DNA from: Podarcis muralis
Lineage: Eukaryota
Assembly (NCBI RefSeq): GCF_964188315.1
Contig: NC_135656.1
Coordinates: 106,826,001 to 106,890,000, forward strand
Length of the DNA: 64,000 nt
Direction: 5' to 3'
Shown: positions 1 through 64,000 of the stretch, in pieces
Layout: the number at the start of each line of letters is the position of its first letter
How positions within the stretch are numbered: the stretch's first letter is position 1
Made by a program: the position numbers and the translations under genes
The notes under the pieces: model-generated
Databases searched by the model: none
The model's input: only the letters and a program-made list of their open reading frames with translations
What the model was told of the DNA's origin: nothing

Positions 1-25
1 GCGTATGTAACCTGAGGTACCACTG
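1..25. mobile_element. End of a Tc1/mariner (Tigger-like) MITE
   Basis: ...aacctgaggtaccactg followed by TA. Confidence 0.7.
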
Positions 26-49
26 TACTTTCTGTTGCCATTCTTCAAT

Positions 50-258
50 TGTCAGAATATCCCTGCTGGCTAAACCCTGTTACCTCTTTAGCTTCCGACA
101 CCTCCTCCTCCTCCTCCTCCCGGTCTGCTCCCTCTGGCCACTCATCGTCGTCCCACCACCAATCCCCGGGCTCTGAGCCTTCTTCCCCTGGGGGTTCCCA
201 TGAGGGTCCCCCAGCTGCTGCCTCCCACCACTTCTCAGCATCCAGCCAGTCATTGACA
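50..258 (-). mobile_element. Short LTR-like repeat
   Basis: tgtca...tgaca termini; recognised as a common lacertid repeat; no TSD. Confidence 0.35.
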
Positions 259-1843
259 CCCTGGAACAGCATGCAGGGGGAAGAGAGGAGGATTGTGTAG
301 AACCAAACGGTGAATATTTGTTCCTTAAGGCCTGTAAAGGCCATCTTGGTAGTCAAGAGAACCCCAAGACTAATTAGTATTTGATGCAAGAATGAGCTCA
401 CTATGTTTATCTGTTTGCTTTGATATATGCTAATTGGCCTGCTTTGATGCCACGCTTATCTCTGTTGTCTTGGCACGCTTGGCTATTGGCCTAGGAAGAG
501 GAGACAGAGTTCGATGCCTGCCACCTGTGGACCGAGGGGAGATTCTGGCCAATGGGAGATTATGGTGTTTTTGTCAGTTTCCATTTCTTTGTACAGAAAG
601 TATTGATCTGATATGTAGATATTTTTCCTATTCTGAATAGTTCTGATTATAAACTCTTTTAAGTGTAAGTTTTATTGTTTTTTGCTGCAAGTGAATTTTT
701 ATGGACTGTGCCAATCCTGATTACACTGGATTTGTGACCATTTATGCTCATTTGCCTTCAGTAGAAAGTAAAGCTCTGCTGGATGAAGTACAATCGCCTC
801 TGGTCTGTTTTTTGGAAACTCTGCTACATGTTTAAGATTTCTCCTGCTCCCCCTTCATTGGCGACAGTTTTCTGTACAGGTAATGCATAAAATGTTTGCC
901 CAGGAGTAGAGAGTCATGACAGACACTTGCTGTTTCTGTGTTTGCCCCAGCAGCGTAACTTCTACAATAGCCAACCAGGGTGTGTGGGGTGAGCTGTGGG
1001 GTGGAGCTGCAGCCTGCTCGCACCACTGGATCCCAGCCTCGGAGAGGGGCATCCCTCTGGCATTTCTGGCCTCCTTCTTTGGTACCCCTGCATCAAACCA
1101 CTTGCAAAGGTGTTATGTATTCCATGGTCTGTGTTTGCCTGAGCTTGAGTCCGGACCAGGCACCCCCAACCTTCGGCCCTCCAGATGTTTTGGACTACAA
1201 TTCCCATCATCCCCGACCACTGGTCCTGTTAGCTAGGGATCATGGGAGTTGTAGGCCAAAACATCTGGAGGGCCGCAGGTTGGGGGTGCCTGGTCTGGAC
1301 TAAGGATTCTGAGCCCCTGTGTTCTGATTTGATACATGATATCCAATCACAGTACATATTCAGTATTTGGGCTTATGCCATTGGCCCTCAAACTCTGAGT
1401 CATGATTCGCAGCTTGGAAGTTTAGATAGCCAATCATGTTGGGAGTGGGAGTGGCCCAGGCCTTCAGAAATGTATATAAGAAGTTGCTTTGCCCGTTGTC
1501 CAGTTCTGTTAGTTCAACAAAGGTTCTTGCTGTTATCACTGTTTCTTGCCTCATGGGAACCCGCCTACACTTCAACAGGCACCTCCTTTGGGCCTGTGGA
1601 TCAGGGCAAGGCTCGTTCCATCTGGCAAACCTAAGCACTTGTCCTGATGGAAGGATCGCCTTGGTGTAGGACATTCTGGTTTTCTAGTTGCCACTCCATC
1701 CTGCTGCATCTACTGCCATATAGATGTAGGAGTCACAAACGCTTTTTAAAAGGATTCTTCTGCTGCAGTTCCTGACAACTGACTTCTGTGTATAGCAGAA
1801 GCATAGCGGCAGCTGTCTGGAGAAGGGCTGGAAGCCCGCAGAG

Positions 1844-2356
1844 CATAGCTGTCAACTTACAGATTTAAAAATAAGGGACCAGCAGCCTCGAAAATAAGGG
1901 ACCAGCAGCCAAAATAAGGGACTTTAGTCAACCAGCTCCCGAGCCAAAGGCAGAAAGCCCAGCCAGCCCAGCAGCCAAATGAAGCCTCAAGTGGTGGTTC
2001 CCACAGCGCAGCAAACCAGCAAAGGGAGTGCAGCAAGGAAAACCACACCGTCACCTCTCCGCTGGGAAGCGCTGAGCAAAGGCGAGTCCCCAGGCAACAC
2101 AGCCGATTTGATTGGCACAAGGCATGCAAGCTCCACCCCCCAGTTGTTCTTAGACTCCTTATTGGGTGAGCAACGCAGCCAAGCAACACAGTTGGAGCCT
2201 CCCTCCTCCCTGGCCGGCAGGGAGGGAGGGAGGGAGAGGAGCTGCTTCCTTTGAAACCCGGGAAATTTAAGAGACATCATCAATAAGGGAAAGCAACGGG
2301 ACACAGCGCTGGGATAAGGGAGTTTCCCGCCAAATAAGGGACGGTTGACAGCTATG
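1844..2356. mobile_element. hAT-like MITE (CATAGCTGTCAAC TIR)
   Basis: 13-bp perfect TIRs, internal aataagggac repeats; TSD degenerate. Confidence 0.7.
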
Positions 2357-3285
2357 CCACAGCTATGCTGTTTAGTCCACAGCCACAACACCGCCACCAA
2401 TGCTCATACCAGAATTGTCCACCATTTGTGGACTGGTGGTTCGGATTTGATAGGTAAAAGACAGGGTGCAGCAGCAGGAGAGAAACAGCAACTCTATTGG
2501 AAAAGGGGTGGGATGCTGGCAAAAATTAGAGAAAAGACAAAAATGCTTTTTGACTGTATATGTTTAAAATGTTGAAAGTTAATAAAATTAAAGTGTATCA
2601 CACAGTGATCTTTCTCATGATCGTGATGATGTCCTTAGTACAGTATGCTATGTATAGAAAGAGACCACAGCCCAGGTTTCTGGGCTACAGCCATCCTCAG
2701 TGAGGAATTCTGCAGCCTTTAAATAGGTCAAAGAAACTGCTTGGCATGGGAACATTAGGTTCAACTTGAGAACGGTGGCAAACAGAAAAATCAAGGCTTA
2801 AAAATCAACACCACAGAGCACAGCTTTTCTGCAAAGCAATTTTCAAGTGACGGGGGTGAGGGGGAGTATTTTTCTTCCCTCCCCCCAACACAGAAATCAG
2901 AAAATATTGTTTCTGAATCGAAAGAAACTCAGTCCTGTTTTAATTCAATTTGTTGTGGATGTCAGGGCGACCTACATTCTTCCTAACTCCCTGGCTCCTC
3001 TGCTTTTGACAGCTGCTCGATCCGCAGATGTTAGCAAGTGATAATGCTTCAGTTTGTGCTGTAAAAAGCTTCACCTGCAACTCTCAGCACCCTTAATGAA
3101 GAGTTGTTAGGAGATCTCCGCCTCCATGACCTACAATCTCCAGAGTGGCTTAACAATCAATCCTTCTTCCCAAGGAACTCTGGGAATTGTAGTGTGTGAG
3201 GGGAATAGCAGTCTCCTAACGACTCTTAGCACCCATAACAGACTATAGCTCCCAGAATTCTTTGGGGGAAGCTATGACTGTTTGA

Positions 3286-3651
3286 GATGTGGGTGGCGCT
3301 GTGGTGTAAACCACTGAGCCTTGGGCTTGCTGATCGGAAGGTTGGCGGTTTGAATCCACCCAATGGGGGTGAGCTCCCGTTGCTCGGTCCCTGCTCCTGC
3401 CAACCTAGCAGTTTGAAAGCACACCAGTGCAAGTAGATAAATAGGTACTGCTGCGGCGAGAAGATAAATGGCATTTCCGTGCGCTGCTCTGGGTTCACCA
3501 GAAGTGGCTTAGTCATGCTGGCCACATGACCCGGAAAAACTGTCTGCGGACAAACGTCAACTCCCTCAGCCAGTAAAGCAAGATGAGCACCGCAACCCCA
3601 GAGTCGTTCGCAACTGGACTTAACAGTCAGGGGTCCGTTACTTTACCTTTT
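3286..3651 (+). mobile_element. Sauria SINE
   Basis: tRNA-like head (gtggcgctgtgg...ggtttgaatcc), body, tttacct tail; TSD tatgactgtttga. Confidence 0.85.
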
Positions 3652-4008
3652 TATGACTGTTTGAAGTGGCATCATGGTGCTTTAAAAGTGTGGCATGAAT
3701 GTGGCCTAGGAGACCACCCTAAATGTCAATATTCTGGTCAAATCCAGCACTGTCAAGGCAGAGATAACATGGCTTTTACTTTCCTTGAGGAAAGCACCTT
3801 CCTGAGGTGAGGTTTCTAAGTACTTGATCAAGAAAGTACAACAGGTCAAGTTCTGCAAGTGTGCACACATCCATACATCTATCGTGGTGCAGTTTGTCAG
3901 ATAATTTATAAGCGATGCTGGTGACTATTATCACCAGCATCACTTATAAATTATCTGGCTTTGCACAAAGGTTATGGGATACATGCGTAATTTATTTGAA
4001 AGTCTTAC

Positions 4009-4239
4009 CTTGAGGAAATCAAGCACTGGCTCTTGGATTTTGTCTTCCAGGTCAGCAATGAGCTTGTTGAGGAGAGAAATCTCCTTGGAGAGCTCAGTGA
4101 TGTTCTCGTTCTGCCTCTTGGTGATGCCCTTCTCCATCTTGTCCAGCTGACCCAGAAGAAGCTGCTCTTGTTCATGCAGAAACTGGCGCATCCCTTCAAA
4201 TTCAGAGAGGACCTTCTGTCTCTCAGTCTCTATAGTTTT
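4009..4239 (-). CDS. TRIM-A exon 3 (231 bp, coiled-coil): KTIETERQKVLSEFEGMRQFLHEQEQ...EPVLDFLK
   Basis: Acceptor ctttaag|AAA, donor AAG|gtaaga, phase 0-0, 77 codons, the canonical 231-bp TRIM coiled-coil exon; ORF track 3940..4191 overlaps. Confidence 0.9.
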
Positions 4240-6681
4240 CTTAAAGAAACAAAACCAAGATTGCGCGTAAGCACAACTTTGGCCAACTAACGTCAGAATG
4301 GTGTCAATAAAAGGGCCCTTCAGAATGGTGGTTTTGGGGGTTTTGGTTTGGCCGCTTGCCTCTTATAGATTCTAACCTCATCTACACAGGATCACAGGTT
4401 TGTAAGGGACCCCTGGGTGTCATCCAGACTGACCCCCTAAAACCTGTAACCTGTAGCCTCTCCTTAAATTACAAGTGAGGGCATCTACTGTCGTGTTTGG
4501 GGATGGCAGCCAGACCTGCACTTTCCAATACATGCTGCCATCACTTTCCTTATTGCAAAAAGCATTATGGGATGTGGGCTAGTTGCTTACAAGCTCCAAA
4601 TCCACTTTAATCGTGTAACCTGAATTTGCCAGTATGTGATTTGAATCCTGCCCCCAAAAAGATCCAGGAAGCATCTTTTCGCTTCCACAAAGGCTGTAGA
4701 GGGTGAGTAAATGATAAATAAGTCCAAACAATAGATGGCAGCAGAGGATAAGGAACAGAGTTATAATTTGCAAAAATAACAAGGGACACTCCTAACCTTT
4801 CACCTAGTTTGTCATCCGCTCTATAAATTTGTGTTCTGGGTCTGTTATGAGTTGAAACTGCTTTAACCAGCCACGTAACCAAGGTGCCTGCCCATCAATT
4901 GGCACACAGAACAGAGGTCTTTGGCTGTGAACCTGTTGCTGTGGAACTCATCCAGATACCCCTTGTATTCTACTGTCATGTAACCCAGAAGCACATTTAT
5001 AGTCTCTCTTTTGAGTGAGGATGTAGCCAAAGACCTCTGTTCTCTGTGTAGCAATGCTTGACTGCGGGATTTCAAATTCAAATTCAAAATTTTCAAATTC
5101 TTGTCATGCTCTGCACCTTCAAGAGGAGCTACATGGGCAGACATGGGCAGTGCATGATAATGCTTGTCTTTGTGTGGCATCTGAATATAGACTGCATTTT
5201 TAATCAAGGTCTATATTGACTTATATTTTGATCAGGTTCATAAAGTCTAAAATGGGCTTAAATTCACAAATGTTTCATGCCAGGCAGAGAAAATCTTGGC
5301 CATTCTCCTAAGACAAGGGGCCCCCCTTGATTTATAGCAGAAAACAATTCTCAAAGTCGTAAAAGCTGAAATTACAGGCTGAGAACGGACACTGACCCTA
5401 CATGTTACAGAAGATAACAAAGGCAGAGATAAATATAATTAGGAATGAGTAAATAGTAAAATGATACTATGGGCCTCTCTTAAACCTTGAGCTGTATTTT
5501 CTAAGGCCAAGAGCAATGGAGAAGCATCTAGCTGGCAGAAAAAGAGCATTTCTGGGAAGTCTTTTTTTAAAGGCAGTTTCTTTCTTAAACTGAGAGAGTT
5601 AAAAAGAGCAATAAATGTTGGGAAAGGCAACTGGCTTGGCTGGGGAAGAAGAAGCTTCTTCCTATTTTATTTTGAGGCTGGAAAGGAGGGTGAAAAGGGG
5701 GGGTGAACTGAAGAGGTTTCTTTTAAAAGCTGTTTTTTACTGAGTTCCTTAATTTCTACTTTGAGAAGCTTTATTCTTTTAAAAGGTTACCTATGATAAT
5801 GTATGAAATATATTAGCTTAAATATATTGGCTTAAATGTAATTATGCAAAGGATTTAAGAAATGCTAGATTCTTATTTCATATAGTTGTAAGAGTTGTAT
5901 TTATCCTGAAATTAAGTCAGTCACCAGCCTAGCCCCCTGCTAGACAGGAAGACGCCATCTGGGCGCTCCTGATATATGGTTGTCAGACATTTGTTTAGAA
6001 ACCTTCAAAATGAAGGAGATCTTTCAATGTTGATGTGAAACTCAAGATCCTTGACATATGTTTAAGATAAAAATTTAAGATTAACCATTTGTTTTAGAAG
6101 GCAATAGGGCGAAGAGGGCAAGAGGTGAGCTGGTAATTAATATTCCTTGTTGAGACACATGTAAGATATATTACTACTTATTTGTCATTTATAGATGTAA
6201 CAATATATAGCTCTTTGTGCTCCATATAAGGACAGGAGGATGTGGGTGTATCTTTTAGGATTAGTTATAGCAATCAGCCAATAGGAAATCCAACCAGGCT
6301 GGTTGGACAGATGCAGCCACAGGAGGAGCGAAGGGGGCTGGATTAAGGAAATATAAGTGCTGGCCATAATGGCAGGAGGCCAGGCCAGAGCTTGGTAACC
6401 ATATACCACTGTGCCTCTCATTTATTTGTCTGACAAATAAATTATTATTTTAATTTCTCTATTGCTGCGTTGAATATTTCATTCCAGCTAAGCGTTAACC
6501 ACAAGCAGGGTGCTACATTTGCTTTACCAGCTCCACACTTCATCACAATATTAAGCTGTTATGAAAGGCAAAAGGGCAGCCCCCACCCATTCAACCCTTT
6601 TCAGCTCTGTTATATTATACACCCTCATCTGAGTCAATGCTGTACCCATTTGCCAGCTTGTAAGTAACAACTGATACCCAC

Positions 6682-6777
6682 CAAAAGGTCTTGGCTTTTC
6701 TTGTCGTCCTGTGTTTTGAATTCCAGAAGCTCCTGTCTCTCTTTCTTCAAGAAATCCAAACGGGCCTGAATTTGTTC
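6682..6777 (-). CDS. TRIM-A exon 2 (96 bp): EQIQARLDFLKKERQELLEFKTQDDKKSQDLL
   Basis: Acceptor tcttag|GAA, donor TTG|gtgggt, phase 0-0, canonical 96-bp TRIM exon. Confidence 0.88.
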
Positions 6778-7268
6778 CTAAGATCCAAAAACATAAAATT
6801 GATATATATTAAAGTTCCTGCATTTTTCGTGTACTTTGGGATCTGTTCTGCAGGAGAAAGAGCAATCCATACCTGGAACCACAAAACAAGTTTTATACTG
6901 ATAACTGAGAGATAAAGTTAAAGGTAGTCAGTTGGTCCCATCGCATATTTTTGCTGCATCAGGCTGCAGTTCACCATCCATATAAAAATGGCATGCGTTT
7001 TGAATGCAGAATATTACAAGGTTAACATCCAGTTGGTAGAGGTGGGAAAGACCTGCTTCCTGAGAAAGACTCTGGCTATATATATATGGCCATAATGAAG
7101 GGGCATATTGCAATATTGTTCTATATTATCCCAAAGGGGGGAGGTTTCTACACCAGCCAGCAGGACAGGGTTTTTTCTGTTGCTTAAATGTTACAGTGCA
7201 AATGGGCCTCTCGCTGGAATGTCTGGTTGGGCGGGTAGAGATAAAGAACAAGGTTGAATGGATTTTAT

Positions 7269-7565
7269 TGTAACCCCAGGAGGAGGGAGATTGCAGGAAA
7301 GAGGGAGGGAGGCCAAAGACCTTACATGGTAATAGGAACTTACTGTAAGTTTCGGTTTACAAGAAATCAGGTGATTTACAAGAAATCAGGTGGTATTCTA
7401 TTCTGCAAATCTATAAAAAGGGGGCGCACCCTGACTGGGTGTGCAGGTTGCTTATCGCCCTGTACCTTTGTTCTGCATATATGCACTTCAAATAAAATCC
7501 TGTTAATAACCTGCAAGGACGTTTTGCCACTTTGTGTGAACCTGTGCTCCGGGGACCCATTAGCA
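7269..7565 (+). mobile_element. Putative solo LTR
   Basis: TG...CA ends, ctataaaa TATA, AATAAA; no TSD found. Confidence 0.35.
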
Positions 7566-8052
7566 GATGTGGCTGGTCCTTCAATAATGGACAATGGTCT
7601 GTCTCACTTTAAGGCAGGGTCCAATGCTACTAATGAGAAGGAGTTGCATTAAGTGGGAATCCAGGCACAGAAATCTTGGAGGGACAGTTATGCAGAAGGC
7701 TTAACCTCCGGAATTGCTGCTTCTCAAGCAACTACGCCATTCTGTTTATTTACTGCATTTTTATCCCAGCTTTCTTCCAGGGGGCTCAAGCTGCTCTGCA
7801 ATAATTCCACCCACCTTATCCTTATAAAACAGCCCTGTGAAATAGAGTAGGCCGAGAGATTGTGATAGGCACCCATTTGGGCTCCATGGTGAGTGAGGAA
7901 TTGAACCAGGATCTCTCCAGTCTGATAAAAGTGGGAAATCCTATTGGCAAAAGGAACGTCAGGTGATGCAGAATTCATTGGACCTGCAGGACCACGTCAT
8001 TCCTGACAGCAACTTGTATATTTGCAGGGATTTGAGTAGGTGTGTGTGTGCA

Positions 8053-8330
8053 CTCCAATACTTTGGCCAAGGCTCCAATACTTTGGCCAAGGCTCCAATA
8101 CTTTGGCCACCTCATGAGAAGAGAAGACTCCCTGGAAAATACCCTGATGCTGGGGAAGATGGAGGGCACAAGGAGAAGGGGACGACAGAGGACGAGGTGG
8201 TTGGATAGTGTCTTCGAAGCTACCAGCATGAGTTTGACCAAACTGTGGGAGGCGGTGGAAGACAGGAGTGCCTGGCGTGCTCTGGTCCATGGGGTCATAA
8301 AGAGTCGGACACAACTAAATGACTCAACAA
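8053..8330 (+). mobile_element. BovB (RTE LINE) 3' fragment
   Basis: Encodes LQYFGHLMRREDSLENTLMLGKMEGTRRRGRQRTRWLD..., the BovB ORF C-terminus; (caa)n tail. Confidence 0.85.
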
Positions 8331-8362
8331 CAAGTGTGTGCGTGTGTGCGCACACATGCACG

Positions 8363-8767
8363 CAGGGCCAGATTTAGGTTTGATGAGGCCCTAAGCTACT
8401 GAAGGTAATGGGGCCCTTTATATGCCCAGCTGTCCTTTGTCAACAACAAATTGTCACTGTTTTTTGTGTTGAATATATGCTATCTGGTAACTGATGGACC
8501 TAATAGGTATCTAAAGCCATTTGCACATGTTGCCATTTCACCAGTCTATGCAGAATGTAGGCACCCTATATACAGAAATGAGCAAACCAGTGATATTTTA
8601 GGGAGCAGGCTAGCAGGCGGGACCCGTGACTTACATCCTAAGTAGGTCAGTAGGTTTTATTTTATTTGTTTTTTATCTTATATTTTGGAAATGTACATCC
8701 AGTGGGTTTCCCCACCTTTAAATTCTTTTGGGGGCTATAGCTTGTTTAGCTTATACGTAATTCTGGC

Positions 8768-8771
<4 letters not shown>
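8363..8771. mobile_element. hAT-like MITE (CAG[G/T]GCCGGATTTA TIR)
   Basis: TIRs; homologous to the 48389, 58927 and 61260 copies. Confidence 0.72.
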
Positions 8772-8799
<28 letters not shown>

Positions 8800-8806
<7 letters not shown>

Positions 8807-9060
8807 TTGTGGGTGAACATATCAGATGACACAGCGGTTCTTCAAACAGCTCTTTATTTGTAAGCTGGAACAGAACTGAACTGAAGGGTTCAGCCAGCCT
8901 ACTTATATAGAGCTCCAGGATAACGTAACTGTAACCACTTTCTGTAACTATCCAATCACTGAACGTCACTTTCGATCCCTTATTTGCATATGTGGACCTG
9001 AGTAAAAACTATCTACAGTATCCCCCTGCTGGCCCAGTGTGAGAACTTCAGTACATAACA
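8800..9060 (-). mobile_element. Solo LTR (Gypsy-like)
   Basis: On -: TGTTATG...TTCACA termini, CCAAT-box (gattgg), ctatataag TATA, AATAAA; TSD obscured by a (TG)n repeat. Confidence 0.65.
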
Positions 9061-9138
9061 CCCCTCCCCACCGAGATAAGGCATTAGTTACAATCGTAAT
9101 GGTTTCCTTTATACAGCACTACACGTAATGGTACATAA

Positions 9139-9174
<36 letters not shown>

Positions 9175-9601
9175 AGTTGCAACTGGCAGTGCCCATTAGG
9201 TTTGCCAGGTGTTTCATGCCAGCGATCCTGCCTCCACTCAGAAGCTGAAAGCAGAGAAAGGCGATGCTTTTGCCTTGCTGTTCCACCTGGCAGCACGAAT
9301 ACCCACATGGCAAGGATTTATTACACCTCCCATGTTTAATTTCTAAAATTAGATGCTTCTGGACTCAGATCTGGCTCAAAGCTGCAGTCTCAGACTTGGA
9401 GGAAGGGGAAACAATTCTCACGTAGGCCACTGTCACAATGATGATTGACAAGGGAGATGCAGTCCACAGTTGGCTCTGTGTTATTTCACATGCTTAATGC
9501 TGATGGATACTGAACAAAGGTTATGAGGTTCAAACCAAGTGATCCCTGGCTTGGATTCAGTCCTGCTTACCGTTTTAATGCGCTGACCTACAATAGACAT
9601 C

Positions 9602-9958
9602 GGGGACGCGGGTGGCGCTGTGGGTAAAAGCCACAGCGCCTAGGGCTTGCCGATCGAAAGGTCAGCGGTTCGAATCCCCGCGGCGGGGTGCGCTCCCGTT
9701 GCTCGGTCCCAGCGCCTGCCAACCTAGCAGTTCGAAAGCACCCCCGGGTGCAAGTAGATAAATAGGGACCGCTTTCTAGCAGAAAGGTAAACGGCGTTCC
9801 GTGTGCGGCTCTGGCTTGCCAGAGCAGCGATGTCATGCTGGCCACGTGACCCAGAAGTGTCTCCGAACAGCGCTGGCCCCCGGCCTCTTGAGTGAGATGG
9901 GCGCACAACCCTAGAGTCTGTCAAGACTGGCCCGTACGGGCAGGGGTACCTTTACCTA
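9602..9958 (+). mobile_element. Sauria SINE (variant subfamily)
   Basis: Full head and tail; 13-bp TSD tacaatagacatc. Confidence 0.88.
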
Positions 9959-10870
9959 TACAATAGACATCAAGGAGTATTAAAAGGAGGGTCATCTTCT
10001 CAATGTGCTCAGGCATGGAGAGATGATGACTAATGTGCAGCCATGTTTTAAGGTTGCCTCCAGACTGACTGCATTTTGCAAGAAATGTAGGTTTGCACAG
10101 TTAAAGCGGTCTGCCAGCCTTGTGCAACTAACCTACTTAAAAAAACAACAACAGACTTTTTGCAGTTAGGAAAGTGATGGGGGAATGCATTGAAAAAACG
10201 TGGGGTGAAGCTGTACATGTACACCTGCACAAGCAAATCAAGATGAATTGTCATCGTTGGAACCACCTTTCCTGCAAATAAATCAGAACGAATGCTCAGT
10301 AAAGATCAGACCTAGTCTAACCTCTATGTAAGCCTCAATAAACAGGTCATTTAGAGGAGCCCTAAATGTCAATTTGCACTGCTATCTGCATGTCCTGACA
10401 GATCCCTGTTCCTTAGTACCTCCCAGCTTGGCTCCCATTCAGAGCTGGGCCAGGAGGCTTAGCCTTGGTATGTTTGCATTGCCCGTGCTAAGTGATGGCC
10501 CATGTGGACAAGCTCCCAACATTCCTATTAGCAAGTGATACCTGGAACTAACCAGTGATTCATGCATGGAGCGGTAGCTCTTCTAGCTAAATTAACCTGA
10601 AGGCCTAAATATACATTGCCCAGGAGATCTGTAACTTGGCCGCCCAATGTTTGTTTCTTCTTTACATTAATGCAGTTAGCCAGGGGCTCTGATCCAAAAA
10701 TGATCAGAGCAATGGCACGATGGCGTTGGGACCGGCTGTGTTATTCCTGCTTCCACACCATTTTTCAGTGGTGGCTGTGGAATGCCCTCCCCTAGTGAGC
10801 TGTGCCTGTCTCCTTTGTTAACTTTCAGGAGGAATTTGAAAACATTCCCGTTTTCCCAGGCATCTGGTGG

Positions 10871-11204
10871 TCCAGTATACTTGAAGGAGCATCTCCACCT
10901 CCATCATTCTGCCTGGACGCTGAGGTCCAGTGCTGAGGGCCTTCTGGCGGTTCCCTCGCTGCGAGAAGCCAAGTTACAGGGAACCAGGCAGAGGGCCTTC
11001 TCGGTAGTGGCGCCTGCCCTGTGGAACGCCCTCCCACCAGATGTCAAAGAGAAAAATAACTACCAAACTTTTAGAAGATATCTAAAGGCAGCCCTGTTTA
11101 GGGAAGCTTTTAATGTTTAATAGGTTATTGTATTTTAGTGTTTTGTTGGAAGCCGCCCAGAGTGGCTGGGGGGACCCAGCCAGATGGGCGGAGCATAAAT
11201 AATA

Positions 11205-11255
<51 letters not shown>
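10871..11255 (+). mobile_element. L2-clade LINE 3' fragment with (ATT)n tail
   Basis: ORF2 C-terminus RAFSVVAPALWNALPPDV...FRRYLKAALFREAF. Confidence 0.8.
11203..11255. repeat. (ATT)n microsatellite (L2 tail); others at 13220, 30955, 46895, 59515; (TG)n at 8770 and 9141; (GA)n at 23957 and 51957; (TCAA)n at 36652
   Basis: Direct reading. Confidence 0.9.
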
Positions 11256-11257
<2 letters not shown>

Positions 11258-11436
11258 AGAATACTGTTCCTGGCAACCCCAAGGTTATTGGACAGAATAG
11301 TTTTTTACTGTGACTGCTTGTTGGGTTTTTTTTTAATTTAAATTGTTTTTGGAATGTTTTAATCTGTTTTGGAATGTTTTCCTTTGTTTTCCTTTTCTTT
11401 TTGTCTTATTTTAAATTTTATTTTGACAAAGTAATA

Positions 11437-11793
11437 AAGGTAAAGGTACCCCTGCCCGTACGGGCCAGTCTTGACAGACTCTAGGGTTGTGCGCCCATCT
11501 CACTCAAGAGGCCGGGGGCCAGCGCTGTCCGGAGACACTTCCGGGTCACGTGCCAGCGTGACATCGCTGCTCTGGCGAGCCAGAGCCGCACACAGAAACG
11601 CCGTTTACCTTCCCGCTAGTAAGGGGTCCCTATTTATCTACTTGCATCTGGGGGTGCTTTCGAACTGCTAGGTTGGCAGGCGCTGGGACCGAACAACGGG
11701 AGCACACCCCGCCGCGGGGATTCGAACCGCCGACCTTTCGATCGGTAAGCCCTAGGCGCTGAGGCTTTTACCCACAGCGCCACCCACGTCCCG
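11437..11793 (-). mobile_element. Sauria SINE (variant subfamily), inserted in an L1-like 3' region
   Basis: 13-bp TSD tgacaaagtaata. Confidence 0.88.
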
Positions 11794-12125
11794 TGACAAA
11801 GTAATAATCATACATAAATAGGAATAAAAATGTGCACCCCACACCGAGACCATTCCAATGTAATTACCCAACCTCCCAAAATTTCAACACCTCTTGTGAT
11901 GGTTTGACCCCTTTCTGTTTTAACAGTACAAATTCTACAAACACTTTCCATATCTCCTCAGACTCGTTTCTCCTGAATATTCCCCAGCTTACCTTAATGG
12001 CACATGTTAATGTATCGTTAATAGCTGTATCCCACAGCTCTTTATACAATTCTTCCATTTTATTTTCTGCTTGCCCCTTCCACTTCCTAGCTATAATAAT
12101 TCGTGCAGCTGTCAATAAGTGTTGT
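11794..12125 (-). mobile_element. L1/Tx1-clade ORF2 C-terminal fragment
   Basis: TAARIIIARKWK...IWKVFVEFV resembles L1-clade ORF2 ends; A-rich 3' region continues at 11260-11436. Confidence 0.55.
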
Positions 12126-12796
12126 TGTTTTTTTTTAATGTGTATCTGTTTGCCACCCTTGGGAAGGAAAGATAGGAAATAAATTCAATTAAAAACGATT
12201 CACTGATCTATTCTTTGTTTATTACATTTACGTCCAACCTTCCTTCGAACAAAACTAAAAGTGGCATAGCTTTAGTTTGTTTCATTTAGGTCTCACTTTC
12301 TTCCAAAAAGCTCATATTGGCATGTGGTTTGACACAAAAACACACACACACCCTTCAGGTTGCAGCAGTAATTTGGCAGCAACAGACGGAGTGCTGCTGC
12401 CGTCAGTTCCTGCATGTGGGCTTCCCATAAGCAGAGGGAAAATTCTGGTCAAACAGAATGCAGAACAGAATGACCCACCAGGGTTTCTCTCATGTTTGTT
12501 TTAAACTCACAACAGCCATGTAAGGTAGGTAAGACTGAATGGGGGCTGTCCCAAGGTCACCCAGTAAACCCCGTGGCCGAGCGGGGATTCGAATCCACAA
12601 CTCACAAGCCCTATCCCAACACCTGGCTTTAACCTAGGGATGGGGAACCTGGTGTCATTGGACTACAACTCCCATCCTCCATGACCACTGGCCATGCTCT
12701 CTGGGGCTCGTGGGAGTTGTAGGCCATCCCTGCTCTAAGCACCAGATCGCATTAACCCTGGGGTTCCCTTGTAACTTCCCATGACAGAACAACGTA

Positions 12797-13047
12797 CAGT
12801 GGTGCCCCGCAAGACGAATGCCTCGCAAGATGAAAAACTCGCTAGACGAAAGGGTTTTCCGTTTTTTGAGTCGTTCCGCAAGACGAATTTCCCTATGGGC
12901 TTGCTTCGCAAGACAAAACGTCTTGCGAGTTTGTTTCCTTTTTCTTAAAGCCGCTAAGCCACTAATAGCCGTGCTTCGCAAGACGAAAAAACCGCAAGAT
13001 GAAGAGACTCGCGGAACGGATTAATTTCGTCTTGCCAGGCACCACTG
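12797..13047. mobile_element. Tc1/mariner MITE (CAGTGGTGCC family)
   Basis: TIRs cagtggtgcc/ggcaccactg, TA TSD. Confidence 0.82.
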
Positions 13048-13217
13048 TAGCTTCAACAAGATTGCTACGTTATGTGCAGTCAGACCATAGCCCTGATTCG
13101 AATCACTGCCCTTCGCTGAAACTGCTTTCCAACAGCCTTGGGTGCCTATGTAAATTGGGAGCCCTTCACGGCAGCTGTATTAAAAATAAAAAAGGAGACC
13201 CAGCTATAGATTCCCAC

Positions 13218-13218
13218 A

Positions 13219-13260
<42 letters not shown>

Positions 13261-13698
13261 TTCTTATTTATACCCCGCCCATCTGGCTGAATCTCCCCAG
13301 CCACTCTGAGCGGCTCCCAATCAAGTGTTAAAAGCAATACAGCATTAAATATTAAAAACCTCCCTGAACAGGGCCGCCTTCAGATGTCTTTTGAAGATAG
13401 GATAGCTGCTTATTTCCTTCACATCTGAAGGGAGGGTGTTCCACAGGGTGGGCGCCACTACCGAGAAGGCCCTCTGCCTGGTTCCCTGTAACCTCACTTC
13501 TCGCAATGAGGGAACCGCCAGAAGGCCCTCAGCGCTGGACCTCAGCATCCGGGCTGAACGATGGGGGTGGAGATGCTCCTTCAGGTATACTGGGCCGAGG
13601 CCGTTTAGGGCTTTAAAGTTCAGCACCAACACTTTGAATTGTGCTCGGAAACGTACTAGGAGCCAATGCAGATCTCTCAGGACCGGTGTTATGTGGTC
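13218..13698 (-). mobile_element. L2-clade LINE 3' fragment
   Basis: ORF 13345..13632 (FKALNGLGPVYLKE...LKAALFREVF) and (AAT)n tail. Confidence 0.8.
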
Positions 13699-15164
13699 CC
13701 CAGTGCAAAGACCACTTGTGTAAAGGGAAGTTGGTGGAGGACCCGTAGCTCAAGCCCAGAACAACTTGCCCCAAAATCTTCCAGGGCCAATGGACCAGCC
13801 TTTCTAAGCCTACAGCCACCCCTCCTTCATCAGCTGTAAATTCTATTTTAAGTAGCTATTGGCACTGCACAGGCGAAGAGCAAGCTGGGCTCCCGCTCTC
13901 CAGAGAAACAGTGTCAGCCTGTGACCTTATTCCCACTTTGGGAACTCTCCCTCCCAGAAATAGATCGGGAATTTGGTTACTTGCTTAACCTTTTCCTGCC
14001 TGACAAGGACAAGCTGCACAGGTGCAACTTATGCCTGCCCTCTCATGGGAAATTCAAGCTGCAATCTATGCACCCTTACCTGGGAATCAGTCCCATTGAG
14101 CTCAATGGGGCTAACTAGGGAGCAGAGATACCTAGGCAGGCACTGCCATGCTTGACGATTCTAAGACGCCACATCCAGACTAGGGATGGACACACCTGTC
14201 CATTTTTCTCTCAGCTTTTCTATTCTCAAGGCCTGCCCTCCATAATTCCACATCAGTTTGTGCATTTTTGTAAACAAACGAAAACCACGTCCTTATAAAA
14301 ACCTCAGCATTTCAGTGCAAATTTCCCCCCACCGACACAACTTCGTGTGCACTTTTGAATAAAATGCACATTTCTGCAAAGCAATTTCTCTTCTACAATG
14401 CATTCCTGTATACTATTTTCACTGATATATGCACACTTTACTCTAGTACACGCATATCTGCACACATTACGTGACTGGAGAACTGCGCTGCAAAATTTGG
14501 AGACATGCAAATTTGGGAAGATCGCCGTGTTTTAGTTGCGTACTGCTTTGGAAAGTGCAAATTAGGTTTGCTCATAAATGCAAATGGAATCAAATTCTCT
14601 ATGTTCATCCTTGAAACCTGCAGCTTTCAGCTTTTGAGATCAGTTTCTCTCCTGTGCCTTTAACCAAAGTCTGACATGGAACTTTTACAGTTTAAATAAT
14701 ATTTATACCCTGCCCTTCCAGGGGCGTCAGGGGAGAGAGAATACTGCCTGGGTCCTATCTAGCCATATGGTAATGGGGGCAGGAGGGGGGGTATTTTTTG
14801 GCTGGAGGGCCAGATCATAAACTCCTGCACCCCTTGTGGGCCAAATCTGACAGGTGGGTGGGCTCTTATGTGATGATGACAACATCCTGAGGGGGCTCAG
14901 AGAGTGACAGGCGCCAATGCCTCCTGTTCTAGGCCTCCTGGAAAAGCAAAAACCAAAGGCAGTCGAACCCTGAGATCCAAGGGTCTGTCATCCCTTCCCC
15001 TCCGCTCTCCTCCACTCCCCTTCCACAAATTCTGGAGAGAACTTTCAGCTTTAGGGGTTGTCTTCTTAGCAGCAAACAATGTCCGTCTAAAGGCCTGTGA
15101 GCTATCCAGCTAGGGGCCACTCCCACCACACCTGTGCAGAACACCAGCGCATCAGATCTCTTAC

Positions 15165-15581
15165 CTTGTATTCCTGGGCAGCCTCCTCTATGGGCACCAC
15201 GGTGTGCGGCCTATGGTCCCGAGACCGGTCGCACACCACGCAGATGGTCTTCTGGTCGTCCTTGCAGTAGAGCTTCAAGGCCTCCTTGTGCTTCTCGCAG
15301 AGCCCGTCCTCCTCCAGGCCCTTGCCGCCATGCACGATGAACTGGCTGATGATCTCCGACATGTTGGCCAACTGTCTGTTGGGCCTGAAGCTCTTCTCCT
15401 TGAAAACCTCCCTGCACTGAGGGCAAGGGAAATCGCTCTCCAGGCTCTTCCAGCTCTTGGCGATGCAGGAGCGGCAGAAGTTGTGGCCGCACTCGATGGA
15501 GACAGGGTCCTTGAAGTACTCCAGGCAGACCGAGCAAGTGGCTTCATCTTGAAGGTTGCCCGGCAGGAAGACGGCAGCCAT
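15165..15581 (-). CDS. TRIM-A exon 1: RING (C3HC4) + B-box2, TRIM39/TRIM7-like E3 ligase
   Basis: MAAVFLPGNLQDEATCSVCLEYFKDPVSIECGHNFCRSC...CPQCR...CEKHKEALKLYCKDDQKTICVVCDRSRDHRPH...EYK|gtaaga; strong Kozak gccATGg; 139 codons. Confidence 0.93.
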
Positions 15582-16204
15582 GGCTCCTTCCTGGCCGGCT
15601 AGAGTGCCGTCGCCTCTTCTACCTCCTCCACCGTCTTCTTCTCCTTTAACTGCATACAGGGAACGAATGCTTGGCACGAAACACAAGGCGGGCCTTCCCG
15701 AGCCAGAAACCAGCTGGTGGCCCGAGGTCATCTCAGGAGTTTCTGGTTTCTTAAATTGGCAACAAGTCAGGACCGGGAAGCGAACTGTTTAGGCCTGTTC
15801 GGAGTTTCAAGAGGGGAGAGAAAAGGAGCAGCAGAAGGCCTCGTTTGGGCTGCGGACACAGGAGAGAAGCTTCCCGTGCCCGCATGACGGGTGGCATTTC
15901 GTTTGCCTCAGCAGGGTTGGGGATAATGATTCATTTCTAACATTAGAGCTGAGGAGGCTCCACTGTGCCAGAATAGTCATTCCTTTGCATCTGGACACTG
16001 TCCTCAATAGTCTCAGATGTATAAGGGGGTGTTATTGGGTTGTTGTTGTTTTTGTTTTTAATTGCAAATATTTTGTTTTTATTTTGTGATTTTATCTTGT
16101 GAACAGCCCCGAGATCTGCGGGTATAGGACAGTATACAAATTTAATAAATCATCATCATAAACCTGGTTCTAAATAGCCATGTGGGAAAGGCATTCTGTA
16201 GAAA

Positions 16205-16620
16205 CTCAGGTAGGTAGCCATGTTGGTCTGTCATAGTCGAAACAAAATATAAAAATTCCTTGCAGTAGCACCTTAAGAGACCAACATAGTTAGTTATTGG
16301 TATGAGCTTTTGTGTGCATGCACACTTCTCCAGATACACTGAAAGAGAAGTCACCAGACCCTTATATATAGTGAGAGGGTGGGCAGGAGTGTTACTCAGA
16401 AGGGTGGTGGGAATGGGTGATTGGCTGATAGGTGTGGTAAACCTGTTGACGAGTGTTAACGACTGCAATGGTCTTACAGGAAAAAGCAAGGGGTGAGATG
16501 GCTAAAAATAGCTTTATCATGTATGAGATAAGAATCCAATGTCTCTATTCAGACCAGGTCTCTCCATGGTTTTAAGTTTGGTAATAAGTTGCAATTAAGC
16601 CACTTCCTTTTCCTGTAAGA
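16205..16620 (-). mobile_element. Penelope-like element 3' fragment
   Basis: Minus strand reads LQLITKLKTMERPGLNRDIGFLSH, resembling a GIY-YIG C-terminus. Confidence 0.6.
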
Positions 16621-17030
16621 CCAATTCCAGTCGTTAACAGTCGTTAATTGTGTGCACATTCCCTGTTCAGCAGCAAATTCACATCTTGGTTGCACCTTTC
16701 ACCAGCTGCAGCTTGTACTCAGTCGCTCCCATTCATAGAATCATAGAGTTGGAATAGACCACAAGGGCCATCGAGTCCAACCCCCTGCCAAGCAGGAGGT
16801 TTCCTATGAGTTACAGTTGGAAAGGACCGTGAGGATCATCTAGTCCAAGCCCTTGCAATTCAGGGGTCTTTTGCCCAATGTGGGGCTCGAACCCTGAGGT
16901 TAAAAGCCTCACGGCCCACCAACTGAGCTATCCCTCAACCCTTAGTAATGTTTTACAAGGAGCTCCCCTTGAACCAGGTGATTTCCAGTACAACTACCAG
17001 ATCAATGTCTGAGGTTAGCAGAATGAGTAT

Positions 17031-17263
17031 TAGTGTCATACCTCGGGTTGAAGTTGCTTCAGGTTGAGAGTTTTCGGGCTGCGCACCTGGAAGTAACAGA
17101 ACGCGTTACTTCCGGGTTTTGCCGCTCGCGTAGACGCTCAAAATTACATCACGCACATGCGCAGAAGCAGCAAATCGCAACCCGCGCACATGCGGGTTGT
17201 GTTCTGTTCTGGATGTGAACAGGGCTCCGGAACGGATCCCGTTCACATCCAGAGGTACCACTG
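17031..17263. mobile_element. Tc1/mariner MITE
   Basis: atacctcgggttg...gaggtaccactg TA; sister copy of 32205. Confidence 0.72.
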
Positions 17264-17572
17264 TATGCCTATGCTAAGTCATCTCCACTGGTCACAGGTT
17301 TATTTCCAAGTGCAATTCAACGCACTGAACTTTGAAGCCCTCCATGTTGTGTGTCCCTCTCCCATCCAGATGGCCCAATGAGAAGGCGCCACAGCTGGGC
17401 TAGAAGTGGCAGAGCATCAGGAGTCTGCACAAGGGGTTGGGACAGCGGAGGGAGAAGTGAACAAGTGACAAGGCACCTCCACGTTCAGGTATATCCTCAG
17501 AAGAAACAACTGCTATTACACTGGCCAGCAAAGTAGGAATCAAGGGCCAGTGTGGAAGTATCAGCACCAGCA

Positions 17573-17948
17573 GGGGACGCGGGTGGCGCTGTGGTCTAAA
17601 CCACCGAGTCTCTTGGGCTTGCCGATCCGAAGGCCAGCGGTTTGAATCCCCGCAGCGGGGCGAGGTCCCGTTGCTCTCCCAGCTTCTGCCAACCCAGCAG
17701 TTCAAAAGCACGCCAGTGCAAGTAGATAAATAGGTACCGATGTGGTGGGAAGCTTAACGGCGTTTCTGTGCGCTCTAGTTTCCGTCACAGTGTCCCGTTG
17801 TGCCAGAAGCAGTTTAGTCCTGCTGGCCACATGAACTGGAAAGCTGTCTGTGGACAAATGCTGGCTCCCTCGGCCTGAAAGCGAGATGAGCGTCGCAACC
17901 CCAGTCGCCTTTGATTGGACTTAACTGTCCAGGGGTCCTTTACCTTTA
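17573..17948 (+). mobile_element. Sauria SINE
   Basis: ggggacgcgggtggcgctgtgg head, cctttacctttacc tail, TSD-like accagcag. Confidence 0.85.
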
Positions 17949-18584
17949 CCAGCAGCAATGGACTCACATTGAGGTAGGAGGTCATGTTACAGATGAGTCG
18001 CCTGTTGTCCAAGGGCACTACAGCCTGGCAGAGGTGGAGGGTTTATTTTGGGAGGCTACACCAGAGCCTTTCTGAACTCCAGGGACATTAGAATTGCTGA
18101 GGAAAAGCTAGGGAGGTAGTGCCTGGGGTGCTCAGACCAGGCAGATTTGTAGTGTTACCCACAGAACCAACAGCAGGGTGGGTGGGTGGGCGGGCAAGCA
18201 AAGCAATTAGCATCCCTAACCTGACGTTGAAGTGTAAATGCAGATTTTTCACAATGGAACTTAGCTCCTTGGGTTATTTAGCACATACAGATGCGACACA
18301 AACCTTTCTGGAATGGAACAACTTTAACTGCAAAGAGAGCATCACACAGCCCCCCCACTGCCCCCCCAAACTCCGCCTACTGTTGGATCCCTGCTCATTA
18401 GAGGAGGAAGACGTATGAAGGAGCAATGTAATTTGTGAAAACTAAGCCTTTCACCACAGGGGAAATATGGGTTTATAAACATGGGCACTGCTTTGCTGTA
18501 ACAAGCAGGCTGGGAAAGCCTACGGAGAAAGGACGTCCAACAGACTGATTTCTTTCCAACTCTTAAACGTCACAGAAGTCATGA

Positions 18585-18825
18585 CAGTGGTACCTTGGTT
18601 CTCGAACTTAATCCGTTCCTGGAGTCCACTCATCTCCCAAACCTGTTCGAAAACCAAGGCGCGGCTTCCAATTGGCTGCAGGAGCTTCCTGCACTCAATT
18701 GGAAGCCGCGTCGGATGTTTGGCTTCCGAAAAATGTTCACAAACCGGAACACTCGCTTCCGGGTTTGCGGCGTTGGGGAGCCGATTTGTTCGACAACTAA
18801 GCCATTCGAGAACCAAGGTACCACC
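18585..18825. mobile_element. Tc1/mariner MITE
   Basis: cagtggtaccttggttctcg...cgagaaccaaggtaccac TIRs; related copy at 44540-44780. Confidence 0.75.
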
Positions 18826-20025
18826 AAGGAACTTTTACCTCAGTATACATGGAATGGTAGTTTTACAATCCCTAATTTTGCCCTCTACTCTCCTGATGCT
18901 CAGCAGGGGGGAGGATGGAATAAGGATTGCTAAAATGCTTTTTTTTTTTTTTAAAGAGCCACATATACACATCAAGCTACTTTGGATCATTTTCACACCG
19001 TTTTCCTGTTACTGGGAAGGCAACTTTATTAAAACAGGCTTCTTTTTTCCTGTGATATACAAAAAAAGGATGGCACTGGATCCCATTCACTCTAAAATCA
19101 TGCTGTGTCCAGTAAGTGCCATGTTCACAAAGGGAAATACCCATTCAGAAAAGAGAGATATTCCAAAAGCAGAGAGTGTGAAATGCTTTGAAGAACACTA
19201 CATGTTTGGTGTGTTGTTTTTTATAAATGTAGCCACCTCAACTACTGTCCTAAGATTCTTTGCACAATGTTTAGACGCTATGTATTTGTCACCTTCAGGA
19301 AAATTGGAACACCCAGTTTAGCATTGTTGTGTGGAGGATTTGTACCAACTGAGTAAAGCAGGAGTAAAATTGGGCTTCAGAATGAACCAGTGGGAGGAAA
19401 GAGATCAATCTGCCCTAGAGAATGGATTAAAAGCTATCCACAAACAGATCTGCCACATCTGAGGATGCCCAATTCAGGATCATCACATCCGTGCTAGGGT
19501 CACCCGCAGAGGAAGCAAAAATTTTCTGGATGAAGTGTTCCATTTTGAGCAAACCCTTTCAATGAAACATAAATCAGCTGCTAAGTATTAAAGCTAAAAT
19601 GCAGTTGCTTTTAAAGGAAAATAAATAAATTAAAAATGTGTTAAATATGAACCAGCTGAGAATGCAGTTAAAATTTCCATTTTTAATATCTGCAAGTCCC
19701 CCCCCACAAACTGAACAAGCTCGAACCTACCACTAGGAAGAGGAGTCTTGACAATCCTTTGTATAATGAAGGATGTCCTAACAGCGATACTATTTTTCAA
19801 GGCCTACAGTCTTCTTCATTCACAGTCCTTGTGCTATTCCATAGGGCAACATCGTAAGGCCTTGGTGCAAGGAGAACAGTTCTGCCACCTCCTCCTATTC
19901 TCCCAAAGATCACACAGAGGTAAAACACAGACTTTCTTGCTCCCAAAGAGCTTGGTTCTCTGCTTTGGCCAGTTAGACATCTCCCCGCCCCCCTCTTACA
20001 TAGGGTCCATGGAAAGAGGTTAAAA

Positions 20026-20603
20026 TCATGGACTCAGGAGATCCATCTCATGGACCCCGGCTGGGTATTTCACTCCCATGTGCCTCAGAAACACAGAATG
20101 AGCGGGGAACCCCACCACCCACAGCAAGGGGTGGGTACGCGCCCCATTAAAAGAGGCCGGTGGGAACGTGAATATGGGGCTGTCGGTGTCCGCATCCGTA
20201 AAGGTCACACACTCCCCCACATAGTCCAGGGACACTCGGATCCTCCTTGGGGGCATGCTCAAGGACAGGGCGGTCACAGGGGACGTGAGAGCCCAGTGTT
20301 GGCCCTTCCACAACCCCACGGCCCAGATCCCCTCCTCTGGGCTGAAGCCCATCATGCCCTTCTTCTTTGACGGGTCTCGGGTGACCCCGACGGCCCAGAA
20401 TTCCCCATCGCCCACTTCCAGCTCCCAGAAGTATCTCCCAGAGGTAAACCCGTCACAGCCCAGAACCAAAGCTCTGGAATCCAATCGTTTGGGTGCGTCG
20501 GGGACGTAGTCTAAGGCGGGAAGCCTCTCCTGGAGTTCTTCGCATCCTGCGTTCCTTCGGTCCAACGGTAGAAAAGCACTTGGTACATCCGGATACGCAT
20601 CTG
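20026..20603 (-). CDS. TRIM-B last exon: PRY/SPRY (B30.2), divergent PRY
   Basis: Acceptor cctacag|CA phase 1, matching the preceding exon; LGCDGFTSGRYFWELEVG, WAVGV, EEGIWAVG, RIRVSLDY motifs; TGA at 20026-20028. Confidence 0.88.
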
Positions 20604-20821
20604 CTGTAGGTATAAGGCAAGCCGTTTTCAGTCTGAGGAAGTGAGGGGTGGGGCCATCCCACTAACAAGATTTGTTCCACAATGCAGAGGTGCCCCTCGC
20701 CTCTCCATTTTTACTACATCTCTATTGCTATAACGGCTAGATCTGATGGGAGCTGAAGTCCTAAACATCTGGCGGGCAAACAAAGAGCACAGGGTTCAGG
20801 CCCACCACTATGAAAACTCAC

Positions 20822-20878
20822 CTTTATCGTTCAGTGTTTTCACAGTCTCTCCTTTCTCCACGACAGATGTCACATTAT
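20822..20878 (-). CDS. TRIM-B exon 6 (57 bp): DNVTSVVEKGETVKTLNDK
   Basis: Acceptor tttctctag|AT, donor AAG|gtgagt, phase 1-1, restores frame to the SPRY exon. Confidence 0.8.
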
Positions 20879-21327
20879 CTAGAGAAAGAAAAGGTAGTTT
20901 TTCCTCCCAGCAAAATGTCTCTTAAAGAAATAACTTAGCCCCCCACAATTCAGAAATTAACTTGCCTGAGGCCACTGAGTGGCCTTCTTAGATGGCTACT
21001 TCATCCTGGGTTTCTCATGGTAGAAGTCAGTGCACTCAAACTTCCTTTCAGATTATAGTTACTAATGTGGATGCAGCTTGCTTTAAGGCAGCCTTCCTCA
21101 ACCTGTGGGTCCCCAGGTGTTGTTGAACTACAACTCCCATCGGCCCTAGCTAGCAAGGCCAGAGCTCAGGGATGATGGGAGTTGTAGTCTAACACCATCT
21201 GGGGACCCACAGGTTGAGAACTGCTGTTTTAAGAGATGGAATGGAATTTAGCGGCTAAGTGACTCCCGCATCCTACTTCTGCAAAACAGTCTGCCATCAT
21301 TGAACCTTCCCTTTCTCTCTTTTGTTA

Positions 21328-21693
21328 AAGGTAAAGGTACCCCTGCCTGTACGGGCCAGTCTTGCCAGACTCTGGGGTTGTGCGCCCATCTCACTCAAGA
21401 GGCCGGGGGCCAGCGCTGTCCGCAGACACTTCCGGGTTACGTGGCCAGCGTGACAAAGCTGCATCTGGCAAGCCAGCGCAGCACACAGAAACGCCGTTTA
21501 CCTTCCCGCCAGTAAGCGGTCCCTATTTATCTACTTGCACCCGGGGGTGCTTTCGAACTGCTAGGTTGGCAGGCGCTGGGACTGAGCAACGGGAGCGCAC
21601 CCCGCCGCGGGGATTCGAACCGCCGACCTTTCGATCGGCAAGCCCTAGGCGCTGAGGCTTTTACGCACAGCGCCACCCGCATCCCCACCCGCG
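21328..21693 (-). mobile_element. Sauria SINE (variant subfamily)
   Basis: 12-bp TSD tctcttttgtta. Confidence 0.88.
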
Positions 21694-22181
21694 TCTCTTT
21701 TGTTAGCTTCCCATTAAACACAACTTGCAGTCTTTCCCTATCATTTTCTGCCATCACTGCCTTCTAGGACTGAGATCACAACACCTCACCAAGAATACAG
21801 AGCTCCCATTTTGCCATAGCAACATCATGGTACAAATACTGTAGAGAAGAACCTCAATTTATAAAGTGGTTTGTCTTTGCTGTAAGCAACCCTTACCAAA
21901 ACCACGTTAAATGCTAAGCTGCAACAACTAGAGGGAATGAGGTCCAAAGGCTGAAAAAGTGGTTCAGCTTAGAGCCACGCAATGAATCATGACTTTCGGT
22001 TCACAGTTAAATGCCCTTAGACAGCTCCTGGTGAAACCCCATCTTTCCTTGTGCCTCTACAAAATCCAGAGCCACATTCCCTCCCAAAGTTATGTGAGGA
22101 CTTCTATCTGAACTGGATTTCAATGCACAGTGTCAATTTTTTAAAATGAAAAGCGGAAGACACTCATTAGAATTTAGGTTA

Positions 22182-22575
22182 CAGTGGTGCCTCGCAAGAC
22201 GAAAATAATCAGTTCTGCGAGTCTCTTCGTCTAGCGGTTTTTTCGTCTTGCGAAGCAACCCTATTAGCGGCTTATCGCTATTAGCGGTTTAGCGGCTAAA
22301 AGGCTATTAGCGGCTTAGCGGCTATTAGCGGCTTAGCGGCTATTAAAGGCTTAGCGGCTATTAAAGGCTTAGCGGCTTAGCAGCTAAAAGGCTCTTAGCG
22401 GCTTAGAAAAAGGGAGGGGGGGAGCGAAAAAAATCGCAAGACTCGCAAGACGTTTCCGTCTTGCGAAGCAAGCCCATAGGGAAAATCGTCTTGCGAAGCG
22501 CATCGAAAAACGGAAAACCCTTTCGTCTAGCGGGTTTTTCGTCTTGCGAGGCATTCGTCTTGCGGGGCACCACTG
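22182..22575. mobile_element. Tc1/mariner MITE (CAGTGGTGCC family) with internal minisatellite
   Basis: TIRs, TA TSD; reverse orientation relative to the 12797 copy. Confidence 0.82.
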
Positions 22576-22642
22576 TATTTTCAGATGGCAAAGAGCCAGG
22601 TGCTAGAAGTTCCGCATTCTCTTCAGCCTTTTTTTCCTGTAC

Positions 22643-22758
22643 CTTGGAATCTATTTAGAGTTTCCTTCAGAAGCTTCCCTTTCCGTGAGAAGTCATCCAG
22701 CCTCTCTTCGAGCTTAGGAGAAGCTTCTTCGGATGGCTGGAAATGCCCTGCTGCACAT
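22643..22758 (-). CDS. TRIM-B exon 5 (116 bp): RCAAGHFQPSEEASPKLEERLDDFSRKGKLLKETLNRFQ
   Basis: Acceptor aatgcag|A, donor AAG|gtacag, phase 2-1, canonical 116-bp exon. Confidence 0.87.
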
Positions 22759-23024
22759 CTGCATTTTGAAAGAGAAAACGCCGAGTGTAAACAGTCCCAT
22801 CAACCATGACCTGCATTCCTCTTCAAAGGCAATAATGGTCTGGCCAAGCCTTCCCCAACTAGGCATCTTCCAAATGTTTTGGACTACAGCTTCCAGCATC
22901 CCTGACCATTGGTCATGCTGGCCGGGGCTGAAGGGAGTTGGAATCCAATGTACAGGCCGGTCTTTTCTGGCCACGTGACACTTTTACTGGTTCGAGGAAA
23001 CGAAGCAGACATATTATTAAGGAA

Positions 23025-23102
23025 TGTTGTTGTTGTTTAGTTGTGTCCGACACTTCGTGACCCCATGGACCAGAGCACGCCAGGCACTTCTGTCTTCCAC
23101 TT
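23025..23102 (-). mobile_element. Short BovB 3' tail
   Basis: gttgttgtttagttgtgtccgacacttcgtgaccccatggaccagagcacgccaggc matches the other copies in reverse. Confidence 0.7.
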
Positions 23103-23931
23103 TATTAAGTAATACATCTCACTAAATCACTGTGAAATTGTGCAATTCCAGATCTCTCTTTTACCTTTGTCTTTGGTCTCGACATTTGCAAAGGACCGTT
23201 TCAAATATGCAATGAGGCAAATGCCTCAAGCAGCAGATTTTGGGTGCCGTGAATGGAGCAGAGCAGGGGACAAACCTCCTTCACACCAGAGAGTTCTCCT
23301 GTGTAAGCTCTGCCACAGCTGCCAACTGAATCTGTCAGGCTTGTGCTGGATAATTTAACGACGGGCTGTGCTCCATTTTAATATACGTGTGTGTCATTTG
23401 TATTTCCCACTTCAGGTACCAACATGCCATGAGCTGGTCTGGGGACTGAAGGGGTGCAGTTTTATGTGACAAGCTACTGCGTGAAGCCGCCCCTGCTTCC
23501 CAAGCTTTGTTCCTGCTCCGTCACTTATCATATAGGGAACCTGTGGCTACCCAGATGCTGTTGAGCAGCAACTCCCATCATCCCAGACCACTGGCCACAC
23601 AAGCAGAGGCAGAGAGAAGCTGGAATCCCACAGCCATGTGGAGGGCCACAGATTCCCTACCTGTGACAAATGAGCCGAAGAGCTGCTTCCGGCTGCAAAT
23701 GTTCCTAGGGTAGGCTGAGCGGCCGTTTTGAGTCCCTGGAAGCAGAGGAATCTAAATGCTGCCTTGAACACTGCTCTACTGCCCTGGTACTTGTAAGACT
23801 GGAGGAGCAACAGGGGCACCACTTTCCTTGGCCTGCATGCTATCACCAGTTTGAGGACTAGGAATGCTACCAAATGGCACTTTTGAGGGGTTTTTGGGGG
23901 GGATGGGGAGACACAATAAATCGCCACGTAC

Positions 23932-23954
23932 CTGCTCATTGTTTTTTTAATGTC
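23932..23954 (-). CDS. TRIM-B exon 4 (23 bp): DIKKTMSR
   Basis: ctctctag|GACATTAAAAAAACAATGAGCAG|gtacgt; canonical 23-bp TRIM micro-exon, phase 0-2. Confidence 0.85.
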
Positions 23955-23956
23955 CT

Positions 23957-23987
<31 letters not shown>

Positions 23988-25848
23988 AAGGAGCTAAGTC
24001 CCACAATGCTTTGCACTAGGAGCGAGTCATAAGCTTAAAGGGGAGCCTGCCTCTGCACCCCCCATCTCAGGCTGCAGAGGACTTCCGAGAGTGCTATCAA
24101 AGGCAGGAGGGGTGGAAGCTTTGTTCTAGCCTCTGCTGCTTCACAAGGCAGGGGGTAAGTAGCCTGCCCCCCCAGTTGCCCTCAGGCTCTTACCTGGGAT
24201 CCTAGAGGTGGCACATCTGGTGTTAGCTCCAAGACAGGAGAGGTGGGGGGTGCTCTGGTTACACACGGGAGCCTTCGCGGCACGGTGGTCTCCCTGGTGC
24301 TGCAACTGTTTCTCTGAGGAGAAGGGCTGCCCTAGTTTTTAGCAGCCTTCTCCTTCCCGAACTGTCCTCCCACCCCGTCCTGCCGGTGAACAGGCTGGCT
24401 TCTCGCCCCCTCCGGGGCCTGCCCACCGGCTGCCTTTCGCCTGGAGCCGCTGGCTCCTTCCCTCAGCCACGCCACCCACACGACCTGCTGTCCCGACAGG
24501 CGCACCGCGTCGCCGCTGGAGAGGGGGTGCACCTCGGCAGAGGCAACGGCGCCCCGCTCCCAGGAGCACAGGCCCCGGCAGAGCCTCCGCAATCTCCCCA
24601 ACCCGCGATCACTGCGCCGCACTCTTCACCATCACCTGTAGTGACTCTCTGCACGCCACAGGTTACCTAAAATCGTCTCCTTCTTGCTTGTGATCAGAGA
24701 GCTGGTTTCAAGGTAATTAAAGGAGAAAAAAAAAGATTCTGTGCCAAGGGATCAAGTGCGCAGGAGCTGCCGCTCGTTTTTTTTTTAAAAAACAAACCAG
24801 CCTCACATCCTTGGAATAGCTATAAATGACGTTCACCGCAGAGTGGACCACAGGAAGACCCTAAGGAGATCCCAGAAAATGCAGGCTTTTTTGCAGGCAC
24901 ACACACTCCACAAGCCCCTTTCGTTTTCCTCCAAACGAGTAAGTAAATAAACCCCGCTCGCTGGCTGTCAAAACACAAGCGGCGTCCCTCCCCCGATATC
25001 CCCGTGGCATGCAGTCATCAGCATTATTCCAGAGACTGAAAGCTCAGAGTGACGGTTGCTCCAGTCCCACAGCCACAGCAGTGCCCCGAGTCCCCAAAAC
25101 ACCCCTAAGAGAGAGAACCCATAGGAACAGGACTGTACGTACTAGAGGTCTGCATGGCAGCCATACCCGATGTGTCCCGACATGAACCTGAAGGAATGAG
25201 GTCATCCAGGCCAGCTTCTCAACAGCCTTCAGGTCAGGCTGAGGGACCTGGAAGTACATCTGCCAACAGCAGAGTGCTCTGGTGTCATAGCCTTCCGCAA
25301 GGGGAGGAGCTACAGCGTCCCAGCCGTCCTTTGCAAGGGCCAAAGGGCGCTCTAAAAGAAGGCGAGTCGAGATCAGAGGGACGCTCCCCTCCCTCCTTCG
25401 GAATGGCCGTTTCGCAGCTCTCCGTAAGCTGGGATCATGGAGCTCCTCCTTCCCCCTCCCACCTGGCTTTGGTTCCTAAGGAACAGCCTTGCCACCTGCA
25501 CAGGGGGGGCAATCGCAGCACTTGGGCATGCGGGACAGCTGATGGGGGTCCACATAGAGACCCCGAATCCAGTATAACAGCACATATGCCGCTGTCTCCA
25601 GGAGGCTTGTGCCCCGCCAGCATCCTGTACACAAAACAGTTTGCTGCCCGTTCCAGCAGGGAGAAGGTCTAAGCTCTGCCTGGCCCAAACTCCTGCGGTG
25701 GCAAGGAAGCGGCAACTCCCGTTTTCAGATACTTGCGGGCTCTCTAGAGCTCCAGTGCCGGGGCCCCCCAATGCTTGGGGCCCTTAACCCACTGCTAGTC
25801 TCCGCTCCAGGCCAGAGAAAGAGGTCTCTGTTGATTGCAAAATCTCAC

Positions 25849-26079
25849 CTGCAAAAATTCGGCTGCCGGTTGCTTACATTTCACCTCCATCTCAGCGATC
25901 ACGTCGCCGAGACGGGAAAGCTCTTCCGAGAGTTTGGTAACCATTTCGTCCTTCCGCTTCTCTATCTCTTTATCGAGCTCTTCTAGCTGGGCGAGCAACT
26001 GCTGCTCCTCATCTTTGAGAAACTGGTGGAGGCGCTCAAATTCAGAGATGATCTCCTGTCTCTCTGCTTGGACGGTTTC
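25849..26079 (-). CDS. TRIM-B exon 3 (231 bp coiled-coil): ETVQAERQEIISEFERLHQFL...KCKQPAAEFLQ
   Basis: Acceptor cattacag|GAA, donor CAG|gtgaga, 77 codons. Confidence 0.9.
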
Positions 26080-27082
26080 CTGTAATGACCACAGGTAAAA
26101 TGGGAGTTAAGAGAGCCCTTTGCGGGTGCACAAGAAAAAGATCGTCATTACAGCCCTAAGAAGACAGCAACCAAACAAGACTGTATAACAAACCAGCACG
26201 AGGGACAGTGCAGACACAGAAGATATGAGGCCAAAATAGACTATGACAAGGGAGGCAACATAAAAATGACCAGGGAGTAGCTGGGGATGGGGGGGGGCGG
26301 GGGCAGGAGGCATTATCTAAAACCAGCAGGCGTCTGCAACACTTCCCTCCCTTCTCCCTACCACTACCCCATCATCCCCTGGAACGGCCTCCATCTCCCT
26401 CCAGGTGGACCTGGAGGGGTTGAGAAACATGTTCTGTTGTATAGCATCTGCAACCCAGCTTCTTCAGTCCCTGGACTTGGCAAAATAGCCAGCCTGGTTG
26501 GAGGATAAGGCTGCAAGAGGAGGCTGCAGCAGAAACAGGAAAATGCTCAGCACCCCGCCTGAGGACTGTTATCCAGGACAAACATCCCACTTGTCCACCG
26601 TATGGGACCCAACCATGGATAGCTTGCTCTGCAGGATGAAATCAAAATATTTATTTAGGACCATCAGCTAGCTATTACACAACAAGCCACTAAAAGAGAC
26701 AAACATCAAGAACAAAATAGTGACTGCCTCTTCAGGCAAACACTCAGATATAAAAAGTTTTGGGGTTTTTTACAACAGAAACAACATTTCTACATTTTTT
26801 TTTAATGGGAAGCAAGGTATTGTGTTATTGCTGAGCTTGGCCACATTTTGTGATGTGGGTTTTCTAGAAAGGTTTGTGTTGGGGGGGGGGGGAATCCTAT
26901 GCAAATTAGGCCCATTTACACAGCATAATTTGCTAATTACACAAGATAGTTAGCACTGCCTTTTATGAACCTGTAGAAAAAAATGGGATTTGGGAGCGGG
27001 GAGTAATACGGCCAAACAACAACAACCACCCCTCAAGACCCAATGCCTCTGTTCCTGATCACCAATGGCAACAGGTACCTAC

Positions 27083-27178
27083 CATGTAATCCTGAATTTT
27101 CCTCTCTCCAGTCAGCTTCTGGCTCCACAGCGTGTTCTTCTCCTGCTTCAGGATCTCTAGTTGTGCCAGAACCCTCTC
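27083..27178 (-). CDS. TRIM-B exon 2 (96 bp): ERVLAQLEILKQEKNTLWSQKLTGERKIQDYM
   Basis: Acceptor ttttctcag|GAG, donor ATG|gtaggt. Confidence 0.88.
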
Positions 27179-29086
27179 CTGAGAAAACAGAAGTGGCATG
27201 AGATGGGAGGGAGGGAATCAGAGGTATCAAGAGCACAGGAGTTTGTTTTAGTATAGTTCAGTTGGGCAAGAGGCTTTTTTGCCTTCAGGTAACTCTGTCA
27301 AGTGAAAGAGAAGGCAACCTGCACCCAGAAGCCTTTTCCCAATCTGAGGAACAAGGAGGTTGGGTTTCTTCAATAGCCCCATACGGTTGTGTGCGCTCCA
27401 TAGCAAGAAAAAAGAAATCGAATCCACATGCTGAATGCATTGCATTGTTAAGACTTCCGCTAGTCTTGGGAAGAGAAATACTGACGCCCTACTCCTTTCC
27501 TTACAGCTAGGAGTCCTGCCTGGCATCTCTGTGGCATCCCATACTTTATAAATGGCCATGTATTTTCATATTTATCTTTTCATCCACAAGGCTAAATACT
27601 TGGTTCTTTAAAATAACCTCAATATGTTGATTCTGCAGGTATTAAAACCTAGATGTGCATGTTGAGACCTAAATCAACATTAACAATATACTTGGGCTCT
27701 TAGAGGCCAACAAGTTCTCCTTAGCTGGCCGAGCTATCACTTAAAATTGGGTGGGGCAGTTTTTCAGTATCTGGGACACAGAATTTTCTGTTGGAATTTG
27801 GCAGCTGGAGAGCAGGGGCACACGAAGATGAAGCTATTACTTATTGAATAATTTGTGGTGTTAAAATTCTTGAGCCTGAAGGAGCCGACAGCAAAAAATA
27901 GTTATCAGAAGCTCACTAATGTGAGTTCCCCGAAGCACAAACTAAGAAACTCAACACTGTGGCAAGAACACCACCTTTTCTCAACTCAATATGATAAATG
28001 GCACAAGAGGAAATATGAGAAGAGCTCTCAAAAAAAGATGGGGGGGGGGAATCAATAGAATTTATTTTCAAGTAAGAATGCATAGGAAAGAATAAGTTAG
28101 AAGAGTTTGTTTTTCTGACTCTACTTCTTGTAGATATTACTGTTCCAATTCATAAGTAATCCAAGCTTCTAGTTCTATAAACAGGGAATATGACACAAAG
28201 AGGGGAAAGTTACTATTCAGAAACCTCCATCAGTTGACAGGCCATTGTCACTGCACTGGACCTTAAGAATAAGAAACAAGGAACTAGTAACTTGACACTT
28301 TCATGAATACAAAAGAATCAGGCTGAATGGTCTCTAATCCTCTATTGATAAATGCACTGACATTGGTTTTTTTTCAGAGGTTGCTAGGCACCTAGATTTG
28401 GAAACCTGTTTTCAACATAAAGCTAAGGATCCACAGTTCTTCCAGCTGATTTGATGTCCTGTAGAAACCAGAGATGCCAAAATAAGCTAGAAATCTGATG
28501 ACTAAAGAGCCCTCCACACACCCTCTAACCCAATTATTTCTCCATCCTACAGCTAAGCATTTTCTGAGAAGATCACAGCTTGGAATGCTACATAAACTCA
28601 CAACTATGCGATCATTATTGCAAGAAAAGACCCATGCCAACAATATTTGAACATAATTTTCACTCAAGATACAAAAGTAACCAGAAAGTTGGAAATTTAA
28701 AGGTCTATGTAAGCATAATTATTTATCCAGAATAAACCTGTCTTATAAGAAGGAAAATTAATTTCCAAACATGGCTTAGTAAGAGATACTTCTGGCGTTA
28801 GGTATAAAACAGCCAGAGAACAATGAATACTATTATTTTACTGCTGTTGTTACTTTATTTTACAAAAATGCCCTGCTATTAAAAGATGAGGAAAGATAAA
28901 AAAAGAAAGTAGCGAATACAGGATATAAATTGGCCATTTTTAAGCATCACTCAAGCGCTCTCTGAACCCATGAAGGATGCAGTCAATCATTAAAAACCTT
29001 ATGTTCATTACAGCAACCAAAAAACAAAAAACAAAACCAGTGATGTTAAATTATTGCAGCAAAATGTTTTCCTACAGCCAAAGCAG

Positions 29087-29246
29087 CATAGGTTTCAACC
29101 TTCCCTTTTTTTGTGGGAAATCCCCTTATTGCAGCACCGTTTCGCGCTGCTTCCCGCTATCCTGGATTGTTAGATATCCCGTACTGTCCCCAGGACAGGT
29201 GAGGCTGCTGATCCCTTATTTTCAAATCTGAAAGTTGACTGCTATG
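29087..29246. mobile_element. Short hAT-like MITE, same family as 1844-2356
   Basis: TIRs catag...caac/gttgactgctatg; TSD caaagcag/caaagaag (7/8). Confidence 0.7.
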
Positions 29247-29299
29247 CAAAGAAGTCAGAGGTATAAACGTTTTGCAACGAGAATTCAATAACCCCGTCC

Positions 29300-30640
29300 C
29301 ATGTGCTGTTTTGTTTGTGCTAACCACGGCACTGCCCTAATAACGGATTTTGGGGGGAGCTGAACAGGCCACCAGGACTACCCTTCTCCTGCTTGCTTTG
29401 CTCGCCACTGATTTCTGGTTTCGGAGAGCTCTCCCCCTTCCCTCCCTTACCCTGTAGTCCCGGGCTGCCCTCTCGACGTGGAAGACGGCGTGGGCCCGGT
29501 GCTCCTGGGACCGATCGCAGTGCGCGCAGATGGGCGCCTGGTCCTCCTCGCAGAAGAACTGCAGCACGTCCCGGTGCTTCTCGCACAGCTTCCCTCCAGC
29601 GCCCTCTCCGCATCCTCCTGCCGACAACCTTCTGGGCAGCGGGGGCGACGTCGACAAGTCTGCCGCCGGTGCTGCAGGAGCCGCTGACGCTACGGGAGAC
29701 GGCGGGGTGGGCGGCGTCAAGGACAGCAGCGGCGGGGGCGGCGGCGGCGCTGCTGCTGCCGGTGGTGGTGGTGCCGGTGCGCATACCGGCGCCGGAGACA
29801 CTGCGGGGGCCACTGTCATCGGCTGGTGCTGCTGGGGCAGCGGCGGCGGCGCTACCACCACGGGCGCCGCGGGCAGCGCGACCGCCCCTCCGGGCCCGGA
29901 GTCGAGCCTCTGCCTCTTGGGCCTGTCCGCCACCAGGCTGGCCAGGAGCGGCGGCGGCTTGATGGGCCTCAGGTTCCTCTTGCGGGCGGTGGCTCCGCAC
30001 TCCAGGCAGGAGATGTTGATCTTGGGCTCGCCCAGGCGCTGCCCGATGCAGGCCGTGCAGAAGTTGTGGCCGCACGGCAGGCACACCGGGTCCGGGCAGT
30101 AGACGCGGCACAGCGAGCACCACGTCTCGCTGGGGCAGCGCGGGCCCGCCGGGATCTCGGCCGGGGTCGTGCCGGGCGGAGGCGAGTCCGGCGGCGACGG
30201 CGGGGACAGGACGGACGGCAGCGGAGGCAAGAGCGGCGGCGGCGGCGCCAGCGGGCCGCCCACCGCCAGGCCCGGGTGCTGAGCGCCCCTCAGGCGGCTG
30301 CGGAGGAGCCGCTGCTGGAGCTGCTGCTCCGCCGACATCCCGCCACCAACGCCGCCGCTCATGACGCCAGCCCAGCCCAGCTCCAGCCTGCCTGCCTGCC
30401 CGCGAGGACGCCGACGACGCGCCTGCCTCCCTTCCGGCGGACGCGCCACCCGATTGGCTGAGCCGACAGGCGCTAAGCGGAAGTGAGGGGGAAGCCGGGA
30501 GACGTTACGGCCGTAACCCTTCGCGCGCTGGGCTCCAGGCGGCAAAGCGGGAAAAGGCAACGGCCCGATGTAGAAGCTGGCGCAACGTGCGCGCCGACGT
30601 CATAGGGGCCTCCAACTCCCATCAGCCCCAGGCCAGGATG
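29300..30640. promoter_or_regulatory. CpG island over TRIM-B exon 1/promoter
   Basis: Very high GC and CpG density; upstream CCAAT (gattgg), ETS (cggaagtg) and CRE-like (gacgtca) motifs. Confidence 0.7.
29451..30362 (-). CDS. TRIM-B exon 1 (304 codons): Pro-rich N-terminus, RING, 137-aa Pro/Ala linker, B-box2
   Basis: Inside ORF 29337..30560; ATG in gtcATGa context at 30362; CSLC...CGHNFCTAC...CLEC RING and CEKH...CEED...CAHC...H..H B-box; donor AGG|gtaagg. Start codon choice is inferred. Confidence 0.85.
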
Positions 30641-30953
30641 GCGAATGCTCAGGGGTGATGGGAGTTGTAGTCTTTCCCCCCAATTTTTTTTTATTGGTTT
30701 TCATAACATTATAAACAAACACATAAGACAAACAAACATAAATCATAGCCTTATTGAAAATTACACTTATTATTTTCTTTTTTCTTTTCCTTCTCCTCCT
30801 GCGATGAGGCTACATTTTAATATTTTAATGTTTCAATATTTTAATGTATTTTTAATTTTGTTTTTAAGTTGTAATCATTTAACTTGTTTTTATTATTGCT
30901 TGTAAGCCGCTCTGAGCCCGGCCTTGGCTGGGGAGGGCGGGGTATAAATAAAA

Positions 30954-30989
<36 letters not shown>

Positions 30990-32204
30990 ATTGTTAAGTG
31001 GCTTCCTCGCTTCCCTTTGGTTGAATTTCATTGCATATCCTTTTAACCGTTTTCCAAATCAGTTCTTATAAAATTTAACTTAAACATTAACATCCTTAAA
31101 TCTTCACATTATGAAATTAAACATATTAATTCATCCCTTAACATAAATAAAATACTAAACCAATTAAGTATGTGCAAGCTGTTTTCAATTAATTAAACTT
31201 AACATATTTAACTAGGTAATCATTAAATTTAATCCACTCTTCCTGATACTCAGGCAGGGGGAGTTGTAGTCTTGGAGGGGCACCGACAGTTGTTTTTTTT
31301 AAATAGGGGGAATGTTAAGCAAGCAAGCAAGCGCACACTTTCTTGAGTTTCCCTCCCTTCTAAAGAACAACAAAATCATATAACCTAATAAAAAAACTCA
31401 GAGGCAAAATAGAGATTGTTTTATGAGAATTAGGCTTCAGAAAATAGCGATTGTCCCTGGCAAATGAGGACAGTTGGACCACATGAGATTGGCACATGAA
31501 GAGATCAGGATCAACTCTTAGTATGCACTATCAGCCTCCATTCTTAACTGAACTTTAGCCAGAGGCTTTAATGTTAAGTAAGCAAAACTGGCAATAGAAT
31601 TGGACTTAGACCTGGGAGACTCAAGGTCAACTCCTTGGCCAGCCACATACTCTCTGGATGCTCCATAGTAGTGCAACTGTTATTAAGCCATTTGCAGTTG
31701 CTCACGCTAGAGTCAAGGTCTACATTCTTAATTCATCCCATATTTTACCAGCAATTCTCAAAGATCAGTATATGGATAAAAGATTTAATGTCTTTTGTTT
31801 ATTGCATTCAGCGGTCTCCAGACAATCCTTTCAAATTTGTGTAGTGCTGGTGCTTTGGTGAATAGGGTTTAGAATCCGTAGCATGACCCAGGACACAGAA
31901 ATGGCCAGCCATATCCTTAGGTATCTTCCAAAGGACCCATTAATGATCATGGTTGGATTATTTTAGAGGTGTAATACTGGAGGAAGACCTGAAAATTGTA
32001 GTTCATTTAATAAAGACAGCTAGGAAACACTGAAAAAAATCCCAGATCATGTTCTATTGACATGGTTTTCTTAGGTATGGGAAGTGGCTTAAGCAGACAA
32101 ACAATAAGGGTGAGAGAAGGCCAGCTGAAGGAGGACATTGTGAATAGAGCTTGTTTATCAAGTATAGGAATGATAAAAGTCAAGAACCGGTCAATCCACA
32201 TGTA

Positions 32205-32458
32205 CAGTCATACCTTGGGTTGAAGTAGCTTCAGGTTAAGCATTTTCGGGTTGTGCTCCGCGGCGACCCGGAAGTAACTGAGCGCGTTACTTCCGGGTTT
32301 TGCCGCTCGCGCATGCGCAGACGCTCAAAATGACATCACGCACATGCGCGGAAACGGCGAAACGCGACCCGTGCACACGCGCACTTGCGTGTTACGTTCT
32401 ACTCAGGATGCGAACGGGGCTCCAGAACAGACCCCGTTCGCATCCAGAGGTACCACTG
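32205..32458. mobile_element. Tc1/mariner MITE
   Basis: TA cagtcatacct...aggtaccactg TA. Confidence 0.78.
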
Positions 32459-33829
32459 TATTATTAGGGAATATATAACAGAACACTTTGACAAACTGAC
32501 ATTATATTTTTTAAAAACAATTATTCTTTATTTTAATTAACTGAAAGGAAAAAAAAGATGAATAATTATGTATTTGTGCAATGTATTTATTCACACTTTT
32601 AGATAATTTACTTCAACACCACTTAAAATGTGTTATTTACCTCTATCATGTCTCCTCTTACTCTCCTTTTCTCTGAATTGAAAAGCCCCAAATGCTGAAC
32701 CTTTTTTTCATATGGGAGTAGCCCACATATGATAATCACACATTATGACCCATACACCAGAACAATTTCACAGCAGAGATCACTGCAGTAAACCTGTGGC
32801 CCTCGAGATGTTGCTGAACTACAACTCCCACAGCCTCAGCCACCATGGCCAATGATCAGGGATGAGGAGAGTTGCTGTCCAGCAACATTTTGAGGGACAC
32901 ACAGGTCCCCCCCCGCCCCCGCTCTGGTCTAGTTGATAAGCAGATTGAGGAAAGGGGTAGTGAGGTTCTTTAAAAGCTATTACACAGGGCTTTTTTCAGC
33001 TGGAATACACCTATTACACAAGAAACAAACAAAAAACACAAGAATCTTCTCTGTTCACAAAAGGAATTTTAATGCAATGACAGGACAGTTTTCTGGATCA
33101 AAATATATGCAAATCTGTTGAACCTTAACAAAAAAGAAAACACATCTTCCAAAAGTGCCGATGTGTCAGCGTGGGAGCCATTTATAAATCACTTAACAGT
33201 GCAATCCTATACATGATTACTAAGAAGCAAGTCTTATGCTTGAGAGGAGTTACTCCCAGGTAAGTGTGTAAGAAGTGGAGCCATAATCCAGCAAATCCCC
33301 CTTAATCCTGTTTTGTCGCAGTGAAAACAAAGGACATAAAAACAACCTAAAAGCAAAGACTCCAGTTTATCTGGTTTACGGATTGAAGCTGTGGCTGCTT
33401 TGGTAAACCTGAGCTGGGCCAGATTAGCCACTGTGCTGTTCTCCCAAGGAATCCCGATGGTGGGAATGGATATTTCCAAATTCTGTTGTGGAAAATCTAC
33501 AAATTCCAGGGATCCTGGGAAGCCATAACCATTTAACTATGCAGTGAAAATATAGCCAAGGACTACTCCGTACATCCCTCCTTACTTTTCTGGGTTTATC
33601 CATCAAGGTAGGGAACACCTACTGCATTTTAATCTTTGCATCTTTCAAGTCTTCATTCTATTTCAATGCAGTATGTTATCAATTTTGAACATAACTAAGA
33701 TGTCCCGCACAAATCCAGACCAAGGGGGACAAGTGACTGGGATTTCAGCAATTAGCAAAGCACTCATTTACATAAGCTCCTAAGGTGCAAGCGTTATACA
33801 TACCACTTTCCGCTAACTTGCTGCCAAGA

Positions 33830-34030
33830 AAGGAGATTCCGACTAAACGTTGGGAATAACTTTCTGGCAGGAAGAGTTGTTTGACAGTGGAACAGACTCC
33901 CAGAAGAGATGGTGAATTCTCCTTCCCTGGAGGCTATTAAGCAGAGTTTGGGTGGTCATTGTGTCTTGAACAATTGAGTTGACATTCTTGCATTGCAGGG
34001 GCTTGGACTGGATTGCAACCCTACAATTCT
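33830..34030 (+). mobile_element. CR1 3' fragment (degenerate)
   Basis: cagtggaacagactcccagaagagatggtgaattctccttccctggagg resembles the CR1 3' end. Confidence 0.55.
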
Positions 34031-35548
34031 ATGACCCCCAGCGTGCCAGTGACATGGAAAAAGGGAAAGCCTTCCTTTTTAAGAAACAAATAACAATAAA
34101 ATAAATGGGGTAGGATAAGTGCTCATATGCTGAAGTGGTACAGCAGCATCTATTTCATAAACTGGTAATAAGCAGCATGTGAAAGGTTGTCCGACGGTGT
34201 TGACATGGGAGAAGCAGGTGTTGCGTTGGTCACCACTGCTGATGCGAGTGGCCACCCATTGGATGCCGTGCAAGTAAGTCAAACACAGCCATGTTCCTTA
34301 GAGCAGGTATCTTCAACCTTTTCATTCCCAGGACCCAATTTTCAGTGCAACATACATTCGGGGACCCACTTCTTAATCTTTAACCATGTATTGGCATGGA
34401 GGTAGTGCTCTTTTGCGACCCACCTTAGATAGGGCCGCAACCCACCAGCTGAAGACCAGCGCCACAGAGCACACTTCTATTAACCATAAACTTGCTAGCT
34501 GGAGCAAAGCATCTTGTTTCCCAAGTGACAGAAGTACTGCTGCCTGAGAGTTGGGGGGGAAAGCATTCCTGCAGCACAGACACTGCCCTGAGGGAAGATG
34601 TCTGGATTGCAGGGAACAAACAAGTGCGTATTTAATAAACTCCTATACATACGCAAGGTCTGGTTTATGACCGGACTAAACTATCGTTTATTAAACCGTG
34701 GCTGAGCATTATGTGTGAACCCTACAGAAAGCCTTAATAGTGTGTTTACTGTCAACGAACCACAATCTAAAAGCAGAGCTTGCGGCTGGCTTATGAAACT
34801 TGGTTTGTTTTGACTATGGCTTCCTGTTAAATGTGAACCCAGTACAGTCTTCCTTAACTGTGAACTGTTTGGCCATTCCACCCCAGACACTTGCCAAGCT
34901 TCAAAGGAATGAGGCAAAAGCAACTAGCAAGCAAACCAAACTCTGGAGAAACAAGCCATGGTTTGTTTGTCTGTCTATGAAGCAACTTGCAATTAACTCA
35001 TGGCTTGTTAAGCAAACCATAGCTTAAATCCAGAGTGGGAACCTGTGGCCCTTGAGATGTCGGACTTTGACTCCTTTCAGCCCCAGCCAATAAGATCAGT
35101 GGGGAGGATGGTGAGAATGCAAGTTAAGTAGAAATATGAATGCTAGCTGAGATAATACAATATAAAAGTGTATAGAAATGTATTTATAATATTCAGCCGG
35201 CACTTAAATGTTTCTTATGATGCAAAATGCTCTTTCTCCCTCTCTAGAATTATGTGAACTTAGAAGTTGTTTTCTTTTAAATTAAAATGTTTTGGGACAG
35301 GAAGAAACTTGCTCCTTTACTTATTTTTAAAAAAAACGGATTTTGAGCCTAACTTTTTAGCTGTGAATAGAAGGAGCTTGCGCTCATGGAACTCTTCTTC
35401 CACAAATGAAGGCTCCTTCTCTTCATGGAGTTAAGTCAAAATCCTTTCAAAATGAAAATTCTTTGCCAATTTCTGTGTTTCTGTACAAAATTATGAATGG
35501 AATGGAATTGCAAAAACAAGCTGGACCACCATATTGCAGAGGCTGTTT

Positions 35549-36066
35549 TCAGGGGCACATTCTAAGCTCTGTAGTTAGGCCCCACAATTTAAAGAAAGGA
35601 CAAATTCTCTCCCCACAGAAATTAGCTGACTGGAAAATAAAAAGGAGGGACATATAACCAGCGTCAAAAAATGCCACCCAACCCCTTTCATAATGCACAA
35701 ATACCTGGATTTTCTCCGGGGCTTCATCTAGGGTCAGGCGAGTCTCGGCTAAAGTGAAAGCCCTGTACTCATTCCCGCAGAGTCCCAAAGCCCAGATGCC
35801 TTCATTGGGGCAAGTGACAACAGGTCCCTTCCTTATCACAGACTCTTTGACCACGCCAAGGGCCCAGTTCTGCCCATTACCCACCTCCACCTCCCAGTAA
35901 TGTACCCCTGAGGCGAATCTCTCGCTGCCCAGGAGAATCAGAGTGGAGTCAAATCTCTCGGGGTTGTTGGGCAGCGGCTGAACCATGTCTCCACGTTTCA
36001 CACTTTTCCTGTCTTCGCTCACCACAAGGAGGGGATGAGCTGTGTCGGGATCAAGAGTAACGCTTA
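35549..36066 (-). CDS. TRIM-C last exon: PRY/SPRY
   Basis: Acceptor ctcctcag|TA; SVTLDPDTAHPLLVVSEDRKSV...SGVHYWEVEVG...EGIWALG...CPFF; TGA at 35549-35551. Confidence 0.92.
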
Positions 36067-36342
36067 CTGAGGAGAAACAGACAAACGGAAAACAATCAGA
36101 AGAGCTTGACGAAAAGGAAAGACGGGTTTTTACAATCAGATCCGGGAAAGCCCAATGCAAGCTAGAGCAGGGTCTCAAAAGAAATAAAAGGAAACAAAAG
36201 AATTAAAATTTAGACCACTTGATCTAATTGTTTTGGCTGCTCATTTAACTGGTTTAATGATTACACCTTTTAATGAGCTTGTTTGATTATGGATGTTTTT
36301 AATAATTTTTGATGGAATTGTTTTAAATGTGCATTTTAATTA

Positions 36343-36584
36343 CAGTGGTACCTCGGGTTACATACGTTTCAGGTTACATATGCTTCAGGTTACAGACTCC
36401 GCTAACACAGAATTAGTACCTCGGGTTATGAACTTTGCTTCAGGATGAGAACAGAAATCGTGCAGCGGTGGCACAGTGGCAGCGGGAGGCCCCATTAGCT
36501 AAAGCAGTGCTTCAGGTTAAGAACAGTTTCAGGTTAAGAATGGACCTCCGGAATGAATTAAGTACTTAACCCGAGGTACCACTG
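36343..36584. mobile_element. Tc1/mariner MITE (CAGTGGTACCTC family)
   Basis: TIR cagtggtacctcgggtta/taacccgaggtaccactg, TA TSD. Confidence 0.85.
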
Positions 36585-38184
36585 TACCTGTGGATATTTG
36601 ATTTCATACTTGTAAACTGCTTAAGCCATTCTGGCTTGTTAGAGGTATTATCTATCAATCAATCAATCAATCAATCAATCTGGAAAGAACAAAGTTGTTA
36701 GTTTGTCAAGAGTGCTACAATCTGGGCCCCAATCTCCACTGACCTGAATGACTACCAGTTCCATACAATAAGAAGCTGGTAAAAGCCCTGTGTCAACTGG
36801 CTAGTTTCAGGCCATTAAAGAGTGCCAGGCTATTGTAATGGTTAGAGAAGGGTTTCCGAAACTTGGGTCTCCAGCTATTTTTGGACTGCAATTCCCATCA
36901 GCCCACTGACCCTGTTAGCTAGGGATGATGGGAGTTGTAGTCCAAAAACAGCTGGAGACCCAAGTTTGGGAAACACTGGTAGAGAATGGCTTGGGTGGGT
37001 GTTGCTCTTCAAATATTGCTGGGCTACAACTCCCAGCAACCCTGGCTGTTGGCCATGCTGGCTGAGACCGATGGGAGCGGGAGTCCAGGAACATCTTGAG
37101 GGCAACACATTCCCCTGTCTTGTATTAACCAGTGTTAGATTAGGACTGAGAAGGCTTTGGTACAAATCCTTGCTCAACCATGAAGCTGAGAGTGTTTGGG
37201 CCAGCATATCTAGACCAATATTGTCTACCATGACTGGTACCAGCAATCAGGCCAAGAGCTTTTGCAACATTTGCTACCTGATCTTTTAACTGGGCCTTTT
37301 CTGTGGTGGCTTTCCAGTTAAAATGTTCTTCCTGGAGAAGCACTCTTGGCACCATCAATATCTTTTGATTTTTGATTTTTAACTGGGAGGGTGGTTGGCA
37401 TTTCCTGTACTCATCCTTTAAGTAGGGTGGGTACAATTTGTCCCTTGAAATGTATTTCAGCTTTTGTTTATTGCTGTTTTAGTGCCTGGTTTGTTATTTC
37501 TATTTTTATTGGGCAAGTCGCCCTGAGACACACGAGTGCAAAAATGCAACAAACGAATAATAATTAGCAATATTAATAACTGGAGGTGCCTAGGACTGAA
37601 TTTGACATGTATAGCATCCCATAAGTGAAGCATTTGTCTGGAAAATGATCTTCGGCCCAGCTGCAGTCTCCTTTAATGGGATTGTGGCAGCAGCAATAGC
37701 AATGGGGAGGCCCAAGAATACAAAGCCTCACTTTTTCCTACTCTAAAGTGGAAAGACCACTTATTTGAGGGGGGGGGGCTAGGAAAAATCTCAGGGATCC
37801 CCAGATACATACTACATCTCCAAACTCCAGGTCCTAAGTCATGGACAAGAGCAACAATTTCTTATGTTTACTTTCCCTCACAATAAGGACTTGGGCTGTG
37901 TGTTGTCATGGCGACAGATTCCTTCCACCCTCTGAAGGCAAGGAAAGAAGGGGGGAGCAAAGAGGGTTAGGTGACCCCCCTTTTCCTGTGAAATTATTCC
38001 TGTGAAATTAGGCCCTCCCCTTTTCCTGTGAAATTATTGCTGTACAGGATGAAGCCATAAATACCACCATCCCTCACCATGCGAAGCCATTTCTCAGAGT
38101 TGGACAAGAGGTCCCAAATCAACATTGCTCTCAGCTTCTTAGAAAGTGACTATCCCGGTTTTTTTCAAAAAAACCACAACTTAC

Positions 38185-38241
38185 TCCTTTTAGCTGATGC
38201 TTCCATTGTCCTTGCTTTTGCTAATTCAGATATCATTGTCT
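38185..38241 (-). CDS. TRIM-C exon 6 (57 bp): ETMISELAKARTMEASAKR
   Basis: Acceptor ctctttctag|AG, donor GGA|gtaagt, phase 1-1. Confidence 0.8.
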
Positions 38242-38651
38242 CTAGAAAGAGAGAAGGGTTTAAGAATCAGGAATATTTACTCTTGCTGCTAAATAAAGGT
38301 GAAGCATTGGATATGATCTCAGTAAGGAGGCGAGGAAAAGGCTGTTGGCGCAAGAGATGAAATTATTTTATGTAATGTCACTTCAGTGGGGAAACTGGGT
38401 AGGCTGTGAGAGCTACAGACGCTGGTACTTAAGAGTGGTGCTTAAGCATGCCTGTTGCCATAGTTCTTTTTCAAGTTTCTAGCCCTCATGGGTGCAAGAC
38501 AACTGCTTCAGGGGAAATATGCAGTAGCACTCTGGTGAAAAGTCAGAAACCACAAAGCAGGTGAATCAGCAGAAGGTGACCTGCCACAGACTGCTGATGG
38601 ACATGCTCTAGCTACTGAGAGGAAAAAGGTGTATCACAGAATGTATTCTAT

Positions 38652-39003
38652 AGGTAAAGGTAAAGGGACCCCTGACCATTAGGTCCAGTCGCGGCCGACT
38701 CTGGGGTTGTGGTGCTCATCTCGCTTTACTGGCCGAGGGAGCTGGCGTACAGCTTCCGGGTCATGTGGCCAGCATGACTAAGCCGCTTCTGGCAAACCAG
38801 AGCAGCGCACAGAAACGCTGTTTACCTTCCCGCCGGAGCAGTACCTATTTATCTACTTGCACTGGCATGCTTTCGAACTGCTAGGTTGGCAGGAGCAGGG
38901 GCCATGCAACGGGAGCTCACCCCATCGTAGGGATTCGAACCGCCAACCATCTGATCAGCAAGTCCTAGGCTCTGTGGTTTAACCCACAGCGCCACCCGCA
39001 TCC
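38652..39003 (-). mobile_element. Sauria SINE
   Basis: Near full-length match to the other copies. Confidence 0.85.
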
Positions 39004-39297
39004 ATTAAATAATGTGCATCGGTGTAGCTGCTATAAGCAGAGTGATAGGTGATCTGGCCAAGGGGGCAAGCTTGTGTATGCCCCAAAACAAGGTCTCCTG
39101 TGTTATATGAGCTGTGAAAGGGGGATAAGGTGCGAGTAATAAGCATGGTACTTAGGAGACAACACAGTGCTGAAGTGCTCTGCACAGCCCTTTCATGGCT
39201 CTTGCCTAAAAACTCCATTTCTGTTCTTCTTCTCCACCCACCTCTCCATCGCTCTTGCTCCTACCACATTACTTGCTTTCAACCAATCATATATTTA

Positions 39298-39646
39298 AAG
39301 GTAAAGGGACCCCTGACCATTAGGTCCAGTCGTGACCGACTCTGGGGTTGCGGTGCTCATCTCGCTTTATTGGCCAAGGGAGCCAGCATACAGCTTCCGG
39401 GTCATGTGGCCAGCATGACTAAGCCGCTTCTGGCAAACCAGAGCAGCACACGGAAACGCCGTTTACCTTCCCGCTGGAGCAGTACCTATTTATCTACTTG
39501 CATTTTGACGTGCTTTAGAACTGCTAGGTTGGCAGGAGCAGGGACCAAGTAACGGGAGCTCACCCCGTTGCAAGGATTCGAACCGCCAACCTTCTGATCG
39601 GTAAGTCCTAGGCTCTGTGGTTTAACCCACAGCGCCACCCGCGTCC
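39298..39646 (-). mobile_element. Sauria SINE
   Basis: Full length; caatcata-type TSD. Confidence 0.85.
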
Positions 39647-39992
39647 CAATCATATATTTACTGGACATAAAATTGGTACTTTTTTTTCAAGCAGAAACCG
39701 CATTGCTCATGTCCACATGTCTGCGAACTGCATTGTTGGATCTGAAGACAAAAGGAAGTTGTATCCCACATAGCACTAAGTTAAAGTCACTTAGAAGTAT
39801 ACTTGCTCCACTGGTGAAATCTTTCGCACCAGCAGAATGCACCAGCAGGTTGCTGTTAACTGTGTTGCAGAGCAGATCATGCAATTTGCACTAGTGGACA
39901 GAGAACATTAGATGTACGGAAATTCAGCCCAAAGTATGGAGATCCTCATGTATTTTACACGGTCCTAAGCTATCCTTTGTCCTTCTTGGTAC

Positions 39993-40117
39993 CTCGACAT
40001 TTCTCCAGTGCCTCCTTGATAACAATATTTTTCAGACTGAAATGCCCAAGTTTCTTTTCCAGCTCAGTCGGAGAGGAAGCAATTTCCGCCATCTGTGAAA
40101 TTTGTCCTTCTTTACAT
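39993..40117 (-). CDS. TRIM-C exon 5 (125 bp): RCKEGQISQMAEIASSPTELEKKLGHFSLKNIVIKEALEKCR
   Basis: Acceptor cattctag|A, donor GAG|gtacca, phase 2-1; 9 bp longer than the 116-bp paralogous exon. Confidence 0.83.
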
Positions 40118-40504
40118 CTAGAATGGGAAACATGAAAGCGTTACATTGTGGTCCCAGCATTTTCCATATGTGGTGAGAGCATTTAAGAGCTGCAAGCCCC
40201 CTTTCCCAAACTGCAATGTTGTGATGTTACAGAATGTTCGTAAACATTCTAACTTCTGCTGGGAAAGTTCCACCGCTTAGGGAATGTGGAAAGCTTGTTT
40301 TGATGTAGTACCCCTATGCCACAAAAGGGTAAGCTTTGCACATATGGCCCTGGGACAGGAAGGGGGAGAAAATGTGGAATTACTGTGTTTGGAGGGGCCA
40401 AAGAGGCAGGGATAAGCTAGGTTTTGATTAGAATGGATTTGAGGAAAGCTTTCTCAGTTTTTCTTATGCCGATAAAAAGTGAGACTTGCAAAAGTGCTAC
40501 CTAC

Positions 40505-40527
40505 CTGCTCAAAATGTTCCTGATGTC
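40505..40527 (-). CDS. TRIM-C exon 4 (23 bp): DIRNILSR
   Basis: cctccag|GACATCAGGAACATTTTGAGCAG|gtaggt. Confidence 0.86.
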
Positions 40528-40855
40528 CTGGAGGCAAGGGAAGAAAAGAACAAGAAGATCATTCTCACATTTATTATGCCATAAATATTGGCTGAAAGGC
40601 TTAGAAATTAGGAAGCAAATGGAAAGAGCACAAATATTTGTTATAGAATAAGTATTTAAAATCCACTTCTGCCACAAGAGTCACTGGGTATTTTTGTTAA
40701 GACCTCAGAGTTTCAGTCTGCTGGCCAAATAAAAAGGGACTTAACTTGCAAGGTTGTAAAGCTGAATGAGGAACTTGTGGGCATTAAATGAAAATGCAGG
40801 GCAGGGGAAAGGAAGTGCTTCTTCACACAGCTCATAGAAAACAATGGTACTCCCT

Positions 40856-41600
40856 TAAGGTTACCAGCTTTTTTTCAAAGAATTTTTTTTAAAAAGAAGC
40901 AATATCTTCTCTTCTATATTCTCCTCTGTCGCGCAGCCTTCCTCTAGGCCCCGGCCTGCTCTCTTGGGAGCGCTAGCTGCCATGGAGTAGGCTCAGGCCA
41001 GGCCTGGGCTCGGTCAAGTGCCCTTGTCCTCCTGGTGCTCTCCTACCTCTCCTCAGCGGTGGTGGCGGCAGCGGGGCAGCAAGGTCAGGGCTCCCCTCTT
41101 TTTTCTCCTTCCTCTTTCTCTCTCTCTTCCTTCTCCTTCTCCTCTCCTCCTTCTCCCTGCGTCGGCTCTGGGGTTTTCCTGGCCCCAGAGCACCATTGGA
41201 CAGTCGGCCGGGTGGCAAGGTGCTCTCGCTCCCGGCTCGATTTGGGAGTCAGCAGTTCCCCTAATCGATGCGCCAGACATCCCCAGTTCCCCCTCGGCAG
41301 CGGCAGTCTCAGCAGCCCGGAGCCAGCCTGGTAGCACAGTTGGTTCTGGCTGGCTTCAGGACCTGCCTGCTGCCGTGGCGCCTGCCGTTTTGCCACACCG
41401 GAATTCCCCATATGATGTGTCTTGTGCCATTGAACCAACCAGGCAACATTCATTCCCTACTAATCAATCTACAACACTTAAAATATAAATCCGGGGGCAT
41501 TAAATGAAATCTGGGGACATTCTGGGGACGGATTTTGTTCAGGGACCGATTTATAAATCCAGGGACTTTCCCCAGGAAACGGGGACGTCCGGTAACCATA
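40856..41600. mobile_element. Non-autonomous hAT element with GC-rich interior
   Basis: TIR taaggttaccag / ccggtaaccata; perfect 8-bp TSD tactccct. Confidence 0.78.
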
Positions 41601-41999
41601 TACTCCCTCCCACAGGGCACAGTGATGGAGTTAAAAGAAGATTAGCCAAATTTACGGAGAACAAGGCTACTGATGTTGCGCTACTGAGTTGCGCTGATGT
41701 CTGGCACTCAACAACAGCCTCCCATGGCTACTTTCTGGAGGTAGGAGTGGAAACACTTAAGCACGTTGCCCAAAATGCTGACCTCCCCAAGACTCAGTGG
41801 TTCCCAACCTTTTTTTGGCCATGCCCCACCTAGGCATCTCTAAAATCCTGATTGCCCACCCCTGCCCCCTGGTGACATATAATTCTTAGCATTCAAAATG
41901 TGAACTCCTATTCACATGGAGGAAGCCTAAAAGGCCATTAACTTGGTCTAAACAAGCTCCAATTGCCCCCCTTAAAAATCAAATTTCCCCCCTTAAAAA

Positions 42000-42365
42000 T
42001 GGAATATGCACAACTAGCGAAGCTGACCGGGAAAATCCAAAAAGACTGGAGTAAATTTATACATTATTTGAAAGACAATTGCAAACAATTAACAACCCTA
42101 GCAGGATTGACTTAAGAAGACTTGTAATGTTTGTGATTTATACCTTTTTATGTTTATTTAAAATGTAAAAAATTGAAATGGATGAAATGTAAGGAGGAAG
42201 AGGTACAAATGCAATGAAATAGATAGGAATTATGCTAGCCACAAGGCTGGGGGGGGGAGTCGAACAGCTCAAACAAGCAAAAATTTATTGTGAGCAATAT
42301 GGATATGTTTATATATTATGAAATGGAAACTTAATAAAATATTATTAAAAAATCAAAAAATCAAA
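42000..42365 (+). mobile_element. L1-clade 3' fragment inserted in a hAT-like MITE (41795-42394)
   Basis: EYAQLAKLTGKIQKDWSKFIHYLKDNCKQLTTLAGL; A-rich tail; host begins cagtggttcccaacc and ends ggaaccacgg. Confidence 0.6.
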
Positions 42366-42674
42366 ATCAAATTGCCCCCTTGTGGGAACCACGGCTCTAG
42401 AAGGATACCATGGTCGACAGTATCCAAAAACCATTGAGCGATCAAGGAGAATGAGCAGGAATTTGTTTCAAAACGGGAGGTTTTCAAAGAATATTTGAAA
42501 AATAAATATAGTAGTTAAATTCTGTTGCAGCATTCGGGGAACTTCAGTAATAGTTGCAAGGTAGATATAAGAAATTAGATATATTAAGAAAAAGTTTAAT
42601 ATGATAAAAGTGTGTATTGGCAATAAATAATATGAAATCGAAATATGGAATAGACGGGAGGTTGGGTCTTTAGT

Positions 42675-42982
42675 GTTAAGACCAATGAGTGCTCACTGGA
42701 AGGACAGATCGTGAAGCTGAGGCTCCAGTACTTTGGCCACATCATGAGAAGAGAAGACTCCCTGGAAAAGACACTGTTGCTGGGAAAGATGGAGGGCACA
42801 AGGAGAAGGGGGCGACAGAGGACGAGATGGTTGGATGGTGTTTTCGAGGTTACCAGCATGAGTTTGACCAAACTGCGGGAGGTAGTGGAGGAAAGAGGTG
42901 CCTGGCGTGCTCTGGTCCATGGGGTCACGAAGAGTCGGACACGACTAAACGACTAAACAACAACGACAACAACGACAACAAA
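42675..42982 (+). mobile_element. BovB (RTE LINE) 3' fragment
   Basis: KLRLQYFGHIMRREDSLEKTLLLGKMEG...KSRTRLND; (caa)n tail. Confidence 0.85.
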
Positions 42983-43157
42983 TAGGAGAACGACTCCTCA
43001 AATCCCTCTCCTAGCAAATGTCACAAACCAAGGAAGTTTCAGTGCATGCAACACAAATGAAACAAGGTATGGCACCTCTTTTCTTTTGGCTGTTTCTGCA
43101 TTTTTGGCTTTAGCGCTGAAACCCAGGAGAGGCAAGCAGCCCTCCAGAGAATCTCAC

Positions 43158-43388
43158 CTGCAGGAATTCACTGGCAGGCTGTTGGCACTTGTTCTCAACT
43201 TCGCTGATCAAGGCATCGAGGCGATCAATCTCCCCTGAGAACCTGCCGGATTCCACGTCTCTCCTGTGCACGATCTCCTTGTCAAACTTCTTCAGCATGA
43301 TAACCAGGAAGCGCTCAATTTTTTCCATGAACTCGTGGATCTGATTAAATTCAGACTCCACCTTCTGCTTCTCACTTTGTACATCATC
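43158..43388 (-). CDS. TRIM-C exon 3 (231 bp coiled-coil): DDVQSEKQKVESEFNQ...KCQQPASEFLQ
   Basis: Acceptor ccttacag|GAT, donor CAG|gtgaga; ORF 43110..43451. Confidence 0.9.
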
Positions 43389-44162
43389 CTGTAAGGAGCA
43401 GGAGAAGGGCCAGCCGGGATGGTGAAACAGCACAAGGAAGCGGACGTACAAATATCCCTGATGCTCTCACATTGGTACCCTAACCAGGGTTGGGTACCTG
43501 CTCAAAGGAATATAACGTAAGGCAGTTTCCATTGTTTCAGAGAGTCAGACTATTGGTGAGACTAGCTCAACACTGTCCACATTGACCAGCAGTTGGGTCT
43601 CTGGCATTTCAGCCAGGGGACATACTGGAGATGAAAGACCTTCTGTACCACTGTGCCAAGTTGATGGAGATGACAGGTTCAGTCTAACTGAATCATAGGT
43701 ACAAACAGACTGAACAGATAATGGTTCATGACATGTAAGAGAAATTTTATCCAGTTTATTAAGGCACCTGCCTCCTTCAACACCTGAAGAAACAGTCTTC
43801 TCTTTCTCCAGTGAGGTGGTGCAGAGAAATTTCCCTTGAAATTTCTCCAAAACAGTTTTTCCCCCAGTGCTTTTTTCACAACAGGGGGGAAAAAAATCTG
43901 TTTCATAAGTTCATTCGTAACAATGAACGGGTGCCATTTGCAAATACAAACATTAGGCAACCTGGGAAGTTTCAAAGTTTTCAGCTTTGTTTACTAAACA
44001 CAGCTGAAACAGACTTGCTAAGTTAGACCACCCTCTTGGGTTTTCCACAGCAGACTGAAAATCTTCTGATGCAAATTACTCTAATTTGCAATTCAAAATT
44101 TTCTAGAAAACCGTCATCACAATTTCCCACACTCCTGGTCCTTCTTGTAGACAAGCTCTCAC

Positions 44163-44258
44163 CTGATCAGCCTGCCTTCTGCACTCCAGGTCTTCTTTCA
44201 ATTCCTTCAGCTTCTCCCTCCGTTCTGTCAGAACTTTCACATGGGCGGCAACTTGTTT
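44163..44258 (-). CDS. TRIM-C exon 2 (96 bp): KQVAAHVKVLTERREKLKELKEDLECRRQADQ
   Basis: Acceptor ttttgtcag|AAA, donor CAG|gtgaga. Confidence 0.87.
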
Positions 44259-44539
44259 CTGACAAAAGAGAAATCTGAAAGTAATGTACATACCCTTTTT
44301 CTCATGTATGTTGTGATAAGTCACTTGACTTTCTGCTTAGCCAACTTACTTCCCCCTAGCGCAGAGTACTCCAGCCATTTTTTAAATTATGGGATGGATT
44401 CAGCATACTCGGGAATCAAAAGTCTTGTGTCTCTTGTAGGAAATGTATACTTTTGGGGGGCATTCTGCAATTTCCATTTTAGGAAGATCATTCTAAATGC
44501 TATTCAAATTATGGCCTAAGTCATAAGGCAAGTCATGTA

Positions 44540-44780
44540 CAGTTGTGCCTCTCTTTTCAAACAGTTTAGTTCTCAAACGTTTTGGCTCCCAAACAATGCA
44601 AACCTGGAAGTGACTGTTCCGGTTCGTGAACTATTTTTGGAAGCCTAACGTCCGACGGGGCTTCTAATTGGCTGCAGGAGCTTCCTGCAGGCAATCAGAA
44701 CCCATGCTTTGGTTTCTGAACGTTTTGGAAGTCGATAGGCCTTCCGGAATGGATTCCGTTGGACTTCCAAGGTACGACTG
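44540..44780. mobile_element. Tc1/mariner MITE
   Basis: TA cagttgtgcct...aggtacgactg TA. Confidence 0.7.
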
Positions 44781-44928
44781 TATTTGCTTGTTGTGTTTGA
44801 TTCTCCAGCTGTCACTGATCTGCCCCAAACTCCACACAAATTTCAGGCTTATCACTAGTCAATTATTTTCAAAATGGATTAATTTTTGAAAAGAATTTCA
44901 GCTCAGCTTTCCACCAGACAAGGCTGTA

Positions 44929-45143
44929 CAGTGGTACCTCGGGTTACATACGCTTCAGGTTACAGACTCCGCTAACCCAGAAATAGTGCTTCAGGTTAAG
45001 AACTTTGCTTCAGGATGAGAACAGAAATCACGCAGCGGCAGCAGGAGGCCCCATTAGCTAAAGTGGTGCTTCAGGTTAAGAACAGTTTCAGGTTAAGAAT
45101 GGACCTCCGGAACAAATTAAGTACTTAACCTGAGGTACCACTG
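44929..45143. mobile_element. Tc1/mariner MITE (CAGTGGTACCTC family)
   Basis: TIRs and TA TSD. Confidence 0.85.
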
Positions 45144-46891
45144 TATAGAAATTTTATAAAAGGGGGGGGGGGAGACAGATGTAAGATATCAAACAGTGTA
45201 ATCAGCTGTTTAACGTACCAAAACAACCCATAGTAACTGCACACGTTAAGTCTCAGAACTGACGTATGTACACCAGACAAAGAAGCAATAGGACAAAACA
45301 GCAACAAACTGGGAAGTGAAGATGGCTTTGGCCTGAAATGTTCTGTTCCTTGACCCCTTTCAGAGGATCTGTCAAAGACTGGGAAGACTGAACATTACAG
45401 AGGGAGCTGTGCATCCTGTCTAGAGAATCTTCCACCCCCTCCATGTTTTTCAGTTGGAAGGGACCCATGTTAAGGAAATGGTTTGTTATGTGTAAGCTGG
45501 ACATAAAAGGATTTATCTCTTCCCCTCACCCCCCCCCCCAATGAAGCTGCCGGGAGTACGAAGCTGCAGCTGGTGATCTCTCTTATCTTGTACCAGGGTG
45601 ATTCATCACGTCCTTGGATAAGTGGGTCTCCCACTCTCATTCCTCCGAACACAGAACTGGGAGAAAGGCGATGCAAATGCAAAACACTGAACAAGACTGT
45701 TACCAGGGGAAAGAGGAGACTGGAAATTGCTTGCTGTGAGAGAGACCTGAGACAGATTTGAGCCACAGAGACTCAAGAGTAAACTGCTAGCCCAGCTGTG
45801 CTTCTCAAACCTTTTTCGCTGGGCCACGTTTGCAGAATAAAAATTTCCTTACACCACACCTAATTTTCTATTTGGTAAGAAATATACTGGGAAACAAAAA
45901 AGAAACAACTCCTAGCAGTGCTTGATTTGTAGCACAGAGCACAACTACTTTATAACATAATCACACGACAGAAGTCAGAAGACAGAAGTCAGCGCTCAGG
46001 AAAACATATCCAGAAACGAAGAACGACAAAGAATCTAATAGCACCTTAAAGCAGGTTTTGGGAACCTTTGGCCCTCCAGATGTTTGCGGAACTACAGCTC
46101 CCATCTCCCCTAGCCATAGATTGCCATTCCGCAACATCTGGAGGGCCAAAGGTTCCCCAAACCTGCCTTAATTATTGCACAAGCTTTTGTGGACCACGTC
46201 ATCAGATGGCCAGAGTGAGATTATCAGGTGTCGTGTGTGTGGACAAGTGAGGGATTGTGAGGTCGGACCTGAGGCCGTAGTTTTCGAGAAGTCATGCACG
46301 TCATTAATTTGGTCATCTTTCAGGTACCCAAGACCCTTCCTGGTTTTTCTGCAACACATCCAAACATGCTCCCCCACCCCACCACCCCGGAAACTTTACT
46401 TCTACCTGCATATCCTTCCCATCTAGCTGCGGCTGGCACAGCTTGGGTGCTCCGGTAAGAACAAAAAAACATGCTAAGCAGAAGACTCAAGGCTGCCGCG
46501 CCTGGTGTGCATGACTAAGCAGAGGATCGCCATAGAAACCAAGACTTGGAAGGGACCCTGAGGACAATCTAGCCCAGTGGTGTCCAAACTTTTTTCAAAG
46601 AGGGCCAGATTTGATGAAGTGAAGGGCCGTGAGGGCCAACTAACGTTGCTGACCTTTTTTTAGGGTTGAAGTTGCTTTTTTTAGGATTTTACCCCAGGAA
46701 ATAAACTGCCAAAGGGGCCCTGAATTAAACCAACCGGCGGGCCAGATTAGGCCCCCCAAAATGGACTTTGCACATGACTGATCTAACCCAACCCCCTGCC
46801 ATGCAGGAATAACGGAATGAGCATTGAATTTTAATATTTTGCTGGACGCCATCCAGAGTAGATGAGGAAACCCACCCAGATGAGCAAGGTA

Positions 46892-46940
<49 letters not shown>

Positions 46941-46943
46941 TTC

Positions 46944-47110
46944 CAGTAGTACCTACGCTTCAGGTTACAGACTCCGCTAACCCAGCAATAGTACCTCGGG
47001 TTAAGAACTTTGCTTCAGGATGAGAACAGAAATTGAGCGGTGGCGGGAGGCCTCATTAGCTAAAGTGGTACCTCAGGTTGAGAACAGTTTCAGGTTAAGA
47101 GGTACCACTG
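46944..47110. mobile_element. Internally deleted CAGTGGTACCTC MITE
   Basis: Family body and right TIR. Confidence 0.7.
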
Positions 47111-47238
47111 TAAATCCAATCTCATTTGGAAGGTGTTTTTGAAAAGTATTGCAAAGTATCAAAAAGCGCATTCTGTGTGCATATATTTTTAGATCCTTTA
47201 ATAATGATAATAATAATTTATTATTTATACCCCGCCCA

Positions 47239-47607
47239 TTCTTAACCCGAGGTACCACTGTAGTATTATTATTATTATGGGGAACAGGGCGGTGGGCTGC
47301 TTTTGCCTCCCCATTTTCTCCCCATTTTTGCTTCCAATTAAGTTCTTTACCCGAGGTACCACTGTAGTATTATTATGATGATGGGGAACAGGGCGGTGGG
47401 CTGCTTTTGCCTCCCCATTTCTCCCTCCAATTAAGTTCTTAACCCGAGGTACCACTGTAGTATTATTATTATGGGGAACAGGGCGGTGGGCTGCTTTTGC
47501 CTCCCCATTTTTGCTTCCAATTAAGTTCTTTACCCGAGGTACCACTGTAGTATTATTATTATTATGATGGGGAACAGGGCGGTGGGCTGCTTTTGCCTCC
47601 CCATTTC
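47239..47607. repeat. Four tandem copies of a ~90-105-bp composite unit (MITE TIR + (ATT)n + intron sequence)
   Basis: Unit ...acccgaggtaccactgtagtattatt...atggggaacagggcggtgggctgcttttgcctccccattt. Confidence 0.9.
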
Positions 47608-48400
47608 TGCCGCCCCCCAGCCAGCCGGCCGTCACCTTGTAGTCCTGCGCCGCCTCCTCGATGGGGAGCATGGGGTGGGCTTTGTGCGCCCGGGACTCCC
47701 TGCAGATGACGCAGACGGGCGTCTCGTCCTCCTCGCAGAAGAGCTTGAGGGGCTCCTGGTGCTTCTCGCACAGCCGCTGGCCGGCCAGCGTGGCGGCCGC
47801 GTCCAGCCGGAGCCGCTTGGCCACCTCCACCACGTTGCCCAGCTCCCGGTTGGGCCTGAAGCTCCTCTTGCGCGACCAGCGGCGGCACTGCGGGCACGAG
47901 GTGGTCTCGGCGTCCGCCTTGCCCCAGCACTGCGCGATGCAGGCCTGGCAGAAGTTGTGGCCGCACTCGATGGACACGGGCTCCTTGAAGTAGCTCAGGC
48001 AGATGGAGCAGGTGATCTCCCGCTGCAGAGTTTCCAGGGGGCTCTCGGTGGCCATGGCTGCCCGGCGATGGCAGGAGGAGGAGGAGGGGGAGGAGAAAGG
48101 GGGCGGCCCGCGGGGGGAGGACTGGTGAGGCTCCACGTGGCTTCCTGCGGGAGCCGCATTGGCTGCGCGGGGGCCAGAGACCCGGGCAAAACATTGCGCA
48201 AGGATGGAGCGGGGAGGGGGAAAGGACTCCTCCACCCCCACCCTCCGCCGCACTCGGATGCCGGACCACAACTCCCAGCATCCCTGAGCATCGGCCCTGC
48301 TGAGCAGGGGCTGATGGGAGCTGGAGTTCAGCAAATGCACTTTAAAAATGCGCAATTTCCCCAAAAATGCGCAAACGTTACGCCTCTGCAGTGCCGGATT
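47560..48400. promoter_or_regulatory. CpG island over TRIM-C exon 1/promoter
   Basis: GC/CpG-rich stretch by eye. Confidence 0.6.
47636..48055 (-). CDS. TRIM-C exon 1: RING + B-box2 (TRIM27/39-like)
   Basis: MATESPLETLQREITCSICLSYFKEPVSIECGHNFCQAC...CPQCR...CEKH...EEAAQDYK|gtgacg; gccATGg Kozak; 140 codons. Confidence 0.93.
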
Positions 48401-49085
48401 TACGTATCAGCTAAACAAGCTATATAGCTTAGGGCCCCACTCTCTTGGGGGACCACAAAAAAATTTAAAGGGGGGGGGGGAAACTAGATGTACATTTCCA
48501 AAATATAAGATAAAAACAAAGGAAATAAAACCTCCACACAGCAGCAGTGTTTTGTGTTGTGTAGGTTACTAGGATGTAGGTAGCTATCCTGCTCCCTAAA
48601 ATATCACTGGTTTGCTCATTTCTCTATACAGGTGAAACTCGGAAAATTAGAATATCGTGGAGAAGTTCGTTTATTTCAGCAATTCAGCTTCAAAGGTTGT
48701 TAATTTGGGATTTTCATCAGCTGTATGCCATGATCATCACAATTATAACAAATAAAGGCTTGACCTATCTCGCTTTGCATGTCATGAGTCTATCTCATAT
48801 ATTAGTTTCACCTTTTAAGTTGCATTACTGAAATAAATGAACTTTTCCACGATATTCTAATTTTCTGAGTTTCACCTGTATAGGGCACCTGCATTCTGCA
48901 TGGACTGGTTGCGTGGCAACATGTGCAAATGGCTTAGATACCTATTAGGTCCATAAATTACCACACAGCCTATATCCAACACAAAGAACAGTGACAATTT
49001 GTTTTTGACAAAGGACAGCTGGACATATAAAGAGCCCCAATACCTTCATTAGCTTAGGGCCTCATCGAACCTAAATCCGGCCCTG
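48389..49085. mobile_element. hAT-like MITE upstream of TRIM-C
   Basis: 13/14 TIR match; TSD cgcctctg/ttcctctg. Confidence 0.75.
48629..48878. mobile_element. Tc1-type MITE nested in a hAT MITE
   Basis: Long TIRs caggtgaaactcggaaaattagaatatcgtgg / ccacgatattctaattttctgagtttcacctg, TA TSD. Confidence 0.82.
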
Positions 49086-49636
49086 TTCCTCTGCGAAATT
49101 GCTTTGAACTGACTCAGGCTGCTCAAGAGACTATCAAAGCTCGTGTTCTTATAGTCAGTGCTTTTTTTCTGGGGGGACGCATACTCCTAAACGTTTTCTG
49201 AATCCTTGTTCTTTTGTCCATTTACTGTATTTATTTTCCCCGATTGGAACTATAACATGGTGATTTCCTTGAGTCAAAAAGAGAGTACCCCCTAAACATT
49301 TTTTTTAGAAAAAAAGCACTGCTTATAGGTGACAAAGACATGACTTTTAAGTTCTTGACTGCTTCGCCAATCAGTCCGTAGAGCATGGGGCTCTTGGAAT
49401 CATCACAGAATAGACTCGTAGAATTGTAGAGTTGGAAGGGGTCCCCTAGGTCATCTAGTCCAGCCCCCTGCAATGCAGGGAGGTCTTTATCTCAGGGTTG
49501 TGGGTTCAAGCCCCAACACTGGACAGAAGATTCCTGCATAGCAGGGGGTTGGACTACAGCTACAGTTCCCTGTGAAGAGAGTTTGATTGTTAAACCACTC
49601 TGAGAATCGTAGCTCAGTAAGGGAAAAATTCTCAAA

Positions 49637-49986
49637 GGGACGCGGGTGGCGCTGTGGGTTAAACCACTGAGCCTAGGACTTGCTGATCAGGTCGGCGGTT
49701 CGAATCCCCGCAACAGGGTGAGCTCCCGTTGCTCGGTCCCTGCTCCTGCCACCTAGCAGTTCAAAAGCACATCAAAGTGCAAGTAGATAAATAGGTACCG
49801 CTCCGGCAGGAAGGTAAATGGTGTTTCCGTGCGCTGCTCTGGTTCGCCAGAAGTGGCTTAGTCATGCTGGCCACATGACCCGGAAGCTGTACGCCGGCTC
49901 CCTCGGCCAATAAAGCGAGATGAGCGCCACAACCCCAGAGTTGGCCACGACTGGACCTAATGGTCAGGGGTCCCTTTTTTACCTTT
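49637..49986 (+). mobile_element. Sauria SINE
   Basis: Full length, head to tail. Confidence 0.85.
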
Positions 49987-51439
49987 AACAACTCTCAGCA
50001 CCCTTAACAAACTGAAGCCCCCAGAATGCTTTTTTTTGGGGGGTGGGGGTGGGGAGCCATGATGGTTTAAAGTGGTATCACACGTGCTTTAAATGTATGG
50101 TGTGAATGTGGTCCAAGAACCTCTAACCATGTTGTTCCAGCGCTCTGTCTGGAGCTGAAGAACATCACCCTTAGCCCAGGAGCAAGTGATCTATGTTGCT
50201 TGAGGAGCTTGGTCTACTCATGAGGCATAGCCCTCTACTCCTCCAGAGACCTTGGCCTTCAGGCAGGCACTCTGGCATCAGTGGAATGGGCTTGTGCCCA
50301 TAGCAGCTGGTGCCCATAGCAGCTGGTGCTCTTTGAGGCTTGGAGATGGCTCAGCTTCCATCTCTAAGTCTGAGCCAGGGCCATCTCCGTGTAGGAGGCT
50401 GGAGCGCAGCAACCCCAGAAGGCCCTGATCTGTCTCACCGTCCCCAGACCACCTGTTCCTCCATAATGTTCACTCCTCTGAAGACAATTCCTCCAGCATG
50501 ACAACAGGATTGCACCCATTGCTTCCTCTTTCCTCTACCTTCCCACTCTTCGCCAAAGAATAATAAAAGATTTGATCTCATTAGCTGCATGTGGTATTTT
50601 ATTGGTGTCCTCGTTTATTTACCTCACAACAATAATGGACGAGAGACCAGTATTTATTCTCATTTTACACAATGACACAAACCATTCAAAATCTGTTCCT
50701 GGGGGGCAAAGTAAAGGCATGCTTTGCAGAAGAAAGTGTGGGGCAGAGCGGGGCTTCAGCCAGTCGGAATCGAAAGTATTCTGTTCTTCATTACTACTTC
50801 ATTTGACTTTATTATTTTTATCCCGCTCATCTGTCTGTGGGCATATGAGGCAGTTTACACAATTAAATACATTGAAACATCAACATTGTCATGAACAACA
50901 ACAACAACACATCTTTAACGCAGCAACATAGGAAAACCAAGCAGCCAACTATTCTCCACTTAATGTGTCTTTGGTGAAGGTAGCTTCAGAGAAGGGCTAT
51001 ATAGTTCATTGGCAAACTCAAGTTCTTGCTACAACAGTGACTTTTGTGATAAGAACTGGCGCTGCGTTGAGTGATTGGACAAAGACCCTCTCTGCATCCA
51101 CACACACAAACGGCGACCTCCTATTTTATGGAAGCCCAGTGTTTTGAACCCACTCTAGCCTGAACATTACTTTGGCACCATCCATGTATAATGCCGCATG
51201 CAAAAAAATTGCACCCTTGCGATCTCCGTGAATGGAGTAAGGAGCACCACCAAGTGATGGGGGTGCTGTGCTTGGCAACCAATCGTGTGGATTAATCATA
51301 ACCGTTCATCAGCATGCATTGGAAGGGCAGGTCTACTCCAGCTTTTACCCCTCCTCATTTCAAGTACAATGTAGTGGACTTGAACAGCGGCATTAAGAAG
51401 GAACTAATCTGCCCTAAGTGATCTTGGATGACGGACCCA

Positions 51440-51951
51440 TCAGCCATCGAGTGTCAGCTGGGCAAGCAGCACCTTAAAAAAGGGGAAAACTCTCTCACCA
51501 GAGAATGAAGCCGATGGGAATATGAAGACAGAGTCCTTTGTGTCAGCGTTAAGAAATTCCACCTGTCCCCTTTCATAGTCCAGAAATACTCGGATTCTCC
51601 TAGGGGTGCAGAGGGGGGACAGAGGTGTCACAGGGGTAGTGAGAGCCTGGTATTGACCAAAATCCCCTTGCAAGGCCCAGATCCCTTCCTCCGGAGTCAG
51701 CTTGAGCTCTATCTTCCTCCTCACAGAGGCCCGGGCTACCCCCACAGCCCAAATGCCCCCATCCTCCACGTTGACTTCCCAGTAATGTCTCCCGGAAGTG
51801 AATCCTTCGCAGCCCAGCACGCAGCAAGAGGACTTAAATCGCTTAGGGTTATGGGGCACATCTGTCCTGGTGACGTCCCATCTCGCACTTTTTCGATCCT
51901 CGGAGATTATGATTTGGGGGTTTGCTGTGTCTGTGTCAAGGGTTATGTTGA
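51440..51951 (-). CDS. TRIM-D last exon: PRY/SPRY
   Basis: Acceptor ctctttgcag|TC after a (TC)n tract; VNITLDTDTANPQ...SGRHYWEVNV...EEGIWAL...VFPFF; TGA at 51440-51442. Confidence 0.93.
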
Positions 51952-51957
51952 CTGCAA

Positions 51958-51992
<35 letters not shown>

Positions 51993-52039
51993 ATATGTGG
52001 GATAAAGGAACAGTTTATATTTTTGTCAGCTAATTCCAA

Positions 52040-52285
52040 ATTGGATTTAGATTTGGATTTGATATCCCGCTTTATCACTACCCTAAGGAGTCTCAAAGCG
52101 GCTAACAATCTCCTTTCCCTTCCTCCCCCACAACAAACACTCTGTGAGGTGAGTGGGGCGGAGAGACTTCAGAGAAGTGTGACTGGCCCAAGGTCACCCA
52201 GCAGCTGCATGTGGAGGAGTGGGGAAGCGAACCTGGTTCACCAGATTACGAGTCTACCGCTCTTAACCACTACACCACACTGGCT
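52040..52285 (-). mobile_element. MIR/CORE-like squamate SINE
   Basis: Head agccagtgtggtgtagtggttaagagc..., core gctgggtgaccttgggccagtcac, repeated-hexamer tail. Confidence 0.7.
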
Positions 52286-52594
52286 GTAGTTTAGGAGCCT
52301 GTGGTACACTGCTCATTTGACAAATGAGATGTATTCTTTCAGAAGCCCCCCACCCCTGCCCATTCCTTTGTTTAAGCTGTTTTTGATATGGAACCTGCTG
52401 GTGAAGGGCAGGCAATAAATTTAATGATGTTGACAATGGTGATGATGACAACATTAACAACGGCACCTCAAGATTTATCTGTCGCAATCAAACTGATCCA
52501 GTAAAGTTCAGACCTCTCCGTATCAACTATTTCTTTCCAGAACCAAACACAAATGAATTAACTTTTCTTGCAAATGTTTTCATCAGTTGCTTAC

Positions 52595-52627
52595 CCCATT
52601 CTGTCCCCAGTTCTGATGGCAGAGTGT
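52595..52627 (-). CDS. TRIM-D exon 6 (33 bp): DTLPSELGTEW
   Basis: Acceptor cccttag|AC, donor GGG|gtaagc, phase 1-1. Confidence 0.8.
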
Positions 52628-52867
52628 CTAAGGGATGAGAGGAGACATATGTGATTTTCAAACAGCGATCAATTTCTAATTTCATTTATATATTCTCAGA
52701 AAAGTGGGTTTCATTATCTTCTCTCACTCTCCTTGCTGCAAGTAGGTTTATTTTCTCCTGCAAATACTTAGCAGGTAGTTGAAAGGGAATGGACAGGATT
52801 GCCAGAAAAAGTGAAATTAAGGGAGACCGAATAATAAACTCAGTCGTATCTTCCAAAAGCTCAGAAA

Positions 52868-52998
52868 GGGAAGCTTTTAATGTTTGACGGATGACTGTAT
52901 TTTAATATTTTGTTGGAAGCCGCCCAGAGTGGCTGGGGAAACCCAGCCAGATAGGCGGGGTATAAATAATAATTTATTATTATTATTATTATTTATTA
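52868..52998 (+). mobile_element. L2 3' tail
   Basis: gttggaagccgcccagagtggctggggaaacccagccag...(att)n. Confidence 0.7.
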
Positions 52999-53258
52999 TT
53001 ATCCAACGTTTCAGGGGATAGTGAGAGGGGGCAGGTGAACTAATGGGGCACCCCCACACCAAAAAACCCCCAAAAAAACCAGCCCAGGGAGGAATTGTAC
53101 TCATGAAAGCTGAATGTCTTTTTTTTGTGAGGGACAGAAAACAGGGTGTGTGTGTGTGTGTGCAGCCTGTAGTATTCTGGAAGACAGCGTGTCTGGCTTC
53201 GCATTGAACCCTTTAGCCCAAAGTTCTACTTGCAACTTTTAAAGCAGGTCATCAGTAC

Positions 53259-53374
53259 CTTTGAATTTATTCAGGATATCTGTGAGCACACTGTTTTTCT
53301 CAGATAATTCACCGAGTCTTTTTCCCACCTTGGATGGCATCTCTTCAGGTGGCTGAAAGGGCTCCTTGTCAAAC
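53259..53374 (-). CDS. TRIM-D exon 5 (116 bp): RFDKEPFQPPEEMPSKVGKRLGELSEKNSVLTDILNKFK
   Basis: Acceptor ttttccaag|G, donor AAG|gtactg, phase 2-1. Confidence 0.87.
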
Positions 53375-53465
53375 CTTGGAAAAAGAAATGCGTCAGTTTC
53401 CCACCGTTCTGCAGATGCCCGATTAAGGCTGCGTGACACTTGGTTTTTTACAGGCAAAAGTTGTA

Positions 53466-53691
53466 CAGTGGTACCTCGGGTTAAGTACTTAATTCATTCC
53501 GGAGGTCCGTACTTAACCTGAAACTGTTCTTAACCTGAAGCACCACTTTAGCTAATGGGGCCTCCCGCTGCCGCCACGCCGCCGGAGCACAATTTCTGTT
53601 TTCATCCTGAAGCAAAGTTCTTAACCTGAAGCACTATTTCTGGGTTAGTGGAGTCTGTAACCTGAAGCGTATGTAACCCAAGGTACCACTG
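53466..53691. mobile_element. Tc1/mariner MITE (CAGTGGTACCTC family)
   Basis: TIRs and TA TSD. Confidence 0.85.
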
Positions 53692-54116
53692 TACTTAAAT
53701 CTGAGTCGGTGCTAGTCCAAGATTCAGCCCTGGAAGGTGGCACTGTGATACAACGGGTGAAATAGTAGCATGTGTCCCTCAGAGGTGGAACTGTACAGTA
53801 TGAGTACATCTAGCTCTCTGGGAGAAGCAGTGAGATGACTGCAGTTTCTCTGTAAGAGCACCCTATTTTCTCATAAGTGATAGTGCAGGATTTTGTACCT
53901 GAGGAAATGTTTTTCTTCAGTGCATTCATTGGTCTTATGACTATTCTGTTAAATGTGATTTTGCAAAAGAGACTAAATCCCACATTTTGCTTGTTATTTT
54001 TGCTATGCCTGGAAAAGCATATCCTGGGCTCCCCAGAACAATTTTTTGTGAAGCTGTTAAGAGCACAGTGTCTCTGTCCATTTTTTAAAAAGGCATTCTG
54101 GAATAGCTCTCACACA

Positions 54117-54489
54117 AGGTAAAAAAAGGAAAAGGACCCCTGGACGGTTAGGTCCAGTGAAAGGCGACTATGGGGTTGTGACGCTCATCTCGCTTTTAGG
54201 CCAAGAGAGCCAGCATTTGTCCACTTTCTAGGTCATGTGGCCAGCAGGATTAAACCGCTTCTGGTGAAACGGGACACTGTTATGGAAACCAGAGCTCACA
54301 GAAACGCCATTTACCTTCCCGCCACAGTGGTACCTATTTATCTACTTGTACTGGTGTGCTTTCTGTTAGGTTGGCAGGAGCTGGGACAGAGCAACGGGAG
54401 CTCACCCCGTCGCAGGGATTCGAACCATCAACCTTCCAGTCGGCAAGCCCAAGAGGCTCAGTGGTATAGACCACAGCGCCACCCGCGTC
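54117..54489 (-). mobile_element. Sauria SINE (more diverged)
   Basis: Similarity to the other copies. Confidence 0.8.
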
Positions 54490-55012
54490 ACAGTAATACA
54501 AACCAAAGTCCAAGAGTATCCAAAGTGTGATTGTATGAATATGGAAGAAACAGAAAGCCCATCTCAGCTTGGAGACTGAGAGAAGCTGCTAACAAAAGTG
54601 GGAAGGGCCAGAGATCCACATGTACAAAAGACCCGGCCCAGCTCATGGCATCTTCACTTAAAGGGTCGCAGCTAGCAATTGCGGGAAAGAACTCTGCCTG
54701 AGATTCTGGACAAGCCTTCACATTCAGAGTTGACAGTGCTGGTTAGATCAGGGATGGTGGAACATGTTGTCCTGCAGATGTTGCTGGACTACAACTCCCA
54801 TCATCCCTGACAGGTACACAGGCTGGGCCTGATGGGAGCTGGTGTCCAACAATACCTGGTTCCCCATCTCTGGGCAAGACGGTCTGTCACAGTATACCAC
54901 AGTTTTAGTATTTTGAAAAGCAAACCACCTGCAAAACAGAATGAAGCAGGGCAATCTTAAGGGCATATATTTATGTACATGCATGCCTTCAGTGGGGGTC
55001 AGTGCCACATAC

Positions 55013-55035
55013 CTGCCCAAGGTGCTCCTGATATC
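55013..55035 (-). CDS. TRIM-D exon 4 (23 bp): DIRSTLGR
   Basis: ctctctag|GATATCAGGAGCACCTTGGGCAG|gtatgt. Confidence 0.88.
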
Positions 55036-55494
55036 CTAGAGAGAGAGAAGAGGAGCGTAGGTGGATAGGAAAGAGAAAGACAGGAACTCTGCATCAACAT
55101 GAGCATAACAGGAGATTCTCATTAAAGCCACTTATATCTGAGAAACAGAGACAGCGTAGTTTAGAAACTGCGCACCTTCTAATCATTAGGAAAAGAAAGC
55201 AGGGCAGGGGGAAATGAGTTAATTGGAATGAAATTATGCATTCATCTGCTGAGACAGGGAGACAGGCATTACTGAGCAAGCCATTTCAACCGCAGTAGAA
55301 AGATATATCTAACAATAGTGTTTGCTATTTATATAGCTCTTTTCTGGTCTGCATACACTTAGCTGGCCCCTGTGTATTACTTACTGGGCAATAAGTATAA
55401 GGATTCAGTTATGTTAAGGACAGTTTAGGCTTATTCTTCAGTTTGATGTGTCCTTTTTTCAGTTCTACCCCACCCAACAACCACCTCATCTCAC

Positions 55495-55725
55495 CTGCAA
55501 GAATTCGCTGTCTGGCTGTGTACACTTCTCTTCTATCTCATCTATCAGGGCACTGAGAGAGACAATCTCATCAGAAAACTTTCCCCCATGTTCTTTCTGA
55601 TGCTTCATAATCTCCTTCTCCAGCTCATTCAGCTGAAGCAGCAGGAGTTTTTCTTGCTCCTCCAGAAAGTGATGCACCAGCTCAAATTCAGACATCAATT
55701 TCTGCCTCTCGGCTTCTGTCTGCTT
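55495..55725 (-). CDS. TRIM-D exon 3 (231 bp coiled-coil): KQTEAERQKLMSEFE...KCTQPDSEFLQ
   Basis: Acceptor gttacag|AAG, donor CAG|gtgaga; ORF 55486..55791. Confidence 0.9.
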
Positions 55726-55879
55726 CTGTAACATAGGGAGGAAAGAGGGAGAAAGAGGGGTCAGGCCGTTGGGAAGATCAGCAAAAACCAATCAAATAAG
55801 CAGAAATTAATCTGAAATACTGGAACTCTTTTGGAAAACCAAAATATGCTAAGTTTTGATTTTAAAATTCAGCAGCACA

Positions 55880-56455
55880 ACGTGACAGTGCCTTAGATAT
55901 CTGAAGATGGCTATCATATCTCCTCTCAGTCTCCTCTTTTCCAGCCTAAACATACCCAACTCCCTCAACTGTTCCTCATAAGGCCTGGTTTCTAGACCCT
56001 TGATCCTCTTGGTTGTCCCTCCTCTGCACATGTTCCAGCTTGTCAACATCCCTTTTAAATTGTGGTACCCAGAACTGGACACTCTGTTCAAGGTGTGGTC
56101 TGACCAAGGCAGAACAGAGATTACTTCCCTTGATCTGGACATAATACTTCTGTTGATGCAGCATAGAAAAGCATTAGCTTTTTGTTTGTTTGTTTGTTTG
56201 TTTTGCTGTTGCATCACACTGTTGACTCATGTTCAGCATGTGGTCTACTAAGACCCCTAGATCCTTTTCACGTGTACTACTGGCAAGCCAGGTGTCCCCC
56301 CATCTTATATTTGTGCAGCTGGTTCTTTCTGCCTAAGTGTAAAACCTTAAATTTGTCCCTATTCAAATTCATTGGGTTAGTTAAGGTCATCCTGAACCCT
56401 GATTCTGTCTTCCATGGCATTAACTACCCCTCTGAGTTTGGTGTCATCTGCATTT
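55880..56455 (-). mobile_element. CR1 LINE fragment (degenerate RT C-terminus)
   Basis: [30 protein letters not shown] / [32 protein letters not shown], with frameshift. Confidence 0.82.
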
Positions 56456-56698
56456 GAGGCAGCGGATTGCACAAATCAAAATGCAAGTATAATCAAAGCA
56501 ACAAAACAAAAAGCTAAAATTCAGAAGCAACTAGAACATCAGAGAACCTGCCTGCGAGAAAAGATGGGTCTTTTGTTTGATCCAGCAAGGCTCTTCTTAT
56601 ATAGTGAAATGTTGCCATGGGAAAAGAGCTGCATTTGGAACACTACAAGGTCTATATATCCTCCCTGCTCCCAGGTGACTCCAACCACTGATAGTCTT

Positions 56699-57048
56699 AA
56701 AGGTAAAGGGACCCCTGACCATTAGGTCCAGTCGTGACCGACTCTGGGGTTGCAGCGCTCATCTTACTTTATTGGCCGAGGGAGCCGGCGTACAGCTTCC
56801 GGGTCAGGTGGCCAGCATGACTAAGCCACTCCTGGCGAACCTGAGCAGTGCACGGAAATGTCGTTTACCTTCCCACCGGAGTGGTACCTATTTATCTACT
56901 TGCACTTTTGACGTGCTTTCGAACTGCTAGGTTGGCAGGAGCAGGGACCAAACAACGGGAGCTCACCCCGTCGCAGGGATTCAAACCGCCAACCTTCTGA
57001 TCGGCAAGTGCTAGCCTCTATGGTTTAACCCACAGCGCCATCCACGTC
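56699..57048 (-). mobile_element. Sauria SINE
   Basis: Full length; TSD ccact(g/a)atagtct. Confidence 0.85.
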
Positions 57049-57250
57049 CCACTAATAGTCTCTTACCCTATGTGAATTTTATTAGCCCACTTTTAAAGCC
57101 TTCCAAGCTGGTGGTCATCACTGTTTCCTTGGTCTGCTGATTAAAGCCCTGCATTATATCTTCAAGACCCAGGATGTAAAAGCACATTAAATAAAGATAA
57201 ACTAATGCCCACATTCCTTGCTAGGCTATACCACAGGATTCTATACTGAC

Positions 57251-57346
57251 CAGATATTCCTGGTGTCTATTTTCTCCAGCCAGTTTTAACCCCAGGAGCT
57301 TCTCTTTCTCTTCCTTTAAGCTCTGCAGACGGCTCTGGATTTCTTT
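57251..57346 (-). CDS. TRIM-D exon 2 (96 bp): KEIQSRLQSLKEEKEKLLGLKLAGENRHQEYL
   Basis: Acceptor tttgtttag|AAA, donor CTG|gtcagt. Confidence 0.87.
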
Positions 57347-57828
57347 CTAAACAAAGAGAAACTTATTTTGAAATAGTGTTATCGTTAGTAACTAATGCCC
57401 CTGCTGCCTCACATACAAGCAACGGGTTACATCCAATTTAACCTATAGTGAGACACACAAAAATACTGATATTCTATAATCAACACGGGAACAAAAGAAA
57501 CCCACTCAGATTATGGAGCAGTGGAAATAAAATATTATGGCATGAACCCAGCATTTTATTTCTCCAACTTCAAACATACTTTCAACGTCACACATAGTTT
57601 CAAAGGCAAGAAGGGGGGGAAACCAACCAACAAGATTCTTCAGACGAGAAGGAACAATGCTGCTGCTGCTGCTAATAGCACTAATAATATTGGTAGGTTG
57701 GTCTCAATGTCATCGTCATCAACAACATAATGTTGCATTATTATTATCAGCGTTTTCACTATTATGATAATAACGGCTTCCTTCCTTTGAGTTTCAGTGT
57801 TTGTGCAAGGTTCTACCGCAACAAGAAT

Positions 57829-57904
57829 GGGCCTGTCCGTAGCTTGGTGGTAGAGCATCTGCCTTGCAAGCAGAAGGACCCAAGTTCAATCCCCGATGTC
57901 TCCA
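57829..57904 (+). mobile_element. tRNA-Ala-like SINE head
   Basis: gtagcttggtggtagagcatctgccttgcaagcagaaggacccaagttcaatcccc; stems imperfect; adjoins a CR1-like tail. Confidence 0.55.
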
Positions 57905-58162
57905 GGTAGAATCATACAAATCTAGAGTTGGAGTGGACCCCAAGGGTCATCTATTCCAGGAATCATAAGTAAAGCATTCATGACGGATGGCCATCCATGG
58001 TAAAGTTGGTTGAGACTAGGGCTGCCATATGTCTGCAGAACTGATGTTTGGGGGAATTTCCGAAAGGCGGTGCACTGTCCTGGATCTTAGAGAATGCAAT
58101 TTGGAAGGGGTGGGGAGCTATTGGGTTGTTGTTTTTATTTTTATTATGTATTTGATTTAGTA

Positions 58163-58659
58163 CAGTGGTACCTCGGGTTACTCCTGCCAACCTAGCAGTT
58201 CGAAAGCATGTCACAGTGCAAGTAGATAAATAGGTACCGCTCTGGCGGGAAGGTAAACGGCGTTTCCGTGCGCTGCTCTGGTTCGCCAGAAGAGGCTTAG
58301 TCATGCTGGCCACATGACCCGGAAGCTGTACACCGGCTTCCTTGGCCAATAAAGCAAGATGAGCACCACAACCCGAGTCAGCCACGACTGGACCTAATGG
58401 TCAGGGGTCCCTTTACCTTTACCTACCCCGGGTTAAATACTTAATTCATTCTGGAGGTCCGTTCTTAACCTGAAACTGTTCTTAACCTGAAGCACCACTT
58501 TAGCTAATGGAGCCTCCTGCTGCTGTCGCGCCGCCGGAGCACGATTTCTGTTCTCATCCTGAAGCAAAGTTCTTAACCCGAGGTAATATTTCTAGGTTAG
58601 CGGAGTCTGTAACCTGAAGCGTATGTAACCTGAAGCGTATGTAACCCGAGATACCACTG
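58163..58659. mobile_element. CAGTGGTACCTC MITE containing a Sauria SINE
   Basis: TIRs and TA TSD; SINE at 58181-58423. Confidence 0.8.
58181..58423 (+). mobile_element. 5'-truncated Sauria SINE nested in a Tc1/mariner MITE
   Basis: SINE body and tail flanked by a duplicated tacc(t/c)cgggtta. Confidence 0.8.
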
Positions 58660-58926
58660 TATCTTGATTTTATTCTGTGAACTGCCCTGAGACCCCCGGG
58701 TATAGTTGAATATAAATTCAACTAAGACTAACAATAATAATAAAATTGTGGGGTTTTGGCATTTTTTTAAAAAAAAAATTAACAACTTGGGAGTCAACAG
58801 CTCAGGGTGTCCTGGTTTTTACTTTTTGAAATATGGCAGCCCTAGGCGAGACTCCTTCCTGAAATCCTGGGGAATCACTGTCATTATACCAAGCAAAATG
58901 GACCAATGCTTCTGACTTGGTGGGAA

Positions 58927-59517
58927 CAGGGCCGGATTGAGGTTTGATGAGGCCCTAAGCTACTGAAGGAAATGGGGCCCTTTATATGCCCAGCCGTCCT
59001 TTGTCAACAACAAATTGTCGCTGTTTTTTGTGTTGGATATATGCTGTGTGGTAATTTATGGACCTAATAGGTATCTAAAGCCATTTGCACATGTTGCCGT
59101 GCAACCAGTCCATGCAGAATGTAGGCACCCTATATCTAGAAATGAGCAAACCAGTGATATTTTAGGGACCAGGCTAGCAGGTGGGGCCCATGACTGAAGG
59201 AGCATCTCCATCCCCATCGTTCTGCCCGGACGCTGAGGTCCAATGCCAAGGGCCTTCTGGCGGTTCCCTCACTGCGAGAAGCAAAGCTACAGGGAACCAG
59301 GCAGGGGGCCTTCTCGGTAGTGGCGCCTGCCCTGTGGAACGCCCTCCCATCAGATGTCAAGGAGATAAACAACTACCTGACAAAAGTAGACATCTGAAGG
59401 CAGCCCTGTTCAGGGAAGTTTTTAATGTGTGACGTTTTGTTGTATTTTTAATCTTTGTTGGAAGCTGCCTAGAGTAACTGGGGAAACCCAGCCAGATGGG
59501 TGGGGTACAAATAATAA

Positions 59518-59600
<83 letters not shown>

Positions 59601-59781
59601 ATATTAGGAGCCCACACAACACAAAACACTGTTGCTGTATGTAGGTTTTATTTCATTTGTTTTTTATCTTATATTTTGGAAATGTACATCCAGGTTTTTT
59701 CCCCTTTGAATTTTTTGGGGGTCCCAAGAGAGTGGGGCCCTAAGCTATAGCTTGTTTAGCTTATATGTAAATCTGGCGCTG
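58927..59781. mobile_element. hAT-like MITE containing an L2 fragment
   Basis: TIRs; TSD ggtgggaa/ggtgggag (7/8). Confidence 0.75.
59190..59600 (+). mobile_element. L2-clade LINE 3' fragment nested in a hAT MITE
   Basis: Same sequence as the 10871 copy; (ATT)n(ACT)n tail. Confidence 0.78.
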
Positions 59782-59831
59782 GGTGGGAGGCACCGTCCTA
59801 TGTTCCACCGTTCTGAGGAGGGGGTGCCTCA

Positions 59832-60266
59832 AGGGCGCCAAATAATAATAATAATAATTTATTATTTGTACCCTGCCCATCTGGCTGGGTTTCCCCAGCC
59901 ACTCTGGGCGGCTTCCAACAAAGATTAAAGCTACATTAAAATGTCACACATTAAAAACTTCCCTGAACAGGGCTCAGTGGCGTAGCGTGGGGGGTGCAGG
60001 GGGGGCCGGCCGCACGGGGCGCAACATCTGGGGTTAGGGCAAATCCACAGGTTAGGGGGCGCAAATCCACGGGTTAGGGGGCGCAAATCCACGGGTTAGG
60101 GGGCGCAAATTACTTGCCTTGCCCCGGGTGCTGACAACCCACGCTACGCCACTGACAGGGCTGCCTTCAGATGTCTTCTAAATGTCAGGTATCTCTTTGA
60201 CATCTGATGGGAGGGCGTTCCACAGGGCGGGCGCCACCACTGAGAAGGCCCCTCTGCCTGGTTCCC
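59832..60266 (-). mobile_element. L2-clade LINE 3' fragment, interrupted by a hAT MITE
   Basis: Same family; its 5' end lies 34 bp after the TRIM-D exon-1 donor. Confidence 0.8.
59975..60154. mobile_element. 180-bp hAT MITE inside L2
   Basis: TIR cagtggcgtagcgt/acgctacgccactg; perfect 8-bp TSD acagggct; internal 22-bp tandem repeat. Confidence 0.88.
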
Positions 60267-60300
60267 AGTCAAGTGTGTGCGCGTTTTTCCCACTTTTCAC

Positions 60301-60729
60301 CTTATAATCCTGGGCCGCTTCCTCCACGGGGAACACAGCGTGGCTCCTGTGCGCTCGGGACTCCCGGCAGATGCAGCAGATGAGCTCTTCCTCCTCGCTG
60401 CAGAAGAGCTTCAGCGCCTCGCGGTGCTTCGGGCACAGCTGCCTCCCGCCGCCGCCGCCGCCGCCCGGCTCCTCCTGCTCGGCGCGGGAGCCCAGCCTCT
60501 TGGCGATCTCCACCACGTTGCCCAGCTCGCGGTTGGGCCTGAAATTCCTCTGCAGGGACACCACCCGGCACTGAGGGCACGAGAAGTCGCTGCTGCGCTC
60601 CTTCCAGCACTGCGCGATGCACGACCTGCAGAAGCTGTGGCCGCAAGGGATGGAGACCGGGTCGCGGAAGTACTCCAGGCAGATGGAGCAAGTGGCTTCT
60701 TTGTGCAGGCTCTCCACCGGGTTCTCCAT
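60301..60729 (-). CDS. TRIM-D exon 1: RING + B-box2 (TRIM27/RFP-like)
   Basis: MENPVESLHKEATCSICLEYFRDPVSIPCGHSFCRSC...CPQCR...CPKH...EEAAQDYK|gtgaaa; 143 codons. Confidence 0.93.
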
Positions 60730-60909
60730 GGCGGCGGGGGGGGGGGGGGGGCAATAGCAAGAAACGGCAGCAGTGCCCGGTCCTCCGGGCTCAGTGGCGC
60801 TCCGTAGCTCAGGCGGAGAGGCCGAGCCAGGGAGAGGATTAGGACCGAGGGAGCGTAACTCTCTGCGCGCCCAAGAAGCGCAGGAGCATCTGCGCTTCTG
60901 CGCTCCGCC

Positions 60910-61023
60910 AACCTGGTGCCCCGCAGACGTTTCGGACTACAGTACCCATCAGCCCCTGCCAGCGTGTACGCTGGCAGGGGCTGATGGGTACTGTAGTCCG
61001 AAACGTCTGCGGGGCGCCAGGTT
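60910..61023. repeat. Near-perfect 114-bp hairpin (palindromic MITE family)
   Basis: 56-bp arms with one T/G mismatch and a 2-nt loop; family motif ggactaca...cccatca also near 1173, 12640, 21090, 22860, 23550, 32800, 36850, 37010, 46050, 54755, 63600. Confidence 0.9.
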
Positions 61024-61257
61024 GGAGAAGGCTGCGTTATGGGAAATAGCTGGTTTCCAGCCCAGTCCTCTCTCTGCGTCTCCTGAAAAGTGGGTGGCTC
61101 CGCCCCCCCCCACATTTGTGTTTTCTTGATTTTCAGTTTCAAACGAATTAGATCAAAAGAAGAGAATGCCAACAATAACAACAAATCTGCGCTTCTGCGC
61201 TCCGCCAACCTGGTGCCCTCAGACGTTTCGGACTACAATACCCAACAACAAATTGTT

Positions 61258-61606
61258 GTTATTGCCGGATTTACGTGTAAGCTGAACAAGCTATAGCTCC
61301 TTAGGGCCCCACTCTCTTGGGGGCCCCCAAAAAAAATCAAGGGGGAAAAACTGGATGTACATTTCCAAAATATAAGATCAAAAAACAAATAAAATAAAAT
61401 CTACAGTGTTTTGTGTTGTGTAGGCTCCTATTTGTTATGTGCAAATGGCTTTAGATACCGATTAGGTCCATAAATTGCCATACAGCATATATTCAACACA
61501 AAAAACAGCGACAATTTGTTGTTGACAAAGGGCAGCTGGACATATAAAGGGCCCCATTACCTTCAGTGAGTGGCTTAGGGCCTCATCAAACCTAAACCCA
61601 GTCCTG
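61258..61606. mobile_element. hAT-like MITE upstream of TRIM-D
   Basis: Same family, same orientation relative to its gene as the 48389 copy. Confidence 0.72.
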
Positions 61607-62776
61607 ACAATCATCATTATCCCCCCAACCCTATATAGTATACCCCCAACCCTTGGTATAGTGTCTCATACCAAATGCAAACAAACAATGAAAAAGACTA
61701 TGATTTGAAAGCGGGGACGCCATACATTGATTTCCTTGGTTATTTGTTTGGTTCGTATCACAAAAAATAACTTCAATAAAAACTACTTTTAAAATGCACA
61801 CACACACACAAACAAACAAACAAACAAACAATAGCAACAGGTACAGAGGCATCACCAAAAAGGGAAATATTACTGAAGTAATCCCAGTTGTGGGTCGTTG
61901 GGTGTACAGTAGTCGGATGGTTGTGTGATTCCACAATGGTTGTCAATGGTTCCTAGCCACAGTGGCTGTTTTCTGCCTCCGCAGTTGGAGGCAGAAATTG
62001 CCGCTCTGACCTACCCACAGTACAGACCAAGCAGATCTTAAAGCTCTTTCAAGAAGAGTCCAGGGGCACCATCTGGCAGAAAATAGGAGGAGGAGCAGGA
62101 GGAGGGGGTTGCCATATTTCAAAAAGTGAAAATCTGGACACAAAAGTTGGCAAAGCTGTTCAGCTTCTTTTGCAAAATCTTAACACACAAATGTTGTGGT
62201 ATGGGGGATGCCATAGCCCTGGCTGTGAATTTTTGAGTGGGGTCAACCCTAGCGCAGTGCAGCCCAGCACTCCTCTCTGGGCAGAAGTTTTTAAATTTCC
62301 TTTATCCCTTTTCTTCTACTTTTTAGTTTTAAAAGTTTTTGGTGTGCGCTTGTGTCTGCAAGCTGTTTTTATTTATTTTAATTAAAGCTTGAAAACACAC
62401 ACACAGAAAACACAGTATACAGAAATAAACATAAAATACCAAGCATGTTTCTTTCTGTATAGTGTGTTTTCGTTGTGTTTTCAAGCTTTAATTAAAACAA
62501 ATAAAAATAGCTTGCAGGCACAAGCGCACACAAAAAATGTTGATCAGAAAGCTCTGGAAGCTCCTTACTGAAACATTAAAAGCGGGCTCCACTGCTGTTT
62601 GGGGCCTGCCTTCGGTGTTAAGCCTTAATTTGTTTTGGCAGAAGAAAACTTGGACTCAAAGTCAATCCTGACTTCCTCATTACAGTTCGCAGGAATTTAC
62701 TGTCTCCAAGGCAGCCTGGTGTCATCTCAGCCAATCCGGGAGCTGGAGCCAGTTAATGACACGTCCAAGCGAGCAG

Positions 62777-62790
62777 AGGAAAGTGAAACT
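62777..62790 (+). promoter_or_regulatory. ISRE / IRF-binding element upstream of TRIM-E
   Basis: AGGAAAGTGAAACT (reverse complement AGTTTCACTTTCCT) fits the ISRE consensus AGTTTCNNTTTCNY; CCAAT box at 62731-62735. Confidence 0.65.
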
Positions 62791-62810
62791 GAACTTCTGA
62801 CTAGAGAATC

Positions 62811-63227
62811 ATGGATGCAAGCGCTCTCTTAGGAAACCTGAGCAAGGAAGCTTCCTGCTCCATCTGCCTGGAGTATTTCAAAGAGCCGGTGTCTGTACAT
62901 TGTGGGCACAACTTCTGCCAGGCCTGCATCACTCAGTGCTGGTGGGGGCAGGAGACTGGCGTGTCCTGCCCCCAGTGTGGGGAAAGCAGCCACCAGAAGA
63001 GCTTCAGAGAGAACCAGCACCTGGCGAGAATCGTAGAAATCGTCAAATGCTTGAATCTGGAAGCTGCCAAAGCTCTGGAAGAGGGGAGAGTGTGTGAGAA
63101 GCACTTGGAACACCTCAAGGTCTTCTGCAAAGACGACAAGATACCCATCTGCTTGGTATGCACTATTTCCAATGAGCATCAACATCACGCTGTCGTTCCG
63201 ATAGAAGAAGCTGTTCAGGATTACAAG
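62811..63227 (+). CDS. TRIM-E exon 1: RING + B-box2; remainder beyond the window
   Basis: MDASALLGNLSKEASCSICLEYFKEPVSVHCGHNFCQAC...CPQCG...CEKH...EEAVQDYK|gtacag; 139 codons. Confidence 0.92.
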
Positions 63228-63230
63228 GTA

Positions 63231-63445
63231 CAGTCGTACCTCAGGTGACAGACGCTTCAGGTTACAGACTCCGCCAACCCAGAAATAGTACATTGGGTTA
63301 AGAACTTTACCTCAAGATGAGAACAGAAATCGTGTGCTGGCAGCGGGAGGCCCCATTAGCTAAAGTGGTACCTCAGGTTAAGAACAGTTTCAGATTAAGA
63401 ACGGCCCTCCAGAACGAATTAAGATCTTAACCCGAGGTATCACTG
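63231..63445. mobile_element. CAGTGGTACCTC MITE inserted in the TRIM-E exon-1 splice donor
   Basis: TA TSD at 63229-63230 and 63446-63447. Confidence 0.85.
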
Positions 63446-63729
63446 TAGTTTAGGGGAAAGGGGCATAGCTCAGGCGGGGTGGAGTATCTGGACTGCTTGC
63501 AGAACATCCATGGTTCAGTCCCTAGTATCTCTAGGGGAGACAGGGAATGTTTCCTGCCTTTGGGGAACTGCTACGGGTTGGTTGGTGTAAATCAGCCTTT
63601 CTCTACCTTGTTGTTGGACTAAAACTCCCATCATCCCTGACCACTGGTCCTGTTAGCTAGTGATAATGGGAGTTATAGTCCAACAACATATGAAGGGCAT
63701 AAGGTTGAGAAATGCTCGTGTGAACAATA

Positions 63730-63955
63730 TAGTGGTACCTCGGGTTACAGACGCTTCAGGTTACAGACTCTGCTAACCCAGAAATAGTACCTTGGGTTAA
63801 GAACTTTGCTTCAGGATAAGAACAGAAATTGTGTGGCAGCGGTGCGGTGGCAGTGGGAGGCCCCATTAGCTAAAGTGGTACCTCAGGTTAAGAACACTTT
63901 CAGGTTAAGAACGGACCTCCAGAATGAATTAAATTCTTAATCAGTGGGACCATTG
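63730..63955. mobile_element. CAGTGGTACCTC MITE (decayed ends)
   Basis: Family body. Confidence 0.75.
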
Positions 63956-64000
63956 TACAGAGCTAGATGGGCTTGGTATAAGGTAGCTTCTTACACGTGG

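What the first reader, a model, noticed from the sequence alone, without database searches (positions are those of the whole stretch)
29451..30362. TRIM-B: RING separated from the B-box by a 137-aa Pro/Ala linker, plus an 81-aa Pro-rich N-terminus
Seen: 81 aa precede the RING (15 in TRIM-A) and 137 aa separate RING and B-box (38 in TRIM-A). Both stretches are rich in PPP/PxxP runs, and the linker holds a basic RPKRQRL segment. All seven exons stay in frame, so the gene looks intact. Inference: an unusual TRIM architecture with a disordered SH3/WW-ligand-like scaffold and a candidate NLS. I do not recognise a named vertebrate TRIM with this layout.
Basis: partly seen in the sequence, partly recalled or inferred. 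Interest (0 to 1): 0.72.

Follow-up and report, generated by a model that had tools for sequence, protein, structure and literature searches.

The report
Squamate TRIM with long tethered RING
This is the first exon of an intact TRIM ubiquitin-ligase-type gene, already predicted in lizard and snake genome annotations, in which every squamate examined carries a conserved extra N-terminus and a long floppy proline/alanine spacer between two zinc-finger domains; it is an unusual but not unprecedented kind of variation.

Summary
Window 30362-29451 (minus strand) is one 304-codon ORF. It has 81 aa before the RING, a 41-aa RING, a 137-aa Pro/Ala-rich linker containing RPKRQRL, then a B-box. The 7-exon, 670-aa model is intact.

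It is not a new gene. All tBLASTn-detectable exons (1, 3, 5, 7) match RefSeq Podarcis muralis "TRIM15-like isoform X5" (670 aa) at 100%; exon 2 matches apart from a boundary residue, and the short exons 4 and 6 were not detected.

The layout is present in all 19 squamate species measured, from geckos to snakes: N-terminus 68-98 aa, linker 122-301 aa. The tuatara sister protein has the ordinary layout, so the remodelling most likely dates to the squamate stem.

The N-terminus is not just low complexity. It holds a predicted helix (aa 11-27) and an invariant 30-aa motif abutting the RING (dN/dS about 0.02). The K-R-x-R core is kept in 19/19 species.

The linker core is hypervariable and predicted disordered. 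No canonical SH3 or WW ligand motif is conserved; only four Ser/Thr-Pro sites are.

I found no paper describing this layout.

Verdict: a real, conserved, annotated but undescribed TRIM variant of moderate interest.

The parts
29451..30362 (-). Exon 1 coding part (304 aa): N-terminal extension, RING, linker, B-box and the start of the coiled coil. It ends at a GT donor.
   Evidence: Single ORF. Donor GT. 100% identical to RefSeq P. muralis isoforms, apart from an alignment spill into the intron.
30282..30332 (-). aa 11-27: basic amphipathic helix. aa 11-25 are invariant except positions 12 and 14.
   Evidence: AF2 helix 11-27, block pLDDT 87. Invariant columns A11, Q13, L15-R25. Net charge +3.
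30120..30209 (-). aa 52-81: near-invariant proline-rich motif abutting the RING (starts LSPPSPPDSPPPG, ends PSETW). It carries four conserved Ser/Thr-Pro sites.
   Evidence: Nearly all columns are invariant in 19 squamates. There are 10-19 synonymous against 0-1 non-synonymous differences, dN/dS about 0.02. S53, S56, S60 and T66 are kept in 18-19 of 19 species. AF2 pLDDT about 46-52, i.e. disordered.
29997..30119 (-). aa 82-122: C3HC4 RING. All eight zinc ligands are present, but it is divergent from the TRIM consensus.
   Evidence: Regex match, 41 aa. Pfam RING models score 15-19 bits, all below their cut-offs. The tuatara sister scores 43.8 bits. dN/dS 0-0.10. AF2 pLDDT 77-85.
29904..29996 (-). 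aa 123-153: conserved basic segment (net charge +8) ending in RPKRQRL (aa 147-153, nt 29904-29924). Candidate nuclear localisation signal.
   Evidence: K128, R129, R132, K135, R147, K149, R150 and R152 are invariant. K[KR]x[KR] is kept in 19/19 species. Charge.
29628..29903 (-). aa 154-245: hypervariable Pro/Ala/Thr/Ser/Val core of the linker, with a semi-conserved island around aa 205-224.
   Evidence: 32 Pro and 21 Ala of 92 residues. Total linker length is 122-301 aa across species. AF2 pLDDT 33-52. dN/dS about 0.3-0.45 on an uncertain alignment. GCG trinucleotide runs.
29478..29591 (-). aa 258-295: B-box type 2 zinc finger.
   Evidence: Pfam PF00643, E 2.9e-8, 34.2 bits against a 24.1 cut-off. 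Matches PDB B-boxes of TRIM21, TRIM5, TRIM39 and TRIM41. AF2 pLDDT 74-89.
27083..27178 (-). Exon 2 (96 nt, coiled coil).
   Evidence: AG/GT flanks. Matches orthologs.
25849..26079 (-). Exon 3 (231 nt, coiled coil).
   Evidence: AG/GT flanks. 100% identical to P0287. AF2 long helix 286-404, pLDDT 84-95.
23932..23954 (-). Exon 4 (23 nt).
   Evidence: AG/GT flanks; it encodes DIKKTMS(R) as in the orthologs.
22643..22758 (-). Exon 5 (116 nt).
   Evidence: AG/GT flanks. 100% identical to P0287.
20822..20878 (-). Exon 6 (57 nt).
   Evidence: AG/GT flanks.
20026..20603 (-). Exon 7 with the stop codon: degenerate PRY, SPRY and a lineage-specific C-terminal tail.
   Evidence: Pfam SPRY 60.6 bits; PRY only 14.6 bits against a 27.5 cut-off. 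PDB B30.2 hits to BTN3A3, TRIM15 and TRIM7, E 1e-30 to 1e-25. TGA at 20026-20028.
25143..25259 (-). Alternative in-frame cassette exon (117 nt, 39 aa), used in RefSeq isoforms X1-X4 and absent from the 670-aa form.
   Evidence: AG/GT flanks. 100% match to P0176 and P0177. 77-92% amino-acid identity to Liasis, Varanus and Lerista models.
24194..24313 (-). Second alternative cassette exon (120 nt, 40 aa), present in the 748/749-aa isoforms.
   Evidence: AG/GT flanks. Matches P0176 residues 451-492.
30363..30660 (-). 5' flank and presumed promoter inside a CpG island: CCAAT at 30457 and an ETS-like site at 30484. No TATA box and no ISRE.
   Evidence: CpG observed/expected 0.95, motif positions. 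The only consensus ISREs in the window are at 576, 42320 and 62779.

Best explanation
This is exon 1 of a single-copy class-IV TRIM gene (RING, B-box2, coiled coil, degenerate PRY, SPRY) that is confined to lepidosaurs. The window is Podarcis muralis or a very close relative, and the 670-aa model equals RefSeq 'TRIM15-like isoform X5'.

On the squamate stem, exon 1 was remodelled in three ways.
1. It gained an N-terminal extension with two invariant elements: a basic amphipathic helix, and a 30-aa proline-rich motif with four Ser/Thr-Pro sites that abuts the RING.
2. It gained a conserved, strongly basic segment just after the RING, ending in a K-R-x-R core.
3. It gained a Pro/Ala-rich, intrinsically disordered spacer that is never shorter than about 120 aa.

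Proposed mechanism (inferred, not shown): the spacer acts as a flexible tether that uncouples the RING from the B-box/coiled-coil scaffold. The invariant N-terminal motif and the basic segment act as short linear motifs: a proline-directed phosphorylation or partner-docking site, and a nuclear import signal. These would regulate or localise a RING that has itself drifted from the TRIM consensus.

The spacer sequence drifts freely and changes length by slippage in a 75% GC CpG-island exon. Composition and a minimum length are retained.
For: Shown:
- Layout and intact gene.
- Identity with RefSeq P. muralis isoforms.
- The same layout in 19 squamates spanning Gekkota, Scincoidea, Lacertoidea, Anguimorpha, Iguania and Serpentes. 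The N-terminus is 68-98 aa. The linker is 122-301 aa, and 17 of 19 species fall within 122-153.
- Uninterrupted genomic ORFs in three lineages: the window, L001 Phrynosoma and L002 Liasis.
- The squamate clade has SH-aLRT 99, with tuatara P0151 as sister, also at 99. It is set apart from the turtle, bird, crocodilian and other squamate TRIMs sampled. P0151 is 478 aa and has 15 aa before a canonical RING (43.8 bits).
- The HMMER scan of 1.84 billion representatives found alignment to query residues 1-60 only in squamate proteins.
- Invariant blocks. The N-motif has dN/dS about 0.02 despite 10-19 synonymous changes; the RING has 0-0.10.
- AF2: helix 11-27 (pLDDT about 87), RING and B-box folded, the rest below 50.
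- Conserved S/T-P sites and K-R-x-R in 18-19 of 19 species.
- Exon 1 GC 0.75, GC3 0.88 and GCG repeats. Internal repeats in the 301-aa Varanus linker.
- Short branches within the clade, consistent with a slowly evolving SPRY.

Context: TRIM21 B-box2 interacts with its RING, and TRIM5alpha activity depends on the proximity of RINGs in assemblies. Both come from the titles and abstracts of PMC5533445, PMC9675739 and PMC6299210 as listed. They suggest that RING-to-B-box spacing is functionally relevant in this family.
Against: - No expression or splicing data were obtained.
- The functions of the tether, the phospho-sites and the NLS are inference only.
- The linker dN/dS rests on an unreliable low-complexity alignment with saturated dS.
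- At 75% GC, a stop-free 92-codon stretch is expected by chance in roughly a quarter of cases (my calculation). ORF integrity alone is therefore weak evidence for the spacer.
- The full-length AF2 model was poor (mean pLDDT 49.5, SPRY not resolved) and gave no sign that the N-motif docks in cis.
- The RING scores below every Pfam RING cut-off. It reads C-L-E-C-G where canonical TRIMs have C-P-x-C-R, so it may not be an active ligase domain at all.
- The tuatara model is a single Ensembl prediction and could be N-terminally incomplete.
Confidence: 0.55

Rival explanations
1. The Pro/Ala core of the linker is a functionally neutral low-complexity expansion. It is produced by replication slippage and GC-biased composition in a CpG-island first exon, and it is tolerated because RING-to-B-box spacing does not matter for this protein. 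Only the flanking conserved motifs are functional.
For: The core is essentially unalignable between lineages. Lengths jump to 214 aa (Paroedura) and 301 aa (Varanus, with obvious internal repeats). GC is 0.75 and GC3 0.88. Trinucleotide GCG runs are present. AF2 shows no structure.
Against: The linker is never shorter than 122 aa in 19 species, across a lineage that a cited preprint (PMC12262214) dates to 200-250 My, and 17 of 19 lie within 122-153 aa. There is a semi-conserved island (P223 invariant) and a conserved pre-B-box Gly/acidic patch. dN/dS is 0.3-0.45 rather than about 1, though on a weak alignment.
Confidence: 0.3
2. Part of exon 1 is removed from the mature mRNA as an internal intron ('exitron'), so the real protein has a near-canonical RING-to-B-box spacing and the long linker is an annotation artefact.
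For: Some gene models do splice out of exon 1 just after the basic segment: Lerista P0001, Phrynosoma P0002 and Ensembl Varanus P0007. No RNA reads could be laid on the exon.
Against: Those three models also drop the B-box or join onto another gene, so they are mis-predictions. In Phrynosoma the genomic ORF is intact through the B-box. All six RefSeq P. muralis isoforms listed are 669-749 aa. The four checked (P0176, P0177, P0285, P0287) begin with the same exon-1 sequence, and three of them (P0176, P0177, P0287) map through all 304 codons of exon 1. The length differences are explained by the two cassette exons and a 3-nt alternative acceptor. RING and B-box stay in one frame despite many indels in 19 species.
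Confidence: 0.08
3. The gene is a decaying or ligase-dead TRIM, and the N-terminal region and linker are degenerating sequence of no consequence.
For: The RING is below all Pfam cut-offs. PRY is below its cut-off (14.6 bits against 27.5). The residue after the last RING Cys is Gly, not the usual Arg/Lys (alignment).
Against: RING dN/dS is 0-0.10, and N-motif dN/dS is about 0.02 with many synonymous changes. The gene is intact in all lineages. The SPRY is 84-90% identical between lacertids, anguimorphs and snakes, and terminal branches are short. This is strong purifying selection, not decay. A ligase-dead but functional scaffold is still possible, and it is compatible with the best explanation.
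Confidence: 0.03

Closest known systems
RefSeq/GenBank predicted squamate proteins: 'E3 ubiquitin-protein ligase TRIM15-like' / 'zinc finger protein RFP-like' (e.g. Podarcis muralis XP_077776361.1, Paroedura picta XP_077180781.1); Varanus komodoensis XP_044307671.1, named 'translation initiation factor IF-2-like'
   Same: They are the same gene. The P. muralis isoform X5 is 670 aa and matches the window's tBLASTn-detectable exons at 100%. All share the N-terminal motifs, the basic segment, the long Pro/Ala linker and the C-terminal tail.
   Different: Nothing differs in sequence. The names are pipeline labels that vary from species to species. No function or architecture has been described. 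Several models are mis-spliced or fused to the neighbouring TRIM.
Sphenodon punctatus A0A8D0GQL4 (P0151), the tuatara sister protein
   Same: It is 67% identical over the SPRY exon. It shares the unusual C-terminal tail and groups as sister to the squamate clade with SH-aLRT 99.
   Different: It is 478 aa, with 15 aa before the RING and about 40 aa from the RING to the B-box position. It has a canonical RING (43.8 bits) and PRY (33.7 bits), no N-terminal motifs and no K-R-Q-R-L-D. Its B-box ligands are degenerate.
Canonical class-IV TRIMs (TRIM21, TRIM5alpha, TRIM7, TRIM15, TRIM27/RFP, TRIM39)
   Same: The domain order is the same: RING, B-box2, coiled coil, B30.2. The 7-exon gene structure has the typical 96-, 231- and 23-nt exons. 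There are PDB sequence matches to their RING, B-box and SPRY domains.
   Different: They have about 15 aa before the RING and about 38 aa between RING and B-box, against 81 and 137 here. Here prolines flank the RING on both sides...GPRxPSETW-C and ...LRPIKPPPLL. By my reading of the alignment, and from memory of TRIM RING-dimer structures, canonical TRIMs have helix-forming flanks at these positions. No 1:1 mammalian ortholog was established.
TRIMs with other low-complexity insertions (recalled from memory, not tested here): human TRIM41 (acidic insert within the RING), TRIM47 (Pro-rich stretch after the RING), TRIM28/24/33 (Ala/Gly/Pro-rich N-termini)
   Same: These are TRIM proteins that tolerate long disordered stretches near the RING.
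   Different: They have different positions, compositions and classes, and none belongs to this clade. This is a lead only; I ran no comparison.
harbiTRIM cluster of squamates (Boys, Quinlan & Elde, bioRxiv 2025, PMC12262214)
   Same: Squamate-specific class-IV TRIMs in tandem clusters with PRY-SPRY genes.
   Different: harbiTRIMs are interferon-induced, copy-number variable (0-5 paralogs) and recombining. This gene is single-copy and slowly evolving, and it has no consensus ISRE near its start. The paper mentions no proline-rich or linker feature. No Harbinger-sized ORF was seen in the window, so the window is not shown to be that locus.

Membership tests
TRIM/RBCC family, class IV (C-IV) | N-terminal C3HC4 RING finger | tested here: inconclusive
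   All eight zinc ligands are present in a 41-aa C3HC4 pattern, and AF2 folds it (pLDDT 77-85). However, every Pfam RING model scores below its curated cut-off; the best is 18.9 bits against 25.2.
TRIM/RBCC family, class IV (C-IV) | B-box type 2 zinc finger after the RING | tested here: met
   PF00643, 34.2 bits against a 24.1 cut-off, aa 258-293. PDB matches to TRIM21, TRIM5, TRIM39 and TRIM41 B-boxes.
TRIM/RBCC family, class IV (C-IV) | Coiled coil following the B-box | tested here: met
   AF2 continuous helix 286-404, pLDDT 84-95, in the full-length ortholog alignment model. Pfam TRIM_CC scores only 18.3 bits against a 30 cut-off. Exons of 96 and 231 nt are typical of the family.
TRIM/RBCC family, class IV (C-IV) | C-terminal PRY/SPRY (B30.2) domain | tested here: met
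   SPRY PF00622 scores 60.6 bits against 26.3. The PRY part is degenerate (14.6 bits against 27.5). B30.2 structures are matched at E 1e-30.
Ortholog of a named amniote TRIM (TRIM15, TRIM27/RFP, TRIM7, TRIM39), as the database names imply | Groups inside that gene's clade in a tree | tested here: not met
   On the SPRY-exon tree, the squamate clade plus tuatara sits on its own long branch (0.48). It lies outside the turtle, bird and alligator RFP, TRIM7-like, TRIM39, TRIM15-like, TRIM10-like and TRIM41-like sequences. No mammalian sequences were in the tree, so 1:1 orthology to a human gene is untested rather than excluded.
Classical monopartite nuclear localisation signal | K-(K/R)-x-(K/R) core in an exposed or disordered region | tested here: met
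   KRQR at aa 149-152 is the only such match in exon 1. It is in the same column in 19/19 species and lies in a region with pLDDT below 50.
Classical monopartite nuclear localisation signal | Confers importin-dependent nuclear import | not testable with these tools
   This needs localisation of tagged protein with and without aa 147-153.
SH3 / WW (class I-III) / EVH1 / GYF ligand scaffold | Conserved consensus ligand motifs ([RK]xxPxxP, PxxPx[RK], PPxY, PPLP, PPR, [FWYL]PPPP, PPG-hydrophobic) | tested here: not met
   None of these patterns is in the same alignment column in 15 or more of 19 species. The window's own PPLP and PxxPxR instances are not conserved.
Proline-directed (Ser/Thr-Pro) phosphorylation cluster | Conserved S/T-P sites in a disordered segment | tested here: met
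   S53, S56, S60 and T66 are kept in 18-19 of 19 species. The segment pLDDT is about 46-52. Actual phosphorylation is not testable here.

The most novel reading that the evidence does not exclude
The squamate stem lineage converted an ordinary class-IV TRIM into a new kind of regulated module. The RING has proline-broken flanks and no basic residue after its last Cys, and it no longer works as a self-dimerising E2 activator. Instead it hangs on a disordered tether of at least 120 aa, and it is controlled through an invariant multi-site Ser/Thr-Pro motif and a nuclear import signal. This would be a natural experiment on how RING-to-B-box spacing governs TRIM activity, in a conserved nuclear (non-arms-race) TRIM found only in lizards and snakes.
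Probability: 0.15. Interest if true: 0.65.

Novelty: new variant of a known kind. Interest (0 to 1): 0.42.

Why it matters
In the TRIM ligases that have been studied, activity depends on how RINGs are brought together relative to the B-box and coiled-coil scaffold. Here nature has held a linker 3 to 8 times longer than usual, plus an invariant pre-RING motif, across all major squamate lineages, while the tuatara sister keeps the ordinary layout. That gives a clean comparative pair for asking what RING-to-B-box spacing and RING-flanking sequences do.

It also shows that not every gene in reptile TRIM clusters is a fast-evolving antiviral paralog. This one is single-copy and strongly constrained.

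There are practical points for annotation too. The gene's database names are inconsistent (TRIM15-like, RFP-like, TRIM7-like, IF-2-like), and several models are mis-spliced or fused.

Tried and rejected

2. Word-index protein searches with exon 1, both whole and restricted to residues 1-156, returned only two mis-spliced models. The cause was the length filter and low-complexity words. No transcript-derived fragments were found.

3. The look-up of encoding contigs found nothing on record for P0004, P0165, P0168 or P0177. Codon-level analysis therefore rests on three genomes only.

4. Full-length AF2 on 17 orthologs was too poor (mean pLDDT 49.5, SPRY unresolved) to test whether the N-motif docks on the protein's own SPRY.

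5. The canonical SH3, WW, EVH1, GYF and CIN85 motif scan was negative for conservation.

6. ISRE scan: no consensus ISRE near this gene.

7. No Harbinger-sized ORF was seen in the window.

8. I considered that the 515-520-aa snake 'TRIM7-like' proteins in the same 90% clusters were short-layout isoforms of this gene. They are the neighbouring TRIM (about 35% identity), linked into the cluster through fused models.

9. I did not send a joined spliced model of the window to any search tool. Exons were searched by reference one at a time, and the database proteins P0287 and P0004 stood in for the full length. Total length was obtained by summing exon lengths.
Full report
**What is there**

The stretch 30362..29451 on the minus strand is one open reading frame of 304 codons. 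It starts at an ATG and ends at a GT splice donor after ...DYR. Pfam finds a B-box at aa 258-293 (E 2.9e-8, above its cut-off). It also finds several RING models at aa 82-122, all below their cut-offs; the best is 18.9 bits against 25.2.

A regex on the zinc ligands gives these boundaries:
- 81 aa before RING Cys1
- a 41-aa C3HC4 RING
- a 137-aa linker
- a B-box from aa 260

The linker holds 37 Pro and 27 Ala in 137 residues, and RPKRQRL lies at aa 147-153.

The other four TRIM first exons in the window have 13-15 aa before the RING and 38-44 aa linkers.

**Gene model**

The downstream exons lie at 27178-27083, 26079-25849, 23954-23932, 22758-22643, 20878-20822 and 20603-20029. All have AG/GT flanks. 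Together with exon 1 they sum to 2010 nt = 670 codons before a TGA.

Exon 7 carries a SPRY domain (60.6 bits) and only a degenerate PRY (14.6 bits against a 27.5 cut-off). It matches solved B30.2 domains of BTN3A3, TRIM15 and TRIM7.

I did not send a joined model to any search tool. Exons were searched by reference, and database proteins stood in for the full length.

**It is an annotated gene**

A profile-free HMMER scan of 1.84 billion representatives and a word search with the C-terminal half of the gecko ortholog recovered orthologs throughout Squamata. Exons 1, 3, 5 and 7 are 100% identical to RefSeq Podarcis muralis proteins, apart from a two-residue alignment spill past the exon-1 donor. 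Exon 2 matches apart from its boundary residue, and the 23-nt and 57-nt exons 4 and 6 are too short for tBLASTn to detect. The window is therefore P. muralis or a very close relative.

Other isoforms (709/710 and 748/749 aa) add one or two in-frame cassette exons, at 25259-25143 and 24313-24194. They also use a 3-nt alternative acceptor at exon 7. The four P. muralis isoforms I examined keep the start of exon 1, and the three I mapped onto the window keep all 304 codons.

Database names differ from species to species: RFP-like, TRIM15-like, TRIM7-like, TRIM26-like, and 'translation initiation factor IF-2-like' for the Varanus protein with its 301-aa linker. Several models are mis-spliced (Lerista, Phrynosoma, Ensembl Varanus) or fused to the neighbouring TRIM. 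In Phrynosoma the genomic ORF is nevertheless intact from the ATG through the B-box.

**Distribution and origin**

I measured 19 squamate species. By established taxonomy they cover geckos, a cordylid, lacertids and an amphisbaenian, anguimorphs, iguanians and snakes. The N-terminus is 68-98 aa and the linker 122-301 aa. Seventeen of the 19 species have linkers of 122-153 aa. Pro makes up 16-29% and Ala 19-39%.

A maximum-likelihood tree of the SPRY exon places all of them in one clade (SH-aLRT 99) with short internal branches and a roughly species-like topology. A tuatara protein (P0151) is sister to the clade (SH-aLRT 99). The pair sits on a long branch away from turtle, bird, alligator and other squamate TRIMs.

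The tuatara protein is 478 aa. It has 15 aa before a canonical RING (43.8 bits), a good PRY (33.7 bits), none of the N-terminal motifs, and a degenerate B-box. In the HMMER scan, only squamate proteins align to query residues 1-60.

The parsimonious reading is that the remodelling happened on the squamate stem. A preprint on squamate TRIMs gives the age of the lineage as 200-250 My (PMC12262214).

**Anatomy of the extra sequence**

The N-terminus is not simply Pro-rich filler. Alignment of the 19 exon-1 equivalents shows:
- aa 11-25 invariant except two positions
- aa 52-81 almost wholly invariant and running straight into the RING
- a near-invariant RING
- a conserved basic stretch at aa 123-153 (net charge +8) with R147, K149, R150 and R152 invariant
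- a hypervariable core at aa ~154-245, with a semi-conserved island around aa 205-224
- a Gly/acidic patch, then the B-box

Codon comparison of the window with Phrynosoma and Liasis gives, for aa 52-81, 10-19 synonymous against 0-1 non-synonymous differences (dN/dS about 0.02). That is as tight as the RING (0-0.10). The linker core gives about 0.3-0.45, on a doubtful alignment with saturated dS.

AlphaFold2 on the alignment predicts a helix at aa 11-27 (pLDDT about 87) and folded RING and B-box domains. It gives pLDDT below 50 for 31-77 and 135-255.

Exon 1 is 75% GC, with GC3 at 0.88, and it contains GCG repeats. It lies in a CpG island with a CCAAT box and an ETS-like site, and with no TATA box or ISRE.

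None of the canonical SH3 (class I/II), WW (class I-III), EVH1, GYF or CIN85 ligand patterns is kept in the same column in 15 or more of 19 species. The window's own PPLP and PxxPxR matches are lineage-specific.

What is conserved are four Ser/Thr-Pro sites (S53, S56, S60, T66; 18-19 of 19 species) and the K-R-x-R core at aa 149 (19/19). The 'SH3/WW scaffold' reading is therefore not supported in its canonical form. A proline-directed phospho-site cluster or a non-canonical docking motif fits better. The NLS idea gains support from conservation but remains untested.

**Most likely mechanism (inference)**

I propose that the protein is a constrained, probably constitutively expressed class-IV TRIM. 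Its RING is held on a long random-coil tether, away from the B-box/coiled-coil/SPRY scaffold. The invariant pre-RING motif and the post-RING basic segment would act as regulatory and localisation motifs.

In the TRIMs that have been studied, B-box-to-RING contact and RING proximity control activity (titles and abstracts of PMC5533445, PMC9675739 and PMC6299210, listed). A linker 3-8 times longer should therefore change that control.

There are caveats. The RING is divergent, and prolines flank it on both sides. The domain may therefore bind something other than, or in addition to, an E2.

**Rivals**

1. The core is a neutral slippage product (probability 0.3). This fits the hypervariability and the repeats. 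It fits less well with a linker that never falls below 122 aa.
2. The linker is spliced out (0.08). This is favoured only by three evidently faulty models and by my lack of reads.
3. The gene is decaying (0.03). The dN/dS values contradict this.

**What failed**

Expression and exon-1 integrity in RNA are therefore untested. Nothing from those places was sent to a search tool afterwards.
- Word searches with exon 1 gave only two hits.
- Four contig look-ups were empty.
- The full-length AF2 model was too poor to test cis-docking of the N-motif.

**Verdict**

This is a real, intact, conserved and already-annotated gene. Its architecture is a genuine, squamate-wide departure from the TRIM norm. 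I found no paper that describes it in three full-text searches or in the one relevant paper I read. I class it as a new variant of a known kind, of moderate interest.

Noticed in passing
window 25143-25259 (minus strand): An in-frame 117-nt cassette exon (39 aa, starts MYFQVPQPDL) lies between exons 3 and 4. It is used in RefSeq isoforms X1-X4 and is 77-92% identical at the protein level in python, monitor and skink models. That is unusually conserved for an alternative exon inserted in the coiled-coil/linker-2 region of a TRIM.
   Followed up: partly
window 24194-24313 (minus strand): A second in-frame cassette exon (120 nt, 40 aa, Pro/Thr/Arg-rich) is present only in the 748/749-aa P. muralis isoforms. 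Conservation outside Podarcis was not examined.
   Followed up: partly
window 20598-20606 (minus strand), exon 7 acceptor: A tandem CAG|CAG acceptor explains the paired RefSeq isoform lengths that differ by one residue (670/669, 710/709, 749/748).
   Followed up: partly
window 29997-30119 (RING, aa 82-122): The squamate RING scores below all Pfam RING cut-offs, while the tuatara sister scores 43.8 bits. Squamates read C-L-E-C-G at the last Cys pair and have prolines in both RING flanks. Tuatara keeps C-P-Q-C and helix-compatible flanks. This bears on the separate note s1-180267 about a possible pseudo-ligase.
   Followed up: partly
P0151 (Sphenodon punctatus, aa ~97-135): The tuatara sister protein lacks the first Cys/His ligands of the B-box, and Pfam finds no B-box. 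The two lepidosaur lineages therefore seem to have degraded different parts of the tripartite motif.
   Followed up: no
window 20029-20140 (C-terminal tail of exon 7): A conserved C-terminal extension beyond the usual end of the SPRY domain (...HPLLWVVGFPA...GVHEMD.LSP) is shared by all squamate orthologs and partly by tuatara. It is a handy signature of this clade.
   Followed up: no
   Followed up: no
runs X1-X12: Small runs (78-162 million letters), guessed as RNA, hold 42-60% of the words of a 10-kb genomic stretch that is mostly intron. They are more likely capture or other DNA libraries than RNA, so they were not taken as expression evidence.
   Followed up: no
The TRIM studied here has none. 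Instead it has a CpG-island promoter with CCAAT (30457) and an ETS-like site (30484). This hints at constitutive rather than interferon-driven expression.
   Followed up: partly
P0161, P0163, P0292, P0306, P0317 (Eublepharis, Zootoca, Pseudonaja, Crotalus models of about 1200 aa): Several annotation pipelines fuse this gene with the neighbouring canonical TRIM into a single product of about 1200 aa. This also pulls the neighbour's 515-520-aa 'TRIM7-like' proteins into the same 90% clusters.
   Followed up: partly
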